Made by a program: the position numbers and the translations under genes
Notes under the pieces: generated by a model
Database searches by the model: none
What the model saw: only the letters and a program-made list of their open reading frames with translations
Told to the model about the DNA's origin: nothing
In this document: piece after piece, positions 1 to 64,000 of the stretch
Layout of the letters: each line of letters opens with the position of its first letter
How positions within the stretch are numbered: the first letter of the stretch is position 1
NCBI GenBank assembly: GCA_963827235.1
Contig: CAWHAE010000009.1
Span: 768,001-832,000, forward strand
DNA length: 64,000 nucleotides
Direction: 5' to 3'
Source: an uncultured bacterium
GTDB taxonomy: Bacteria; Chloroflexota; UBA5177; JANWHV01

Positions 1-493
1 AGGCGCTGGAAACGGCGCACTCTACCAGGCGCCCGCCGGCATCGACCTGATAGCGCCCCAGGGACTTGCGGCACACCGTGCCGGTGCTCGAGAACGGCTG
101 CTCATGCCGGCGTGACGCCGCCGCATCCGTCGCCGCGCCGTCCGGAATGAGATCCGGCTCCCCACTCGCATGCAATGGGCCCGCGGCCGGACGGGAGAGT
201 GCTGGCGGCTGGGGCCGGCCGGCGGGCGCGCCTGGACTATCGTCCTCGACGCTACCTGAGCGTGGCGTGTGCGTACCGGACGGGGCACGAGCCGCGACGC
301 TATTCGGATTCACCGGGCGTCCATGCCTGTTCTTCAGCGGCCGTGGCCTGCCCATGGCCCTTAACTGGCGGCGCAGGCTGCCTGTTCCATAGTCTTCCAG
401 GTCCTGCTCGTATTCCGCGTAATCATCGGTCTCGGACGAGGTTTCTTTGTCGAAATCGTCGAGCTCTACAGAGTCGCCGGTCAACGAACGCAT
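1..493 (-). CDS. Partial CDS (N-terminal part), probable ribosome small subunit-dependent GTPase RsgA-like protein with long acidic/low-complexity N-terminal extension
   Basis: Not in the ORF track because it runs off the window edge. ATG at 493 opens a stop-free frame: MRSLTGDSVELDDFDKETSSETDDYAEYEQDLEDYG...TGTVCRKSLGRYQVDAGGRLVECAVSSA. The last part resembles the RsgA N-terminal OB-fold (G-x-V...G-x-Y-x-V...C). GTPase motifs would lie outside the window. Confidence 0.55.
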   Translation of the reverse strand, partial: MRSLTGDSVELDDFDKETSSETDDYAEYEQDLEDYGTGSLRRQLRAMGRPRPLKNRHGRPVNPNSVAARAPSGTHTPRSGSVEDDSPGAPAGRPQPPALSRPAAGPLHASGEPDLIPDGAATDAAASRRHEQPFSSTGTVCRKSLGRYQVDAGGRLVECAVSSA

Positions 494-738
494 CGGTTCT
501 CTTTCTGAATACCCTGGTGCTTGGGCCCGGTTCGCCCAAATGGCAGCGCGTGCAGGCTGGGTGAGCATGGCCGGCTCGCGGAAGGTGAGCGGACGCGCGG
601 AACCGCGGGCAGAAGGGCGCCGTTGCCGCGATCTCGGATGCCCGGCGGATGTCTAGCAGGCGATCGCGCCAGGCAGCCGCCGCGTCTGCGGTAGCACGGT
701 CCTGTGCGACGCTGGGCAGGCAGAGCCAAGCCGGGGAA

Positions 739-822
739 TCAGAAGGAGAGGGTCTCCATCTCGGCAGGCGCACCTTGCCGGCGCGCGAAGCGCGCGGCAC
801 GGCCATGACGAAGAGCTGTCAT
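739..822 (-). CDS. Candidate 27-aa leader/small peptide MTALRHGRAARFARRQGAPAEMETLSF
   Basis: Perfect Shine-Dalgarno AAAGGAGG (minus strand, 830-837), 7 nt before ATG 822; TGA at 741-739; lies upstream of the rsgA-like gene. Confidence 0.4.
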   Translation of the reverse strand: MTALRHGRAARFARRQGAPAEMETLSF

Positions 823-1056
823 CAGGGCGCCTCCTTTCGAATCCACGAAACAGCACTAACCCTAACATGTGCGCGTGTGTCCCGCAATACCGGGCAGCGT
901 CGCGAGGTGTATACCGCGTTACACTCCGGGCAATTGCCGCCTGCCCGCACGGTGCCTCCTGCTCCACTCGACGTTGCCGGCAAGCGAGGTCGGCGGCACG
1001 CAGGGGCCGGCGCGCCGGGAATCGATGCTCCTCTGAACAACCTGCGCGGCAAACTC

Positions 1057-1083
1057 TTGACACGTTAGGTGCCCGCCTATAAT
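1057..1083 (+). promoter_or_regulatory. Sigma70-type promoter for the peptide ABC operon
   Basis: TTGACA (1057-1062) and TATAAT (1078-1083), both perfect consensus; the spacer is short (15 bp). Confidence 0.55.
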
Positions 1084-1242
1084 CTGGCTATATCTCCCGA
1101 GAAGCTGGGGCCCACAATGCTGGGGCGCCCCGGCACGCGCATGCGCCGCGCAAGGTGTCGAAGAAGCCGCCCCAATCAATCGTGCAACTAGGCCGGACCC
1201 GCCTAGTGAGCTTCTATGTCGACACAGGAGAGGAGACCCGTC

Positions 1243-2832
1243 ATGCAACGCGCCCCGCTCATCCATGATCCGCGCCTTACTCGAAGCCAGTTCTTGCGTC
1301 TGACCGCCGCCGGAACGGCCGGGGCAATGCTGGCCGGCACGTCCGTTGCCACGGCATACGGCCGTTCCGCAGCGGCACCGGTGCGTGGCGGCACGATACG
1401 TCTTGGCCAGCTCGGCGATGTGAAGTCCTTCGACGGTCCTATGATCTCGGACAACAACTCGATCTGGACCATGCTGCTCATCTACGACCAGCTCACTCGG
1501 CCGACTCCCGATGGCCTTAACGTCGAGCCAAGCCTGGCCACCGGGTGGGAGATCTCCGCGGACGGCAAGACGTACACGTTCCACTTGCGACACGGCGTGA
1601 CCTTCCACGACGGCAGCCCGATGACCGCCGCCGACGTCAAGTTCTCGGTGGAACGCGCCGTGAATATCAAGGGCAGCCAGTGGTCGTTTCTCTTCACCGG
1701 CTTCAAGGGCATGGAGGTCGTCGACACGTACACCGTGCGCGCCCATCTCTCCGAGCCGCGAGCGCCCTTCCTCTCCGACGTCGCCCTCTTCGCCACGTCG
1801 ATCCTGCCCGAGAAGCTGGTTACCAGCCAGGGAGAGCGCTTCTTTCAGAATCCCGTGGGCACGGGTCCATTCATGTTCAAGTCGTGGACCAAGGGCAGCC
1901 AGCTCGTTTTCTCGCGCAACCCGCATCACTTCCGCGCGCCCATGCCTTACGTCGACGAGATTCAGCAGATGGTGGTCGGCGACGACAACACACGTGTGCT
2001 GCAGGTGACGAGCGGCGAGCTGGATATCGCGCTCTTCGTGCCGCCTGCCCAGGCGGCGGCGATCAAGAGCAATCCGAGCGTCGTGCTGCACCAGGACAAT
2101 TTCCTGGACTCCAACTTCATTGTGCTGCAGAACACGTCTCCACATCTCAGCGACAAGCTGGTCCGGCAAGCCATGAACTACGCCATCGACAAGGACGTGA
2201 TCATCAAGCGTCTTCTCTTTGGCTACGGGCAGCCCAGCGGCCAGGCTATGCCCGACATGTTCGGCTACAGCCCGTCGGTCCAGCCGTACCCGTATGACCT
2301 CGCCAAGGCAAAATCCCTGATGGCGAAATCCAAGTATCCCTCGGGGTTCGGCATCACCATGCTGGTCGACCAGGCGACGGAGCAGGCGGACAAGCCGCTG
2401 GCGGAGTTCGTCCAGGAACAGCTCAAGGAGATCGGCGTCGCCGTCACCATCCAGGTTCTCGACGACGCCACGCTGCTGGCCAAGACGCAAAGCACCAACT
2501 ACGAGATGGCAAAAGGGTACATGACCAGCGATATCGTCGATCCCGACGAGCTGATGAGCTTTGCCATCGTCCCCCACGGCGGGACCAACGCCATCTGGAC
2601 CTACTATCAGAATTCTCTGGTGGACAAGCTGGCGGCGCAGGCCGCGGCCATAACCGATCGCGCTAAGCGGCAGAAGCTTTACGATCAGGTCAACACCATA
2701 CATCACGACGACGCGCCGATGATCTTCCTCTATCGCCAACCCAGTCTCAGCGCGACCAGCAACAAGCTTCAGGGCTTCAAAGTGCTTCCGACCGGCAACT
2801 ATCGCCTGGAAGAGTGCTGGTTCTCTTCCTAG
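1243..2832 (+). CDS. ABC transporter peptide/nickel-binding protein (DppA/OppA family 5)
   Basis: Family-5 motifs (P.LA..W..S.DG.TYTF.LR.GV.FHDG...TA.DV.FS, PVGTGPF, VRQAMNYAID). Tat-like signal TRSQFL. SD AGGAGAGGAG precedes ATG 1243. Confidence 0.93.
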   Translation: MQRAPLIHDPRLTRSQFLRLTAAGTAGAMLAGTSVATAYGRSAAAPVRGGTIRLGQLGDVKSFDGPMISDNNSIWTMLLIYDQLTRPTPDGLNVEPSLATGWEISADGKTYTFHLRHGVTFHDGSPMTAADVKFSVERAVNIKGSQWSFLFTGFKGMEVVDTYTVRAHLSEPRAPFLSDVALFATSILPEKLVTSQGERFFQNPVGTGPFMFKSWTKGSQLVFSRNPHHFRAPMPYVDEIQQMVVGDDNTRVLQVTSGELDIALFVPPAQAAAIKSNPSVVLHQDNFLDSNFIVLQNTSPHLSDKLVRQAMNYAIDKDVIIKRLLFGYGQPSGQAMPDMFGYSPSVQPYPYDLAKAKSLMAKSKYPSGFGITMLVDQATEQADKPLAEFVQEQLKEIGVAVTIQVLDDATLLAKTQSTNYEMAKGYMTSDIVDPDELMSFAIVPHGGTNAIWTYYQNSLVDKLAAQAAAITDRAKRQKLYDQVNTIHHDDAPMIFLYRQPSLSATSNKLQGFKVLPTGNYRLEECWFSS

Positions 2833-3045
2833 CGAGTAGCAAGCGCCATGGGCGAGCGCCGCCCGGTCGCCCATGGCCTGAGCCCAGTGAGACAGCGTCA
2901 GGCAAGATTTCAGCATGGAGCCCTATATCTGCCGTGGAGACGTATCGCATCTATTCGCCCGCTTGCATGCCGGCGGACGCCGTGCGCTCCTGCGGACGGG
3001 CGGTAAGTTCCGTCATATTTCCGGCAGCGCGGGGAGAGGAGGGGC

Positions 3046-3981
3046 ATGGCGACGATCGTCTTGCGGCGGGTCCTGCAGCTGATCCCTGTCTTCTTCGGAC
3101 TCTCTATCACCATCTTCCTGCTCATTCACCTGATCCCCGGCGACCCGGCCCAGGTGATGCTCTCGTTCCGCGCCACGCCGGAGGCGATTGCCGCTCTGCA
3201 CAAAGCCTGGCATCTGGATAGTCCGCTGCCGCTGCAGTACTGGTACTTCATGCGCCGGCTCTTCGTGGGCGATCTCGGTACTTCCGTACAGTATCAAGTG
3301 CCGGTCAGCGACTTGCTCGCCTCCCGGGTGCAGGAGACCCTGCTGCTGGCTCTGCTCAGCATGCTCGTGAGCCTGGTCCTGGCCGTCCCGCTCGCCGCCC
3401 TGGCGGCGGTGAACATGAACCGGTGGCCGGACCTGCTCATCCGCGTCGTCACCGTGCTCGGCTTTGCCATGCCGTCCTTCTGGATTGCCTTGCTACTCGA
3501 GCTGCTGCTGGGTAGCAAGTGGCGGATCTTTCCCGTGGCGGGCTACGGCACGACCATGGCGGACCACCTCTATCACCTGGCGCTGCCCGCTATCGTCGTG
3601 GCGCTCTCGGTGTTCCCGCTCATCCTGCGCACGCTTCGGGCCGGCATACTCGAAGTCCTGCACATGGAGTACGTGCGCACTGCGCGGGCGAAGGGTCTTG
3701 CCAGGCACACCGTCCTGTACAAGCACGTGTTTCGCAATGCGCTCATTCCCACTATTGCCGTGGTGGGCGTGAACATGGGCTTTCTGCTGGGAGGCACCGT
3801 GATCATCGAGACGGTGTTTGGCCTCCCCGGCGTCGGCGCCCTCCTGATCGGCGGTATCAACGAACGCGACTATCCGCTGGTGCAGGCAGGCGCCCTCGTG
3901 CTTGCCCTGATCTTCGTCCTGGTAAATTTGCTGACCGATATCGTGTACATCTTCGTCGATCCGAGGATTCATCCGCGCTGA
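3046..3981 (+). CDS. Peptide ABC transporter permease (DppB/OppB)
   Basis: LIPGDPA, GDLGTS, EYVRTARAKGL...HVFRNALIP, IETVFGLPGVG; SD GAGGAGG. Confidence 0.93.
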   Translation: MATIVLRRVLQLIPVFFGLSITIFLLIHLIPGDPAQVMLSFRATPEAIAALHKAWHLDSPLPLQYWYFMRRLFVGDLGTSVQYQVPVSDLLASRVQETLLLALLSMLVSLVLAVPLAALAAVNMNRWPDLLIRVVTVLGFAMPSFWIALLLELLLGSKWRIFPVAGYGTTMADHLYHLALPAIVVALSVFPLILRTLRAGILEVLHMEYVRTARAKGLARHTVLYKHVFRNALIPTIAVVGVNMGFLLGGTVIIETVFGLPGVGALLIGGINERDYPLVQAGALVLALIFVLVNLLTDIVYIFVDPRIHPR

Positions 3982-4017
3982 TCGACCACGTGCTCAGACC
4001 ACGGAAAGTGCGCAGGC

Positions 4018-4920
4018 ATGGAAGCATCCGCCCTCAACCCGCCGAATCTGCCGAACACGCTGGCCGGCGAGCCCTTGCTCGTCGCGGCACCTCGCCAGGC
4101 AGCACTACTCTCGCGGCTGCGACGGTATCGCACCCTTGCCGTGGGTCTGGGTCTGGTGCTGGCATTGGTGCTCATGGCGATCTTCGGTCCGCTGCTGATG
4201 CCGTACGATCCCACAGTCGGCGACATCATGAACAGTCTGGCCGCGCCCTCGCACGCGCACCTCCTGGGCACGGACTACGAGGGACGCGACATGCTTGCGC
4301 GCGTGCTCTCGGGCGCGCGGGTCGCTCTCGGCGTGAGCGTGACCACGGTGATCATCTCGTTGATCGTCGGCAGCCTGCTGGGCATGTTCGCGGCCTACGC
4401 GGGCGGTGTGGTGGGCGCCGCGATCATGCGCATCCTCGATATCGTGATCTCGTTCCCCTACGTCGTTCTGGTCATCGCCGTGCTGGCCGTGCTCGGTCCA
4501 GGCATGCTCAGCGTGGGCGTTGCCATCGCTGCCGTGGACTGGACGACCTACGGGCGCATCATGTATGGCCAAGTGCTCAGCGTTCGGGAGCGCGAGTACG
4601 TCGAAGCATGCAAGGCGACCGGCATGGCGCCGTCGCGCATCCTGCTGCGGCACATACTCCCCAACGTATGGACGCCCGCGCTCGTCTACGCCACGCTCGA
4701 CATCACCCAGGTCATTCTGCTCATGTCTGCTCTGAGCTTCCTTGGCCTTGGCGTGCAGCCACCCAACTCCGATTGGGGTACTATGGTCTCCGACGGGCGA
4801 GCGTATATCTATTCGGCATGGTGGATCAGCACCTTCCCTGGCATCGCGATCATGATCACGGGCAGCTGTTTCGCCATCCTGGGCGACGGCCTGGCCGAAG
4901 CGCTGGACAACCGGCGCTGA
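4018..4920 (+). CDS. Peptide ABC transporter permease (DppC/OppC)
   Basis: PS..HLLGTD..GRD, EYVEA...G....I..RHILPN, LSFLGLG.QPP..DWG. Confidence 0.93.
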   Translation: MEASALNPPNLPNTLAGEPLLVAAPRQAALLSRLRRYRTLAVGLGLVLALVLMAIFGPLLMPYDPTVGDIMNSLAAPSHAHLLGTDYEGRDMLARVLSGARVALGVSVTTVIISLIVGSLLGMFAAYAGGVVGAAIMRILDIVISFPYVVLVIAVLAVLGPGMLSVGVAIAAVDWTTYGRIMYGQVLSVREREYVEACKATGMAPSRILLRHILPNVWTPALVYATLDITQVILLMSALSFLGLGVQPPNSDWGTMVSDGRAYIYSAWWISTFPGIAIMITGSCFAILGDGLAEALDNRR

Positions 4921-5023
4921 ATGAGTGCTCCCATTCCGGCATAGCCGGCGGCCCACGGTCCCAACCGCGTGGCAGCGTGCGGCGGCATGCCCGAGAGATC
5001 CGGCCGCGGCCGGTTGGAAAGAG

Positions 5024-6454
5024 ATGATGCGTATGCATGACACATCGGCGACCACCCAGGCACTCGACGAATTCATCGTGGAGTCGATGGCGCAGGGAAA
5101 TACCCCGGGCCTGGCAATCAGCGTAGTCAGGGGCGGCACCACCGTGTTCCAGCGCGGATACGGCGTGGCCGATTGCGATACGGGCCGGCCGATGAGCGAG
5201 CGGACCGCGGTGGTCATCGGTTCGACCACCAAAGCCTTTACCTGTGCCGCGCTCCTGCAGCTCGTCGAGGCCGGCAAGCTGCGGCTCGACGATCCCGTGC
5301 AACAGCATATCCCCTCGTTCCGCGTGCGCGACGAGGACGCCTCCGCGCGCATGACCATCCGCCAGGTGGTGACTCATAACGCCGGCTTGCCGCCCACCGT
5401 CTCGGACAACGGCCGCTTCCTGTTCAACGACTACGACGCGCCGGATGCCACGGCTCGATACATAGCGGATCTCGCTTCGGCCGATTTGATCGCGCCGCTG
5501 GGCAGTACCTGGGTGTACGCCAACGACGGCTTCAGCATCGCCGGGCGCATCGTCGAGATCGTCTCGGGAAGGTCCTACGAAGAGTACGTGCAGCGCGACA
5601 TTCTTGGCCCGTTGGGCGTTACGGAGTCGGGATTCAGCACGGAGCTGCCGCCGGGCATCGATCTGGCGACGGCACATGACTATGATGCCGACGGCCGGCA
5701 CTATACGTCGTTCTTCCCGCATAACCGGGCCGGGGCGGCGGCGGGCTCCACGCTCGTGATGTCAGCACGCGACGCTGGCCGCTGGCTGCAGGCGATCCTC
5801 GACCGCGGCCGCGTGGGAACGCGGCAGCTCCTCTCGGAGGAGAGCTTCGCCGAGCTCGTGCGGCCGCAGGTGAGCATCCCCAAGAGCGTGCGTGGCAGCA
5901 GCGGCGCCGATCGGCGCTATGCACTCGGCTGGATGGCCGGCCAGACGGGCGGCATCGATACTCTCAGCCACGGCGGATCGACGATCACCATGGGCTCGTA
6001 CTTCATCGTCGCTCCCGACGAGCGGCTGGCCGTGGCCGTGGTGGCAAACAGCGGCACGACAGTATCCGACATCGTGGCCGAGGCGGCAGTGCGACTCTTC
6101 ACCGGCGGCGCGCCGGCGCGCCGCTTCCCGGCGGTGGATCGCTCATTCGTGCCTGATCGCACGCTGTGGCCGCGCTTTGCCGGCGTCTACGTGGCGCACA
6201 TCCTGCAGAATGACGTGCCCGGCCCCTTGCCTATCAAATACGAGGAGGGGCGCCTGTTTGCCACCACCTACCCCGGCGACGCGCGGCGCCGGCCCGGCAA
6301 TATCTACGCCTACCCACTGAGCGACGGCGAGTTCGTGCTGTTTGGCCGCGGGCGCACGGGCTGGCCCGCCACCTTCGCGATCAAGAACGGGGTCGTGGAA
6401 GCCACCTGGCACGAGGTGCCCATTGTCAAGCAAGAAGGTGTTTCGCAGGCATGA
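5024..6454 (+). CDS. Serine hydrolase, beta-lactamase class C/AmpC-like family
   Basis: SxxK (GSTTK), YxN (YAN) and HGG motifs; LVE.GKL.LDDPV. Start uncertain (5024, 5027 or 5033). Confidence 0.88.
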   Translation: MMRMHDTSATTQALDEFIVESMAQGNTPGLAISVVRGGTTVFQRGYGVADCDTGRPMSERTAVVIGSTTKAFTCAALLQLVEAGKLRLDDPVQQHIPSFRVRDEDASARMTIRQVVTHNAGLPPTVSDNGRFLFNDYDAPDATARYIADLASADLIAPLGSTWVYANDGFSIAGRIVEIVSGRSYEEYVQRDILGPLGVTESGFSTELPPGIDLATAHDYDADGRHYTSFFPHNRAGAAAGSTLVMSARDAGRWLQAILDRGRVGTRQLLSEESFAELVRPQVSIPKSVRGSSGADRRYALGWMAGQTGGIDTLSHGGSTITMGSYFIVAPDERLAVAVVANSGTTVSDIVAEAAVRLFTGGAPARRFPAVDRSFVPDRTLWPRFAGVYVAHILQNDVPGPLPIKYEEGRLFATTYPGDARRRPGNIYAYPLSDGEFVLFGRGRTGWPATFAIKNGVVEATWHEVPIVKQEGVSQA

Positions 6455-7281
6455 GCACGCAAGCTGCGGACCGGCAATCGCCGGAGTTTCTGGTCCGAGA
6501 AGTAGAGCGCACGTATTACGACTATCGCTTCGCCTGGGAGGGCGAGCGCGAAGAGATTCGCGTCTATGAGGATGCCACGCTCCGGGTGTTGCCGGTGCCG
6601 GTCTATGGCTGGCACGCGCTCATCGAGAATGCCAGGATCGATGCCCGCCATGCTGGTGCGCGGATCGCCGCGCTGGAGCGAGAAGCGAGTGAGGGCGGTC
6701 GGCCTGTGCAGTGGGTGTTCGGCGACACGCCCGAGCCCCCGGATCTGGCGCAGCGGCTGGAAGCACTCGGCCTGCAGCGCAGCATCCATTGGGATGGCCT
6801 CGCCCTGACCGATCTCACGGTCGAGCTCCCTGTCGATCCGGCGATACGGATCGAGCAGGTCTCGGCGGAGAATGCCGGGGAGTACGTCGACGTCTACGCG
6901 CCGAGCACGCCGGAAATGCGCGAGGCACGCCTGGCTGCCGTGCACCGCTACTTGCAGTTCTCCAGGCCCGAGGCGCTGGCGTACCTGGCTCGACTGGATG
7001 GAGCAGCGGCCGGCGCGGTGGTGCTGCGCATCGAGCCCGGCGGCGTGGCGTATCTCCGCAACGCAATCACGCGGCCGGAGTTTCGCAGCCGCGGAGTCTA
7101 TCTGGCGATGATCGCGCATCGGCTGCGCCTGGCGAGGGAGGCCGGCTGCCAGGCCATGGTCGTGCAGGCGCAAACGCACACGTCGTCGCCTATCCTGCGC
7201 AAGCGAGGCTTCCAGCGCGTCTGCGGATTCTATGCCTACTCCCGCCCGGAACAGCCTGCCGATGCGGCCGGCCGCTCTTGA
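6451..7281 (+). CDS. GNAT family N-acetyltransferase
   Basis: T.PEFRSRGVY motif A and S.PIL.K.GF; ATGA overlap with upstream stop. Confidence 0.85.
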   Translation: MSTQAADRQSPEFLVREVERTYYDYRFAWEGEREEIRVYEDATLRVLPVPVYGWHALIENARIDARHAGARIAALEREASEGGRPVQWVFGDTPEPPDLAQRLEALGLQRSIHWDGLALTDLTVELPVDPAIRIEQVSAENAGEYVDVYAPSTPEMREARLAAVHRYLQFSRPEALAYLARLDGAAAGAVVLRIEPGGVAYLRNAITRPEFRSRGVYLAMIAHRLRLAREAGCQAMVVQAQTHTSSPILRKRGFQRVCGFYAYSRPEQPADAAGRS

Positions 7282-7314
7282 GGGGAGGCGCTCGAGAGTG
7301 ATAGCCTGAGCAGC

Positions 7315-8115
7315 ATGTGTGCGACTCAATACTCCCAGGAGTTCCTCGCTTCCGAAGTGGAGCGGACATCCTGCAGTTACTCGCTTGCCTGGGAAGGCGA
7401 GGAAGAGCACCTGCACGACATGGGTGACGCGGTCATTCGCGTGCTGCCCGGCCGGCCTTACGGGGCGGGAGCGATCGTGCAGTGGATCAATCTCGATCCG
7501 GGCCGGGCGGACGAGCGCCTCGCGATTTTGGAGCGCGATGCTGAGACGCTCGGTGGACCGGTGCGCTGGACTTTCGGCGACCATCCGTCGCCGCCGGACC
7601 TGGCATCGCGCCTGGAAGCGCGCGGTCTGCGCCGCATCATCCACTGGGATGGGTTAGCGCTCACCGATCTTCGCGCGGAGCTCCCCGTCAATCCCGAGGT
7701 ACGCATAGAGCCGCTGTCGGACGAAAACGTTGAGGAGTGGGCAGCGGCTCGCGAGCCCGTCGATCCGGAGCGGCGCCGCCAGAGGATCGCGGCGGCGACC
7801 CGCTATCTGCGGAACGAGCGCCGCCAGGTGCGCCACTTCCTCGGCCGTCTCGATGGGCGGATCGCGGGCTTCGTCGTCCTTCGTATAGAGCCGAACGGCG
7901 TGGCCTACCTGCGCAATGCGATCACCGTGCCGGGGTTTCGCAACCGTGGACTCTATCTGACCCTGCTCGCTCACCGGTTGCGCGTTGCCAGGGAAGCCGG
8001 CTGCGAGGTCGCCGTCGTGGCAGCACAGGTACAGTCTTCGTCGCCAATACTGTGCAAGCGGGGCTTCGTGCGTGTGTGCGGCTTCAATGGCTATGCGCGA
8101 GCAGCGGAAACGTGA
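7315..8115 (+). CDS. GNAT family N-acetyltransferase (paralogue of upstream gene)
   Basis: TVPGFRNRGLY, SSPILCKRGF; colinear similarity to 6451-7281. Confidence 0.85.
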   Translation: MCATQYSQEFLASEVERTSCSYSLAWEGEEEHLHDMGDAVIRVLPGRPYGAGAIVQWINLDPGRADERLAILERDAETLGGPVRWTFGDHPSPPDLASRLEARGLRRIIHWDGLALTDLRAELPVNPEVRIEPLSDENVEEWAAAREPVDPERRRQRIAAATRYLRNERRQVRHFLGRLDGRIAGFVVLRIEPNGVAYLRNAITVPGFRNRGLYLTLLAHRLRVAREAGCEVAVVAAQVQSSSPILCKRGFVRVCGFNGYARAAET

Positions 8116-8131
8116 GGAGCAGGGGACGGAA

Positions 8132-9289
8132 ATGGCGGCACAGCTTAACCATATCGAAGGGGCGCTGCGCGATAGGCTCGAGCAGTTCCTGGCCGATCTT
8201 CGCCTGCTGACCGGGATCGACTGTGGTACGGCCAACAGGGACGGCGTCAACCGCGTCGGCGCCTGGGTGCGGGCGCGCTGCGAAGCGAACGCCTGGACGA
8301 CGCACCTCCACCCACGTTCCGTGGGCGGCGACATCGTGGAGGCGCGAGTGGCGGGCGCGGGTCGGGCGAGGATTCTCCTGCTCGCGCACATGGACACGGT
8401 CTACCAGGATGGCGTAGCTGCCGCGCGCCCGATGCGCATCGACGGCAACAAGATCGTCGGCCCCGGCACCGCGGACATGAAGGCGGGCCTGCTGGCCGCC
8501 ATCTACGCCGTCGAAGCACTGGAGTTGCTGCAGGTGCGGCCGTTCGGCGAGCTGGTGTTGCTGTTCACCGCGGACGAGGAGATCGGATCCCCGGAGAGCA
8601 GCGAGCTGATCGAAGCAACCGCGACGAGCTGTACCGCGGCCCTTGTCCTGGAGCCGGCGCGCCTGTCGGGCGCGCTCGTGGCGGCCCGCAAAGGGGTCGT
8701 CGACTATCAGATCGACGTGCGCGGCCGTGCCGCCCATTCCGGAGTCGAGCCCGAGAAGGGTCGCAGCGCGATCGTGGAGCTTGCGCACAAGATCGTGGCC
8801 TTGCAGGCGCTAAACGGCGTCGTTCCCGGCGGCATCGTGAACGTGGGCATCGTCAGCGGCGGCAATGCCCTGAACGTCGTGCCCGAGACCGCTACCGCGC
8901 GCTTTCAGATGCGCGCCCCCGACCCGGTGGGCCTGGAAGAGGTCGACCGCAGGATCCACGAGATCGCGGACAGCGTCGTAGTGCCGGATACGAGCACGAC
9001 GCTCACGGTGCACCACGGCCATCCACCGATGGCCAGGACCGCCGCCATCGAGCGGCTCGTGGCCATGGCGCAGGAGGTGGCGCACGGGCTCGGTTTCGAC
9101 ATAGAGGCCGTGGCCACCGGCGGTGCCTCGGACGCGTGTACCGTGGCCCACGCCAACGTGCCGGTCCTGGATGGACTTGGCCCGATAGGCGGGAACGCAC
9201 ACAGCGCCGATGAATGGCTGGCAGCGGACTCCATAGTGCCGAGAACCGCCCTGCTGGCAGGGCTGATCGCGCGCATAGCCGAGGGCTGA
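8132..9289 (+). CDS. M20 family metallopeptidase (glutamate carboxypeptidase G2-like)
   Basis: HMDTV, GPG.ADMK.G, DEEIGS, LVLEP, RKG, G.AAHSG..PE.GRSAI, GGASD, LDGLGP.G..AH...E. Confidence 0.92.
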   Translation: MAAQLNHIEGALRDRLEQFLADLRLLTGIDCGTANRDGVNRVGAWVRARCEANAWTTHLHPRSVGGDIVEARVAGAGRARILLLAHMDTVYQDGVAAARPMRIDGNKIVGPGTADMKAGLLAAIYAVEALELLQVRPFGELVLLFTADEEIGSPESSELIEATATSCTAALVLEPARLSGALVAARKGVVDYQIDVRGRAAHSGVEPEKGRSAIVELAHKIVALQALNGVVPGGIVNVGIVSGGNALNVVPETATARFQMRAPDPVGLEEVDRRIHEIADSVVVPDTSTTLTVHHGHPPMARTAAIERLVAMAQEVAHGLGFDIEAVATGGASDACTVAHANVPVLDGLGPIGGNAHSADEWLAADSIVPRTALLAGLIARIAEG

Positions 9290-9329
9290 GCGAAGGCCGT
9301 CTACGGTCACTATCGTGGCATGCCGTGGA

Positions 9330-9374
9330 TTTAACACGCTCTTAAGGACTCCGGGAGGCGTCGCGGCGTACACT
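9330..9374 (+). promoter_or_regulatory. Two TTAA-core repeats at 11-bp period plus a -10 element (Pho-box-like promoter)
   Basis: TTTAAC and CTTAAG (TTAA at 9331 and 9342); TACACT at 9369-9374. Confidence 0.35.
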
Positions 9375-9610
9375 GCGAGTGCGGGCCTGCCGCGTGCCCC
9401 CGAGCAAGGCGACAGGCGACGGCGCTTTCAGCACCTGAAGGCAGGCCGGATCGCCGGATCATGGCGTGCCGCCTGCGCGCCGGACTTACCGCGCGTTCTC
9501 CACGCAGCGCGAGTGGCGGTGCCTCCTGGCATCGCCACTCGCGTCCGCGGCCGGCACGGAGAGCTCGGCTCTGCTCTTCGGGCATGCGACGACTAGTGAA
9601 AGTGACGTTC

Positions 9611-10966
9611 ATGCAACAGGATTTATTGTCCGTCGAGGAAGTGGTTAGCCATGACGACACCAACGAGCACCGGTTCTATCCCTTTGTCATGCCGGCCGAT
9701 GCCACGTCTCTGCACTTGTCCTTCGAAGTAGCTCCGCGGCAGGTCGGCAGCTACGATCAGGCCATTGGCGTGTATCTGCACGATCCATCCGGCTTCCGGG
9801 GATCTCCCGGCCGCACGGACGCACCGCCGCGGCTGGGAGTGGGGAGCGCTACGCCGGGATTCGTGCCCGGCCCGCTCACACCTGGTACCTGGCAGGCCGA
9901 GGTGAGCCTGGGCTATGTTCTGGGAGGATCGCCCTGCACTTACCGGCTGCACGTCTGGCTCGACGACGATCCGGATGTCGGGATGCTCCCGTCGCCATGC
10001 TCTCTGCCTCTGGCCATACCAAACTTGGGACCCGGCTGGTACGCCGGCGACCTGCACATGCATACCCACCACTCCGACGGCCGGTGGTCGGCTGCCGATC
10101 TCTGGCGGGCGGTACGGGAACGCAACCTGGATTTCTTCGTGCTGACCGATCACAACACGCTGGCCGGGCACGCCGAGGTGGCTGCTCTGGCTGGGGGGGA
10201 TACCTTGCCCATCCCCGGCATCGAGGTGACGACGCTGCACGGGCACCTGCTGGCACTCGGCGTGGAAACGTGGATCGACTGGCGGGTCGGGTGGAATGGG
10301 CGGACCATCGACGACGTGGTCCGCGACGTGCACGCCAACGGCGGCGTGGCGATCATCGCCCACCCGGCTGCAGGCGCCAGTCCGGGCTGCCACGGCTGCC
10401 GGTGGGACCTGTTGGACGTCGACATGCGCGCGATCGATGGCGTGGAGGCATGGAATAACGGCTGGCCGGTAGACGACGACAACGAGCGCAATCTGCTCAT
10501 GTACGATGGCTGGCTTGGCCGTGGCTTTCGCGTACCGATCACCGGCGGCAGCGACGATCACGGCGACCTGCCCTCATTTGTACCCGGTGCCCCGACCACC
10601 TACGTGTATGCGACCGAGCTGAGCCGGGCCGGAATCCTGGATGGCATCAGGGCAGGGCACACGATGGTGAGCAGCGGACCTGCCATGCGTGCCTCGGCGA
10701 GCGCCGGTTCCACGGCCGGGCTGCCCGGCGACACCCTGCCGGCAGGCGAGCCGCTCCGCATAGACGCCCGCGTCACACACGTGACCGTACCCGCCTCGCT
10801 CCGCATCGTCGGGAGCGCGGGGCCCCTGGCGGCCGCGACCATCGATGGGGAAGGGGCCTGCTACTATGCTGCCGACAAGGCGGCCGCCGGCTGGTATCGT
10901 GCGGAGCTGCGGGCCGTGCATCGACAAGAGATGCTGGCCGTGACCAGTCCCTTCTTCGTGCGCTAG
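9611..10966 (+). CDS. PHP-domain metallohydrolase (CehA/McbA family), putative phosphoesterase
   Basis: GDLHMHTHHSDG, TDHNT, G.EVT...GH, AHP, GGSDDH. Start approximate. Confidence 0.85.
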   Translation: MQQDLLSVEEVVSHDDTNEHRFYPFVMPADATSLHLSFEVAPRQVGSYDQAIGVYLHDPSGFRGSPGRTDAPPRLGVGSATPGFVPGPLTPGTWQAEVSLGYVLGGSPCTYRLHVWLDDDPDVGMLPSPCSLPLAIPNLGPGWYAGDLHMHTHHSDGRWSAADLWRAVRERNLDFFVLTDHNTLAGHAEVAALAGGDTLPIPGIEVTTLHGHLLALGVETWIDWRVGWNGRTIDDVVRDVHANGGVAIIAHPAAGASPGCHGCRWDLLDVDMRAIDGVEAWNNGWPVDDDNERNLLMYDGWLGRGFRVPITGGSDDHGDLPSFVPGAPTTYVYATELSRAGILDGIRAGHTMVSSGPAMRASASAGSTAGLPGDTLPAGEPLRIDARVTHVTVPASLRIVGSAGPLAAATIDGEGACYYAADKAAAGWYRAELRAVHRQEMLAVTSPFFVR

Positions 10967-11006
10967 GCACGCTGCCGGGAGCGCGTCGGGCCGAGCCTCG
11001 ATGCCT

Positions 11007-11061
11007 CTTAACGTACTCCTTACACAAGCTTAATCGAGGCTTAAGGGACCGATGCTACTGT
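11007..11061 (+). promoter_or_regulatory. Four CTTA(A/C) direct repeats at ~11-bp period plus extended -10 (response-regulator/Pho-box-like site)
   Basis: CTTAA 11007, CTTAC 11019, CTTAA 11029, CTTAA 11040; TGcTACTGT at 11053-11061. Confidence 0.5.
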
Positions 11062-11269
11062 AGCTGGGGGATCCAGGGGTCGGAATCCCCCGCCACACCC
11101 GGCACATTGGTCGGCTACGGGATGCTTGCCGGCGACGGCACTTCCAGCTCGCCGCGGCTCTGCGATGTGCCGGCGCCCTCGACCGGCGCACGACGATCAC
11201 TCGTGGACGGGGTGGCGGCACGCCGGTTGCCGCCGTGTGCGGTCTGCCGCAGTAAGGAGAGTATCAGGG

Positions 11270-12618
11270 ATGGCCGATCTCAAGACACGTGGATCTCGCC
11301 TTCGGCTGGGTATCGCCGCCGTAGCATTGCCTGTCGCGGTGCTCGTATCATCGGTGCCGCCGCTGCAAGCGGCGTCCTCCCCGATCGTCATCGAGTTCTG
11401 GAATCCCACGAGCCCGGGACCGGGGAGCGTATCGGGCAACGCCATCAAGTACCTGGTCGATACCTTCAACAAGACCCATCCCGGCATCCTGGTCAAAGCC
11501 GACTACACGCCGACCGACAACAACTACGTGAAGTACACTACGGCCCTTACCTCCGGCAGCCCGCCGGATGCCATCATGACCTACGACTACTATCCGATGC
11601 CGATCTGGGCGGCGGATCACCTCATCCAACCTCTAGACAGCTACATTGCGCAGTATCACTTCAAGCTGCAGACCTACTTCGCCAATGTCTATGCCGGCAT
11701 GCGGTTCAACGGCCACATCTATGGCCTGCCGCAGCAGGTGGACGAGCCGTTGCTGGCGTGGAACAAGACGATGTTCAAGCAGGCAGGCCTCAACCCCGAC
11801 GTGCCGCCGCGGACCACGGATCAGCTCCTTCAGTACGCCATGAAGCTCACCAAGGTACAGAACGGGCAGATCACGCAGCTCGGCATGGCGCCCTCGGACT
11901 CGCAAGGCGACAGCGAGTGGATCTACTACTTCGGCGGCGGGCTCTTCGACCCGGCGAGCAAACAGATCACCGCCAATGCGGCGGCAAACATCAGCGCCTA
12001 CACGTGGCTGAAGAAGTTCTACGATGCGCTGGGCGGCTACGACAAGATCACTGCCTGGTACCAGGCCGCCAGCAAGGCGAACGATCCCTTCGTGTTGGGC
12101 AAGCAGGCCATGGAGCTGATGGGCGAATACCAGCCGTCGTACATGCCGATCCAGGCGCCCAACTGAAGTACGGGGTAGCGCCCGTTCCCACCGGACCGGG
12201 CGTTGCCTACGACAGTGTCACCGTGGCACCGGCCGGGAACTTCTTCGTGCTGCCCAACAACGCATCTCACCCCAAGGAAGCGCTGGAGTTCCTCACCTGG
12301 ATGGCCTCGCCGTTCGCAGTGAACTACTGGTGCGTCGTGGAAGGCAATCTCCCGCCTTCGGCCGGCGACGCCTTCGGGTCGGCCTTCTGGAACGCGGCAC
12401 CTAAGCTCCGCCCCTGGATTTCGGCGCTCAAGCAGGCAAAGACGGTTGCCGCCGTGCCTGCCATCTCCACCTTCAACTTTCTGTACAACACGCTGAACAC
12501 GGTCAGCCAGGAGATCCTCTACGGGCGGGTCTCGCCTTCGCAGGGTTTGAATCAGCTGCAGTCGGAAACGACGCAGAACGAGCGCCAGTTCACCTCGACA
12601 CATCCCGGGTGGCAGTGA
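11270..12618 (+). CDS. Carbohydrate ABC transporter substrate-binding protein (one frameshift near 12163)
   Basis: Signal peptide; FNK.HP.I.V, G.IYGLP, WNK.MFK.AGL.P..PP.T. The frame stops at aac-tga but continues as LKYGVAPVP in another frame; one missing C restores it. Confidence 0.85.
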
Positions 12619-12727
12619 AAGCCTTGCCCCGCGCTCGTTGCGCCCTTCGCCGCGACGGCCGCGGGGCGGCGCACTTTCCATGCGACCCGGGCGCCGCGTC
12701 TGAGCAGCGGCGAAGGATGATGTCGGC

Positions 12728-13608
12728 ATGTTGAGAAGCAGAGCTGCCAAGCGCAGGCTGAACGTGGCACTGTTCCTCGGCCCTGGGTCGATTGGTGTGC
12801 TGGCCTTCACCGTCTATCCCGTGATGGCTTCCCTGTACTACAGCTTCACGAATACAGTCTTGGCATGCCGCCGGTATGGATCGGTACCGCCAACTGGTCG
12901 GCGATGTTCAGCGATCCGCTCTTCGGCACCGCCCTGGGCAACACACATCTACTACACGGTGTGCGCCGTGCCGCTGCAGTTGGTCGATGGCGCTGCTCGT
13001 GGCGCTGACGCTGAACACCAAGCTGTTCGCTCGCGGCGTCTTCCGCACGGTAATCTATCTGCCCACCCTCGTACCCAGCGTGGCGAACGCCATTCTCTGG
13101 CTCGCCCTGTTTGATCCATTCGGCGGCCTGATCGACCGCATTCTCGGCGATGCTGCACCTGCCTCAGCCGCTCTGGCTTCAGTCGCCCACCGCGGCGATG
13201 CCGGCGCTCATACTGATGAGCACCTGGGGTACTGGGGGCACGATCGTGATTTTGCTCGCCGGTTTGCAGGACGTGCCGAAACACCTCTACGAACAGGGCA
13301 TGATCGATGGCGCGGGGGCGTTCCGGCTCTTCTGGCACGTCACGCTGCCCATCATCTCGCCGATCGTGCTGTTCAACGCGATCACCGGCATCATAGGCTC
13401 CATGCAGACGTTCGCCGAGCCGTACCTGATGACCCAGGGTGGCCCCATGAATGCAACGCTCCTCTACTCGCTCTATCTGTTCCAGAATGCCTTTCAGTAC
13501 CTCAACATGGGATACGCCTCGACCCTTGCCTGGTTCCTGTTCGCCATGATCTTCCTGCTTACTTTGCTCGCCCTGTGGGTATCAAGACGACTCGTCTATT
13601 ACCGTTGA
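12728..13608 (+). CDS. Carbohydrate ABC transporter permease (about 4 single-base frameshifts)
   Basis: Pieces reassemble to P....L.F..YP...SLYYSFT.Y...WIG..NW..MFSDPLF..ALGNT...FRT..YLP...LAGLQDVP..LYE...IDGA (EAA motif). Confidence 0.85.
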
Positions 13609-13727
13609 AACCAAGTGACGCCGGGATGCACATGTCGTGAAGTCGAACGGATGCCCCAGGAGTCGTGCTCGGCAACCCGCCGCGGCGGGTGCGCCGACTT
13701 GACGCGATCTGAGCTTGGGACGGGTTC

Positions 13728-14612
13728 ATGAGCTACGGGAGTGACGTTCAGGCGGCGGTGCTGGGTCGCTCTAGAAGCGGTCCTCGCAGGAGCCGCCGGC
13801 TGCGGCGGAGCCTGCTCACGGCGCTTGCCGTTCTTGCCTGTGCGCCGTTCGTGATTCCGCTGCTATGGATGGTGAGCGCCTCGCTCCTGCCCGAGGCAGA
13901 CGTGACGGCGGGCCTGGCACTGATTCCATATCCGCCGCAATGGCACAACTATCCGGACGCTCTGCAGTTCTTCCCTGCTTACCACTATCTGCTCAATACT
14001 CTGCAGATCGCCGTGCCTGCCACGCTGGGCACCGTGCTCAGCACATCCTGGATCGCCTACGGCTTCGCGAATCTGCAGTGGAAAGGCAGAGAGCCGGCGT
14101 TCCTCGTCGTGCTCGGACTGATGATGATCCCCAGCTGGGTGACGCTGATACCCCTGTACGTGGTCTTCGTCAAGATTCACTGGGTAAACACCTATCTACC
14201 GCTCATCGTGCCGAGCTGGTTCGGCGCCGGCTCGTTCTACATCTTCCTGTTCCGGCAGTTCTTTCTGCGCCAGCCAGCCGAGCTACTCGACGCCGCGCGC
14301 ATAGACGGCGCGTCCGAGCCGCGCATCTACTGGCAGATCGTGCTGCCGCTGGCCAAGCCCGCCGTGGCCGTAGCCGCGCTGTTCGCCCTGGTCGGCAACT
14401 GGACGGACTTCCTTGGCCCGCTCATCTATCTCAACGATCCGTCGAAGTACACGCTGATGCTCGGGCTCGCCTCCTACAAGGACGAGCACATGACCTTTCT
14501 CAACCTCATGATGGCCGCCAGCGCCACGGTCATCGCGCCCATCTTCATCCTGTTTCTCTTCATGCAGCGCTTCTTCCGCGAAGGTCTGCAGCTCACCGGG
14601 CTCGTCGCCTGA
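13728..14612 (+). CDS. Carbohydrate ABC transporter permease
   Basis: EL.DAARIDGAS...I...I.LPL.KP EAA motif; W.DFLGPLIYL. Confidence 0.92.
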   Translation: MSYGSDVQAAVLGRSRSGPRRSRRLRRSLLTALAVLACAPFVIPLLWMVSASLLPEADVTAGLALIPYPPQWHNYPDALQFFPAYHYLLNTLQIAVPATLGTVLSTSWIAYGFANLQWKGREPAFLVVLGLMMIPSWVTLIPLYVVFVKIHWVNTYLPLIVPSWFGAGSFYIFLFRQFFLRQPAELLDAARIDGASEPRIYWQIVLPLAKPAVAVAALFALVGNWTDFLGPLIYLNDPSKYTLMLGLASYKDEHMTFLNLMMAASATVIAPIFILFLFMQRFFREGLQLTGLVA

Positions 14613-14693
14613 GCACGCGACCCGATTCTTCGGCGCGATACCGGCGCGTCTATATGCGTCCTGCATGGGTCCGGGCGATGCTATAGTACGCGA

Positions 14694-15218
14694 ATGGGCG
14701 TGGGCATTCGGGACTACCGCAGCGGCGATCGCGCGCAGATCGTGGCGCTCTTCGAGCGGTTCTACGACGACCTGATCGTCCTCGATCACGAGCAGAGACT
14801 TCGCCGCCTGGCCGGGTACGGCGAGTTCATCGCGGACAAGACGGTCGCCGTGGTAGAGCAGCGGAACGGCGCGTTCTACGTCGCGGTCGACGGAGAGACG
14901 ATCGCCGGTTTCGTGGTCGGCGTCGTCCTCGAGCAGGACGAGGAGCAGTGGCTCGGCGTCATTCCGTCGCTCGTGGGCCGCATCACGGAGCTGTACGTCG
15001 ACGCAGCCTACCGCCGGCGGGGGCTGGCCACGCGGCTCATGCGTCTTGCCGAAAGCTACCTCGCCCGTCGCCGCTGCGACGCCGTCCGTGTGGAAGTCTT
15101 CGTGCCGAACGTGCCTGCCCGCATGCTGTACGCCGCGCTCGGCTACGTGGAGCGCGATATCGAGCTGTTCAAGCGCCTGCGACCGCCGGACGCACCCGGC
15201 GATCAGGTGCGAGCGTGA
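14694..15218 (+). CDS. GNAT family N-acetyltransferase, probably leaderless
   Basis: LYVD.AYRRRGLAT.LM, N.PA..LY..LGY. TGcTATAGT (14679-14687) lies 6 nt before the ATG. Confidence 0.87.
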   Translation: MGVGIRDYRSGDRAQIVALFERFYDDLIVLDHEQRLRRLAGYGEFIADKTVAVVEQRNGAFYVAVDGETIAGFVVGVVLEQDEEQWLGVIPSLVGRITELYVDAAYRRRGLATRLMRLAESYLARRRCDAVRVEVFVPNVPARMLYAALGYVERDIELFKRLRPPDAPGDQVRA

Positions 15219-15261
15219 GCAGTCGGCGGCGCGGTGACGCGCATGCGCGGCACCGGCAGCG

Positions 15262-16629
15262 TCAATCTCCCAGGTTGACGATCAAGCACCTGCCGCAGAG
15301 CGGCACTCCGCCCCAGAGCGCGTATCGATGATCCAGCCCGTAGACACGCGGGTGGCCGCGGGAGTAGAAGGCTGCCCGAGCGGTGGTCCCATACGATTGG
15401 GCGACGAGGTACGTGGGCGTCGGTCCATTGTAGGGTGCGGTGCTCAGGATCTCGGTGACCTCCTTCCCCAGGGGCGGGCCGCTCGTGGTCGGGTCGACCA
15501 GGCCCTGCACGATGCAGCTGTCCACCGGCACCAGCGCTTCGCCCGCCACCAGGGAACCGGCAACCACACCGGCCGGGAGCGCGCTGCCCAGGAAGATGTC
15601 GGTGGTGACGATCAGCACGGCCGTCCGCGGGCGCCGGCGCGGCGCCAGGGCGTCGACCAGCCGCCCGCCCAGGATGCCGCAGGCGACGGCTGCCGAGAGA
15701 TACGCCGGCAGCGTCCAGTGCTCCATGCCGTTGACGAGTAGAAAGAAGGCAAAGGTACCCAGCCCGCTGAGGCCGAGCGCGATCAGCATGGTATCGCCGC
15801 GGCGCAATCCGAACGCGAGCGCGGCCAGGATGCCCACGCCAAAGACCACAAGCCCGAACGGCATGACGATACCTGCCTGCACGCCCAGAGGTATGCCTGA
15901 ATCTGATCCCAGAGAGCCATGCCGCTCGGCGCCTGGGCCTGTCCATGCGCGAGCTGGAACGACATCGTGACCCAGCCGTGCGTGGCATTCCAGAGCACAT
16001 TGGGCGCGAAGACCAGGGCGGCAACAGCCGCGGCGGCATACGGTGCCGGGCGACCGAGCCACCAGCGGCCGCGTGCCGTGGCCAGCATGGCCAGGAGAAT
16101 CGCCGGCAGGAGCAGCACGACCGTGTACTTACTCTCCAGACCGCAGCCAAACGCCAGCCCGCACAGCACCCATTCCCGATAGCGGCTCCCGGCCAGGGCG
16201 CGTTGCAGCGCGGCCAGCGTAGCCGCCCACCAGAACAAGGCCAGCCCGTCCGGCGTGGCCAGGGCACTCCTGGCGACGAAGGGCGGTCCGACGAGCACGA
16301 GCAATGCTACCAGCATGCCGCCGGACCGGCCGCCGGCGCGGCTTCCGAGGTCGTAGGCGAGCGCCACCAGAGCGATGCCGAATACCGCCCACCAGAAGCG
16401 CACCCAGAACTCCGAGGGGCTCCACAGGAGGGTGCTGCTACGGATCAGCCAGGCAATCCGGGGGGTGATCGTAGTAGCCGAACGCCAGATGCCGCGACCA
16501 GTCCCAGTAGTACGCCTCATCGGGCATCAGTCCGAAGGCACCTATCCAGGTGAGGCGCGACACGGCAGTAACGGCCAGCAATGCCGGGACCGGCCGCCGC
16601 GTGACGATCGTGCTGAGACGAGAGACCAT
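15262..16629 (-). CDS. Glycosyltransferase family 39 (ArnT/PMT-like) membrane protein, frameshifted near 16460 and 15890
   Basis: DEAYYW.WSR.L..GYYDHPP, TPD...L, GL.SKYT, P...WNA.HGW....FQ spread over three frames. Confidence 0.8.
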
Positions 16630-16855
16630 GGCACCGACGCGATCCCCCCGATTTCTCGAGACCGGCTCCGCGGCGCGCACGATGCATCGCCCGCTTGCGC
16701 TATACCAACTGTATCTATTCCTTCCCGCCAGCGGCAGCTCGTGTGCTATGCTGGGAGGCGAACGAGCCATGCCGCTCATGCATTCGCGGTCGGGCTCTAT
16801 CCGGCGATGCTTCGACACAGGGGTCTACTGATGGGCAGTATGTTGGCACGGACAA

Positions 16856-17238
16856 GCGAATCCGACCTCCGAAGCAGATCTCAACCTGGCAGCGGGCAAG
16901 GGCTGGTCCTATGCCCACGCCGGCGTAAGGAGTACGTGGTGCTTGATCCGTCCGGCCTGTATATGCGAGTGCCTCTGCGCGCCTGGCATCTGGTCGACGG
17001 GGAGTATCTGGAAGCGGTCGTGGCTGCCGAAGGTATCTGGTGGAGCCGGGAGCTTCCCCTGGGCATCGGCTTTCACGACGAGCAGGCAGCGGTATTCGAT
17101 CGCGCCGGCCGGCGCCAACTGCGGGAGGGTGAGATCTCAACCCACGTGGCTCGGCAGGAGGCCGGGGTGGCGGAGCTGCGGCGCCGCCTCGAGGAGCTCG
17201 AGCGGCGACAGGCTGCGCGTGTGGAGGCGAGCCGGTAG
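16856..17238 (+). pseudogene. C-terminal remnant of a Uma2-family (PD-(D/E)XK) endonuclease
   Basis: ...DLNL..GK.WSYA.AGV / EYVVLDP.G...RAW.L.DG.Y...G.W.S.EL...RRQLREGE plus coiled-coil tail; frameshift near 16928; no N-terminal half or credible start. Confidence 0.6.
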
Positions 17239-17373
17239 CGCCGGTACCGTGGGCAGCCAAGCTTGTATGCTGGATTGCGGCAAGCCGCGGCTACTCGTAC
17301 CTTCTTGACGCACCGTCATCCACGGTATCGTCCCAGGCAGAAACGAGCGGTTGGGAAGCAAGAATAGCCAAGC

Positions 17374-19287
17374 ATGAGCCAACAGAACACCGGCGCTCAA
17401 GAGCGGGTGCCTGCCACCCAGCGGCCGGCGGTGAGCACGACGGCGCCGGGGAGTCTGCCGGCGGAGGCGCTTCGCGATCGCGCCGGCGCTCAGCGCTGGC
17501 AGTTGCGGCACGACAACGAGACCGATCCCCTGGGTCCGGCGCCGGGACAGGCAGTAGAAGTGCGGGCATCGTCGGGCGAGCGCCTGCCCGTGGGCCGGGC
17601 CTCCATCTTCTTTACCGTCGACGGCTCGAAACCGGCCATCGACTCCGCCGCCGTGCCGATGCGTCGCGCCGCGGTCGATTGGGACCGCGACGCCGGCTTC
17701 CTGACGCGCTGGCTCGGCATACTGCCGGCGCAGCCGGCCGGTACGATCGTACGCTACCGCATCGGCGCCTGGCGCCACGCCGGGGCCGGGTCCACCGCCG
17801 AGCCGGACTGGTGGGCCCAGGATGGGCAGGGATTCTGGTACAAGCACGCAGGCGACGCCGGCATCACCACGTTTGCCTACCGGGTGGAGACCGGCGAAGA
17901 AGCGTGTCCCGACTGGGCGCGCGATGCCGTGATCTACCAGATCTTTCTTGACCGCTTTCACCCGGGCACCACGGACGGAGCGTTTGCGGACAAGGCCGGC
18001 CCGCACGCCCTGCACGGCGGCACACTGGAGGGCGTGCGGCGAGCGCTCCCCTACCTGGAGGATCTCGGCATCACCTGCATCTGGCTCTCTCCCTTCTGCG
18101 CTTCCCCGTCGTATCACCGGTATGATGCCGCCGATCTCTACACCGTCGACCCCAATCTCGGCACGAACGAAGACATGCGCCGGCTCACCGGCGACGCCCA
18201 CGCCCGCGGCATGCGCGTGATGATGGATTTTGTGCCGGCGCATTGCTCGCGTCTGCACCCGGCCTTCGTGGAGGCGCAAAAGGACCGGTCGGCCGCCACC
18301 GCGAGCTGGTTCTATTTCACGGAGTGGCCTCGCGGCTACCGCTGCTTCCTCGATAGGTCGCCGTCGCTCCCCTCCTTCAACGGCGACGACGAGGGCGCTC
18401 GCCGATACCTGATTCATAATGCCCTGTACTGGGCCGGTGATTACGGCGTCGATGCGTTTCGTCTCGACCATGCCATCGGCTTGAGCATGGATTTCTGGGT
18501 CGCCTTCCGCGATGCCACGCGGTCCGCGCGGCCGGACATCTTCACGGTGGGAGAGGCGACCGACACGCCGGACAGCCTGCGCCGGTACCGCGGACGCCTG
18601 GATGCGATACTCGACTTTCCACTTGCTGCCATGCTCAGGGAGACCTTCAGCGGACCGGCCGGCGATGTGGCGGCTCTCGACGGCTTTCTCACCGCGTATC
18701 TCCAGTATCTGGCCGGTGGCCCGGCCGGCGTCGGATTCCTCGACAACCACGACATGAACCGCTTCCTCTTCCTGGCCAATGGAGACGTCGAGCGGCTCAA
18801 GGTCGCGGCACTCTGCCTGTTCACGCTGCCGGCCACGCCCGTCATCTACTACGGCACGGAGATCGCTCTGCCGCAGCTGCACGACATAGCGGCGCCCGGC
18901 TCGACCGGCGACGCGGAGGTGCGCACCGACATGCCGTGGAGCAAAGACCGCTGGAATCTCGGCGTCCACGCGAGCTTCCGCGACCTGGTCGCTCTGCGCC
19001 GCCGCTCCGAAGCGCTGCGGCGAGGGGCATGGCAATCCGCCTACGTGGGAGAAGAAACGCGGACATATGTCTATCGCCGAACCATTGTCGGCGATCCCCG
19101 CGCCGAGATGCTGATCGCCTTCAACATCGGCGATCGGCGGAGCGCGGCACCGCTCGGCACTGCCGGGCCATATCGGGTTGTCTACGCCACGCGCGACGCC
19201 GCAGCCGTGCGGCTGGACCAGGCTGCCGGCTCCGTGACACTGCCCCCCGTCTGCGGAGCAGTCCTGTCGGCCGCGACCATATCCTGA
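17374..19287 (+). CDS. GH13 alpha-amylase family (neopullulanase/cyclomaltodextrinase-like)
   Basis: W...AVIYQIF.DRF, GG.L.G....L.YL..LG...IWL.P, catalytic FRLD / GE / FLDNHD, P.IYYG.E. Confidence 0.92.
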   Translation: MSQQNTGAQERVPATQRPAVSTTAPGSLPAEALRDRAGAQRWQLRHDNETDPLGPAPGQAVEVRASSGERLPVGRASIFFTVDGSKPAIDSAAVPMRRAAVDWDRDAGFLTRWLGILPAQPAGTIVRYRIGAWRHAGAGSTAEPDWWAQDGQGFWYKHAGDAGITTFAYRVETGEEACPDWARDAVIYQIFLDRFHPGTTDGAFADKAGPHALHGGTLEGVRRALPYLEDLGITCIWLSPFCASPSYHRYDAADLYTVDPNLGTNEDMRRLTGDAHARGMRVMMDFVPAHCSRLHPAFVEAQKDRSAATASWFYFTEWPRGYRCFLDRSPSLPSFNGDDEGARRYLIHNALYWAGDYGVDAFRLDHAIGLSMDFWVAFRDATRSARPDIFTVGEATDTPDSLRRYRGRLDAILDFPLAAMLRETFSGPAGDVAALDGFLTAYLQYLAGGPAGVGFLDNHDMNRFLFLANGDVERLKVAALCLFTLPATPVIYYGTEIALPQLHDIAAPGSTGDAEVRTDMPWSKDRWNLGVHASFRDLVALRRRSEALRRGAWQSAYVGEETRTYVYRRTIVGDPRAEMLIAFNIGDRRSAAPLGTAGPYRVVYATRDAAAVRLDQAAGSVTLPPVCGAVLSAATIS

Positions 19288-19333
19288 CACGGCAGGCATG
19301 AGGTCCGGCTGAGCGGCCGACCGGCGCGGCCGT

Positions 19334-19389
19334 CCATCATCTAACTGTCATTTTTGGGTCATAAGCCGATCATCGTGATGGCCTATGCT
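19334..19389 (+). promoter_or_regulatory. Four TCAT-core direct repeats at exact 11-bp period plus -10 (OmpR/PhoB-type operator)
   Basis: TCAT at 19337, 19348, 19359 and 19370 (one unit is CTGTCAT); TATGCT at 19384-19389. Confidence 0.55.
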
Positions 19390-19469
19390 GAAGTCGTGCC
19401 GATGCAGGGGAGAAACGCCCGGTCAGGCGACCTGCATCGGCCCGGCAAAGCACTCATCAGGAGAAATCG

Positions 19470-19868
19470 ATGATTACGGCAGCGGAACAGACCGTGCGGT
19501 CCGGCTCGGGCATGAGATCGGCTCTGCCGCCGAACGCCGGCGCGGTGAGGGCGCCGGCCCGCGCGAGTGGTGTCTCGGAGCAGCAGCAGCGCAAGAGCCA
19601 GGCCCTGCAGCGGTTGCCCGGACTGAAGCAGAGTATTATCCTGGCCAGCATGGCGGCATTCAGCGTTTTCAGCCTGCTGGTCGGCAGTCATCAGATCGGC
19701 AGCAGCGCAACGGCGTCGTCCAGGCTGAGCGGATCCGTCACGCAGGCGCAATCGAGCCAGAGTCAGCAACCGGGGGACTCAGGCTACTTCAGTCAGAATC
19801 AAGGAGGCTATAGCTTTGGCTCAGGCGGTTCATCCCAGGCGCCGGTTGCCGGATCCGGAACCTCCTGA
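19470..19868 (+). CDS. Small single-TM protein with S/G/Q-rich tail ending APVAGSGTS
   Basis: SD AGGAG; hydrophobic stretch IILASMAAFSVFSLLVG; directly precedes apbE. Confidence 0.7.
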   Translation: MITAAEQTVRSGSGMRSALPPNAGAVRAPARASGVSEQQQRKSQALQRLPGLKQSIILASMAAFSVFSLLVGSHQIGSSATASSRLSGSVTQAQSSQSQQPGDSGYFSQNQGGYSFGSGGSSQAPVAGSGTS

Positions 19869-19887
19869 CCTAGCCGTCCCTCCGGGG

Positions 19888-20829
19888 ATGCAGCGTGAGC
19901 GCTTCCATGCCATGGGCACGACGGTGTCGCTCTTGCTGCCCGAGCAGCGGGCACACGATGGGAAGCGGGCCGTGCAGGCCCTCTTCGCAGAGTGGGAGGA
20001 GACGCTCAGCCGCTTTCGACCCGACAGCGAGTTGTCGCGCCTCAACGGCCAGGCCGGCCGGCCGGTGGCGGTGAGCCCTCTGCTCTACCACGTCTTGCAG
20101 ACGGCCCTCTCGGCGGCTGAGTCGACGGAGGGTGCCTACGATCCCTCGATGCTGTACCAGATCGCCGACCTGGGATACGACCGCACCTTCGACGAGCTCA
20201 TGGCAACCACGGGCGACGGTGCTGGCCCGTCTGGTCGAGCGTCCGCTGGGGAGAGTCCGGCGCGACCGCGCGCCGGCTGGCGGCAGATCAAGCTGGATCG
20301 GGAGCGCGGCGAGGTTACCCTTCCCGAAGGCGTGGGCGTGGACTTCGGCGGGATCGCCAAGGGATTGGCGGTGGACGAGTCGCTGGTCCGGCTCCGCCTG
20401 ATCGGCATCGAGGCGGCCATGGTGAACGCCGGCGGCGATCTTGCCGTGCGCGGACTGCCTCCTCGACTCGACTGTTGGCCCGTCGTGGTGCAGGGCATCG
20501 ACCGGGCGTGGACCATTCCCTTGCGCAACGGCGCGATCGCGACCTCCGGCATCGCCCGCAGGCACTGGCTTCAAGGGAATGCCGAGCGGCATCACTTGCT
20601 CGATCCCGGTACCGGGATGCCGGCGAGGAGCGGGCTGTGGGCCGTATCGGCCGTGGCAGGAGTTTGCGGTCAGGCCGAGGTAGCCGCGAAGACGGCGTTC
20701 ATTCGCGGGCCGGCCAGCGGCCGCCGGTTCCTCGAGATGCACGGTCTTGCCGGGCTGCTGGTGCAGAGCAATGGCGACTGGATCGTGGCCGGCAACCTGG
20801 TGTTGACAGAGCTGCAGGACAATAGCTGA
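19888..20829 (+). CDS. apbE: FAD:protein FMN transferase (ApbE family)
   Basis: AMGT, E..LSRF.PDSELSRLN, T.G.YDP, D.GGIAKG.AVD, NAGGD, ATSG, HHLLDP.TG.P; no obvious signal peptide. Confidence 0.92.
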   Translation: MQRERFHAMGTTVSLLLPEQRAHDGKRAVQALFAEWEETLSRFRPDSELSRLNGQAGRPVAVSPLLYHVLQTALSAAESTEGAYDPSMLYQIADLGYDRTFDELMATTGDGAGPSGRASAGESPARPRAGWRQIKLDRERGEVTLPEGVGVDFGGIAKGLAVDESLVRLRLIGIEAAMVNAGGDLAVRGLPPRLDCWPVVVQGIDRAWTIPLRNGAIATSGIARRHWLQGNAERHHLLDPGTGMPARSGLWAVSAVAGVCGQAEVAAKTAFIRGPASGRRFLEMHGLAGLLVQSNGDWIVAGNLVLTELQDNS

Positions 20830-20900
20830 CTGCCGGTCCCGCGGAGATTACCGCGCCCGCTGCCGGTCGCGCGGATCGCTAGACGCTGAAGGTAGGGATC

Positions 20901-21521
20901 GTGACTGACTGGAACCAGGTGACATGGACCGTGGCCCGCGCCGGAGGCATGACCGCGTATGCGCTGGTCACCACGTCGGTCGTGCTGGGTCTCGCGCTCT
21001 CTATGCGCTGGCAGCGCCCAAGCTGGCCGCGCCTGATCACCAATGAGCTGCACTCGTTTGTGACCCTGCTCAGCCTGGTGTTCGTGGCCGTGCACGTCGG
21101 GGCCGTGTGGATCGATCCCTATCTGAAGTTTGGCTGGAACGAGGTGTTCATACCCTTTGCCAGTCACTATCGTCCGCTCTGGACGGCCCTCGGCATCGTG
21201 GGCCTCTACTTGCTGCTCGCGGTGCGAATCAGCACGCAGATCCGGCCCTGGATCGGGCAGACATGGTGGAGGCGGCTGCATGGCCTGGCCTTCGTCGTGT
21301 TTGCCTTCACCACCGTGCACGGCATGACCGCGGGCAGCGACGCGCGGACGCCCTGGGCGATCGCGATCTACTGCGCCGCGCTGCTGTTGGTCGGCGGGCT
21401 CCTGCAGGTGCGCCTCTTGACCCCGATCGGCGCGCGCGGCCGGACCTACCCGGGGCTGGCGGTCGTGGCACTGCTCTTCACTCTGGGCTGCGTGCTGTGG
21501 ACGTTGACCGCGCCGCTCTGA
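20901..21521 (+). CDS. Ferric reductase-like (MsrQ-like) transmembrane cytochrome b
   Basis: W...RA.G..AY; heme His candidates ELH...VH and RRLH...VH; W.RLH.L; GTG start. Confidence 0.85.
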   Translation: MTDWNQVTWTVARAGGMTAYALVTTSVVLGLALSMRWQRPSWPRLITNELHSFVTLLSLVFVAVHVGAVWIDPYLKFGWNEVFIPFASHYRPLWTALGIVGLYLLLAVRISTQIRPWIGQTWWRRLHGLAFVVFAFTTVHGMTAGSDARTPWAIAIYCAALLLVGGLLQVRLLTPIGARGRTYPGLAVVALLFTLGCVLWTLTAPL

Positions 21522-21597
21522 TGCCTCGCGACTCCGGGCGACGGGCTAGGAGGCCGGAGAGGGCGCGGCACCGGCGGCTACGTCCGCCCGGTACCGG

Positions 21598-22443
21598 TCA
21601 TCCGGCGTGCGTCAAGTCGATCGGCTCACCGATCCGTGGGATGAGCACCTCGCCGCGCCCGCCCAGCTTGCGATAAGTCTCGGCAAAGAGCGCAGGATCG
21701 AGCGTCGCCTCGTCGCCCGCCGTGTTGACTGCCCACAGGTAGTGGTGCATGGGAATGACCACGCGGGCACCTAGCTGCCAGGCCAGCATGGCCGCTTCGT
21801 GTGCGTTCATGTTGCCGCCGACGCCGTTGATGCATATGCTTGCCACGTCGAAGCGGCGCTGCTTGAGCAGGCGCAGGCGCACGTCGTACTCCGTGTCTCC
21901 CGAGTGATAGATGGTCACGCCCTGCGCGGTCAGCACGATACCCATCGCGTCGGGCGTCTCCCATCCCAGCGAGTCTGTCACGTGGCGCGCGGGCACGTGT
22001 GCGATCGTGGCGTCCTTGACAGGCACGGACTGGCCCTCGGAAAGCGCGATTACGCGGCTGCGAGGCACGCCCCAGCCCAGGGCACGGGACATCGCCGAGG
22101 GCGGCATGACGAAGCGAGTCCCGGCGCTATGTTGGGCGATGAGCGGAATCGTGCCGGGGTCCAGGTGGTCCTCGTGCCAGTGCGAGGAGACTACCACGTC
22201 GGGCCGGGCCTCTTCAGGGGCAATGGGCGCCGGGAAGGCGCGTGCCTGGTCGAAAATACGGGCGACGCTGTCGGAGAGGTATGGATCCACGTAGATCTGT
22301 GTGCCGTCCGGTGTCTTGAAGACGAAGCCGGAACCGCCCAGCCACCACGCGGTCACATGCCCTTGGGGCACGGCATACTCGGCAATGCGCCCGACCAACC
22401 CGCGCTGCTCGCCCGCCACGTTCATCGTTGTTCCCCTTTCCAT
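21598..22443 (-). CDS. MBL-fold metallo-hydrolase (UlaG-like)
   Basis: WWLG.SGF, VDPYLS, SHWHEDHLD, YHSGDT, VIPMH. Confidence 0.88.
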   Translation of the reverse strand: MERGTTMNVAGEQRGLVGRIAEYAVPQGHVTAWWLGGSGFVFKTPDGTQIYVDPYLSDSVARIFDQARAFPAPIAPEEARPDVVVSSHWHEDHLDPGTIPLIAQHSAGTRFVMPPSAMSRALGWGVPRSRVIALSEGQSVPVKDATIAHVPARHVTDSLGWETPDAMGIVLTAQGVTIYHSGDTEYDVRLRLLKQRRFDVASICINGVGGNMNAHEAAMLAWQLGARVVIPMHHYLWAVNTAGDEATLDPALFAETYRKLGGRGEVLIPRIGEPIDLTHAG

Positions 22444-22654
22444 AACATCACGGTTACTCCCGACATGCTAGCTCACGCTTCCCGGCCGCGACAAGCCGGG
22501 CTGTTGACCTGCCTGGCTATCGTGGTTCTCTGGTGGGCGACAGGGACGTACCGCCGCGCCGTAGCGTGACTCGTCGGCCTGCGCCAGGCGGCTGGCTTCT
22601 CCAGACGCGACGGACTGCCGTGTTTCTCGAGAGACTGAGCTCAGTGCGCTGCAT

Positions 22655-23380
22655 TCAGCGCCAGCGGGCCGCCAGCCACTCGGCATGCGGCATGCCGCTC
22701 TGCAATATTGCCTGCGCCACGCGATCCGCGTCGATGGGCAGGCGTCGCAGCTCGGCGCTGAGGCGCCCTGCCTCGTGCTCGACGATCGCGTACTCGGCCC
22801 AGGGCAAATGATGCGTGCCTTCCACGGTCACCTCGAAAGGCAGCCCGACGCTTCCCGGGTTGAGCAGCAGCGCCTGCCGGTAGCGCCGGACGAACGGGAC
22901 GTGGGTGTGGCCTCCGGCCATCACCAGAGCGCCGTGTCCCGCCAGCATGCGTGCAAGTACATTGTCCGGCGTAGCGGGAAAGATGTCGGCGATGTTGCTG
23001 CGCGGCGATCCGTGGAAGCAGAGCATCGAGGCATGGTCGTCCAGCGAGAGGGTGATCGTGGACCGGAAGCTACGAAGCAAAGCCAGATCCTCCGCGCTGA
23101 GCCGAGATGCGCACCAGCCATCTATCTCAACCCAGCGGCGCCCTTCCTCGTCGAGCGGCACGCTCCGCACCTGACGGACGGCGTCGGCGTCGGTATTGCC
23201 CAGTACGCACGGGCAGGCCAGCTCGCGCAGTCGCAGCATCACCTCGTGGGGTTGGGGCCCACCGGCAGCTACGTCGCCCAGGCACACGACCTCTTCGACC
23301 CCTGCGCGTGCGAGGTCGGCGAGCACCGCCTCCAGGGAAATCAGATTCCCATGGATGTCGGAGATGACGGCCACGCGCAC
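22655..23380 (-). CDS. Calcineurin-like metallophosphoesterase
   Basis: SDIHGN, CLGD, GNTD, HGSP, GHTH, NPGSVG; GTG start with SD GGAGG. Confidence 0.9.
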   Translation of the reverse strand: MRVAVISDIHGNLISLEAVLADLARAGVEEVVCLGDVAAGGPQPHEVMLRLRELACPCVLGNTDADAVRQVRSVPLDEEGRRWVEIDGWCASRLSAEDLALLRSFRSTITLSLDDHASMLCFHGSPRSNIADIFPATPDNVLARMLAGHGALVMAGGHTHVPFVRRYRQALLLNPGSVGLPFEVTVEGTHHLPWAEYAIVEHEAGRLSAELRRLPIDADRVAQAILQSGMPHAEWLAARWR

Positions 23381-23408
23381 GTTCAGTACCTCCCGGCGAC
23401 CGCGACGA

Positions 23409-24266
23409 TCATGTCGAAACGGCCGTGCGCGGCTCCGGATCGCCGGCTGGCTCGGATAGTCCGGCACCGCTCTCGATCAACCTGGTCAGCCGCTTGATGA
23501 AACGGGCTGCCGGCGCGCCGTCGATGACGTCGTGGTCCATGGCGAGGGTCAGGCAGAGGTAGTCGCGCGTCTCGATGTGCTCGGCGGCCAGGACCGGCCT
23601 GTTGCTGACGCCTCCCACGATCAACGTGAGTGTGTGGGCCATGGGCGCCACGCCCCATCCCGCGCCGCGACCGAACATGCTCATAGCCGTGAACCCCACG
23701 GTCCCGGTGAGGCGCTTGCGGCGGAACGGATCGCGCACCGCCCACTGCCAGACTAGGCGCCGCGCTGCGCCCGGGAGCAGCAGCCAGCTCGAGAGCAGGC
23801 GCCCAACCTGCGGCCGCAGCCACCGCGGTAGAGTGCGTACGGCCACGGTATCCGGATCGTCGTCCTGAGCCCTCTGCAGCTCCTGCTGGATCTGTGACAA
23901 CGTCTTTGTGTTGGCAGCCCGCAGGACCGTGGGCATGGGCATCTTCAACCCGTGCACGTCCCGTTCCACCATGATGCCGAGGTCGACCTCCGCGAAGTGC
24001 ACCAGCCGGCGCCGGCCAAGCCGGTAGGCGTGCATCGCCTTATCCTCGTCCACCGCGCGCGCCAGGCAGTAGATGAGAAAGCCGGTGAGCGAAAGCGGCG
24101 AGCCCGTGCGGGCGCGGTAGGCTCTGACGGCGGCGCGGCACGAGGTGACGTCCACCTCGGCCAGGGCGTACATCATGTGCCGCCGGCGATTGAGCTCCAT
24201 CCAGTCGATTGCCTGACGCCGAAGCGGCAGAAACGGTACCGTGGAATGGTCGGGCTGCGGAGGCAT
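23409..24266 (-). CDS. Stand-alone 2-oxo-acid dehydrogenase E2 catalytic-domain acyltransferase
   Basis: EVDVT, L.LTL..DHDVIDGAPAARF (HxxxDG); no lipoyl domain. Confidence 0.82.
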   Translation of the reverse strand: MPPQPDHSTVPFLPLRRQAIDWMELNRRRHMMYALAEVDVTSCRAAVRAYRARTGSPLSLTGFLIYCLARAVDEDKAMHAYRLGRRRLVHFAEVDLGIMVERDVHGLKMPMPTVLRAANTKTLSQIQQELQRAQDDDPDTVAVRTLPRWLRPQVGRLLSSWLLLPGAARRLVWQWAVRDPFRRKRLTGTVGFTAMSMFGRGAGWGVAPMAHTLTLIVGGVSNRPVLAAEHIETRDYLCLTLAMDHDVIDGAPAARFIKRLTRLIESGAGLSEPAGDPEPRTAVST

Positions 24267-24454
24267 GGGCAGTGCTTTCTTGCTTGCCGGCAGAGCCCGG
24301 CAACGGGTGTCGGACCTGATGCCGCGCGCAGGCATCATGCGTAGGGTACCAGCGCGGCGGGCCGAGCGGGCATCGGATTGGGCATGAGACACGGCTCGCA
24401 CGAGGTCCGTTCGACGTGCTTGACGGCAGGCGCTGCCGTCCGGAGGGCCCGGTT

Positions 24455-24888
24455 ATGGCTGTTCCCGTTCTCGAGCTCGAGGAGCTGTGCAAGCGCTATG
24501 GGGACGTGCAGGCACTGGAGGACCTGAGCTTCCAGGTGAGAGCCGGTGAGCTGTTCGGCTTCGTCGGCAGCAATGGCGCCGGCAAGACCACCGTGATGTG
24601 AGTCTGCCGATCGTCGCCGGCTTTCTCCTGACCTACGCCGCCATCGCCTCGCCGTACGCGTGGTGGATACAGTTGCTCTCCTTCCTGCCGCCCCTGGCGC
24701 CGGTGCTGATACCGGCGCGACTGGCTCTGGGAGCCATCTCGTGGTGGGAGATGCCCGTCGCCCTGCTGATCACGGGTGCTGCCGTGTACGGTATGGCACG
24801 CCTGGCGGCTCGGATCTACTCCCCGGCACTGGTCTGCGGCGGCGGCCGGCTGGGCTGGGGCGAAGCGCTCCGTCTGCGCAACGGCTGA
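24455..24888 (+). pseudogene. Internally deleted ABC-2 exporter: N-terminus of ATPase abutting C-terminus of permease
   Basis: 24455-24601 stops just after Walker A (GSNGAGKTT); 24598-24888 matches only the final TM helices of an ABC-2 permease (LSFLPP.AP...P.R...W....A.L...ARIY). Confidence 0.75.
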
Positions 24889-24925
24889 CGCGGACGCCAT
24901 CCTGCCCCGGACGCGGGCTGGAGTA

Positions 24926-24962
24926 TTGACGTCCGCCTGCCGCCGTTGTACTATTACGTAAT
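24926..24962 (+). promoter_or_regulatory. Sigma70 promoter and palindromic operator for padR
   Basis: TTGACG-17 bp-TACTAT (24926-24954); perfect palindrome ATTACGTAAT at 24953-24962. Confidence 0.6.
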
Positions 24963-25004
24963 GCGATATAGCGATAAGTGTACTAGCAGTCGGGACGTTG
25001 GGAG

Positions 25005-25322
25005 ATGAGCGTCGAGTCGCCAGACCTGGGAAGATTCACGGAGCCGTCGCTCTTCATCCTGGTCAGCTTGGCGTCGGGTCCGAAGCATGGCTACGCGATG
25101 ATGGATGACATCGAGAGCTTCGCAGCAGTACGTCTGGGAGCTGGGACTCTCTACGGGGCACTCGCGCGCCTGGAAGGCCGTGGCTGGGTGGAGGCACTGC
25201 CGTCCGAGGATCGGCGGCGGCCGTATCGTCTGACGCGAGCCGGGGCAGATGTGCTTGAAGCGAAGCTGTCCGGGCTCGACGCCTGTGTGGCGCTGGGACG
25301 CCGCCGTCTGGCGGCGTCATGA
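25005..25322 (+). CDS. PadR family transcriptional regulator (short subfamily)
   Basis: IL.SL..GP.HGYA...I....GTLYGAL.RLE..G.V...RRRPYRLT..G. Confidence 0.9.
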
Positions 25323-25888
25323 GACGGTTGCTTGTCCTGCTTTATCCCCGTACGTGGCGGCAGCGCTATGCCGCTGAGTTTCTTGCCCTGCTCGAGCAGG
25401 AGGCGCTGACACCTGGAGAGCTCCTCGATATCGTGCGTGGTGCCCTCGACGCACATCGACTGCACCTCGCGCAGCGATCCCAGGCCGTTCACACCGGCGT
25501 TGCATCGGGCATCAGCCGTCGTAAATCACGAGAACGAAGGGAGTGGCAGGTGGATCGGGAACGTGACGCTATGCGGTGCTCGTTCTGCGGAAAGAGCCAG
25601 AACCAGGTCAGCCGGCTCATCGCGGGTCCCCACGTCTATGTCTGCGACGAATGCGTCGGCCGGTGTAACCAAATACTGGCGGACTATGGGGCCAAGCCGC
25701 CCGCAGCCGCTCGTCATCGCGCGTGGCGACGATGGCGAGCGAGAGCCTGGCACGCCTGCCGCGGTGTCTTGAGACTGCCGGGCAGCATACTGTTGGATCG
25801 AGGATGGACACGCTACGGCCGGACGCAGGCGCTCGCCCTGGCCGGGATAGTGGTCGAGGATCCGCGCCAAGTGCCCGCCAAGCGGTGA
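25319..25888 (+). CDS. PadR-partner N-terminal domain fused to ClpX C4-type zinc finger
   Basis: LL.LYP..WR.RY..E...LL...D..RGA.DA N-terminus; [30 protein letters not shown]; ATGA overlap with padR. Confidence 0.75.
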
Positions 25889-25927
25889 CCGGTGCCCATG
25901 GCCTCCCTGGCTAGCTGAGCGTCACCA

Positions 25928-26713
25928 TCAGGGCCAGCGTGGAGGGATCGAGGGCTCCACGACCTGCAGCATGCCGTGTACCGTCTGCCCCGAAAGCACG
26001 TGCACCGCGGGGTTAGCGACGGTGATGCCGGGTACGGGGTCGTAGAGATTGAAGGAGGCGTCCGTGTCGGGCCCTCCCAGCGAGGTGACCGTGACCGGAA
26101 TGCCGCCGGATCGTCCCTGGGCAATGCTGATCTGTACCGCTTCCACCGATGCGCTGATGCCGCCCACGAACATGCTGATCGGCACCTGCGCCGTGGCCGT
26201 GCCCAGCGAGATGGACAGAGTGCCAGTGGGAGAGACCTGCCCGTCTGCCTGGTTACCCGTCACCTGGATCTGCACCATCTCACGCGCCTTCACCGCGAGG
26301 GAGCCAGATCCGGGTGTCTGCGCGTCGAGGGTACAGACATTCTGGTAGTAGGATGTCTTGCCCTTGTAGCCTCGGGGCAACTCCCCTGGATCAATGAAGA
26401 CTCGCTCCCGGGTGACGGTGTAGCTGGCCAGGCTGGCTACCTGGAAGTCGGCGCTGCCATTGGTGATGCTGGCCGTGACAGTCCCGTCGACCGGGGAAAC
26501 GAAGGATTCCGTGGCGCTCGCCGTGCTGCCCGGCGTGGCGCGACCCAGGTCGAGGCTGGGAAGCTGATCCCAGGGGTTCAGACTGCAGGCCGTCGTCGTA
26601 TCGCCGCTTGACGCGGTGGCCCCGGCAGGCGCGACAAGCGGCGCCATCGTCAGGTTGCCCGCAATGAGGAGACCAAGGATCAGGCATGTGACGCTGCCGT
26701 CTCGGAGATTCAT
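25928..26713 (-). CDS. Secreted hypothetical protein, beta-strand (Ig-like) rich, possibly C-terminally truncated
   Basis: Signal peptide ending A-x-A; T/S/V/G-rich alternating pattern. Confidence 0.65.
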   Translation of the reverse strand: MNLRDGSVTCLILGLLIAGNLTMAPLVAPAGATASSGDTTTACSLNPWDQLPSLDLGRATPGSTASATESFVSPVDGTVTASITNGSADFQVASLASYTVTRERVFIDPGELPRGYKGKTSYYQNVCTLDAQTPGSGSLAVKAREMVQIQVTGNQADGQVSPTGTLSISLGTATAQVPISMFVGGISASVEAVQISIAQGRSGGIPVTVTSLGGPDTDASFNLYDPVPGITVANPAVHVLSGQTVHGMLQVVEPSIPPRWP

Positions 26714-26827
26714 CTGGCATCACTTTTCCACTCGATGCACGGAGTTCGGTTACACGTGCACATCGACGAGCAATTGGCGCTGAATCGTTTTTCGTGCTTC
26801 GCGACTTGAGTGTGTGCTTGCGTCGCG

Positions 26828-27784
26828 CTAGTTGCCGCCGGAGCGGCCCTGAATGGCGTTGAAACCGCCCGGTCCAAATGCCCGCACCACGCCGATATTG
26901 CCTGTAACTCCCGCTTCCACCAGCGCATCGCCGCCCGCCTTGGTGATGGCCAGGTAGCCGGCTTGCGCATGCGCGGCGAGCTCGGCTTCCAACTGCGAGC
27001 TATTGCCTTCAATGTCGAGTGCTCCACCCGTGCTGCTGACGCCCAGCGTGGCGACGTTGGTACCGGCGCTGTTTTTCACGTCGACGGCCCCGCCGGTGCT
27101 CGAGGCTCCGAGGTTCACGAGTACATGCCCATTGCCATCGTGCAGGGTGACGGCGCCGGGACCGCCCGGTGAGACAATGCCGATACCGAGCGCAACCTTG
27201 TTGTTCGTGCCGCTGAACTGCAAGGACATCGGCGATCCCTGCTGTGCCTGCAGTCTACCCTGCGCATTTTGCGCGTAGACAACGACCGATCCAGTGGTCC
27301 CGTTCGCCCGCAGGCCCACGCCGACCGTCTCCTGTCCGGAGTCGGGCGCAAGCTGCAGATTGCCGCCGCCCCCGCCGACATTCGAGTCGCCAAGCGAGAC
27401 GACGGCAGGTCCATTGACTCCACCATGGCGCACGGTGAGATACGGGAGACCGTTGTACGTGTCCATAGTGACGACCCCCCCGGATCCCGCGAAGTAGGTC
27501 AGGCCGCTCCCGTCGACCTGCAGGATTGTCACCCCGTTGTTGCCCAGCACTTTGAACGGTCCCTTGACGGTCAGGCCAGACGCCGTGGACGGCGCGGACG
27601 AGGCGGCGGTCAGGCCAAGCACGAACATGAGCACACCGCCGGTACCGGCTGCGGCCAGCAGGCGGGCCAAGCGGCCGCGCCGCGAGGCCCCGTGGAGCAC
27701 CTGCACCTGCCTCTGTGTCTGTTCCAGCTCAGCTGCAAGGCTCTGGAGTTGTCGCTCGAGCCCGGCAATCTGTTCGTCGCTCAC
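26828..27784 (-). CDS. Hypothetical protein: coiled coil, hydrophobic segment, Gly-rich beta-repeats
   Basis: Heptad N-terminus (IAGLERQLQSLAAELEQ); ~22-aa repeats GG.V.L.N..G..VA.LG; SD-like GAAAGCGAG. Confidence 0.75.
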   Translation of the reverse strand: MSDEQIAGLERQLQSLAAELEQTQRQVQVLHGASRRGRLARLLAAAGTGGVLMFVLGLTAASSAPSTASGLTVKGPFKVLGNNGVTILQVDGSGLTYFAGSGGVVTMDTYNGLPYLTVRHGGVNGPAVVSLGDSNVGGGGGNLQLAPDSGQETVGVGLRANGTTGSVVVYAQNAQGRLQAQQGSPMSLQFSGTNNKVALGIGIVSPGGPGAVTLHDGNGHVLVNLGASSTGGAVDVKNSAGTNVATLGVSSTGGALDIEGNSSQLEAELAAHAQAGYLAITKAGGDALVEAGVTGNIGVVRAFGPGGFNAIQGRSGGN

Positions 27785-28108
27785 ATTCTTCTCGCTTTCC
27801 TGTGGCGCGGGTCCACTATCGGCGCCGCTTTCAGCTCATTCCGGCGGCTCGGCTTCATCTTCACGTGTGGCCAAGGCTGCAATGACGCCTGTGTGTGCAT
27901 CACGGTCAAGGTCTGGCGAGACCATCATTGGACCGGAGCCTCCATTCTCGCCACTCTCGGCGAGAGATGCTGGAGAACAGCATGCCTTTCGGGCTCAGCC
28001 TGACTCGTGACGGCTGCCCGTTCCCTGCCGCTGTGGAAAGGGCGTTTGCTACGCGTGCTGCGTGCGGCAGTTCGACAGCGCCTGCGCGACCATCGGAGCA
28101 CGCAGAGC

Positions 28109-28951
28109 CTACTGAATTGTGAATGTGGCCTGCGCCACGGTGTTGCTGACCACCACCACGTGCACCACCCCGGCCATACCGCTCGGCACTATCCAGCTAT
28201 AGGCGAAGTTGCCGTCCGCGCCGGCTTTCTTGGGTCCGAGCACCTGCTGGCTGCCGGACGGATAAGTAATCACCACAGTCAGCATGGCGTTTGGCGTCGT
28301 GGTGATCAGCGCCGTCTCCTGACTGCCCGACGCAACCGAGGAAGAGAAGAGCTTCAGGGTCGTCTTGCCGCTGCCGGCCGCGGTGGCGCCGCTCCCGGCG
28401 CTCCCGGTGCCACCGCCCGATCCGAAAGCCGGCGGTGTCGATGCGGCTTTGGGCACGCTGGTGATCACGCTGGCATTGCCGAGCATCAGCATGTCTGCCT
28501 TCTTCTGGTTCTCCTTCAGCGACAGCTTGAACTGGCTGCTCTGCCCGAAGGGCAAAGTCAGGGTCGTCGCGGCCTGACCGGCCGTCTTGCTGATATTCTT
28601 TACTACCCGGCCGTCGACCGTCACGACGAGCGTTGCCCCACCCGACGTGTCGCTGAAGCCGTCGGCAATACCCACGGCCACCGTAAAGGCGGCGTAGCCC
28701 GGATAGGCGCGCGGGGCGATAGTGACGTAGGCGCCGGTCGTGCCCATCAGGATGGCGTGCGCGTAGTTCTCGCCGGCAATCGTCTTGTTGGTCCAGTTGG
28801 ACACGCCGGAGAAATCCGCCATGTCCGAGGTCTGGAGATACCGCGGGCCCGACGCCAGCGCCGGGTGACTCGGGCCGAACAGGGTGGAGAGCGTCGCCAC
28901 CAGGGCGATAACCAGGGCGATCAGACCGGCCGGCTTTCTCTTACGGGACAT
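28109..28951 (-). CDS. Secreted protein, NPCBM/NEW2-like domain, linker and small Ig-like domain
   Basis: SD AAAGGA; signal peptide ALA; I.G..Y..AI...F...VGI.D...V.VDG pattern; C-terminal AD.NF.YSW.VP. Confidence 0.7.
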   Translation of the reverse strand: MSRKRKPAGLIALVIALVATLSTLFGPSHPALASGPRYLQTSDMADFSGVSNWTNKTIAGENYAHAILMGTTGAYVTIAPRAYPGYAAFTVAVGIADGFSDTSGGATLVVTVDGRVVKNISKTAGQAATTLTLPFGQSSQFKLSLKENQKKADMLMLGNASVITSVPKAASTPPAFGSGGGTGSAGSGATAAGSGKTTLKLFSSSVASGSQETALITTTPNAMLTVVITYPSGSQQVLGPKKAGADGNFAYSWIVPSGMAGVVHVVVVSNTVAQATFTIQ

Positions 28952-29142
28952 GGTGGTTTCCTTTCGACGTCTACTTGCTCGGGAGCGGGATGCGTGATCT
29001 ATCCGTAGCGAAACCCACTCGTTCTTCCTGGCCTCGTATGTTCGCGGTTGTCGGCTGTGGTTCGAGTCTGTGCCTTCCCTCATCGCCGAGCCATGACGTT
29101 TGGTCACCGAAGAGTCACCGGCTGCCGGTAAGAGGGTGAACA

Positions 29143-30063
29143 TCAGTTGATAACCAGGTATTGCAGCCTGATCGCCGAGCGAGCCGGGGCGCTGGCGCCG
29201 ATCACGAATTGAGCTGCACTCCGTGCCGCGATCCAGATCCGCTGGGCGTCACCAGGATCATCCAGCAGGACAAGCAGAATCAGGCTATCAGCCCCGGCCG
29301 CCGCGGCCGATACGGTCAGCATGCGCTCACCTTTTGGGAGGCAAACCTCCCCAATTGCGCAGCCATGCAGCCGTATGCGCCCCTCGACGTCCAGCGCAAT
29401 CCCGGTCGGACCCGTAGCCCGCGCACGCACGCCGATGCCCCGGGTGCTGCACCCGTCCACGGCGCAGCCGCTGGCGCTCCTGGCAACCAGGCTGTCGCCG
29501 GACGTGCTGGTGGCGTACACACCGTCACCGTCGCCCCCCTCGGCGAAGACAGCGGCCGGCCGCGGGGCCTGGCCGTTGCCCAGGGCAGCACCTCCCACCG
29601 CGTGGAGGCCGGTGCCCAGCGCGCTTTGCGCGTAGACGCCATTTGCCGGACCGAGGCTCATCGCCGTGACGCCGGCGCCACGCTCACTCAATGCGCTCAG
29701 CCCATCGCCTTCGCCGAAGCTCCGGCAGTAGGCGCCGGTGCCCTGGACGCTGGCGGCATAGAGGCCGTAGCCCTCGACACTGAAGGCGCGAAGATCGCTG
29801 CCGTCCTTCGCCGGCACGACTGCCGGCGTGGTACGGTCTCTCTCGCCCGTCGCAATGGGCGGCAGCTGCACGCCGGTGCCCTGTGTGCCGGCCGGGTTGG
29901 AAAGCAGCCCGCGCAGCGTGTGTACTTCGCGCCGCAGCCTGTCCACCTCGCGTCGCAGCCCGTTGGTCTCGCGCTGATGGCGCTGCTGTACCTGCCGGTG
30001 TTGCCGTGCGAGCGCCGCCTCTCTCGAATCGCCTACGTCCATTGGACCGCCCACCCGTGGCAT
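29143..30063 (-). CDS. Hypothetical protein: coiled coil, G.GV.A.S beta-helix-like repeats, fibre-tip-like C-terminal domain
   Basis: LRREVDRLRREV heptads; ~10-aa repeats (GYGLYAAS, GTGAYCRS, GAGVTAMS, GDGVYATS). Start may be 30042. Confidence 0.7.
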   Translation of the reverse strand: MPRVGGPMDVGDSREAALARQHRQVQQRHQRETNGLRREVDRLRREVHTLRGLLSNPAGTQGTGVQLPPIATGERDRTTPAVVPAKDGSDLRAFSVEGYGLYAASVQGTGAYCRSFGEGDGLSALSERGAGVTAMSLGPANGVYAQSALGTGLHAVGGAALGNGQAPRPAAVFAEGGDGDGVYATSTSGDSLVARSASGCAVDGCSTRGIGVRARATGPTGIALDVEGRIRLHGCAIGEVCLPKGERMLTVSAAAAGADSLILLVLLDDPGDAQRIWIAARSAAQFVIGASAPARSAIRLQYLVIN

Positions 30064-30249
30064 ACTCTATTCAGACTCGACCGGTGCCGTCGTTCCCCGA
30101 GGTTCGCATGTCGATTGTTCTCCCAGTCTGCTCCTTCACCCATCACCGCACCACGACGTCTGCTCACCGAGCACTCACCTTCCGGCGGTGAGCGGTCCTA
30201 CGATCGGGAGGGGAACCTCTTCTCTCGTTGCGAAAAGGCACGACCGCGC

Positions 30250-32802
30250 ATGATGGCTGATCCACCGCCGGCCAATGCTCAATTCGGCGCCCTCCTCAAG
30301 CGCTATCGTCTGGCGGCCGGACTGACCCAGGAAGACTTGGCGGAGCGCGCCGGTATCAGTGCTCGCGCGGTGAGCGATCTGGAACGGGATGGTAGCCGTA
30401 CACCGCGGCCAGACACGCTGGCCTTCCTTGCCCAGGCGCTGGGTCTGAGCGCGATGGAGCGAGCCGGCTTCATTGCGGCCGCACACCCCGAGGCGGGTGC
30501 TCCCACCACGCCGATTGCCGCGCCAGTCAGGGTCCTACCGTGGGCCGGCGTCCTGCCGGCACCGCCTTCACCGCTCGTTGGGCGCGATCAGGATGTCGCG
30601 ACTGTCGTCGCGCTGTTCGAGCGAGCTGACGTTCGCATGGCGACGCTCACCGGACCAGGCGGAGTCGGCAAGACGCGCTTGGCCCTGGCGGTGGCAGCGT
30701 CTCTCGCAAGCGCCGGCGAGCCGGTGTGTTGGGTGGACCTCTCGGCCCTGCGTGAAGCCGGCCTGCTGGGGTTTGCCGTGGCCCAGGCATTGGGCGTGCA
30801 GCCGGTGGGAACACGGCCGGTAGTGACGCTCCTGATGCACCACCTGCACAGCAGTCGGCTGATGCTGGTACTCGACAATTTCGAGCACGTGCTCCCCGCT
30901 GCCACGGTGCTCTCCACGCTGCTGGAAGGTTGCCCACACCTACGTATCATCGTGACGAGCCGCGCCCGGCTGCGCCTGCGCGCCGAGATCGATGTGCTGG
31001 TGCGACCGCTGCCTGTACCCGGCGCGGACCGCCTCCTGGCACCGGCCGAGCTGGCCAACGTGCCCTCGGTGCAGCTGTTTCTGGGCCGTGCCCAGGCCGT
31101 GGCGTCCGACGTGCGCCTGACGGCTGCTACCGGGCCGGTCATTGCCGAGATTTGCCGGCGGTTGGATGGTCTGCCCCTTGCGTTGGAGCTTGCGGCGGCA
31201 CGATCCCGGTTGCTGCCGCCGCAGGCCCTGCTGGCGCGCCTCGCCAGCAGGCTTGGGATACTGGTCGGCGGGGCGAACGATCTGCCGGCCCGCCAGCAGA
31301 CGCTGCGCGCGACCCTCGAATGGAGCGACGAGTTGCTTGGCGCGGAGGAGCGCCGGCTGTTTCGCCGGCTCGCCGTGTTTGCAGGCGGATGGACGCTGCA
31401 GGCGGCGGAGGCGGTGTGCGGCGGGGCCGGGATGGGTGATGTGCTCGGCGCGATGAGCACATTGCTTGACCAGAGCCTGATCCAGCGCCGTGACGCATCG
31501 GCCGATGAGCCGCGATACGACATGCTGCAGACGGTGCGCGAGTACGCACTCGAGCAGTTGGTTATCGGCGGGGAGCTGCCGGCGGTTCACCGGGCTCATG
31601 CCGCGTATTTCTTGTCCTTGCTTGCAGGCGCGGAGCAGGGGCTGATCGGTGCGGACCAAGCTGCATGGCTGAAGCTGCTCGAGCGCGAGCAGGAAAACCT
31701 TCGCACCGTGCTGGTATGGTCGCTGGAGACGCGGGAGCCCCGTGCCGGGCATGCGCCCGGCGTGCCGAGCGAATCGCGACCAGAGCCGCTCGAGATTGGA
31801 ATGCGTCTGGCAGGCGCGATCTGGCGGTTCTGGCATGTGCGCGGCCAGGTGACCGAAGGCCGTGCCTGGCTGAGCCGGCTCCTGGCCCGGCCGCTCGCAT
31901 TGCGTGATGCCGAAGAGGCCGCGCTGCGCGCCAAGGTGCTCGCAGCCGCCGCTGCGCTCGCCACGGAGCAGGGGGACCATACGGGTGCCGCCGACCTTGC
32001 AGGCGAAAGTCTTGACCTGTATGGCCGGCTCGGCGATCGACGTCGCGTCGCGTCAGTGCAGAATATCCTGGGTGCCGCGTTGATGCGGCTGGGCCGGTAC
32101 GCGCCTGCCGGCGCACTGTTCGAGGAAAGTCTCAGTTTGTTCAGAGCCCTGGAGATTCCCCAGAGCGTTGCCACCGTGCTGAACAACCTGGGCCTGCTGG
32201 CTCGGCACACGGGAGATCTCGCCCAAGCATCGGCATGCTATGCGGAGAGTCTTGCCATCAAGCGCGCGCTGGATGACCCGCGCGGCATCGCCGTGTCTCT
32301 GAACAATCTGGGTGATGTGGCGCTCGATCAGGGGAACCTTGAGCGGGCAACACAGTTGTTTGAGGAGAGTTTAGCGCTGTTCCGCCGGCTCAATGGCCAT
32401 TGGGGCATTGCGTTGCTGCTCACCAATCTTGCCGATGTCGCACGGGCCAGGGAGGACTATGGGCAGGCAGGGGACTTGTACCGGCAGAGTCTGGCGATGT
32501 ACCGGGACCAGAGCAACTATTTGGACGTGGCGGAGTGCCTGGACGGTTTGGCAGCCGTGGCCCTGGCGCAGGGCAGCCCGCACTCTGCCGCTCGCTTGCT
32601 TGCGGCGACAGCGGCCATTCGGGCCACGCTCGGTACCTCACAGACCCTCGCCGAACGCACGGAATACGACAGCACGATCGCCGCGGTACGCTCGGCCGCC
32701 GGCGACAGCGCATTTGCTAGCGCCTGGCAAGCAGGACAAGCGCTCTCCCCCGAGGACGCGATTGCGGAGGGGCTCTCCTGGCAGCCCGTTGCTTTGCCCT
32801 GA
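30250..32802 (+). CDS. XRE-HTH + STAND NTPase (NB-ARC-like) + TPR regulator
   Basis: FGALLKRYRLAAGLTQEDLAERAG.S.RA.SDLER; Walker A GPGGVGKT; Walker B LVLDNFE; ICRRLDGLPLALELAA; TPR LNNLG repeats. Confidence 0.92.
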   Translation: MMADPPPANAQFGALLKRYRLAAGLTQEDLAERAGISARAVSDLERDGSRTPRPDTLAFLAQALGLSAMERAGFIAAAHPEAGAPTTPIAAPVRVLPWAGVLPAPPSPLVGRDQDVATVVALFERADVRMATLTGPGGVGKTRLALAVAASLASAGEPVCWVDLSALREAGLLGFAVAQALGVQPVGTRPVVTLLMHHLHSSRLMLVLDNFEHVLPAATVLSTLLEGCPHLRIIVTSRARLRLRAEIDVLVRPLPVPGADRLLAPAELANVPSVQLFLGRAQAVASDVRLTAATGPVIAEICRRLDGLPLALELAAARSRLLPPQALLARLASRLGILVGGANDLPARQQTLRATLEWSDELLGAEERRLFRRLAVFAGGWTLQAAEAVCGGAGMGDVLGAMSTLLDQSLIQRRDASADEPRYDMLQTVREYALEQLVIGGELPAVHRAHAAYFLSLLAGAEQGLIGADQAAWLKLLEREQENLRTVLVWSLETREPRAGHAPGVPSESRPEPLEIGMRLAGAIWRFWHVRGQVTEGRAWLSRLLARPLALRDAEEAALRAKVLAAAAALATEQGDHTGAADLAGESLDLYGRLGDRRRVASVQNILGAALMRLGRYAPAGALFEESLSLFRALEIPQSVATVLNNLGLLARHTGDLAQASACYAESLAIKRALDDPRGIAVSLNNLGDVALDQGNLERATQLFEESLALFRRLNGHWGIALLLTNLADVARAREDYGQAGDLYRQSLAMYRDQSNYLDVAECLDGLAAVALAQGSPHSAARLLAATAAIRATLGTSQTLAERTEYDSTIAAVRSAAGDSAFASAWQAGQALSPEDAIAEGLSWQPVALP

Positions 32803-33604
32803 GATCGGCGTAGTCTCCCGGCGACTTGGGTAGATCCGTCCGCGCATTCCCGCGACGTGGACGGGATCCCGATGGCAGCGGCGGAGGGAAGCGACTTTGA
32901 CCGTGACCGTATTCCCCTTCACTACCGGATCACTCAGCTGGGCCGGTGCTCCCGTTGCGCCCCGCGATAGGGTGAGAGGTTCTGCCTCACCCGCACCCTA
33001 CGGTGCTGCAGGCAGCAATCTCTTGTCAGCACTTGATCGGCGCCAGAGGCGCCAGGACATTCTCCTTTACGGCCACCTTTTCCATTACCTGCAACTTCGA
33101 GGCGCAGTTGTTCGGCTTGACGGTGTCGTCGCCTGCCAAGGCCCTGTTCCAGATAACTGCCTCCTACAAGCATCCACCGTGCCGAGGTGCCCGAGCTGAG
33201 GAGCATCGCCGTGCGATGAGGCGCATGGCATTGCTCAGCGCGGCTGCGATGCGTACCGCCCCACCTGCACCGGGCTGTGCGCAGACCGAGGATACGTTAG
33301 CCTGACGGAAAGAGAGCTTGACTCGCAGGTGTACGATTGAGGCTGTAGTGGATGCAAAGACCTGCAGTCTCTAGAGGATTCGGCGCCATCAGGCCCTGAC
33401 GATGCAGCGAGCGTTAGCTTCTCTTGACGCCTATCTTCGCTTGGCCACTCCGACTGCAAAGAGCAACTGGTGAAACCGGCCACGACGAGTGTCGCGTGCC
33501 GGTTTCTTGCTGTCTGCGGCGGGCGGTAGACCCTCGGAAGCCGGGACGTGCGCCCCGTGCGTGCGCGTCGAATGCGAGAAAGCCGGGCAACCAGAGGAGG
33601 AGCA

Positions 33605-34399
33605 ATGGTGTTCCGTAGACAGCTAATTCGCTTGGTCTGTATACCCCTGCTCCTGGCTACGCTGCCGGCGACAAGCGTGCGCCATGCCGCGGCAGCCGGC
33701 CCGGGGCTGAAGTTCACGGAGCAGCCCTTAGTCGCGCTCGTGAACGACGGAACGCACGACCTTTCGTGGACCTTTGGTCCGCTGTGCAAGGGCGGTCATT
33801 TCGGCACCGGCACCAGCGTCTGGCTCACGGTGAATGCTACCCTCAGGGATTTGACGAGCGGGCGCACTCGCGACCTCAAGAACGTGTTTGAAAAGAAGGT
33901 CTACGGCTCGGGCGTGCCGGAGCCGATTACCAGCCTCAAGCTCGGCGACAAGTACCTGCAGGATTTCAATCACGATTACATCGTGCCGCCAGGCAAGAAT
34001 ACGGCGTACCTGTCGGTTGACGGCTGCGACGATGAGGACGATACGCCTCCCCCCGCCACCACCTCGTGGGCTACCAGATGGGCCACCAAGCCATACGTAC
34101 AGAACTCGGTGCTCAGGGCGAAGAGGTCGAACATTCTGCTTATCGGCGTCTACAACCCGCTGGTCAAGGTGCCCGGCTCGCGGAACGGCTTCCGCATCAT
34201 GGCAATGACGCTCGTCGGCTTCACGCCCATGGACATTACGATCAGCGGCGCTGGCATCTCGCGGACTATGACCTGGGATCCCAATAAGGGCCAGATGGCG
34301 ACGCTCACGGTGACGCCCAAGCAGTCAGGAACCCTGACCGTTACCACCGGCGGCGAATGCTACGACAAAGGCAGCACCACGGTGAAGGTCGATCCCTGA
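33605..34399 (+). CDS. Secreted hypothetical protein
   Basis: SD GAGGAGGAG; signal peptide; coding-like composition; Ig-like C-terminus. Confidence 0.72.
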   Translation: MVFRRQLIRLVCIPLLLATLPATSVRHAAAAGPGLKFTEQPLVALVNDGTHDLSWTFGPLCKGGHFGTGTSVWLTVNATLRDLTSGRTRDLKNVFEKKVYGSGVPEPITSLKLGDKYLQDFNHDYIVPPGKNTAYLSVDGCDDEDDTPPPATTSWATRWATKPYVQNSVLRAKRSNILLIGVYNPLVKVPGSRNGFRIMAMTLVGFTPMDITISGAGISRTMTWDPNKGQMATLTVTPKQSGTLTVTTGGECYDKGSTTVKVDP

Positions 34400-34491
34400 C
34401 TTCCTTGACGGCTGAGCCTGGAGGCCGGCCTTCGATTTCTTGAATAATAGCGAGACCGTCGATGGCATGCAGAGAAAGGTAAGGACCGATC

Positions 34492-36315
34492 GTGAAACAC
34501 CATCGCTTCGTGTCCCTGTTCAGCACCGTCTCCCTCGCGGTCGTCATGGTAGCCAGCCAGCCTGCCGCCAACGTGCAGGCAGCCGCTGCCACGCCCTCGC
34601 TCATTGTCCCCGGGGTATCCGTGGGCCCCGTAGCGCTTGGACCTTCGGCCGGCGCGGCAAGCATCATGGCGGCGCTGGGCAAGGGTGCCGCCTTCGACAA
34701 GAGGCAGGACCAAGTGACCCAGACGGCAGGCACGGGCAACCTGAAGGGCATCTGGAAGGTACGCCTGTACAAAGGTCAGGTCGTGGACATCGAGACGACC
34801 TCGCCCGCGGTTGCCACCAAGTCGGGTATTCACGTCGGCAGCCTGGTCAAGGACGTGAAGGCCGCCTATGGCAGTGCCCTTCAGACCAACGGCAGCAGCC
34901 TCTTCCTGGTCGGCACGACACAGATCAAGGATAGCGTCGGCAATCTCGTACACACCTACTTTGACCTCGGCAAGACGAATACGAGCGTGGAGTCTATCCG
35001 CATGGGCTACTTCCCCTGGCTGACGCCCTGCTTCGACGGGCCGACCAACAAGGAAAGCGATAGTAACATACACAACGAGAAATGGACCACGCGTGGCTGC
35101 CCGTACTTGTTCGACTACGGCGACTTCTCGGTGCTTGGCACCGTGACGGCAGACCCGGGCGTGATCGTCAGGCTCGCCGATACGGACGGCTTGGCCAGTC
35201 TTGTGATCAGCGGAGCGCTGATCGCCGACGGCACCGCCGATCAGCCGATCATCTTCACCTCGGAGAACGATCAGGCGCGTGGCGCCATTGCTCCGTTCAC
35301 CGGCAAGGCACCCCACGCCAGCGATTGGGGCGCTCTCGCGACCCAGGACAAGGGCTCGCTCGAGCTCAATCACGCCATCGTGGCCTATGGCGGCGGGTCG
35401 GAGGCAGGCCACAGTGCTGCCATCTACGTTGTCGACCCGGGGTCCAGCGTCTCGATTGAAAACACGCTGATCGCCGACAACAGTCTCTACGGCATCGATG
35501 CCACCAACGCGGGCGTCCACACGGTGATCAAGACGACGGTGTTCTCGGGCAATCACCGCCCGTTGCTGGCAGGCCCGGGACTGCAGCTGGACAATAGCCT
35601 GAACTTCACGCCCACGAACATGTCCCCCAATACCCAGGCCGCGGTCTTCCTGCCGGAGATGAATCTCGCGTCCGGTCAGCTCGCGCTCTCGCTCACCGCC
35701 GTGCCGTTTGTACTGACGGACAACATCTCGGTTGGGTCCGGTGCCACGCTCACGATCGGTCCTGGTGTGGTGCTCAAGGCCGCCAAGACCGTCGAAGACG
35801 TGACGCCGGTGTACCTTTCTGTCGCGGACAATGCCTCCTTGCAGGTGAATGGCACGAGCAACGCGCCGGTGGTCATGACGTCGTTCCAGGACGATGCGGT
35901 GAAAGGCGACACGAATGGCGATGGCATCCGCACCAAGGCCACGCCGGGCGACTGGATAGGCCTTCAGGCGGCCGACCATGCCAAGCTCAGCGCGGATTAC
36001 CTGCATGTGCTGTACGCCGGGGCGGACTCTGGCGGCAACAAAGCTGCCCTGAACCTGAATACCGATGGAGGGGTCGAGATCACGGACAGCGACATAGCGC
36101 AGAGCTTGGGAGACGGAGTGCTCATCGGCGCGGATACGCACCCGGTCAGCCTGGCGAAGACGAGCATTCATGACAACGCCGGCTTCGGCATAGACTTCGC
36201 CTCGAGCGACAGCCAGGCCAGCGCGACGGTCACCGGCGTGACCTACAGCAACAACACCGCGGGCGAGATCGGCGTGGCTGGATCTCCCGTGCCCACGCCG
36301 ACGGCGACAAGCTGA
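34492..36315 (+). CDS. Secreted right-handed parallel beta-helix (pectin-lyase-like) protein
   Basis: Signal peptide; two G.L...GT...P..FTS..D....DW.(G/A)L...YGG/YAG units; SD AAGGA before GTG. Confidence 0.8.
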   Translation: MKHHRFVSLFSTVSLAVVMVASQPAANVQAAAATPSLIVPGVSVGPVALGPSAGAASIMAALGKGAAFDKRQDQVTQTAGTGNLKGIWKVRLYKGQVVDIETTSPAVATKSGIHVGSLVKDVKAAYGSALQTNGSSLFLVGTTQIKDSVGNLVHTYFDLGKTNTSVESIRMGYFPWLTPCFDGPTNKESDSNIHNEKWTTRGCPYLFDYGDFSVLGTVTADPGVIVRLADTDGLASLVISGALIADGTADQPIIFTSENDQARGAIAPFTGKAPHASDWGALATQDKGSLELNHAIVAYGGGSEAGHSAAIYVVDPGSSVSIENTLIADNSLYGIDATNAGVHTVIKTTVFSGNHRPLLAGPGLQLDNSLNFTPTNMSPNTQAAVFLPEMNLASGQLALSLTAVPFVLTDNISVGSGATLTIGPGVVLKAAKTVEDVTPVYLSVADNASLQVNGTSNAPVVMTSFQDDAVKGDTNGDGIRTKATPGDWIGLQAADHAKLSADYLHVLYAGADSGGNKAALNLNTDGGVEITDSDIAQSLGDGVLIGADTHPVSLAKTSIHDNAGFGIDFASSDSQASATVTGVTYSNNTAGEIGVAGSPVPTPTATS

Positions 36316-36867
36316 GCCGCAGCGGCTACCGCCCTGACCAAGGCGGCACCGATCGATAGCACGGCAAAGTAGTCGGCGCGGCCAGGGAACGCTGAAGCCA
36401 AAGGCCTCACACGCCGCCACGCGCGGGGCCTTCGCCGGCACGGTGGCCACTCGTGCCCGTCGGCGCCGCAGCGGCGAATTGTTGTTGCCTGCGCAGCTCA
36501 TGCCGGACCCTGATGGGCCGATCCCGAATGGCCCGGCGCGCGGAGATGCACTGTGAAAGAGCTTCTCCAACTGGGAATGGATCGACGGCGCAGCCTCCGG
36601 CCCGGCCCAAGACCTGCTGGAGACCGGGATGGCCAGGAATAGGTAGCTACCACCGCCATGCCGGCACTGGTCAAGGGTGCGTGTAGTGCAGGAATGTGGC
36701 GAGACGTCGAAACTTACGGTGGTGCGTGCATGAGCCCGGCAGTATGATGGTGTCGGTACCCGAGCCTGAATCCTCAGCATGGCGTGCCACAGCTCGCGCG
36801 CCCCGCCATGTTGCCGGATAGCCGGGGTCCTGCCACGGCAATCGTGCACGAGAAGGAGGAGAGCGGC

Positions 36868-38316
36868 ATGCGACGCGGACTCGGCCGGTCCTTGTGGTTC
36901 TGTTGCTGCAGCGCGCTGGTCGTCGGCGTGTTGGGCCCTAGGACCGTCGCGGGAGCGAGGATGCCGGAAGCGGACGCGGCGCCACGTTCGTTCTCGCCGG
37001 CGGTACGGGCAGGCGAGCCGCGCAGACCAATCGCTTGGGCGGAGGCGCCGGCAGGGCTGACGATGGCGGTGCAGCAACTGATGCGCATGCACGGGAACAG
37101 CACCTGGAGTCAGCAGCAGGAGTTGGTCGCCAACGAGGGCGCTGGCGGTGACGAGTTTGCCTACTCCGTGGCCGTGAACAGCACCGGCGCCACGGCACTG
37201 ATCGGCATTCCTGGAGCGAACAATGCGCAAGGCGCGGCGGACGTGTTTTCTCGATCCGGCGGCACCTGGCACCTGCAGAGTGCGCTGACGGCCGGCGACG
37301 GCACGCCCGGCGACCACTTCGGCTGGTCCGTGGCCTTGAGCGGCGGTGGCAATACCGCCGTGGTCGGCGCCGACGACAAGGCGGTCGGCAGCAACAGCCA
37401 GCAAGGCGCGGCCTACGTGTTCACTCGCTCCAAGGGCAACTGGTTTCAGCGGCAAGAACTCACGGCTGCGGATGGCGGAGCGAACGACAACTTTGGCCTT
37501 TCGGTGGCGCTGAGCACCGACGGCGCCACGGCCTTGGTCGGTGCGCCGTACAGGACCTTGAGCCAAGCGAAGCAAGGAGCGGCCTACGTGTTTCTGCGCA
37601 GCAGTAACACCTGGAGCCAGCAGCAAGAGCTGACCGCCAATGACAGCGTGGGCAAGGACTATCTCGGCTACGCCGTGGCCTTGAGCGCAAATGGCACCAC
37701 GGCGCTGGTCGGTGCCGTGGGCAAGACGGTCAACGGTAACGAGGGCCAGGGCGCAGCCTACGTGTTCGCCCGCACGGCCAGCATTTGGAGCCAGCAGCGA
37801 GAGTTGATTGCCGGTGACGGCGACGCCGCCGACGAGCTCGGCTCATCCGTGGCGCTGAGTGCCGAGGGCAACACCGCTCTGGTCGGCGCCGGCAGCAAGA
37901 TGGTCAAGACGAAATACGCTCAGGGCGCCGCGTACGTATTTGTGCGATCGGGCGGCACGAATGCCGCTTGGAGCGTACCGAATGAGCTTATCGCCGCTGG
38001 CGGCAGTGAGTTTGACGAGTTTGGCCGGTCAGTGTCGCTGAGTGGCGGCGGCAACACAGCCCTGGTCGGTGCATGGGGCAAGACAGACCACGGCAAACAC
38101 GAGCAAGGTGCGGCCTACGTGTTCGCCCGCTCAGGCGGCACCTGGAGCCAGCAGGGGAGCGACCTGACGCCGAGTGACGGCGCGAATGGCGACCAATTCG
38201 GTTGGGCTGTGGCCCTGAGCGCCGACGGCAGCACTGCCTTGGTGGGCGCGGCTGATGAGGCGTTCGGCCGCAGCTATAGGCAAGGCGCAGCCTACCTGGA
38301 CACCCGCCACGCCTAG
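36868..38316 (+). CDS. Secreted FG-GAP repeat (integrin-alpha-like beta-propeller) protein
   Basis: Seven ~56-aa repeats EL.A.DG...D.FG.SVALS..G.TALVGA...QGAAYVF.RS...WSQ; SD AAGGAG. Confidence 0.88.
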   Translation: MRRGLGRSLWFCCCSALVVGVLGPRTVAGARMPEADAAPRSFSPAVRAGEPRRPIAWAEAPAGLTMAVQQLMRMHGNSTWSQQQELVANEGAGGDEFAYSVAVNSTGATALIGIPGANNAQGAADVFSRSGGTWHLQSALTAGDGTPGDHFGWSVALSGGGNTAVVGADDKAVGSNSQQGAAYVFTRSKGNWFQRQELTAADGGANDNFGLSVALSTDGATALVGAPYRTLSQAKQGAAYVFLRSSNTWSQQQELTANDSVGKDYLGYAVALSANGTTALVGAVGKTVNGNEGQGAAYVFARTASIWSQQRELIAGDGDAADELGSSVALSAEGNTALVGAGSKMVKTKYAQGAAYVFVRSGGTNAAWSVPNELIAAGGSEFDEFGRSVSLSGGGNTALVGAWGKTDHGKHEQGAAYVFARSGGTWSQQGSDLTPSDGANGDQFGWAVALSADGSTALVGAADEAFGRSYRQGAAYLDTRHA

Positions 38317-38676
38317 GCGACTGCGCACACCGAACGCGAGATCGGCACACCATATGCCACGCGGATTAACATGATCCAGCCAAATGCTTCCGGACTCCCG
38401 AGATCGCCCGCCATCCGGCTACCGAGCCTCACCGGTTGGGGCAGAGGCAGCCAGGAACTGCAAGGTGATCGTGTCACCACACTCAGGGCTTCGCCGAGGA
38501 GCTCCGCACGACCATCTCGGTCGGCAGGACGATGGGCTGCGCTGGCTCCTCTGGCCCTTCACTCACTTGGGACTCCGTAGCCCGCCCACCGTTGCCTCCA
38601 CCATGGCCCGCCGTCGGACGGACTCGCAGGCGTGCGCCGACGCCCCGGCGCGGTCCGTAAGGCGCCGACCTCCCGC

Positions 38677-39552
38677 TTAACGTAACCCGGCGAACAGATC
38701 GCGTTCGGGCAGCGGCGCGTCGACCGTCGAACGCACGCGCACGTACTCTTCGTCGCCGAAGGCGCGCAGCACGATCTCGGGCCGCACGTCGAAGAGGAAG
38801 AACTCGGGAGCAATCTGCGTGCGGTGGCAGCGTAGCGCCGCCACCTTGCGCTCGGCGTAGCTCACGACGTCGACGCGGGTGGTGATGCGCTCGCTGGGAA
38901 TGCCGCGGGGAGGGCTATCAGGGGGCGGCGGATTGCGCAGCCAGGGTATGTTCAGGTCGAGCTCCTCGGCAAGCGCCCGCCACCGCTCGATCTGGTCCGT
39001 GCTGCGGCCGCACATGTACAGCTTGCTGGGCTGCCAGGGCATGCCGGCGTCGACGTACTGCTTCGGATCGCCTGCCGCATCGAATGCCCGTCCCGTGACC
39101 TGGTAGGCCTTGATGTGGTCCGGATGCCCGTAGCTGCCGTTCTCGTCGTAGCTGACCAGTACCTGCGGCCGGTACCTGCGCACCAGCCGGACCAGGCGCC
39201 TGGTGGCCTCATCCGGATCGGCCATGTGGAAACAGGCCGGATTCTGGTTGGCCTCCGTGCCGGCCATGCCGGAGTCTCGATATCCCAGGTAGTCGAGCGT
39301 CTCGATACCGATCACGCGGGCGGCGGCTTCGAGCTCGCCCTTGCGCACCTCGCGTAGACGCGCGCGCGTCTCACTCGTGTTGAGCGCCGGATCGACGATC
39401 TCGCCTTCCTCTCCGCCGGTACAACACACGTTGATCGTATGAATGCCCTGTTCCGCATACAAGGCCAGCATGCCGCCTGTCGCGAACACCTCGTCGTCGG
39501 GGTGGGCGTGCACGGTCATCACCGCCAGCGAACCCGCTTCTCTACTCGCCAT
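38677..39552 (-). CDS. PIG-L family deacetylase (MshB/Mca-like)
   Basis: HAHPDDE, T.GEEGEI, R..EL..A, LGYRDSGM.G..AN, YDENG.YGHPDH, H.TQ. Confidence 0.88.
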   Translation of the reverse strand: MASREAGSLAVMTVHAHPDDEVFATGGMLALYAEQGIHTINVCCTGGEEGEIVDPALNTSETRARLREVRKGELEAAARVIGIETLDYLGYRDSGMAGTEANQNPACFHMADPDEATRRLVRLVRRYRPQVLVSYDENGSYGHPDHIKAYQVTGRAFDAAGDPKQYVDAGMPWQPSKLYMCGRSTDQIERWRALAEELDLNIPWLRNPPPPDSPPRGIPSERITTRVDVVSYAERKVAALRCHRTQIAPEFFLFDVRPEIVLRAFGDEEYVRVRSTVDAPLPERDLFAGLR

Positions 39553-39854
39553 CTTCCATTCACTCGCCTGCGATCACGGATCTCATCTGAGTAGAGTGTG
39601 CCTGCCGGGACGTTACAGTACCAGCGTGTGGCCGGTGCGCTGCCGGGCTACCGGCGGCGCCCCGAGCGCCTTCTGCGCCCACGGTTTCGCCTCCAGCCGG
39701 CCGCGGTTCTTCGCGCAGCCACACCGGTGGAAGGCGTGTTTATCGCGCGCCGGCCGCAGCTACCGCTCCTGGTCTGCGGCGACTCGATGCCGATTCCCTG
39801 CTGGGCCTGCCCCAGTGAGCCACGGCCAGGGGTGCGCCTGTCAGGCGGTTCACG

Positions 39855-40445
39855 CTACCAGCCGCGCTCGATCCATTCGTCGATGTGCGGCTTCTCGTCG
39901 CCGATCGTCGTGCTGCGCCCGTGACCCGGATAGACGATGGTTGCCTCGGGCAGCGCGAACAGCTTGCCGCGTATGCTCTCGATAATCTGGGCGAAGTCGC
40001 TGCCGGGTCGCTTGGTGAGGCCGGGTCCACCGGGGAATAGCGTATCTCCGGCGATCAGGAACGGCGGCGCATAGAGGCAGATGCTACCGGCCGTGTGTCC
40101 CGGCGTGTGCAGCACCGTGAGCTTGGCCTCGCCGGCCCGCACCATGTCGCCGTCGCGCAGCTGCCCGTCGATCGTCCTTCCGTCCAGCAGGTGCACGTCG
40201 TCGGCGTGCATGGCCACGGGGGCACCGGTGGCCGCCCGAATCTCGTCCAGGGCCAGGAAGTGATCGCGATCGCCGTGCGTGATTACGATCAGCTCCAAAT
40301 CGGTCGTGCCCAGGGCATCCAGAATGGCGTCGGCGTCGTTGGCCGGGTCGATGAGCAGGCGCTTGCCGGTCGTGGGGCAGGTGAGGATGTACACGTTGTT
40401 GTCCATCGTCCCCACGGAGAGTGACCGGACGTCGAATGTGCTCAT
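39855..40445 (-). CDS. MBL-fold hydrolase (glyoxalase II-like)
   Basis: THGDRDH, HTPGHT.GS, GDTLFPGG, YPGHG..TTIG.E. Confidence 0.9.
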   Translation of the reverse strand: MSTFDVRSLSVGTMDNNVYILTCPTTGKRLLIDPANDADAILDALGTTDLELIVITHGDRDHFLALDEIRAATGAPVAMHADDVHLLDGRTIDGQLRDGDMVRAGEAKLTVLHTPGHTAGSICLYAPPFLIAGDTLFPGGPGLTKRPGSDFAQIIESIRGKLFALPEATIVYPGHGRSTTIGDEKPHIDEWIERGW

Positions 40446-40735
40446 TGGGGCTCTATGGTGCTGGTGAGCCCGTAGACCTGCTCGAAGCGCTCCCGGTAAT
40501 GCTCAGCGGGCTCCTTTGGGCACGTGGTGGCGATCGCCTGTCCCGTCGTATCCACCAGCGTGGCGATCTGCCAGCCGTCGCGAAAGGTCTTGCCCGGGAT
40601 CGTCTCTTGCACGGCCCTCGCCACGTCGTGGTATGTGTGCACCGGATCGTCATGAATGATCACGTGGTAGGGGTAAGTCAGCTTAGCTTTCAGCCGCTCG
40701 AGGAACTCCTGATCCGGAATGGTCGAAACGCTCAT
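40442..40735 (-). CDS. clpS: ATP-dependent Clp protease adaptor ClpS-like
   Basis: Y.VI.H.D..HTY..V...V...G.A....E.AE.Y......GL...IEP. Confidence 0.75.
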   Translation of the reverse strand: MSVSTIPDQEFLERLKAKLTYPYHVIIHDDPVHTYHDVARAVQETIPGKTFRDGWQIATLVDTTGQAIATTCPKEPAEHYRERFEQVYGLTSTIEPQ

Positions 40736-40900
40736 CGATGCTCCTGCTTACGTGCTGCACCCAGATGCCTTGCCCTCTACTAAGCATACCGCGCGATGCA
40801 GCGTCAAGCCCGTCTGCAGGCGAATCGGGCGCGGCCTGGAGGACGTGCGGCGGCCGTGTCCGGTGCACTGCCGCGATCGCACATCCTCGCCGGGGCCGGC

Positions 40901-42064
40901 TCACCTGGAGCTCGGGCCGCGCGTGGCACGCGGATGCGGCAGCACGGCTCGCTGCCCGGATCCGCTCCTGTCGCTCGGGCTAGTCTGGCATTGGCTGGAG
41001 TCGCCGGTGGCAGTGCCCGCCAGGCTCACGGTACCGAGCGTGTCCCCAGCATCGTCCGAGAACGTGATCGAGCCGGAGTATGTCGCATCGTCGCACTGGT
41101 CGGGAGGGTTGAGTGCAATCGACTCAGTGCAGGTCGTGCCCGCGGCGACCTCTCCGTTGCATTGGTCGCCCGACGAAAACACGCCGCCGCCGTCGTCGAG
41201 CGTCTCGCTGACGTTGATGGCAGCAGAGCCGTTGTTGTCGACGTTGATCGACTGATACTCGGTGATGCCCGCCTGCGTGCTGAACTCCGCCGTGCCGGGA
41301 CTTACCGATACGTCGGCAGTGGGGTTCGAGCTACCCCCGGTGCCGCTCAAGGCAACGGATACGATGGTGGTACCCTGGGGGTCGACGACCTCGAGGGTGG
41401 CGCTGAACGAGCCCTGACTCGGCGGCGTGAAAGTGACCTCCAGGTCGCAGCGCGAAACCGCAGCCAGGTTGTCGAAGCAGAGGTTGTTGGAGACGGCGAA
41501 GGCGTCGGGATTCGCGCCGTCGATCGTGGGCGTGCCCAGCGGCTGGGCCGCGCCGCCCTCATTGCTGAGCGTCACCGTCTTGGCCTCGCTGGTCGTATTG
41601 GGATCCTGGTCGTCGAATGTGAGCGAGTCCTGCAGCGTTACCACGCTCGGGCCATCGGTCGAGGGCGTATCCGCGGGGCCCGAGGGAGCAGTGGGAGCCG
41701 CGGTAGCAACTGCCTGCGAGGTTCCTGCCGGACTGGCGCTCGCGTTGGGTGCCGTGGTGCCGGTTGCCAGGGCGATCACGGTCGGCGTGCCGATCGGCAC
41801 CGGTTGCGGTCCGGGTGAGGCGAGCATATCCGAGATCGCGATGCCGGCGGCGATGAGCAGGGCCAGGACGCCGATGGACGTGCCGGCCACGAACGGCAGC
41901 GAGTAACGTCGTGCGCCGCCGGTACCTGCGGCCGAGGGCCGGCCCGTACGTCCCGGCGGGGCCCCGAGCGGGGCTCCGCAGCTCTGGCAGAAGCGAAAAT
42001 GCTTCGCGGCTCGCGCGCCGCACCTGGTGCAATACGCAGGTATGACGTCACCTCCCGCCCCCAT
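40901..42064 (-). CDS. Zinc-ribbon + TM + two Ig-like (ASH/choice-of-anchor D) domain membrane protein
   Basis: YCTRCG...FCQSCGAPL; TM; P/T linker; F....S....TL.N.G...F....C..L....C...V.F.P.....V.LSG.G. Start uncertain. Confidence 0.72.
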   Translation of the reverse strand: MGAGGDVIPAYCTRCGARAAKHFRFCQSCGAPLGAPPGRTGRPSAAGTGGARRYSLPFVAGTSIGVLALLIAAGIAISDMLASPGPQPVPIGTPTVIALATGTTAPNASASPAGTSQAVATAAPTAPSGPADTPSTDGPSVVTLQDSLTFDDQDPNTTSEAKTVTLSNEGGAAQPLGTPTIDGANPDAFAVSNNLCFDNLAAVSRCDLEVTFTPPSQGSFSATLEVVDPQGTTIVSVALSGTGGSSNPTADVSVSPGTAEFSTQAGITEYQSINVDNNGSAAINVSETLDDGGGVFSSGDQCNGEVAAGTTCTESIALNPPDQCDDATYSGSITFSDDAGDTLGTVSLAGTATGDSSQCQTSPSDRSGSGQRAVLPHPRATRGPSSR

Positions 42065-42138
42065 GAGCCCCGGGGGCTGGGCTCCGCACATCTGTTGCCG
42101 CACGCCCCGACCCGGGGCAAGGCGTCGGAAAGAACGTG

Positions 42139-43317
42139 CTAAGCGCGCGAGACGACTGCCGCGCCGTCGGTGGCCCGGCAACGATAGATCACGGCATCTC
42201 TGCCGATGGCCGTGCGATATCCTGCGGACGTGGCTTCAGCGAAACGGTCGAATGCGGTTTCGTCGACCAGGGCGATCGCGCAGCCGCCAAAGCCGCCGCC
42301 CATCATGCGAGCACCGTAGCAGCCGGGCGCACCTTCGGCCGCTTCCACCATGGCGTCGAGTTCCTTGCAGCTCACCTCGTAGTCGTCCCGCAGACTGGCG
42401 TGAGAGGCTCGCATGAGCTCGCCGGCTTTCGCCAGGTCGTTGTTCCGGAAGGCGGCCACGCACTCCAGCGTGCGCACGTTTTCTGTCACCACGTGATGAG
42501 CGCGTCGATAGAGCGTCTCGGAGAGGAATAGCTTCAGGTCGGTCAGCCAGGCGGGGTCGACGTCGCGCAGCGATCGGATGCCCCCTACGTGCGGGCGAAG
42601 CAAGGTGACGGCCTCCTCACAGGAGCGCCGTCGATCGTTGTATGCCGAGCCGGCCAGTGCCCGGCGCACGCGCGTATCGCACAAGCCGAGCACCAATCCG
42701 GCGGGCAACGGCACGAGCTCGTGCGTCTGTGCCCTGCAATCCAGCAGCAAGGCGTGGTCGGCCTTGCCGTTGCGCGATGCGTATTGATCCATGATGCCAA
42801 CGCGAACGCCCAGGTACTCGTTCTCTACCCACTGGGAGATGAGCACGCAGGTGAGCGGATCGACGGGGAAATCGGCGAGGGTGGAGATGAGAAGCACCGC
42901 CCCGACGCATAGCGCGGCCGACGAGCTCATGCCGGCCCCGGACGGCACGTCGCCGGTGATCGCGATCTCCATGCCCGGCAACGCAGCGCCGCGTTCGCGC
43001 AGGGCCGTGGCCACGCCGGCGATGTACTTCAGCCACTGATCGTCCGGCTTGGTATCGCTCATCTCCCAGGTAGCGGACAGCTCGAGCGTCTTCGTATAGG
43101 CTGATATCGACTGGCCCGGCACGGCCCGGCCGGCCAGGAGCACCGCGCGGTCCACCGCGGCCGGCAACACGAAACCGCCGTTGTAGTCCGTATGCTCACC
43201 GATGATATTCACGCGTCCCGGCGCTCGCACCACGATGGCCTTTGAAGCGCGGGGGCCAAAGTGCTCATCGAGCAGTGTCGTCAGACGCAGCTCGGTAGGC
43301 TCGTTGGTTGCCTGCAT
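42139..43317 (-). CDS. galK: Galactokinase
   Basis: APGRVNIIGEHTDYNGGFVLP, P.GAG.SSSAAL, GIMDQ, GARMMGGGFGGC. Confidence 0.95.
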   Translation of the reverse strand: MQATNEPTELRLTTLLDEHFGPRASKAIVVRAPGRVNIIGEHTDYNGGFVLPAAVDRAVLLAGRAVPGQSISAYTKTLELSATWEMSDTKPDDQWLKYIAGVATALRERGAALPGMEIAITGDVPSGAGMSSSAALCVGAVLLISTLADFPVDPLTCVLISQWVENEYLGVRVGIMDQYASRNGKADHALLLDCRAQTHELVPLPAGLVLGLCDTRVRRALAGSAYNDRRRSCEEAVTLLRPHVGGIRSLRDVDPAWLTDLKLFLSETLYRRAHHVVTENVRTLECVAAFRNNDLAKAGELMRASHASLRDDYEVSCKELDAMVEAAEGAPGCYGARMMGGGFGGCAIALVDETAFDRFAEATSAGYRTAIGRDAVIYRCRATDGAAVVSRA

Positions 43318-43376
43318 TGCACTATCTCCTCCCAAGCTCGCCGGGACAATCCAAAGTGATCCGCAGTGAGCACTGT

Positions 43377-44157
43377 CTATTCTACATAGTAGTCCAGGCG
43401 TCTGACAGATGATGCCAGTCCGGTCTCGGTATTAATTTCCACCATGACGGCGTTAACGTCCACCGGACCTTCGGCAGGCTGCGCGTGATGCGACATGAGC
43501 GTGGTGAAGCCGGCGACAACCGGCTCGATCGCCAGGCCGATGACCGATTGTCGGACGCCGACCATGCCCACGTCGGTCACGTAGGCCGTGCCTCGCGGCA
43601 GGATCTGAGCGTCGGCGGTGGGGACATGAGTGTGTGTGCCGAGTACTGCGCTGACGCGCCCGTCCAGGTAGAACCCCATGGCCCGCTTTTCGCTGGTGGC
43701 CTCGGCGTGGAAATCGACGATTACCACGTTCGTCTCCTTGGCGACTGCCGCCAGCGCCTCGTCCACGGCTCGGAACGGGTCGTCGATCGGGCGCATGAAG
43801 AGCCGGCCGAGTGCGTTGAGCACGAGCACGGGCACCTGGCCGACCTGAAGCACCAGGGCACCGCTGCCGGGCACGCCTGCCGGATAGTTGAGCGGGCGCA
43901 AGAATGCGCGGGTCCCGGTCGAGCAGGCTGGATGCTTCCCGGTGCTGCCAGACATGGTTGCCGGAGGTGATCACGTCGACGCCTGCTTGAAAGAGGCTCC
44001 TGGCCGTCGACACGGTCAAGCCCGCTCCGTGAGAGACGTTCTCGCCGTTGGCGATCACCAGGTCGACCGACTCGCGGCGCCGGAGCTCCGGCAGGGTCGC
44101 CGCGACTGCCTCGCGACCGGGCCGGCCAAATACGTCGCCGATGAACAGGAGACGCAC
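43377..44157 (-). CDS. ymdB: TIGR00282/YmdB family metallophosphoesterase (extra T near 43900)
   Basis: LFIGDV.G.PGR, NGEN, TSGNH, then LRP.NYP...PG.G, DFHAEATSEK, GTHTHV.TAD, TDVGM.G; conserved position downstream of rny. Confidence 0.88.
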
Positions 44158-44286
44158 TCGCCGCTACCCTTCCGGCCGGGCGTGACGCCGGCATCCACGG
44201 CCCCAGATGTCCGTTGGGGTCGCATCACGGGAGCCCGCGCCGCATTCACCGGCGCGAGCCAATCGAGGAGTGCCGGCGCAGCGCGT

Positions 44287-45810
44287 CTATCGCGCTATCT
44301 CCACCACGCGTTTCTCGCGGATCACCATCACCTTGATCTGCCCCGGATAGTCCAGGTTCTCCTCGATACGCTTTGCCACGTCGCGCGCTACCCGCATCGA
44401 TCCCAGGTCGTCGACCTCGTCGGGCTTGACGGCGATACGCAGCTCGCGGCCGGCCTGAATGGCGAAGCTTCGCTCCACGCCCGGGAAGCTGTTGGCGATT
44501 TCCTCCAGGGCTTCGAGCCGCTTGATGTAGGTGCTGACGGTCTCGCGCCGCGCACCCGGCCGTGCGGCCGAGATGGCGTCGCCGGCCGCCACGATGAACG
44601 CTTCGATCGACTGCGGCTCTTCCTCGGCATGGTGCGCGGCGATGGCGTGGACGATCTTGGGCGACTTGCCCAGGCGCTTGCAGATGTCGGCGCCGATCAG
44701 GGCATGTGGCCCTTCGATCTCATGGTCGACCGCTTTGCCGATATCGTGGAGCAGGCCGGCCTCCTTGCAGATATAGGGATCGGCGGCCGACCTCCGCGGC
44801 CATCGCCGCGCAGAGAATAGCTACTTCGACCGCGTGGTTGAGCACGTTCTGCCCATAGCTGGTGCGGAACTTCAGACGGCCTAGCAGCTTGACCAGGTCG
44901 GGGTGGAGACTGTGCACACCCGCGTCGAAGGCGGCTCGCTCTCCCGGCCTCGCGGATGGCGACGTCGACCTCGGCACGAGCCTTGGTCACCACTTCCTCG
45001 ATGCGGGCGGGATGGATGCGGCCGTCGGCAATCAGCTTGGTCAAGGCCACGCGCGCTACCTCGCGCCGGACGGGGTCGAACCCGGAGAGTATCACCGCTT
45101 CCGGCGTATCGTCGATAATCAGGTCGATGCCGGTGGCTGCTTCCAGGGCGCGGATGTTCCGGCCCTCGCGGCCGATGATCCGGCCCTTCATCTCTTCGTT
45201 CGGCAGATTGACGACCGAGACCGTGGTCTCGGCCACCACGTCCGCCGCGCAGCGCTGGATGGCCAGGCCGATAATCTTGTGCGCGCGCCGCTCCGACTCG
45301 AGCTTGGCTTCCGCCTCCATATCGCGCACGCGCCGCTCGATGTCCGACTTGACCTCGCTCTCGACCTGGGCGATCAGCAGTTGCCGGGCCTCCTCACGCG
45401 GCAGGCCGGCGATGTGCTCCAGGACAGCCATCTGCTCAGTCTTGAGCTGCCTCCAGCTTCTCCTTGGCTTCATCCAGGTCCTGCTCTTTCGTGCCGAGCA
45501 CCCGCTCACGCCGCTCGAGGCTCTCGGACCGGCGATCCAGGCTCTCTTCCTTCTGTTGCAGGCGCCGCTCCTGTCGCTGCGCGTCGGCCCGCCGCTCTCG
45601 GCTCTCGGCCTCTGCCTCGGCACGAAGGGCCATGGCTTCGTCCTTGGCGACGAGCAGGATTTCCTTCTGCTTGGATTCGGCCTCCAGTAACACCTTTTCA
45701 GCGCGGCTCTCTACTCCATGCAGGCGGGAACGCGGCACGTAAAAATAGACGACATAGCCGATGGCCAGACCCACGAGCAGGGCGACCACGGCAGTAATGA
45801 CGATGACCAT
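44287..45810 (-). CDS. rny: Ribonuclease Y (three +1 insertions near 45451, 44945 and 44786)
   Basis: N-terminal TM, coiled coil, KH ([18 protein letters not shown]), [12 protein letters not shown] domain (AGLLHDIGK after frame repair), [16 protein letters not shown]. Confidence 0.93.
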
Positions 45811-45875
45811 GTACGGTACACCTCCCCCAAGTGACCAGACAGTGTACCGGAAGGCGAGTAGCCGGCGGTCGTGGC

Positions 45876-47327
45876 CTAGCCTATTCTCTCCACTGCCGTT
45901 GCGAGGCGGGCGAGACAGACATCACGACCGAGGATCTCCATGCTCTCGAAGAGCGGAGGTCCAGCCTTACTTCCGGTGATAGGTACGCGCGCCACCTCGG
46001 CAAGCTGGCGCAATTTTACGGATGCGGAGTCCGCGAGCGCGCGGAACTCGTTCTCGAGCGATGCGTGGTCCCAACCAGCAACGCGGCTGCATAGTATATG
46101 GACCTGGCGCAGTAGCGATCGGCTAGCCTCCGGCCCAAGCTTCTTCTCTACCACCGTGTCGGGCTCGTAGTCAGGCTCTCGAAAGAAGAATCCCGCCAGA
46201 GAGGAAAACTCGGAGAGCCGGTTGAGCCGTGTTTGGACGAGCGGGACCACGGCCTGCACTAAGGCCGGATTGGCGCCCGCGGGAAGAAACGGCTGCAGCG
46301 CTTCGACGAAACAGTCCTCGGACAGCATCCTGATGTACTGCCCGTTGAGATCGTCGAGGCGATGCATATCGAAGATTGGGCCGCCCGCCACCACCCGGTC
46401 CCAGGTGAAGGCGGCTATGAACTCGTTCAACGAAAATGTCTCGCGGCCGTCGGGCATGGACCAACCCTGAAGCGCGAGATAGTTCAACAGCGCCGCGGGA
46501 AGAAAGCCTTGCTCGCGGTACCAGTCCAACGAGGTATTGTTCTTGCGCTTTGAGATCTTGCTCTTGTCGGCATTCCGCATCAGCGGCATGTGAATGAATG
46601 CGGGAAGGTCCCAGCCAAACGCCTCGTACAACACGACGTGCTTGGGGGCACTGGAAATCCACTCCTCACCACGCACGACGTGCGTGATGCCCATCACATG
46701 GTCGTCCACCACCACGGCAAGGTGATAGGTCGGGAATCCATCTGCCTTCAGCACGACCGGGTCGTCCTGCAGGTCGTTCCGGAAAGAGACCTGGCCCCGC
46801 ACCAGATCGGTGAAGCACGTCTCGCCGCGGTCGGGCATCTTGAGCCGAACCACATGAGGCACGCCCAGCCGTATGTTCTCCGCTACGGTCTGCGGGTCGA
46901 GGTGCAGGCAGCGCCTATCGTACTTGGGCGGCTGCTTGGCCGCTTCCTGCTCCTTGCGCATGGCGTCAAGGCGCTCGCGCGTACAGAAGCAGTAGTAGGC
47001 GCGGCCATCCGCTACGAGCTGTTGCGCGTATTGGCAATAGAGGGGCAGGCGCTCCGACTGCCGGTATGGCGCGAACGGACCGCCTATATCGGGGCCTTCA
47101 TCCCAATGTAGACCGAGCCAGCTCAGGGCGTCGAAGATGCGCTGCTCGGAGGCTTCATCATAGCGGGCGCGATCGGTATCTTCGATGCGCAGCACGAACG
47201 CGCCACCGTTCTGACGTGCAAACGCAAAGTCGAACAGGGCCATATAGGCCGTGCCTATATGCGGGTCACCTGTAGGGCTGGGCGCAATGCGAAGACGAGG
47301 CGAACTAGGCGTCACAGGAGCAGTCAC
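45876..47327 (-). CDS. gltX: Glutamate--tRNA ligase
   Basis: R.APSPTG.PHIG (HIGH-like), LRIEDTD, PYRQSER, PTYHLA.VVDD..MGITHV.RGEEW, KISKR. Confidence 0.95.
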   Translation of the reverse strand: MTAPVTPSSPRLRIAPSPTGDPHIGTAYMALFDFAFARQNGGAFVLRIEDTDRARYDEASEQRIFDALSWLGLHWDEGPDIGGPFAPYRQSERLPLYCQYAQQLVADGRAYYCFCTRERLDAMRKEQEAAKQPPKYDRRCLHLDPQTVAENIRLGVPHVVRLKMPDRGETCFTDLVRGQVSFRNDLQDDPVVLKADGFPTYHLAVVVDDHVMGITHVVRGEEWISSAPKHVVLYEAFGWDLPAFIHMPLMRNADKSKISKRKNNTSLDWYREQGFLPAALLNYLALQGWSMPDGRETFSLNEFIAAFTWDRVVAGGPIFDMHRLDDLNGQYIRMLSEDCFVEALQPFLPAGANPALVQAVVPLVQTRLNRLSEFSSLAGFFFREPDYEPDTVVEKKLGPEASRSLLRQVHILCSRVAGWDHASLENEFRALADSASVKLRQLAEVARVPITGSKAGPPLFESMEILGRDVCLARLATAVERIG

Positions 47328-47357
47328 ACTTCTACAGCAGTACGCTACAATTGGATG

Positions 47358-47624
47358 TCACCGAACGTAGCAGTACGAGCCAAAGCTCGTCAAGGAACCT
47401 GTACGTTAACCATACACCAAACGACGAGTGCATGAAGCACGGTAGTGCTTTCCGGCTGGAGTTGTTCTGCAATCGCACCAGCCGCCGAATCATTCCCGGC
47501 CGGCATGTAGCCCCTCATAGGGCTACGTAGCCACGTTCCGGTCTGCCAAACCGGCGAAGACAGAGGCACAGATGGGAAACGTTGGATTCCAGCCTCCCGC
47601 CGGCCGGCTGCCGGCTGCGGGAGG
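47358..47624 (+). ncRNA. Candidate structured non-coding RNA or long leader of unknown family
   Basis: TACAAT -10 at 47346-47351 followed by at least six contiguous helices (see findings); no credible ORF; matches no family I recognise. Confidence 0.45.
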
Positions 47625-47628
47625 AGAA

Positions 47629-48243
47629 ATGGGCCGAGAAGCTGCCAGGATCAGCCAGGCGAAGCGGCGCAAGCAACTCAGCCAGCGCCTGATGTGGTGC
47701 GGCACCGTGCTCGTGGTGGTCGCAGCCCTGCTGTCGCTCGTGCTTGACCGGCACTCCACGGCCCAGGCCCCCGCCCGTAGCGGGCCGGGCACCGCGGCGA
47801 TCGCCCTCCCGGTCGGGCCGCACACCGGGCAGCGCGCACCGGACTTCACTCTGCGCGACCTGCAGGGCAAAGCGGTCAGCCTGCACACCTACACGGGACG
47901 GCCGTTGCTCATCCACTTCTGGGCGGTGGACTGCACGACCTGCCAGGCGGAGCAGGCAGACTATCTCAGGGCTGTGCGCGATCTGGGTGCCAAGGCTCCG
48001 GCGATTCTGGCCGTGGACGCCTGGGGTGAGACCGCGGACTACATCAGTCCATACGTGCAGAAACATGGCATCCCGGGCGTGGTGCTGGTAGATCTCACCC
48101 ACTCGGTCTTCAGTGATCTTTACCAGGGTATAGGCACGCCTACTGCCGTCTATATCGACGGCCGCGGCGTCATCAGACGGATGGTCACCGGCCAGGAGAG
48201 CTACAGTCAGATCGTCGCCGGCGCCAAGCTGATCGGGGCGTAG
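47629..48243 (+). CDS. Membrane-anchored TlpA/ResA-like thiol-disulfide oxidoreductase
   Basis: TM, G..APDFTL.DL.G..VSL, FWA..CTTC, G.PT...ID..G.I; SD GGAGG. Confidence 0.88.
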   Translation: MGREAARISQAKRRKQLSQRLMWCGTVLVVVAALLSLVLDRHSTAQAPARSGPGTAAIALPVGPHTGQRAPDFTLRDLQGKAVSLHTYTGRPLLIHFWAVDCTTCQAEQADYLRAVRDLGAKAPAILAVDAWGETADYISPYVQKHGIPGVVLVDLTHSVFSDLYQGIGTPTAVYIDGRGVIRRMVTGQESYSQIVAGAKLIGA

Positions 48244-48250
48244 TTTCTGG

Positions 48251-48556
48251 CTAGAAGAAGCCGAGCTCCAGCTTGGCATCCTCGCTCATCATGCTGGGAT
48301 TCCAAAGGGGCTCCCAGGTGAGCTTGGGAATGACGGCCTGGATGTCGGGCATGCGGCGCTTAAGCACCTCGTCCATCTCGGCGTCGATGTACTCGTTGAG
48401 CGGACAAGCCGGCGTGGTGAGCGTATAGGTAACGGTGACCGCGCGCTCGTCGACCTCCACCTCGCGAATCAGACCGAGGTCGACCAGGTTAATGCCGAGC
48501 TCCGGATCGTGCACCTCACGGAGATATTCCATTACTTCATCTTCGGTATGAGCCAC
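48251..48556 (-). CDS. sufT: Fe-S cluster assembly factor SufT/PaaD (DUF59)
   Basis: V.DPELG.N.VDLGLI, TLTTP.CP, W.P.W.P.MMS..AK..LG. Confidence 0.88.
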   Translation of the reverse strand: MAHTEDEVMEYLREVHDPELGINLVDLGLIREVEVDERAVTVTYTLTTPACPLNEYIDAEMDEVLKRRMPDIQAVIPKLTWEPLWNPSMMSEDAKLELGFF

Positions 48557-48577
48557 GAGCCGTCCTCCCCTTTTTGT

Positions 48578-48886
48578 TTAGGCGTCTACGAAAATGCCGT
48601 CGCCCTCGACGTGCACCGGGTACGTGCGTATGGATTCGGTGGCGGGCAGGCACAAAGCCTCGCCGGTGGTGACGTCGAACACTGCACCGTGCAGCGGGCA
48701 GCTAATCTCCGTGCCCTCGAGCCAGCCTTCGGACAGCGACGCCTCTTCGTGCGTACAGGTGTCTGCGGTCGCGTAGTAGGTGCCGGCGCAGTTGAACAGG
48801 GCGATAATCTCGTCGCCGGCCCGCACGGACTTGCTTTCCCCGGGCGCCAGATCCGACGTCGAGGCGACCCGATAAGTTGTCTTCAT
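48578..48886 (-). CDS. Rieske-type [2Fe-2S] ferredoxin
   Basis: CTH...L..G.....CPLHG..FD..TG. Confidence 0.9.
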   Translation of the reverse strand: MKTTYRVASTSDLAPGESKSVRAGDEIIALFNCAGTYYATADTCTHEEASLSEGWLEGTEISCPLHGAVFDVTTGEALCLPATESIRTYPVHVEGDGIFVDA

Positions 48887-49126
48887 TGTCGATTCCTCAA
48901 ACGAGGCCCCAGGCCTACCGTTTCAATCCGCGGCCGCACGCCGCCGGCAACCTGCCAGCCAGAAAGCGTCACTCGGGAACGAGAATGCTCCTGGCCGTCG
49001 CACCGATCGTGGGCCACCGGACATGCTCACGGCCGGGTTCCCCGCGCGGGTGTGTCCTCCATCGCCCGCCTGGCCGTGACCTGTATGCCCCTCGCTGGAA
49101 CGCCATGGCACAGAGCACACGACCCA

Positions 49127-49528
49127 CTAGGCTGACGTCTCCAGGCGCCTGGTAGCGTCCGGCACCCCGTAGAGTGCCGCCATCATCACCTTGTAGCCCA
49201 GCAGCGCGCATTTGACGCGCGCCGGGCTGAGCGGCACGCCCAGCGCCTCGAGGATGTCGTCGCGCGTGATGCCGAGCGCCTCGCTCTTCGTCTGGCCGGC
49301 GACCATATCGGTGAGCATTGAGGTTGCAGCCTGGCTTATGGCACAGCCGTTGCCGCGGAAGCGCACTTCTTCTATGCGGTCGCCGTTGTAGCGGACGTCC
49401 ACCGTCACGACGTCGCCGCACAGAGGGTTCGTATCCTCGTATGTGGCATCCGGGTTGTCGATGGTGCCGTAGTTGTGCGGATGACGATAGTGGTCCAGGA
49501 TCTCTTCCTGATAGATGTCGCTGCTCAT
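49127..49528 (-). CDS. sufU: Fe-S scaffold/sulfur transfer protein SufU/IscU
   Basis: Y.E.ILDHY..P.N.G, NPLCGD, G.GCAISQA, R.KCALL. Confidence 0.9.
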   Translation of the reverse strand: MSSDIYQEEILDHYRHPHNYGTIDNPDATYEDTNPLCGDVVTVDVRYNGDRIEEVRFRGNGCAISQAATSMLTDMVAGQTKSEALGITRDDILEALGVPLSPARVKCALLGYKVMMAALYGVPDATRRLETSA

Positions 49529-49590
49529 TCTCGCTGTTGCTCCTTGCCGCCGGCACCCCGCAACGAGCACCGCGATCGGCTGTCGCCTTC

Positions 49591-50874
49591 CTACACTCTA
49601 AACACCTTACGCACTCGTTCGATTCCGCGCGCCAGCGTGTCTATTTCCTCGATTGTATTGTAGAAATAGACGCTGGCTCTTGTCGTGGCACTGACGTCCA
49701 GCACGCGCATGAGCGGCTGGCAACAGTGGTGCCCGGCTCGTACGGCGATGTTGTCTTGATCGAGGACCGATGCCACGTCGTGCGGGTGCACGCCGCGAAC
49801 GGTGAACGAAACCACGCCGCCCCGCTCGGCGGCCGGCGGCCCGTACACGGTGACGTCCGGGATCGCGGCAAGCGTCCGCAGGAGGTATTCGGCGAGCACG
49901 TGCTCGTAGTCGCGCACCCGCTCCATATCCAGAGCGCTCAGGTAGCGCACGGCAGCGGCGAATCCCAGTGCTTCGGCGATGGCTGGCGTGCCCGCCTCGA
50001 ACCGTTGCGGAAGATCGGCATAGGTCGACGCTTCGAGCGTCACCTTCCGGATCATCGATCCGCCACCCATGAATGGCGGCATGGCGTCGAGCACCTCATA
50101 GCGTCCGTAGAGGGCGCCAATCCCCGTAGGCCCGAGCATCTTGTGCCCGGAGAAGGCCAGGAAATCGCAGTCCAGCGCCTGCACGTCGACCGGGAAGTGC
50201 GGTACGCTTTGCGCGGCATCCACCAGAACCAGCGCTCCGTGGGCATGGGCTCGGGCGGCGATCTCGGCTACCGGGTTGATCGTTCCCACCACGTTGCTCA
50301 TGTGGCTGATTGCCACCAGCTTGACGCCCTGCGCGAGCAACGCGTCGAGATTCGAGAGGTCCATGCGTCCCTGCCCGTCGAGCGGCAGTGCCAGCAGGCG
50401 TGCGCCCCGATCCTCGGCCAGTAGCTGCCAGGGCACCAGGTTGCTGTGATGCTCCATGGCGCTGGTGAGGATGGCGTCGCCGGGTCCGACGTGGTGCCGC
50501 CCCCAGGAGTGCGCGACCAGATTAATCGCCTCGGTCGTGTTGCGCACGAAGACCACGCTCTCGGCCACGGGGGCCCCGATGAAGCCGGCGACGGTCTTTC
50601 GCGCCTCTTCATAGGCCTCCGTGGCCCGCTCGCTGATCTCATACACGCCGCGGTGCACGTTAGCATTGAACGTGGCGTAGTAGCTCGACATGGTGTCGAT
50701 CACCACGCGCGGCTTCTGCGAGGTCGCGGCATTGTCCAGGTAGGTCAAAGGCTTGCCGTCCCGGCTGGTGGCAAGAATCGGGAAATCTGGCCGCACTACC
50801 GACGGATCCAGGGGACCGGACTCTGCCGGCGGCGAAGACGCGGTCTCGAGCCTTGCTCGATCGACGCTCAGCAC
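49591..50874 (-). CDS. sufS: Cysteine desulfurase
   Basis: YLDNAATSQKP, EHHSN, SGHKM.GPTG, RFEAGTP, R.GHHC; SD AAAGGAGG before GTG. Confidence 0.95.
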   Translation of the reverse strand: MLSVDRARLETASSPPAESGPLDPSVVRPDFPILATSRDGKPLTYLDNAATSQKPRVVIDTMSSYYATFNANVHRGVYEISERATEAYEEARKTVAGFIGAPVAESVVFVRNTTEAINLVAHSWGRHHVGPGDAILTSAMEHHSNLVPWQLLAEDRGARLLALPLDGQGRMDLSNLDALLAQGVKLVAISHMSNVVGTINPVAEIAARAHAHGALVLVDAAQSVPHFPVDVQALDCDFLAFSGHKMLGPTGIGALYGRYEVLDAMPPFMGGGSMIRKVTLEASTYADLPQRFEAGTPAIAEALGFAAAVRYLSALDMERVRDYEHVLAEYLLRTLAAIPDVTVYGPPAAERGGVVSFTVRGVHPHDVASVLDQDNIAVRAGHHCCQPLMRVLDVSATTRASVYFYNTIEEIDTLARGIERVRKVFRV

Positions 50875-50970
50875 CGTGGATCCTCCTTTCATGTGATTGC
50901 GCGTGCTGTTCCGGGTGGCAGGACCGTGCCCTCTGCGCTCCGTGAGCGCCGTCCTGTCCAAGCACCCGGT

Positions 50971-52305
50971 CTACCTTCTATCCGATGCGCCTGCTTCCAT
51001 CTTGGCATCGACCAGCGCCGAGAGGCGCTCGCGCACGTCTTCGAGCGGGATTCGCTCGATCAAGGGCGCCAGGAACCCGTTCACGATCAGACGCTCCGCT
51101 TCGCCGCGAGAGAGTCCGCGGCTCATCAGGTAGAACAGGTGATCCTCCGAGACCTTGCCCGCCGTCGCGCCGTGCGAGCAACGCACGTCGTTGGCAGCGA
51201 TCTCCAGGTTGGGGATAGAGTCCGCTCGCGCCGATGGGCTGAGTATCAGGTTGTTGTTCTTCTGGTAGGCGTCCGTCTTTTGCGCGCCTTCGTGCACACG
51301 GATGAGGCCCGAGTAGACGAGGCGAGAGCTGTCCTTGAGCACTCCTCGGAAAAGCAGGTTACTGGTGGCGTTGGGCGCGATGTGATCCTGGAGCGTGTGA
51401 TAGTCGACAAACTCGCTCCCGGAGAGGAAGTACAGGCCGAGGATCTCGCTCGTGGAACCCGGCTCCTGCATCTCGGTGTCGATATTGAGCTTCACCAGGC
51501 GGCCACCCATGGTCGCGGTGATCCAGGTGAGCGCGCTGTTCTTGTGCTGGTACGCTCGATGCACGCCGATTTGACGCACGCTGTCGTCCAGTTCCTGCAG
51601 AGTAACGAAGGTGAGCTTTGCTCCCTCGTGGAGAATGAGCTCGACGACCGGCACGCTCAGCGTGTCGTCGGCTCCGAGCGAGCCGGTTTCGTCGATAAAC
51701 GTCGCTTCGCTGTCGCGTCCCATCACCACGAGGGTGTGGGGGAAGGCACCGAGGCCGGGCTGATCCAGCCAGGTGCGGGCCTGCAGCGGCAGCTCGACTC
51801 TGACGCCGTCCGGCACGTAGACGAACGTGCCGCCGCTCCAGAGGGCGCCGTTCAAGGCGGCGAACTTGCTGAAGCCCGGCTTGACGGCAGCGGTCATGAA
51901 GGAAGAACGCACCAGGTCGCCGTGGTCGCGCACCGCCGTGTCCATGTCGGTCAGAATCACGCCTTTTGCCGCGCAGTCTGCCGAGAGTGTGCGCATGGCG
52001 GGAGTGGAAACATGGGAAACCAGAATGCCGGCGCGCGATTGCAGGGTGTGCTCGCTCGGCTGCCAGTCGTCCGGAAGCGGCACGGTGCCGTTAGGCTCGG
52101 GCATGCGCAGAGCGCCCATGTCGATGGCGCGAAGCTGCGGCTGCGTACGGCGCCACTCCTCGTCGGTGATTGCCGGCATTGGTGTCGCTTCGTACGTCTC
52201 CCAGGCGCCCTGGCGTAGATCGCGCATCCACCGGGGCTCGTCGTTACGCTGAGCGAGAGCCTGCACGGCCTCGCCAGAAAGGGTCGACGTCAACTCTACG
52301 GTCAT
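50971..52305 (-). CDS. sufD: Fe-S cluster assembly protein SufD
   Basis: E.WR.T, A..TDAYQ...NL.LS..ARA.S.PNLEI...DV.CSHGAT.G, FYL.SRG. Confidence 0.92.
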   Translation of the reverse strand: MTVELTSTLSGEAVQALAQRNDEPRWMRDLRQGAWETYEATPMPAITDEEWRRTQPQLRAIDMGALRMPEPNGTVPLPDDWQPSEHTLQSRAGILVSHVSTPAMRTLSADCAAKGVILTDMDTAVRDHGDLVRSSFMTAAVKPGFSKFAALNGALWSGGTFVYVPDGVRVELPLQARTWLDQPGLGAFPHTLVVMGRDSEATFIDETGSLGADDTLSVPVVELILHEGAKLTFVTLQELDDSVRQIGVHRAYQHKNSALTWITATMGGRLVKLNIDTEMQEPGSTSEILGLYFLSGSEFVDYHTLQDHIAPNATSNLLFRGVLKDSSRLVYSGLIRVHEGAQKTDAYQKNNNLILSPSARADSIPNLEIAANDVRCSHGATAGKVSEDHLFYLMSRGLSRGEAERLIVNGFLAPLIERIPLEDVRERLSALVDAKMEAGASDRR

Positions 52306-52306
52306 A

Positions 52307-53710
52307 CTAGCCGACACTACCTTCCATCTCCAGCTGGATCAGCCGGTTGAGCTCAACCGCGTACTCGAGCGGCAGCTCCTTGGCCACCGGCTCGATGAAT
52401 CCGCGCACGATCATGGCCGTCGCGTCCGCCGCGGAGAGCCCGCGGCTCTGCAAATAGAACAGCTGCTCCTCGCCGACTTTCGTGACGGTCGCCTCGTGTG
52501 CCGTCTCGACGTCATCCTCTTCGATCTCGATGTAGGGATAGGTATCCGTGCGGCTGCTCTCGTCGAGCAGCAGCGCGTCGCACACGACCGTCGATTTCGA
52601 GCCCTTCGAGCCCTTGTGCATCTTGAGCAGGCCGCGATAGCTGGCGCGACCGGTGCCCTTGCTGATCGACTTGGAGGTGATCACCGAGGACGTGTTGGGC
52701 GCCACGTGCACCACCTTGCCACCGGCGTCGAGGTGCTGCCCGTCCGTGGCGAAGGCAATGGAGAGCACTTCGCCGCGCGCGCCGGGCTCCATCAGCCAGA
52801 TGGCGGGGTACTTCATGGTCACCTTCGAGCCCAGGTTGCCGTCGACCCACTCCATCGTGGCGTCCCGGTAGGCCATGGCCCGCTTGGTGACCAGGTTGTA
52901 GACGTTCTTCGACCAGTTTTGAATCGTCGTGTAGCGGCAGCGGCCGCCTTTCTTCACGATGATCTCGACCACCGCCGAGTGCAGGGAATCCGAGCTGTAG
53001 GTCGGCGCCGTGCAGCCTTCGACGTAGTGCACGTAGGCGCCCTCGTCGACGATGATCAGCGTGCGCTCGAACTGTCCCATGTTCTCGGCGTTGATGCGGA
53101 AGTAGGCCTGCAGGGGCAGGTCGACGTGCACGCCCTTCGGCACGTAGATGAAGCTGCCGCCACTCCAGACCGCGCTGTTGAGCGCGGCGAACTTGTTGTC
53201 GTTTGGCGGGATGATGGTGCCGAAGTACTGCTTGAAGATCTCGGGCTGTTCCTTCAAGGCTACGCCCGTGTCGAGGAAGATCACGCCCTGTTTGGTGAGG
53301 TCTTCGCGCAGCTTGTGGTAAATGGTCTCCGACTCGTACTGGGCGCCCACGCCGGCGAGGAACTTCTTCTCCGCCTCGGGAATACCGAGCCGATCGAACG
53401 TGTTCTTGATACCCTCGGGCACTTCGTCCCAGTTGCGCCCGGCCCGCTCAGACGGCTTCACGTAGTAGAAGATGTTGCCGAAGTCGATGTCGGAGAGATC
53501 GGCGCCCCAGTTCGGCATGGGACGGCGGTTGAAGTACTCGAGGGCCTTGAGCCGGAACTTCAGCATCCATTCGGGCTCGTCCTTCATCTCGGAGATCTTG
53601 CGCACGACTTCGGGCGTCAGGCCGCGTCCGGACTTGAAGACGTAGTCCTCCGGGTCGCTGAAGCCGTACTGGTAGTCGGTATTGACCTGGTCGATCGTGT
53701 TTACTGCCAT
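52307..53710 (-). CDS. sufB: Fe-S cluster assembly protein SufB
   Basis: [60 protein letters not shown]. Confidence 0.96.
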
Positions 53711-53711
53711 G

Positions 53712-54485
53712 TCAGGCCGCCTCTCCGCTCTCCCCATATTGCTGTTCCACCCACTCGTAGCCACGGCGCTCGAGGTCTTTGGCCAACTCCTTGTCGCCCG
53801 TGGTGACGATCTTGCCAGCGAGCATCACGTGCACGTAGTCCGGCACGATGTAGTCGAGCAAGCGCTGATAGTGGGTGATCACCAGCGTGCCAAGGTTGGG
53901 ACCGCGTTGCGCATTCACGCCATCGGAGACGATTCGCATGGCGTCGATGTCCAGACCCGAATCGGTCTCGTCGAGGACGGCGAACTTGGGTTGCAGCACG
54001 GCCATCTGCAGGATCTCGGCGCGCTTCTTCTCGCCGCCGGAGAAACCGTCGTTCAGGTACCGTTTGAGGAAGTCCTCATCCATCTTCAGCAGGGCCAGCT
54101 TCTCGATCAGGGCCTTGCGGAATTCGCGAACGGCAAGGGGCTTCCCGCCCGCGGGGGTGTGTACGGCGTTATAGGCCATGCGAAGGAAGTTGAACATCGG
54201 GACACCGGGCACCGAGCTCGGGTATTGGAAGGCCAGGAACAAGCCGCGTTTGGCCCGCTCATCCGGGCTGAGCCCCAGAATGCTCTCGCCGTCGACCAGC
54301 ACGTCGCCGCCGACGACCTCGTAGCTCGGGTGCCCCATGAGCGTGCTGGCCAGCGTGCTCTTGCCGGAGCCGTTCTTTCCCATCAGCGCGTGAGTCTCGC
54401 CTGTGCGCACCGTCAAGTTGATCCCTCTAAGAATCTCGTTTCCCTCGACGCTTACGCGCAGATCCTTGATTACCAGATTGCTCAT
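53712..54485 (-). CDS. sufC: Fe-S cluster assembly ATPase SufC
   Basis: [48 protein letters not shown]. Confidence 0.96.
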
Positions 54486-54525
54486 ACTTCCTAATCCATC
54501 CTCTCTCAGAGCGCGCGGAGCGTGG

Positions 54526-55044
54526 TTACCCGACGGTCGGGCCGGGCGAGACGGTCTTCTCGCCGTTGCCGGACCACGTTCCGGCAAGCATTGGTAGAGG
54601 GGTCACGTCTTTACGCAATCTCACGAACTGCACGTGCTCGGGCATCAGGTCGGCCAGGGTCGTGGTGTCCAGGGCCCCGGCTACCGCGTCGCGCACGCGC
54701 CGCCACAGCTCTTTGCTCCCGCACATGCTCTCGCGGCCGCACTGCATGGTGGCGCCGTCCATGGGAGCGCAGAGCATGGGAGCTATCGTCTCTTCCAGCA
54801 CGTCGATCACGTCGCTCATCACCACGTCCGACGGCGCACGGCTCAGCTCGTACCCACCATGCACGCCCTGGTGGCTGATCACGAGCCCGGCGCGGCGCAA
54901 TAAGGCCACTATTTGTTCCAGGTAGGGCAAGGGCATGCTCTGGTCGCGCGCGATCTCCGTGAGCGAGAGCGGCCCGAACCCGTAATGAACCGCAAGCTCG
55001 GTCATCACGCGCACACCGTATTCGCTGCGTTTAGAGAATTGCAT
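54526..55044 (-). CDS. Rrf2 family (IscR/SufR-like) transcriptional regulator
   Basis: YG.R.M..LA, YLEQ....L...GLV.S..G..GGY.L; three Cys (C-x9-C-x5-C). Confidence 0.92.
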
Positions 55045-55059
55045 CTCATGCCTCGTGGA

Positions 55060-55116
55060 AAAACTCTTACTACATTACTCAGGTTTTATCGTAGCACTCG
55101 ATCAGGGGCACGTCAA
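55060..55116 (-). promoter_or_regulatory. suf operon promoter and IscR-like operator
   Basis: Minus strand TTGACG-17 bp-TACGAT (with TGn extension), followed by the imperfect inverted repeat AAAACCTGAGTAATGTAGTAAGAGTTTT (55087-55060). Confidence 0.65.
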
Positions 55117-55290
55117 ACTCCGATATGGCTAGTAGGGGTTCGACCGTCGTGACAGAAGATCCGCGCTTGAGGCCGCGGACTGATGGCAGCCGGTGGCGCG
55201 CCGCGGGGCCGGATTTGCACGACCTGCAGCGGCTGAGACCCCGGTCGGAAGCTCCGGAGTATGCTATGAGTATTGCCGAAGGGCCCTTCG

Positions 55291-58149
55291 ATGAGCGATC
55301 TGAGCTACGACGTCTTTCTCTCCTACAACAGCAAAGACCGCACCGCTGTGACGGAGATTGCCCACGCGTTGCGGCAAGATGGGGTGGAGCCGTGGCTGGA
55401 TCACTGGCGCCTGACTCCCGGCGGCGACTGGCAGTCGGAGCTGGTCGCCGGCATGCGCAGCAGCCGCGCCTGTGCCGTATTTGTCGGACCGCACAGCGTC
55501 GGTGCCTGGTCCGCCATGGAAGTCCGCCTGGCGCTCGATCGGACTGCCAAGGACCCGGCGTTTCGCTGTTTTCCCGTGTTGCTGCCCGGGGTGCCGGAGC
55601 CGTTCGACCCCGACCTGTTGCCGCCGTTCCTCGGCGTGTTCACCTGGGTCAACTTCACCGGCGGTACGCAGGATCCCGTTGCCCTCCAACACCTGATCAG
55701 TGCTATTCGCGGCTTGGCGTTCGGCGTATCGGCGCCGCCCAGTGTCGCGAGCGCTACGATACCCGACCGGACAGACATACCGCCGCCGCCGTCGCCCGCG
55801 ACCCCTCCTCCGTCCAATCTGCCAGCCGCGGTCACGAGCTTCGTGGGGCGCGAGCAGGAACGCGTCCAGCTGACGTCCTTGCTCGAGCGTGACCTGGAGG
55901 CGGGAGGCTGCCGCCTGCTGACCCTGGTGGGGCCTGGAGGATGCGGCAAGACGCGACTGGCGCTGGCCGCTGCCGAAGCCGTGCGCCCGCGCTTTGCCGA
56001 CGGCGTCTGGCTGGCAAGCCTGGCGGCAATCGGCGATCCCGCCCTGGTGCCCGCGGAGGTGGCGGGCATTCTCAGCCTGCACGAAGAGCCCGGGCGATCG
56101 GTGCAGGCGACGGTCGCCGACTACGTGAAGTCGAGGACGCTGCTGCTGGTGCTGGACAACTGTGAGCACCTCGTGGAGGCAGTCGCGCGGCTGGCGACCA
56201 CGCTGCTGCCTGCCGCCCCTCATCTGCGCATACTGGCGAGCAGCAGGGAGCCGCTGGGTGTCGCGGGCGAGCAGACATACCGAGTGCCGTCACTGCAGGC
56301 CCCGGAGGCGGGTGCCGGGTGCGGCGCCGAGGAAGCGGCCGATTATCCGGCGGTGCGGCTGTTCGTGGAGCGCGCTCGGGCGTCCAAGCACGACTTCGCG
56401 CTCACGGACCAGAACGCACCGGCAGTGGCGGCGATCTGCGCCCGGCTCGATGGCCTTCCTCTTGCACTGGAGCTCGCGGCAGCGCGATTGAGCGTCCTCT
56501 CACCGGAGGCGATCGCCGGACGCCTGAGCGATCGCTTCAAGCTGCTGACCGGCGGCCCGCGCACCGCGCTTCCCCGGCAGCAGACCCTGCGGGCCGCACT
56601 GGACTGGAGCTACGATCTGCTGGCCGAGCCCGAGCAGGCGCTGCTGCGCGGTCTGAGCGTATTTGCAGGCGGCTGCACGCTCGAGGCGGCCGAAACGGTC
56701 TGTGCCTCCGGCGTCGTGGAGATCTGGGAAGTGCTGGATCTGCTGACCGCACTCGTCAACAAGTCATTGCTGCAAGTGGTCGACGTCGTGGAGGAGCCGC
56801 GGTACCGCCTGCTGGAGACCGTGCGCCAGTATGCCGCCGACCGACGCCAGGTCGCCGGTGAGAGCACGGCGCAGCAGAATCGGCTGCTGGCCTGGTGCGT
56901 GGAGTTGGCGCGCCATGCCGAGCCGGCCCTGCGAGGACCGGAGCAGGTCCGCTGGCTGGCCCTCCTGGAGGTCGAGCTGGACAACGTGCGCGCCGCGCTG
57001 GCCTGGAGCATGGACGATGCGGCGCATGCTGGCGACGGTCTGAAGCTCGCCGGACTGCTGAGTGACTTCTGGCCGGTACACGGGCATTTCGGCGAGGGTA
57101 GGCGGTGGCTGGAGAAGGCACTGGCAATCTCTCCAGCATCCGAGGACGAGGCTCGCATCCGCGCCCAGGTGGCAGCCGGCAAGCTGGCACACAACATGGG
57201 AGATTACACGGACGCGCGTGCACACTACGAGGCCGCGCTGGCGTCACGGCGTCGCGGCGGCGACGAAGCGGGCGCGGCGGATACGCTACGCCGGCTGGGC
57301 AACGTGGCGATGAGGCAGAGCCGCTTCGCCGAGGCTGTGGCCTTCTACCGGCAGAGCCTCCAGATCTGCTCGGCTTTGGCAGATCGCTGGGGCGAGGCGG
57401 CAGCCCATAACAACCTCGGTATGGTGGCGGATACGAGCGGCGACCTCGCCGAAGCCGCGCAGCAGTATTCCGAGGCCTTGGCAGTGTTTCGAGCCGAGCA
57501 GGACCATTGGAGCACGGCCTCGGTGCTCAACAACCTGGGACTACTAGCGTACGAGCAGGGCGATTACGCTCGGGCGGCAGCATACCTCGACGAAGCACTG
57601 CGTATCCGGCGCGGCCTGGAAGACAAGCCGGGAATGGCAGAGACGATGGACAACCTGGCCCTCGCGGCGTTCGACGGAGGCGACGCCACCAGGGCACGGG
57701 CGCTGTACGAAGAGAGCCTCTCGCTGAGCAGGACAATGGGAAACAAGGCTATGGTGGCCCTGGCGTGCCAGAATCTTGCCGAGATATTGCAGGCGGAGGG
57801 CGACGGCACCGAAGCCTCTCGCTTACTCCTGGAAGCGCTCGCCCTGCGACAGGCTCTGGGCGACACGCTTGGCCTGGCCGCCGCGCTCGAGGGGGTGGCG
57901 ATGACTCTCGCCGTGGGCACCCGGCACGAGGCGGCGGTACGCCTGCTTGGCGCCGCTTCGTCGCTGCGCGCCGGGATAAGCACGCCCGTTGCATCTCCGC
58001 AGCGTGCCGCCTACGAGCATCTCGTGACCGAAGCACGATCGGTGCTTGGGGCCGAGCGTTACGACGCCGCTTGGGAGGCGGGTCGCACGCTCAGCAGCGA
58101 GCAGGCCGTCGCACTGGCGCGCCAAGAGATCTGGCTCCCGGACGGCTGA
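55291..58149 (+). CDS. TIR + STAND NTPase (NB-ARC-like) + TPR protein
   Basis: YDVFLSY...D.......L...G...WLD...PG..W...L......A.F.G......W...E (TIR with Glu at the catalytic position); GPGGCGKT; LVLDNCE; TPRs. Confidence 0.92.
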   Translation: MSDLSYDVFLSYNSKDRTAVTEIAHALRQDGVEPWLDHWRLTPGGDWQSELVAGMRSSRACAVFVGPHSVGAWSAMEVRLALDRTAKDPAFRCFPVLLPGVPEPFDPDLLPPFLGVFTWVNFTGGTQDPVALQHLISAIRGLAFGVSAPPSVASATIPDRTDIPPPPSPATPPPSNLPAAVTSFVGREQERVQLTSLLERDLEAGGCRLLTLVGPGGCGKTRLALAAAEAVRPRFADGVWLASLAAIGDPALVPAEVAGILSLHEEPGRSVQATVADYVKSRTLLLVLDNCEHLVEAVARLATTLLPAAPHLRILASSREPLGVAGEQTYRVPSLQAPEAGAGCGAEEAADYPAVRLFVERARASKHDFALTDQNAPAVAAICARLDGLPLALELAAARLSVLSPEAIAGRLSDRFKLLTGGPRTALPRQQTLRAALDWSYDLLAEPEQALLRGLSVFAGGCTLEAAETVCASGVVEIWEVLDLLTALVNKSLLQVVDVVEEPRYRLLETVRQYAADRRQVAGESTAQQNRLLAWCVELARHAEPALRGPEQVRWLALLEVELDNVRAALAWSMDDAAHAGDGLKLAGLLSDFWPVHGHFGEGRRWLEKALAISPASEDEARIRAQVAAGKLAHNMGDYTDARAHYEAALASRRRGGDEAGAADTLRRLGNVAMRQSRFAEAVAFYRQSLQICSALADRWGEAAAHNNLGMVADTSGDLAEAAQQYSEALAVFRAEQDHWSTASVLNNLGLLAYEQGDYARAAAYLDEALRIRRGLEDKPGMAETMDNLALAAFDGGDATRARALYEESLSLSRTMGNKAMVALACQNLAEILQAEGDGTEASRLLLEALALRQALGDTLGLAAALEGVAMTLAVGTRHEAAVRLLGAASSLRAGISTPVASPQRAAYEHLVTEARSVLGAERYDAAWEAGRTLSSEQAVALARQEIWLPDG

Positions 58150-58311
58150 TGCGCCGACTTCGTCAAACAGCGTGAGATCGGATCATACCGGCAAACTCGG
58201 CGTCACGCGCTGAAGGCTCATGCGTCGCCAAATAGGCCCAGGGGGAATGGCTTGCTTCAGACCGCGTGTGCGGCGGCCTGCACGCTGAGTCGCACACGGA
58301 CACAGGACCAC

Positions 58312-58342
58312 TTGCCATACAATCCTACTACTAGTAGGATTG
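58312..58342 (+). promoter_or_regulatory. TA operon promoter with perfect inverted-repeat operator (leaderless start)
   Basis: TTGCCA-17 bp-TAGGAT, ATG 6 nt downstream; CAATCCTACTA-c-TAGTAGGATTG at 58320-58342. Confidence 0.75.
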
Positions 58343-58346
58343 AGCC

Positions 58347-58568
58347 ATGAGGTATACCAAGATCTCGGTCACGCTCGCACCGGAAGTCGAGGCTGAGTTG
58401 CGCCGAGTCGCGGGCGCCCGCGGCATGTCGGCGTTCGTCAATGAGGCGGTCCGGCAGCGGCTCCAGGCTTCCCGGCTGCGCAACATGCTCGACGAGATGG
58501 CAGTGGAATCTGGCCCGATTCCCGAGGACGTACGTCGAGAGGTTGACGGCCTGATGTGGCCAGACTGA
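58347..58568 (+). CDS. Ribbon-helix-helix antitoxin (VapB-like)
   Basis: KISVTL...V..EL......RG.SAFVNEAV; overlaps the toxin start. Confidence 0.8.
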   Translation: MRYTKISVTLAPEVEAELRRVAGARGMSAFVNEAVRQRLQASRLRNMLDEMAVESGPIPEDVRREVDGLMWPD

Positions 58569-58945
58569 TTCTCGACAGCGGAGCCGTGTTTGCGCTCGCC
58601 GCCAACCAGCCACGAGCACGGCAGTTCGTAGAACGCGCCCTGCGCGAGCGCACACCGCTGATCATCCCGGCCGTTGTCCTCGCGGAGACCACTCGCGGCA
58701 GTGGCCGGGATGCGCGAGTCAACCGGGTGGTGAGGACAGTGCATGACATCACGCCTGTTACTGAGAACATCGCGCGCGAGGCAGGTCGCCTGCTTGCTGC
58801 CGCAAACGTCGGCAACGCTACCGTGGATGCGCTGATCGCGGCAGAGGCGGTGCTGCATGGGCCGGCAATCATCCTGACCGGCGATCCGGCCGACATCATT
58901 GCGCTTGTGGATGATCGTCCGCACGTTCGCGTCTATTCGATCTGA
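58556..58945 (+). CDS. PIN-domain toxin (VapC-like)
   Basis: LILDSG, V.AE, VDALIAA, ILTGD..D acidic tetrad. Confidence 0.85.
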   Translation: MARLILDSGAVFALAANQPRARQFVERALRERTPLIIPAVVLAETTRGSGRDARVNRVVRTVHDITPVTENIAREAGRLLAAANVGNATVDALIAAEAVLHGPAIILTGDPADIIALVDDRPHVRVYSI

Positions 58946-59041
58946 CCAACCAATCACGCAAGCTCGCCGCTGCCTTGGGCCGGCGCGAGGCGAATCCGTG
59001 ACCGTTACAGACGAGAGAAGTCTCGATCGTAGCCGCGGGGA

Positions 59042-61474
59042 TCAGTCGACGGCCGCCAGGCTGAACAGCAAGGAATCGGCTTCCTGCTCGTCGAGCAACG
59101 TGGCCTTGGGATCGACGAGACGCGTGACGACGACCTCCACGCGTCCGCTGCTGTCCAGCAGGGCGAAGCCGTCGCCGCGATAGGCGTGGTGTGCCGGAAT
59201 CACACTGACCACCACGCCCGCCAGCGACTGCAGCGCGAGGGGACTGACTCCCGTGCCGACGAAGGGCGCGCTCGGCTTGAGCGAGCGCAGGGCATCCGCC
59301 TGCAGCTGCGCCGCGGTGGGCGCTTTGGTGTAGCGGCGAGCCGAGAGGGTGATGGTGAGTCGCCCGTCCCGCGATCCGAAAACGTCCGTGGTGCCCACCC
59401 GGTGCCACGTCACGGGCAGGTCAACGCGCAAGTGCGGCAGGGACAGCGTTCTGCTCGTCACGCGGGACGCCGCGATTTCGCTGCGCGCCCCAAGCATCGT
59501 GACCAGCCCGCCCTGCACGCCCGGCATGAGGCGTGCCAGTGTCTTCAGGGTGACCTGGGCGGTTGCACTGGGAATGGCAAAGCCGAACTGGCCGGGCATT
59601 GCGCAGGTCGTCTGCTCATCGAGCCTCAGGGTATTGATACCCACGACCAGGCCGCGAGTGTCGAGCAGCGGGCCGCCGCTGTTGCCCTGGGTGACGGACG
59701 CGTCGTGCTGGATCCAGCCTGCTCCACCGCACTTGCCAAGATCACGGGCTGTGGCATTGATCTCGCCGCGCGTGACGGAAGGAGGGCCGAGCAGGTTGAA
59801 GGCATCGCCGTAGCCCACGGCCACGACCGGCGTGAGCGGTGTGAGCCTGGTCGAATCGCCCCACTGCAACGGCCGCAGCGTGGTCGGCTGTATGAGCAGG
59901 ATTGCCAGGTCTTGCGTGGTGCCGTCGTCCGCGCCGGTAGTGAGCAAGGCTACTACCGAGTAGCGCGTGCGGCCATCGGGCAGATAGACGGCGAGCTTAT
60001 CCCTGGTGACGCCGTCGACCACGTGCTTGTTCGTGGCAAGGTAGGTACCGGTGGCGTCGGCGCGAATGACAAAGGCACTGCCCTGCTCGGCCAGGTCCCC
60101 AGGCAGCAGTTTCACCACGCGGAGCACGCTAGGCTCAACGCATTTGCCGAACGTGGCCGTGGTGATCGCGGCGCAGCCGGTAGCAGGTGGAAGCGGGACG
60201 TGGTGTGGCGACGGCGTCGGACCGCCGGGTGGTGGCGCGGCCGGGCTCGCGGACGGTCCCACGATCGCCATGCTCTTGCCGTAGGCGGCTCCGATGCTCT
60301 GGACATGCCCGAGCCCGGCTACGCGCTGCGGACTTCCGCGGCTGTTGGTCGTGGTGTCGCCGAGCTGCCCATACTCGTCGTCGCCCCAAGCCCAGACCGA
60401 GCCGTTGGCCAGCAGGGCCAGACTATGAGAGGAACCGGCGGCAATTGCCGTCACGCCACTCAACCCGGCGACCTGCTGCGGGCTGCTGCGCATGTACACG
60501 TTGGCCACTTCGGGGCTGATGCCGAGCTGGCCGTAGCGATTGTTGCCCCACGCCCACACGGTGCCGTTCTGCGCCAGCGCCAGTACGTGGCCTGCACCGG
60601 CGGCAAGGGCTTTCACGCCGCTCAGGCCGGGAACGAGCAGCGGCTTGGCGACGCTACTGCCGGTAATCGTGTCGTCTTCCCCCAGCTGGCCGTACTCGTT
60701 ATTGCCCCAGGCCCAGACCGATCCGTCCCTCGCCACCGCCAGACTGAACGAATCGCCCGCGGCGACGACACGCGCCGTGGGTAGGCCGGGCACCTGCTGC
60801 GGCAAGCTGCGCCGGTAGGCCGCGCTCTGAGGCACGCCGAGCTGGCCGTAGCCGTTGTCGCCCCACGCCCAGACGGTGCCGTCATTCTTCAGTGCCAGAC
60901 CAAAGCCGGCGCCGGCGGCGATTTGCTTTACGCCGCTCAGACCGGCAACACGCTGCGGCACGACGCTTCTGTACGATGCCGTGGGATCGATGCCGAGCTG
61001 GCCCAGTTGGTTCTCTCCCCAGGCCCAAACCGTGCCGTCCGTCGCCAGCGCCAGGCTGAAATAGTCGCCCGCGGCCACGGCGCGTACGCTCTTCAACCCG
61101 GCTACCTGCTGTGGAATGCCGAATCCGGTGCTGTTGGGGCCGAGGCCGAGCTGGCCATAGCCGTTGTTGCCCCAGACCCACAGCGATCCGTCCGTGGTCA
61201 CCGCCAGCACGTGACTGGAGCCTGCCGTGACGGCGCGCGCGCCACTCAGCCCGGGCACGCGCCACGGGCTGAGCCGGTTGGTCGTGCTGCCGTCGGCTAT
61301 CTCACCACTGCCGTTGTAGCCCCATATCCAGACAGTCGCGCTCGATGCCGCCCGGACCACGGAGCCCATGGACGACGCCTGCGTCGCCGGAAGCGCGGCC
61401 GGCACCGCCAGGAACAACGCGCAGAGCAGCGCGCCGCGGGCCAGAAGAGAGGTGACCAAAGACGATCCCCGCAT
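59042..61474 (-). CDS. Secreted RCC1-repeat beta-propeller + trypsin-like serine protease
   Basis: Signal peptide; ~7 repeats AAG...SLAL..DG.VWAWG.N.YGQLG; triad TNKH / QDLA / GNSGG; extra C-terminal domain. Confidence 0.88.
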   Translation of the reverse strand: MRGSSLVTSLLARGALLCALFLAVPAALPATQASSMGSVVRAASSATVWIWGYNGSGEIADGSTTNRLSPWRVPGLSGARAVTAGSSHVLAVTTDGSLWVWGNNGYGQLGLGPNSTGFGIPQQVAGLKSVRAVAAGDYFSLALATDGTVWAWGENQLGQLGIDPTASYRSVVPQRVAGLSGVKQIAAGAGFGLALKNDGTVWAWGDNGYGQLGVPQSAAYRRSLPQQVPGLPTARVVAAGDSFSLAVARDGSVWAWGNNEYGQLGEDDTITGSSVAKPLLVPGLSGVKALAAGAGHVLALAQNGTVWAWGNNRYGQLGISPEVANVYMRSSPQQVAGLSGVTAIAAGSSHSLALLANGSVWAWGDDEYGQLGDTTTNSRGSPQRVAGLGHVQSIGAAYGKSMAIVGPSASPAAPPPGGPTPSPHHVPLPPATGCAAITTATFGKCVEPSVLRVVKLLPGDLAEQGSAFVIRADATGTYLATNKHVVDGVTRDKLAVYLPDGRTRYSVVALLTTGADDGTTQDLAILLIQPTTLRPLQWGDSTRLTPLTPVVAVGYGDAFNLLGPPSVTRGEINATARDLGKCGGAGWIQHDASVTQGNSGGPLLDTRGLVVGINTLRLDEQTTCAMPGQFGFAIPSATAQVTLKTLARLMPGVQGGLVTMLGARSEIAASRVTSRTLSLPHLRVDLPVTWHRVGTTDVFGSRDGRLTITLSARRYTKAPTAAQLQADALRSLKPSAPFVGTGVSPLALQSLAGVVVSVIPAHHAYRGDGFALLDSSGRVEVVVTRLVDPKATLLDEQEADSLLFSLAAVD

Positions 61475-61614
61475 AGCAGCACCCCCAGGATGTTGGTGCC
61501 GGCAACAGCCACCCGGGCCGAGGGTTGCCGAGCCCTGATCGAGAGTGCCGGTAGGATTGCGGGCGGTGACGCACGTTGCCTTCCGGAAGCAGGCGCCGGC
61601 ACGATTCACACACC

Positions 61615-61643
61615 ATTATGTTTGGCAAGTAATTACTTGTAAA
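61615..61643 (-). promoter_or_regulatory. Promoter with perfect 14-bp palindrome upstream of RCC1-protease
   Basis: Minus strand TTTACA-17 bp-CATAAT; palindrome CAAGTAATTACTTG at 61626-61639. Confidence 0.6.
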
Positions 61644-61696
61644 GATGTGTGTGATCGGCCGGCCGACTGGGCGGCGGGGGAAGGAACGGCGGCCCC

Positions 61697-62104
61697 TCAA
61701 GCGGACTTCGGGCCCGTGTACACGACCTCGAACAGAATGCGGTCGGGAGACTCGAACATCACCTGGTAGTAGGTCTGGCCCTCACCTTGCGAGAACTCCG
61801 GGCGATGGCGCGGTGTCTCGAAGAGCAGCTCCACGCTCCGCGCTCTGAGGTAGGCTACCGTCGCGTCGACGTCTGCCTGGGTCTCGGCGCCCAGGGCAAG
61901 GTGGTTCATTCCCGGCCCGTCGTAATCGTTGCCCACGTCTTTCACCTGGCTGGTGAACCAGAGACTGGTGCTCTCAGTGCCAACACCAATCGTTTCTTGG
62001 TCTTCATAGATGGTGTGCCAGGCAAGGAACGCCAGCAGGTCACGATAGAACGGCAGGTTCTCGGCCCGCACGTTGAGCTGAATGTGACTGAGTCCGGCTT
62101 TCAT
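61697..62104 (-). CDS. VOC/glyoxalase family protein
   Basis: LSHI.LNV...FY..L...L, G.NHLA, VD......L, YY.V.F..PD.I..EVV; SD AGGAG. Confidence 0.87.
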   Translation of the reverse strand: MKAGLSHIQLNVRAENLPFYRDLLAFLAWHTIYEDQETIGVGTESTSLWFTSQVKDVGNDYDGPGMNHLALGAETQADVDATVAYLRARSVELLFETPRHRPEFSQGEGQTYYQVMFESPDRILFEVVYTGPKSA

Positions 62105-62389
62105 CGAGCTAACTCCTTCTCCGCGTATACCCATCATCACGCCACGATCGGCACCTCGCACCGTCTCTCTGCAGTCTAGAGCCTGCCATTCGGAAGGCAA
62201 GAGGCGGGTCCGCATAACTCGATCTTCGCGGCGACCGCATGAATCCAGAGGCCCACGTAGGCGGACTTCGCCAGCAGCGATCGTATGTGCGGTACTGAAG
62301 TGTGTCGCTGTTTGCCGCGGCGCCGGAATGTCCGGGACAATGAGCTGAGGAGCCGGCAGCGGGTCCGGCAAGTGGAGGTATGGGCGGAT

Positions 62390-63238
62390 ATGAGCTTGTC
62401 CGACGCGATGGCGATCATCCCGGGACGGCGCCGCTGGCTGCGCAGGGGCGCGGGCGTGGTGCGTGCCCTGCCGGTAGAGGCGCGGCTGTTTCCCGAGCAC
62501 TCGTTTCTACGTATCGCTCACCGCGGTGCTGCCGCGCTCGAGCCGGAAAACAGCCTGCGTGGCATCGAGACGGCGCTGCGATTTGGCATTGAGATGGTGG
62601 AAGTCGACGTCCGGCCTTGCGCGGACGGCACGCTGGTGCTCAGCCATGACGACGATTTGAGGCGCGTGACCGGATACAGGGGCAGAGTAGGCGATTCCAC
62701 GCTGGCCACGCTGAAACAGCTGGACATCGGGAAGGGCGAACGAATCCCTACGCTCGAAGAAGCACTCGACCTGATGCGAGGGCGCGTCCTGGTCAATCTG
62801 GACCTGAAGAGGGACAGCAACGGCCCGGATTTGCTTCGTGTCGTCGATCGAGCCGGGCGGCGCGAGGAGACGATGCTGTCGGGCGGCGGCAGGCGCGGGT
62901 TCGCGGCTTTTCGCACCCTGGCACCCTCCATGCGCAGCGCGTGCAGCGTCGACGCGACCTGGCGCGGCTTGCCCGGCCGTCTGCTCGGTCGTTACCTGCC
63001 GGCAGGCGCGCGGGGCCAGGCGGGCTGGATCGTGAGAGCCACTCGGGCGGCTGGAGCGTACGGTCCCACGCTCGATTGGCGCCTTGCCGCTCCCGGCGTG
63101 GTTGACCTCGTCCATCGCGCAGGTATGCCGGTCCTCACCTGGACGGTAGACGACCTGCTCACGCTGAAGGCATTGCGTGCGGCGGGCGTGGACGGCGTGA
63201 CGAGCAATCGGCCCGACGTATTAGCGCAGCTCCAGTGA
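62390..63238 (+). CDS. Glycerophosphodiester phosphodiesterase
   Basis: IAHRG...PENS, E.DV...DG..V..HD..L.R.T, IPTL.E, WTVD, GVDG..SNRPD. Confidence 0.9.
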   Translation: MSLSDAMAIIPGRRRWLRRGAGVVRALPVEARLFPEHSFLRIAHRGAAALEPENSLRGIETALRFGIEMVEVDVRPCADGTLVLSHDDDLRRVTGYRGRVGDSTLATLKQLDIGKGERIPTLEEALDLMRGRVLVNLDLKRDSNGPDLLRVVDRAGRREETMLSGGGRRGFAAFRTLAPSMRSACSVDATWRGLPGRLLGRYLPAGARGQAGWIVRATRAAGAYGPTLDWRLAAPGVVDLVHRAGMPVLTWTVDDLLTLKALRAAGVDGVTSNRPDVLAQLQ

Positions 63239-63406
63239 CGTCCGGGCATATCTTCCTTGAACCATACCGCCGCTAGCGGATACGCTGGCCAGTGGTATCG
63301 GCCTCGGGTCGCGTTCATCGTGGCGCCTCCGGGTGCCTGCCATGTCTCCGCGGCACGCCTGGTGCCCCGCGTGTCGTCCCTTGCTGCGTCTCAGGTGGAC
63401 GTGGAC

Positions 63407-64000
63407 ATGCACGTTCTTGGCGTCGGAACCGACGAGCTCAGCCGTGATGCCGATCTGCCCTCGCGGCGGCAGCTGCTCCTGGCTGCCTATTGGTTCTCCT
63501 TGAGCTTCCAGGGTGGGGCGCTGCTCGGGCTCGGCGTGCCGCAGCAGCTGACGGATCTCAGCACTGCGTCGCGGGCCACGACACTGCTCGCGGTGTTGGG
63601 GGGTCTGGCGGGACTGATTACCGTGGTGGTCCAGCCGGCGGCCGGTGCCCTGAGCGATCTGTCGTCGAGCAAGTGGGGCAGGCGACGCCCCTATCTGATC
63701 GGCGGTGCCGCGATCGACGTGGTCGGGCTTCTGGCCATGGCGCAGGCAGCAACCCTGCCCGCGCTCTTCGCTGGGTTCCTGCTGGCAAGCTTCGGTGCCG
63801 GCGTGAGCGGCGCGGCCTACCAGGCATACATCCCGGATCACGTGCCGCCGAGGCAGTATGGCGAGGCATCCGGCTACCTGGGCGCCATGAGCATGCTCGG
63901 CACTATCACCAGCTTCGGCTTCGCGGCCATCATGCTCGGTCCGCAGCACGAGGGGCGGTTCTACCTGCTCAATGCCCTGTTGATCACCGCCGGGGCGCTG
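63407..64000 (+). CDS. MFS transporter (partial, runs off the window)
   Basis: Not in the ORF track. MHVLG...QP.AGALSD...S.WGRRRPYL (MFS motif A), hydrophobic helices, IPD.VP..Q.G.ASG..G. Confidence 0.85.
   Translation, partial: MHVLGVGTDELSRDADLPSRRQLLLAAYWFSLSFQGGALLGLGVPQQLTDLSTASRATTLLAVLGGLAGLITVVVQPAAGALSDLSSSKWGRRRPYLIGGAAIDVVGLLAMAQAATLPALFAGFLLASFGAGVSGAAYQAYIPDHVPPRQYGEASGYLGAMSMLGTITSFGFAAIMLGPQHEGRFYLLNALLITAGAL

Follow-up and report, generated by a model that had tools for sequence, protein, structure and literature searches.

Within the window, i.e., the whole stretch of 64,000 nucleotides that was analyzed, lies a gene whose product combines an N-terminal TIR domain, a Pro-rich linker, a STAND NTPase and TPR repeats (Table 1). 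The first-pass annotation had proposed both the ORF and this architecture; the frame proved to be single and intact, and Pfam, motifs and structural models recovered the same parts. The open frame spans 55273 (TTG) to 58149, and translation from the ATG at 55291, whose sequence context is kept in a same-genus relative (G001), gives the 952-residue protein. This is no chance ORF, because its GC3 is 0.80, all 8000 of the 8000 scored candidates were homologues of the focal protein at E ≤ 1e-3, and dN/dS is well below 1 (see below). The gene is intact and encodes a bacterial relative of plant immune receptors.

Table 1. Features of the TIR gene and the adjoining sequence, in window coordinates
Feature	Residues	Position	Strand	Basis or remark
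Whole gene, TIR - linker - NB-ARC-like STAND NTPase - TPR	952 aa	55291..58149	+	Stop codon 58147-58149
TIR domain	1-145	55291..55725	+	Pfam TIR_2, AF2 model, Foldseek
Predicted catalytic Glu77 codon	77	55519-55521	+	Motif W73-S-A-M-E77
Pro-rich linker	about 146-175	55726..55815	+	Low-confidence in model; least conserved segment
STAND NTPase module	176-600	55816..57090	+	Motifs, AF2 model, VIA, Foldseek
N-terminal NLP..TSFVGRE motif of NTPase module		within 55816..57090	+
Walker A GPGGCGKT	214-221	55930-55953	+
Walker B LLLVLDNCEH	284-293	56140-56169	+
Sensor-1-like SSR of NTPase	317-319
GLPLA motif of NTPase	388-392
TPR repeat region, presumed ligand sensor	601-952	57091..58146	+	Pfam TPR_12, TPR_MalT
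Divergent intergenic region common to TIR gene and Rrf2-suf operon		55045..55290	.
73-aa ORF		58347-58568		Read as antitoxin by position and size only; without Pfam match at E 1e-4
PIN (VapC-like) ORF		58556-58945	+

The gene adjoins a minus-strand Rrf2-SufC-SufB-SufD-SufS-SufU operon. Since Rrf2 is the first gene of this operon and ends at 55044, the TIR gene is divergent from the suf promoter end, which agrees with its earlier placement at the end of the suf block; the toxin-antitoxin pair said to adjoin it is also present, as the PIN ORF and the 73-aa putative antitoxin. The G001 orthologue is likewise flanked by the suf operon on one side and a gene for a secreted RCC1-trypsin protein on the other. 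VapBC was rejected as a functional partner, the pair being missing between the same flanking genes in G001 (an indel), and the RCC1-trypsin neighbor was set aside, as the gene is oriented convergently and its product begins with a hydrophobic stretch that resembles a signal peptide. Intergenic conservation against the relative is confined to the suf-proximal part, up to about 55140, leaving co-regulation with suf through a common operator unsupported. A promoter scan, of a kind that is weak for Chloroflexota, picked out one promoter-like site at 55116-55088, on the minus strand, but none for the TIR gene.

The TIR domain was recognized by Pfam TIR_2 at residues 8-135 (E 2e-23; 83.6 bits against a cut-off of 28), and its AF2 model (pLDDT 83, pTM 0.80) has the flavodoxin-like TIR fold. 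Foldseek matched this model with a probability of 1.0 to the TIRs of AbTir (7uxu), SARM1, RUN1 and SPARTA, with TM scores up to 0.77-0.78 against those of AbTir, SARM1, TRR-2 and SPARTA. In solved TIR NADases the catalytic residue is a Glu at the start of helix alpha-C, in a W-x3-E context. The Glu previously assigned to the catalytic position in W.AMEV is E77, and the model places it in helix 75-87. All 13 of 13 aligned TIRs, which span two sequence types, have this residue; among the 150 nearest representatives, 154 of 162 TIR stretches have a Glu there, and HMMER aligned W73...E77 with the W-x3-E of a solved bacterial TIR, BtTir (7uxr; 'NWTEYEL'). The TIR is a predicted NADase, for which NAD+ depletion and signaling are indistinguishable from sequence.

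The best Foldseek match of the TIR model was the filament of the MAL adaptor TIR (5uzb), and the genome encodes two TIR-nSTAND1-WD40 paralogues whose TIRs are about 45-54% identical to the focal one. Both would fit a TIR that does not cleave NAD+ and acts as a homotypic adaptor or scaffold for other TIR proteins, such as these two paralogues. However, the near-universal retention of the Glu, together with the finding that the TIR is the most constrained domain (see below), argues against this, and to our knowledge adaptor-only bacterial TIRs are not an established pattern; we consider a non-catalytic role very unlikely.

The linker contains 9 Pro in 32 residues (141-172), has pLDDT values below 50 at residues 146-156, and is 61% identical to that of G001 with 17 gap columns. 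The module that follows carries the Walker A, Walker B, sensor-1 Arg and GxP motifs of STAND NTPases, together with a helical domain and a winged helix, and in 56 homologues the alignment columns of these motifs (G, K, T, D, N, E, R, G, P) are invariant or nearly so. By sequence, Pfam AAA_16 matched residues 184-305 (34 bits against a cut-off of 32.6), the NB-ARC match was weak and below threshold (14 bits against 23.5), and phmmer with the NTPase part against PDB sequences gave a best match no better than E 0.07. The AF2 model (pLDDT 93) aligned in VIA with Apaf-1 (3sfz; residues 107-522) over 381 residues, with a Z of 28.0 and an rmsd of 4.0 Å. Z was 25.5 for the NRC1 NB-ARC, 25.4 for resting NRC2, 24.8 for 6mfv and 23.6 for MalT, a solved distant example of this chassis, and 16.7 and 16.5 for the NB-ARCs of ROQ1 and RPP1. 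These comparisons indicate the NBD-HD1-WHD(-HD2) arrangement of STAND proteins, and the NTPase is predicted from the model to have the NB-ARC architecture in a closed state, like Apaf-1 and resting NRC2.

From about residue 598 onward, Pfam TPR_12 (E 5.6e-37) and TPR_MalT matched the protein, which thus ends in superstructure-forming repeats of the type used as sensors in STAND proteins. AfsR chains match the focal protein by sequence through the TPR only (E 8.5e-7), and they were absent among the 50 matches listed by Foldseek / VIA for the NTPase model. All requirements of an oligomerization-activated TIR enzyme that can be read at the sequence level are present.

The first-pass annotation had described a regulator-type chassis that as a rule is joined to a DNA-binding or cyclase domain, and the homologues bear this out. 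In 81 of the 120 best homologues, the N-terminal position held here by the TIR is taken by a cNMP cyclase; 24 have a DNA-binding domain (seven of these with a cyclase as well) and 11 a TIR. The NTPase-WH-TPR body is 36-53% identical to 29 paralogues in the same 8-Mb Chloroflexota genome, 26 of which are transcription factors with an XRE-HTH or BTAD; the focal protein is the sole TIR bearer when set against these paralogues, and Pfam found no HTH, BTAD or Trans_reg_C in it. One HTH-bearing paralogue is a neighbor, its gene lying some 5 kb beyond the end of the window.

Since a cyclase is so frequent at this position, the switch of the chassis commonly drives nucleotide-signal synthesis. Once the sensor fires, the TIR might likewise make a diffusible messenger from NAD (an ADPR conjugate or an isomer of cADPR), to which a separate receptor or effector encoded elsewhere would respond, NAD+ depletion then being incidental. 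The same Glu is used in both chemistries, and signal production by bacterial TIRs is established for Thoeris, according to the available part of a recent survey (10.64898/2025.12.03.692087). That survey, in the same part, left out Avs-type STAND-fused TIRs and partnerless stand-alone TIRs, however, and treated the discarded TIRs as likely NAD+-depleting effectors (10.64898/2025.12.03.692087). Against a messenger synthase there is also the absence of any adjoining or conserved effector gene, the neighbors being suf, the secreted protease and, directly downstream where a Thoeris effector candidate was sought, the non-conserved VapBC pair; the match to ThsB reached only E 0.064. We regard this reading as unlikely.

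The TIR itself has other affinities. Its usual chassis is nSTAND1-WD40, found in 103 of the 150 nearest representatives as against 5 of 150 on the focal chassis, and the nearest TIRs ride nSTAND1 with WD40, FGE-sulfatase or CHASE3 sensors or are paired with TRADD-N, partners that the accessible text of PMC8195603 presents as conflict-system architectures. On the NTPase tree, the presence of a TIR on the chassis required seven label changes, of which well-supported branches force at least four, and the TIRs concerned belong to two unrelated sequence types. A TIR has been joined to the chassis repeatedly, which argues that it is a workable output for the switch. As judged from sequence, the protein is a chimera with a body from a large family with mostly cNMP cyclase or DNA-binding outputs and a TIR from the nSTAND1-WD40/FGE conflict-system clade. 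A metagenome scan with an alignment of the TIR-bearing members, effectively driven by the NTPase pattern, gave 78 loci, all matching from query residue 125 or later and none bearing a TIR. In viral contigs, the protein query found no close relatives, and the chassis alignment found the chassis to be rare (seven loci). Many TIR-STAND-TPR proteins in databases are annotated only as 'tetratricopeptide repeat protein'.

Full-length orthologues were found in the same genus only, in a relatives search of 41 genomes. In three species-level genomes, at 63-74% identity, the reading frame has stayed open, and a contig scan gave a single full-length match, L001, on a 4.3-kb contig that offers no usable neighborhood. 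The gene is under purifying selection, with dN/dS of 0.13-0.18 for every domain and 0.18 in the comparison with the G001 orthologue. Conservation is highest in the TIR (83% identity to G001 and 75% to L001), whereas the TPR is the least conserved and fastest-evolving domain (67% and 53%), as would be expected if an enzyme under constraint were coupled to a sensor that diversifies. The rarity of the combination among the nearest TIR representatives and the restriction of orthologues to one genus might suggest a recent, functionless accident of domain shuffling or a decaying gene. Such an origin is already strongly disfavored by the open frames, the low dN/dS in every domain and the intact motifs, and we consider it extremely improbable.

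The first-pass annotation had read the protein as an NLR-like receptor. The architecture and chassis behind that reading stand, but defense-island association, whose absence it had named as counting against the idea, was not found at the locus: PADLOC gave 0 defense systems among the 49 ORFs of the window, and the synteny in G001 is with housekeeping genes. PADLOC v2.0.0 (2023, predating Avs7-21) gave no whole-protein model match and no Avs or bNACHT at E ≤ 0.1; its matches at E ≤ 0.1 were at the domain level only (TPR, SAVED_TIR, PDC-S66, bSEFIR, PDC-M71B and the ThsB match mentioned above). Of five related loci, one looks defense-like. It is one of the three homologue loci outside the genus and lies in another Chloroflexota genus, where the homologue is accompanied by an HNH nuclease, a Uma2 nuclease (PADLOC candidate PDC-S03) and two more TIR genes; of the other two out-of-genus loci, one adjoins an IS21 element and the other a RES toxin gene.

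The lack of defense genes around the focal gene, its place beside suf, which is fixed within the genus and not mobile, and the preponderance of transcription factors among the paralogues are all consistent with a physiological switch outside immunity. The TPR would then sense an endogenous metabolite, peptide or stress cue independently of phage, and the TIR would adjust NAD+ or trigger developmental or altruistic death in a filamentous or aggregating bacterium; the parts available of PMC7159879 and PMC8195603 tie such architectures to a multicellular habit. However, the other partners of the TIR clade (nSTAND1-WD40/FGE and TRADD-N) are those usually met in conflict systems, divergence is faster in the TPR than in the rest of the protein, one homologue lies in a defense-like cluster, and no conserved regulatory element links the gene to suf, only the suf-proximal intergenic part being conserved. 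On balance, a non-immune switch seems unlikely.

The general TIR-STAND-TPR design is already known, and such NLR-like STAND proteins reportedly form a computational class set out by Leipe et al. in 2004. With bacterial TIR-AP-ATPase(NB-ARC)-TPR/WD40 NLR-like proteins, the focal protein shares the N-terminal TIR, the central STAND NTPase, the C-terminal repeats and occurrence in Chloroflexota, and its TIR clade is common to it and the nSTAND1-WD40/FGE proteins. Unlike that class, it has an NTPase-TPR body from the cyclase/HTH/BTAD-output subfamily and not from nSTAND1, and the gene is solitary, lacking the vWA-MoxR or peptide-processing partners of the systems in the portions available of PMC7159879 and PMC8195603. 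An 'AP-ATPase with an N-terminal TIR domain' plus TPR has been described for multicellular bacteria (Kaur et al. 2020/2021; PMC7159879, in part).

Plant TIR-NLRs (ROQ1, RPP1 and WRR4A) and Apaf-1 resemble the focal protein in the TIR plus NB-ARC fold, its TIR matching those of plant RUN1, ROQ1 and RPP1, and by analogy with the plant receptors the same principle would be expected, i.e., a ligand-induced oligomer that activates a TIR NADase. However, its sensor is a TPR where theirs are LRR or WD40, sequence identity is only 15-22%, and we know of no EDS1-type downstream pathway in bacteria. The protein is an analogue or distant homologue of plant TIR-NLRs and Apaf-1, not a member.

The Avs/AVAST and bNACHT anti-phage STANDs have the same single-gene effector-STAND-TPR design. 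Some of them have TIR effectors, and TIR is an accepted effector type (PMC13581612 and 10.64898/2025.12.03.692087, each in the part available), and the effector-NTPase-repeat order is that of the defense STANDs in the same portion of PMC13581612; unlike them, the focal protein matched no PADLOC Avs or bNACHT model within the limits given above and lacks a defense neighborhood. With STAND regulators and cyclases (AfsR/SARP-type, XRE-HTH-ATPase-TPR and class III cyclase-ATPase-TPR proteins), the NTPase-WH-TPR body is homologous, but a TIR stands in place of their DNA-binding or cyclase domain.

Taken together, we consider it somewhat better than an even chance that the protein is a cytoplasmic, ligand-triggered, oligomerizing NLR-like receptor with a predicted TIR NADase. 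At rest, the NB-ARC-like NTPase (NBD, helical domain and winged helix) would keep the protein closed and monomeric. A ligand on the C-terminal TPR would then permit nucleotide exchange and oligomerization, which would gather the N-terminal TIRs so that composite active sites around Glu77 could cleave NAD+. Depletion of NAD+, possibly with ADPR-type products, would lead to cell arrest or death. Ligand-induced oligomerization, NADase chemistry and cell death are proposed here by analogy with the solved relatives Apaf-1, plant TNLs, AbTir/SARM1 and Avs; we found no biochemical or phenotypic characterization of any member in the literature. As the locus lacks defense-island association, the case for an immune role comes from architecture only; such a role is plausible, an anti-phage or other conflict function being the least certain step.

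Because 26 of the 29 paralogues are regulators, the ligand of this receptor could be endogenous or environmental and not viral. In a further version, a regulator-type STAND in which the TIR replaced the DNA-binding or cyclase output would respond to a cellular or environmental small-molecule cue, and not to a phage protein, by cleaving NAD+ or making an NAD-derived messenger. We think this rather unlikely; if true, it would represent non-immune TIR signaling or a metabolically triggered death switch in a filamentous Chloroflexota bacterium, and a natural example of regulator STANDs turning into NLR-like death receptors.

As it stands, the focal protein is one more uncharacterized TIR-STAND-TPR protein. 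If active, it would be a compact case of effector swapping on a STAND switch: the sensor body by which at least 26 paralogues within one genome control transcription would serve a predicted NADase in the focal protein. The part available of PMC13581612 infers 'functional switches' between regulator and immune STAND clades, and an active protein would make these switches directly testable. Plant TIR-NLRs would, in that case, also gain a Chloroflexota representative among their bacterial relatives.

The gene for the TIR-STAND-TPR protein is a single open frame on the forward strand (window 55291-58149), with 952 codons counted from an ATG at 55291; position 55273 has a TTG in the same frame. The ATG is the likely start, because its context (TCGATGAGCGATC) is the sole gene-proximal upstream stretch kept in the same-genus genome G001. 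Beyond the Pfam domains listed in the table, NCBIfam gave full-length similarity to the RiPP-associated TPR protein HaaT and similarity to the AfsR TPR, both far below threshold. PADLOC gave domain-level matches only (TPR, SAVED_TIR, PDC-S66, bSEFIR and, at E = 0.064, ThsB), and no Avs, bNACHT or other whole-protein PADLOC model matched.

An AlphaFold2 model of residues 1-160, built from 13 aligned TIRs (pLDDT 83, pTM 0.80), has the predicted strand-helix alternation typical of a TIR. Foldseek matched it to MAL, AbTir, SARM1, RUN1, TIR-STING and SPARTA TIRs, all with probability 1.0 and with target-normalised TM values of up to 0.77-0.78; by sequence, the closest solved chains were Cat1 (E = 3e-6), PdTIR, BtTir and AbTir, followed by ROQ1 and RUN1. 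The model places Glu77 within the opening turn of helix 75-87, at a position that we take to be that of the catalytic residue of TIR NADases. It was invariant in all 13 aligned TIRs, a set spanning two quite different TIR sequence types, and among 162 TIR stretches from the 150 nearest cluster representatives its column was Glu in 154, with W73 conserved in 157. HMMER paired W73-x3-E77 with the W-x3-E of BtTir; the register in the Cat1 alignment was off by two residues and ambiguous.

The NTPase motifs (see table) occupy columns that were invariant or nearly so across 56 homologues. A PDB sequence search with this part gave a best E value of only 0.07. The model of residues 170-600 (pLDDT 93) superposed best on structures in the closed state: Apaf-1 with ADP bound (VIA Z 28.0; 381 residues at 4.0 Å), the NB-ARC of NRC1 and NRC2 (25.5 and 25.4), the STAND-TPR protein 6mfv (24.8) and MalT (23.6), with activated resistosome and CED-4 chains scoring lower (Z 15-18). 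The superposition on NB-ARC and Apaf-1 structures argues that the modelled protein is, quite literally, a TIR, an NB-ARC-like switch and a TPR. The first-pass annotation had called it an NLR-like TIR-STAND-TPR protein, and this stands: TIR_2, W73-x3-E77, intact NTPase motifs and TPR_12 are all present. At the level of sequence, all the prerequisites for an NLR-like, oligomerisation-activated TIR enzyme are thus in place. The whole mechanism is drawn from solved relatives: a ligand would bind the TPR, nucleotide exchange in the NTPase would follow, the protein would then oligomerise, and TIR-TIR active sites would form in the oligomer and cleave NAD+. The output may be either NAD+ depletion or a signal, and the trigger either viral or cellular.

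Coordinates of the features discussed
Feature	Location	Strand	Remarks
TIR_2	residues 8-135		Pfam, E 2e-23
AAA_16	residues 184-305		Pfam; NB-ARC, AAA_22, AAA_25 sub-threshold
Walker A GPGGCGKT	residues 214-221		intact
Walker B LLLVLDNCEH	residues 284-293		intact
SSR	residues 317-319		intact
GLPLA	residues 388-392		intact
Long TPR region	from about residue 598		Pfam TPR_12 (E 5.6e-37), TPR_MalT
XRE-HTH-STAND-TPR paralogue 1	window 29161-32802	+	within 26 kb of the TIR-STAND-TPR gene
XRE-HTH-STAND-TPR paralogue 2	G000:C9:836944-839958 (L092:4944-7958)	-	within 11 kb, other side; ~5 kb beyond window end
TIR-nSTAND1-WD40 gene	G000:C16:70604-74828 (L090:1605-5828)	-	1407 aa
TIR-nSTAND1-WD40 gene	G000:C18:210848-215047 (L091:1349-5548)	+	1399 aa
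Palindrome (19 bp) and promoter-like site	window 58312-58340		upstream of VapBC-like cassette
VapBC-like cassette	window 58300-58945	+	73-aa ORF 58347-58568 (no Pfam match) overlapping PIN ORF 58556-58945
RCC1-trypsin protein	window 59042-61609	-	up to 855 aa (longest ORF)
RES-domain toxin gene and upstream 196-aa ORF (no Pfam match)	L206:8507-9734	-	directly downstream of TIR-STAND-TPR homologue
Out-of-genus locus, 8-kb contig	L207 (G045:C163:1-8042)		TIR-STAND-TPR homologue and two more TIR genes

A whole-protein search returned at least 8000 homologues, with all 8000 scored candidates matching. N-terminal domains were assigned by hand, from precomputed Pfam lists, to the best 120 of these: cyclase alone (74), TIR (11, the window's own protein among them), XRE-HTH (8), none recognised (7), BTAD (6), BTAD plus cyclase (4), protein kinase (4), HTH plus cyclase (3), OmpR-type winged helix (2) and GerE (1). 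A cyclase was therefore present in 81 and a DNA-binding domain in 24, the 7 with both being counted twice, in agreement with the earlier proposal that this ATPase subfamily is usually fused to such domains; by its relatives, the NTPase-WH-TPR chassis is of regulator/cyclase type. The window's own genome (G000; 7.98 Mb, 21 contigs, 95.9% complete, 9% contamination) contains 87 stretches matching the protein. The STAND-TPR regulator family is expanded there to at least 29 ORFs (loci L100-L126), and several further copies are split or stop-bearing. We took the 29 best ORFs matching from the NTPase start, leaving out fragmentary, split and stop-containing copies, and scanned 28 N-termini (the 29th has just 19 residues ahead of the match). 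These carried 18 XRE-HTH, 8 BTAD (7 also with DUF6788, 4 also with Trans_reg_C), one partial cyclase and one nothing; a TIR was absent from all 28. Paralogue 1 has an extra N-terminal ~370 aa without Pfam match.

An exhaustive HMMER search with residues 1-150 found 16,766 TIR representatives at E <= 1e-3, of which 226 reached E <= 1e-30. When the best 150 were classed by phmmer, using the protein and one paralogue as probes, 103 carried nSTAND1 (72 of these with WD40) and five the NTPase of the type studied here (four with TPR); in 40, of which 30 were shorter than 400 aa, no NTPase was detectable by these probes, and the remaining two were weak. Pfam on 15 mid-length examples revealed other partners (FGE-sulfatase, CHASE3, Kelch, TRADD-N with HTH_8, triple-TIR). 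G000 itself encodes two TIR-nSTAND1-WD40 proteins, whose TIRs belong to the same clade (about 45-54% identity) and whose likeness to our protein ends at about residue 145, the end of the TIR. Similar genes also occur in genomes G001, G003 and G004. On an unrooted FastTree of the NTPase-WH region, restricted to the top 120 matches, the TIR label required seven changes, and well-supported branches (support >= 95) made at least four of them unavoidable. The clade containing our protein comprised four representatives (support 100), and its nearest non-TIR rows carried HTH, HTH plus cyclase, or no recognised N-terminal domain. These changes, together with the two sequence types among TIRs carried by the chassis, imply that a TIR was joined to the switch more than once.

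Among 41 related genomes (one, G018, is unpublished, and none of our claims rests on it), matches covering residues 1-240 were confined to the genus: G000, G001 (76%) and G003 (71%), the last on the contig (L001) with the full-length orthologue. Among 401 genomes of the phylum, with four candidates scored per genome, matches spanning TIR and NTPase occurred in these three and in G067 (one) and G045 (two), both from a single other genus. Identities of G000 to G001 and to L001, respectively, were 83% and 75% (TIR), 61% and 48% (linker), 79% and 64% (NTPase), 79% and 74% (HD/WH) and 67% and 53% (TPR); for neighbours they were 95% (SufB), 96% (SufC), 86% (Rrf2) and 69% (RCC1-trypsin). Nei-Gojobori dN/dS values, rough because dS (0.7-1.3) is near saturation, were 0.13 (TIR), 0.16 (NTPase), 0.18 (HD/WH) and 0.17 (TPR), compared with 0.05 for SufB and 0.24 for RCC1-trypsin. 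They indicate that the gene is kept by selection.

Gene order in G001, i.e., SufS-SufD-SufB-SufC-Rrf2 (-), TIR-STAND-TPR (+), RCC1-trypsin (-) and GDPD (+), matches the window save for a ~0.9-kb segment with the VapBC-like pair. This segment is an indel, because G001 has the two genes that flank it but not the segment itself. The contamination of G000 leaves the finding unaffected, because the contig is 1.3 Mb long and syntenic with G001. Between Rrf2 and the TIR gene, the half of the spacer nearer suf (55030-55140), including a promoter-like site (55116-55088) and an AT-rich block, is near-identical in G000 and G001 and is presumably the Rrf2-controlled suf promoter. The RCC1-trypsin protein combines seven RCC1 repeats with a trypsin-like peptidase domain, and its N-terminus has a hydrophobic stretch resembling a signal peptide; as a neighbour it is conserved in G001, yet it is fast-evolving.

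The PADLOC check for defence genes proposed in the first-pass annotation came back negative: no defence system was detected among the 49 window ORFs, the only matches being domain-level ones on the HTH paralogue and the trypsin domain. Of the three loci outside the genus, one adjoins an HTH paralogue together with an IS21 transposase pair, and another has the gene for a RES-domain toxin and genes of formate-dehydrogenase type beside it. The RES pair at L206 is a second TA-like pair beside a TIR-STAND-TPR gene. The third, on the 8-kb contig L207, looks like a conflict-gene cluster: set among its three TIR genes are those for a Uma2-family nuclease (PADLOC candidate PDC-S03) and for an HNH nuclease that is PtuB-like at the domain level. 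Defence-like context at one of five loci examined supports a claim of enrichment neither way. A chassis of regulator type, set among housekeeping genes, keeps alive the alternative that the protein has a non-immune role.

Our literature search found no paper on this family in particular. PMC7159879 already records bacterial AP-ATPases that carry a TIR at the N-terminus together with TPRs, PMC8195603 defines nSTAND1 with TIR among its effector heads, and 10.64898/2025.12.03.692087 leaves out TIRs judged likely to be NAD+-depleting effectors, also removing Avs-borne and stand-alone TIRs. The general design is already known, and the protein is a further, uncharacterised example of it with a tidy evolutionary story.
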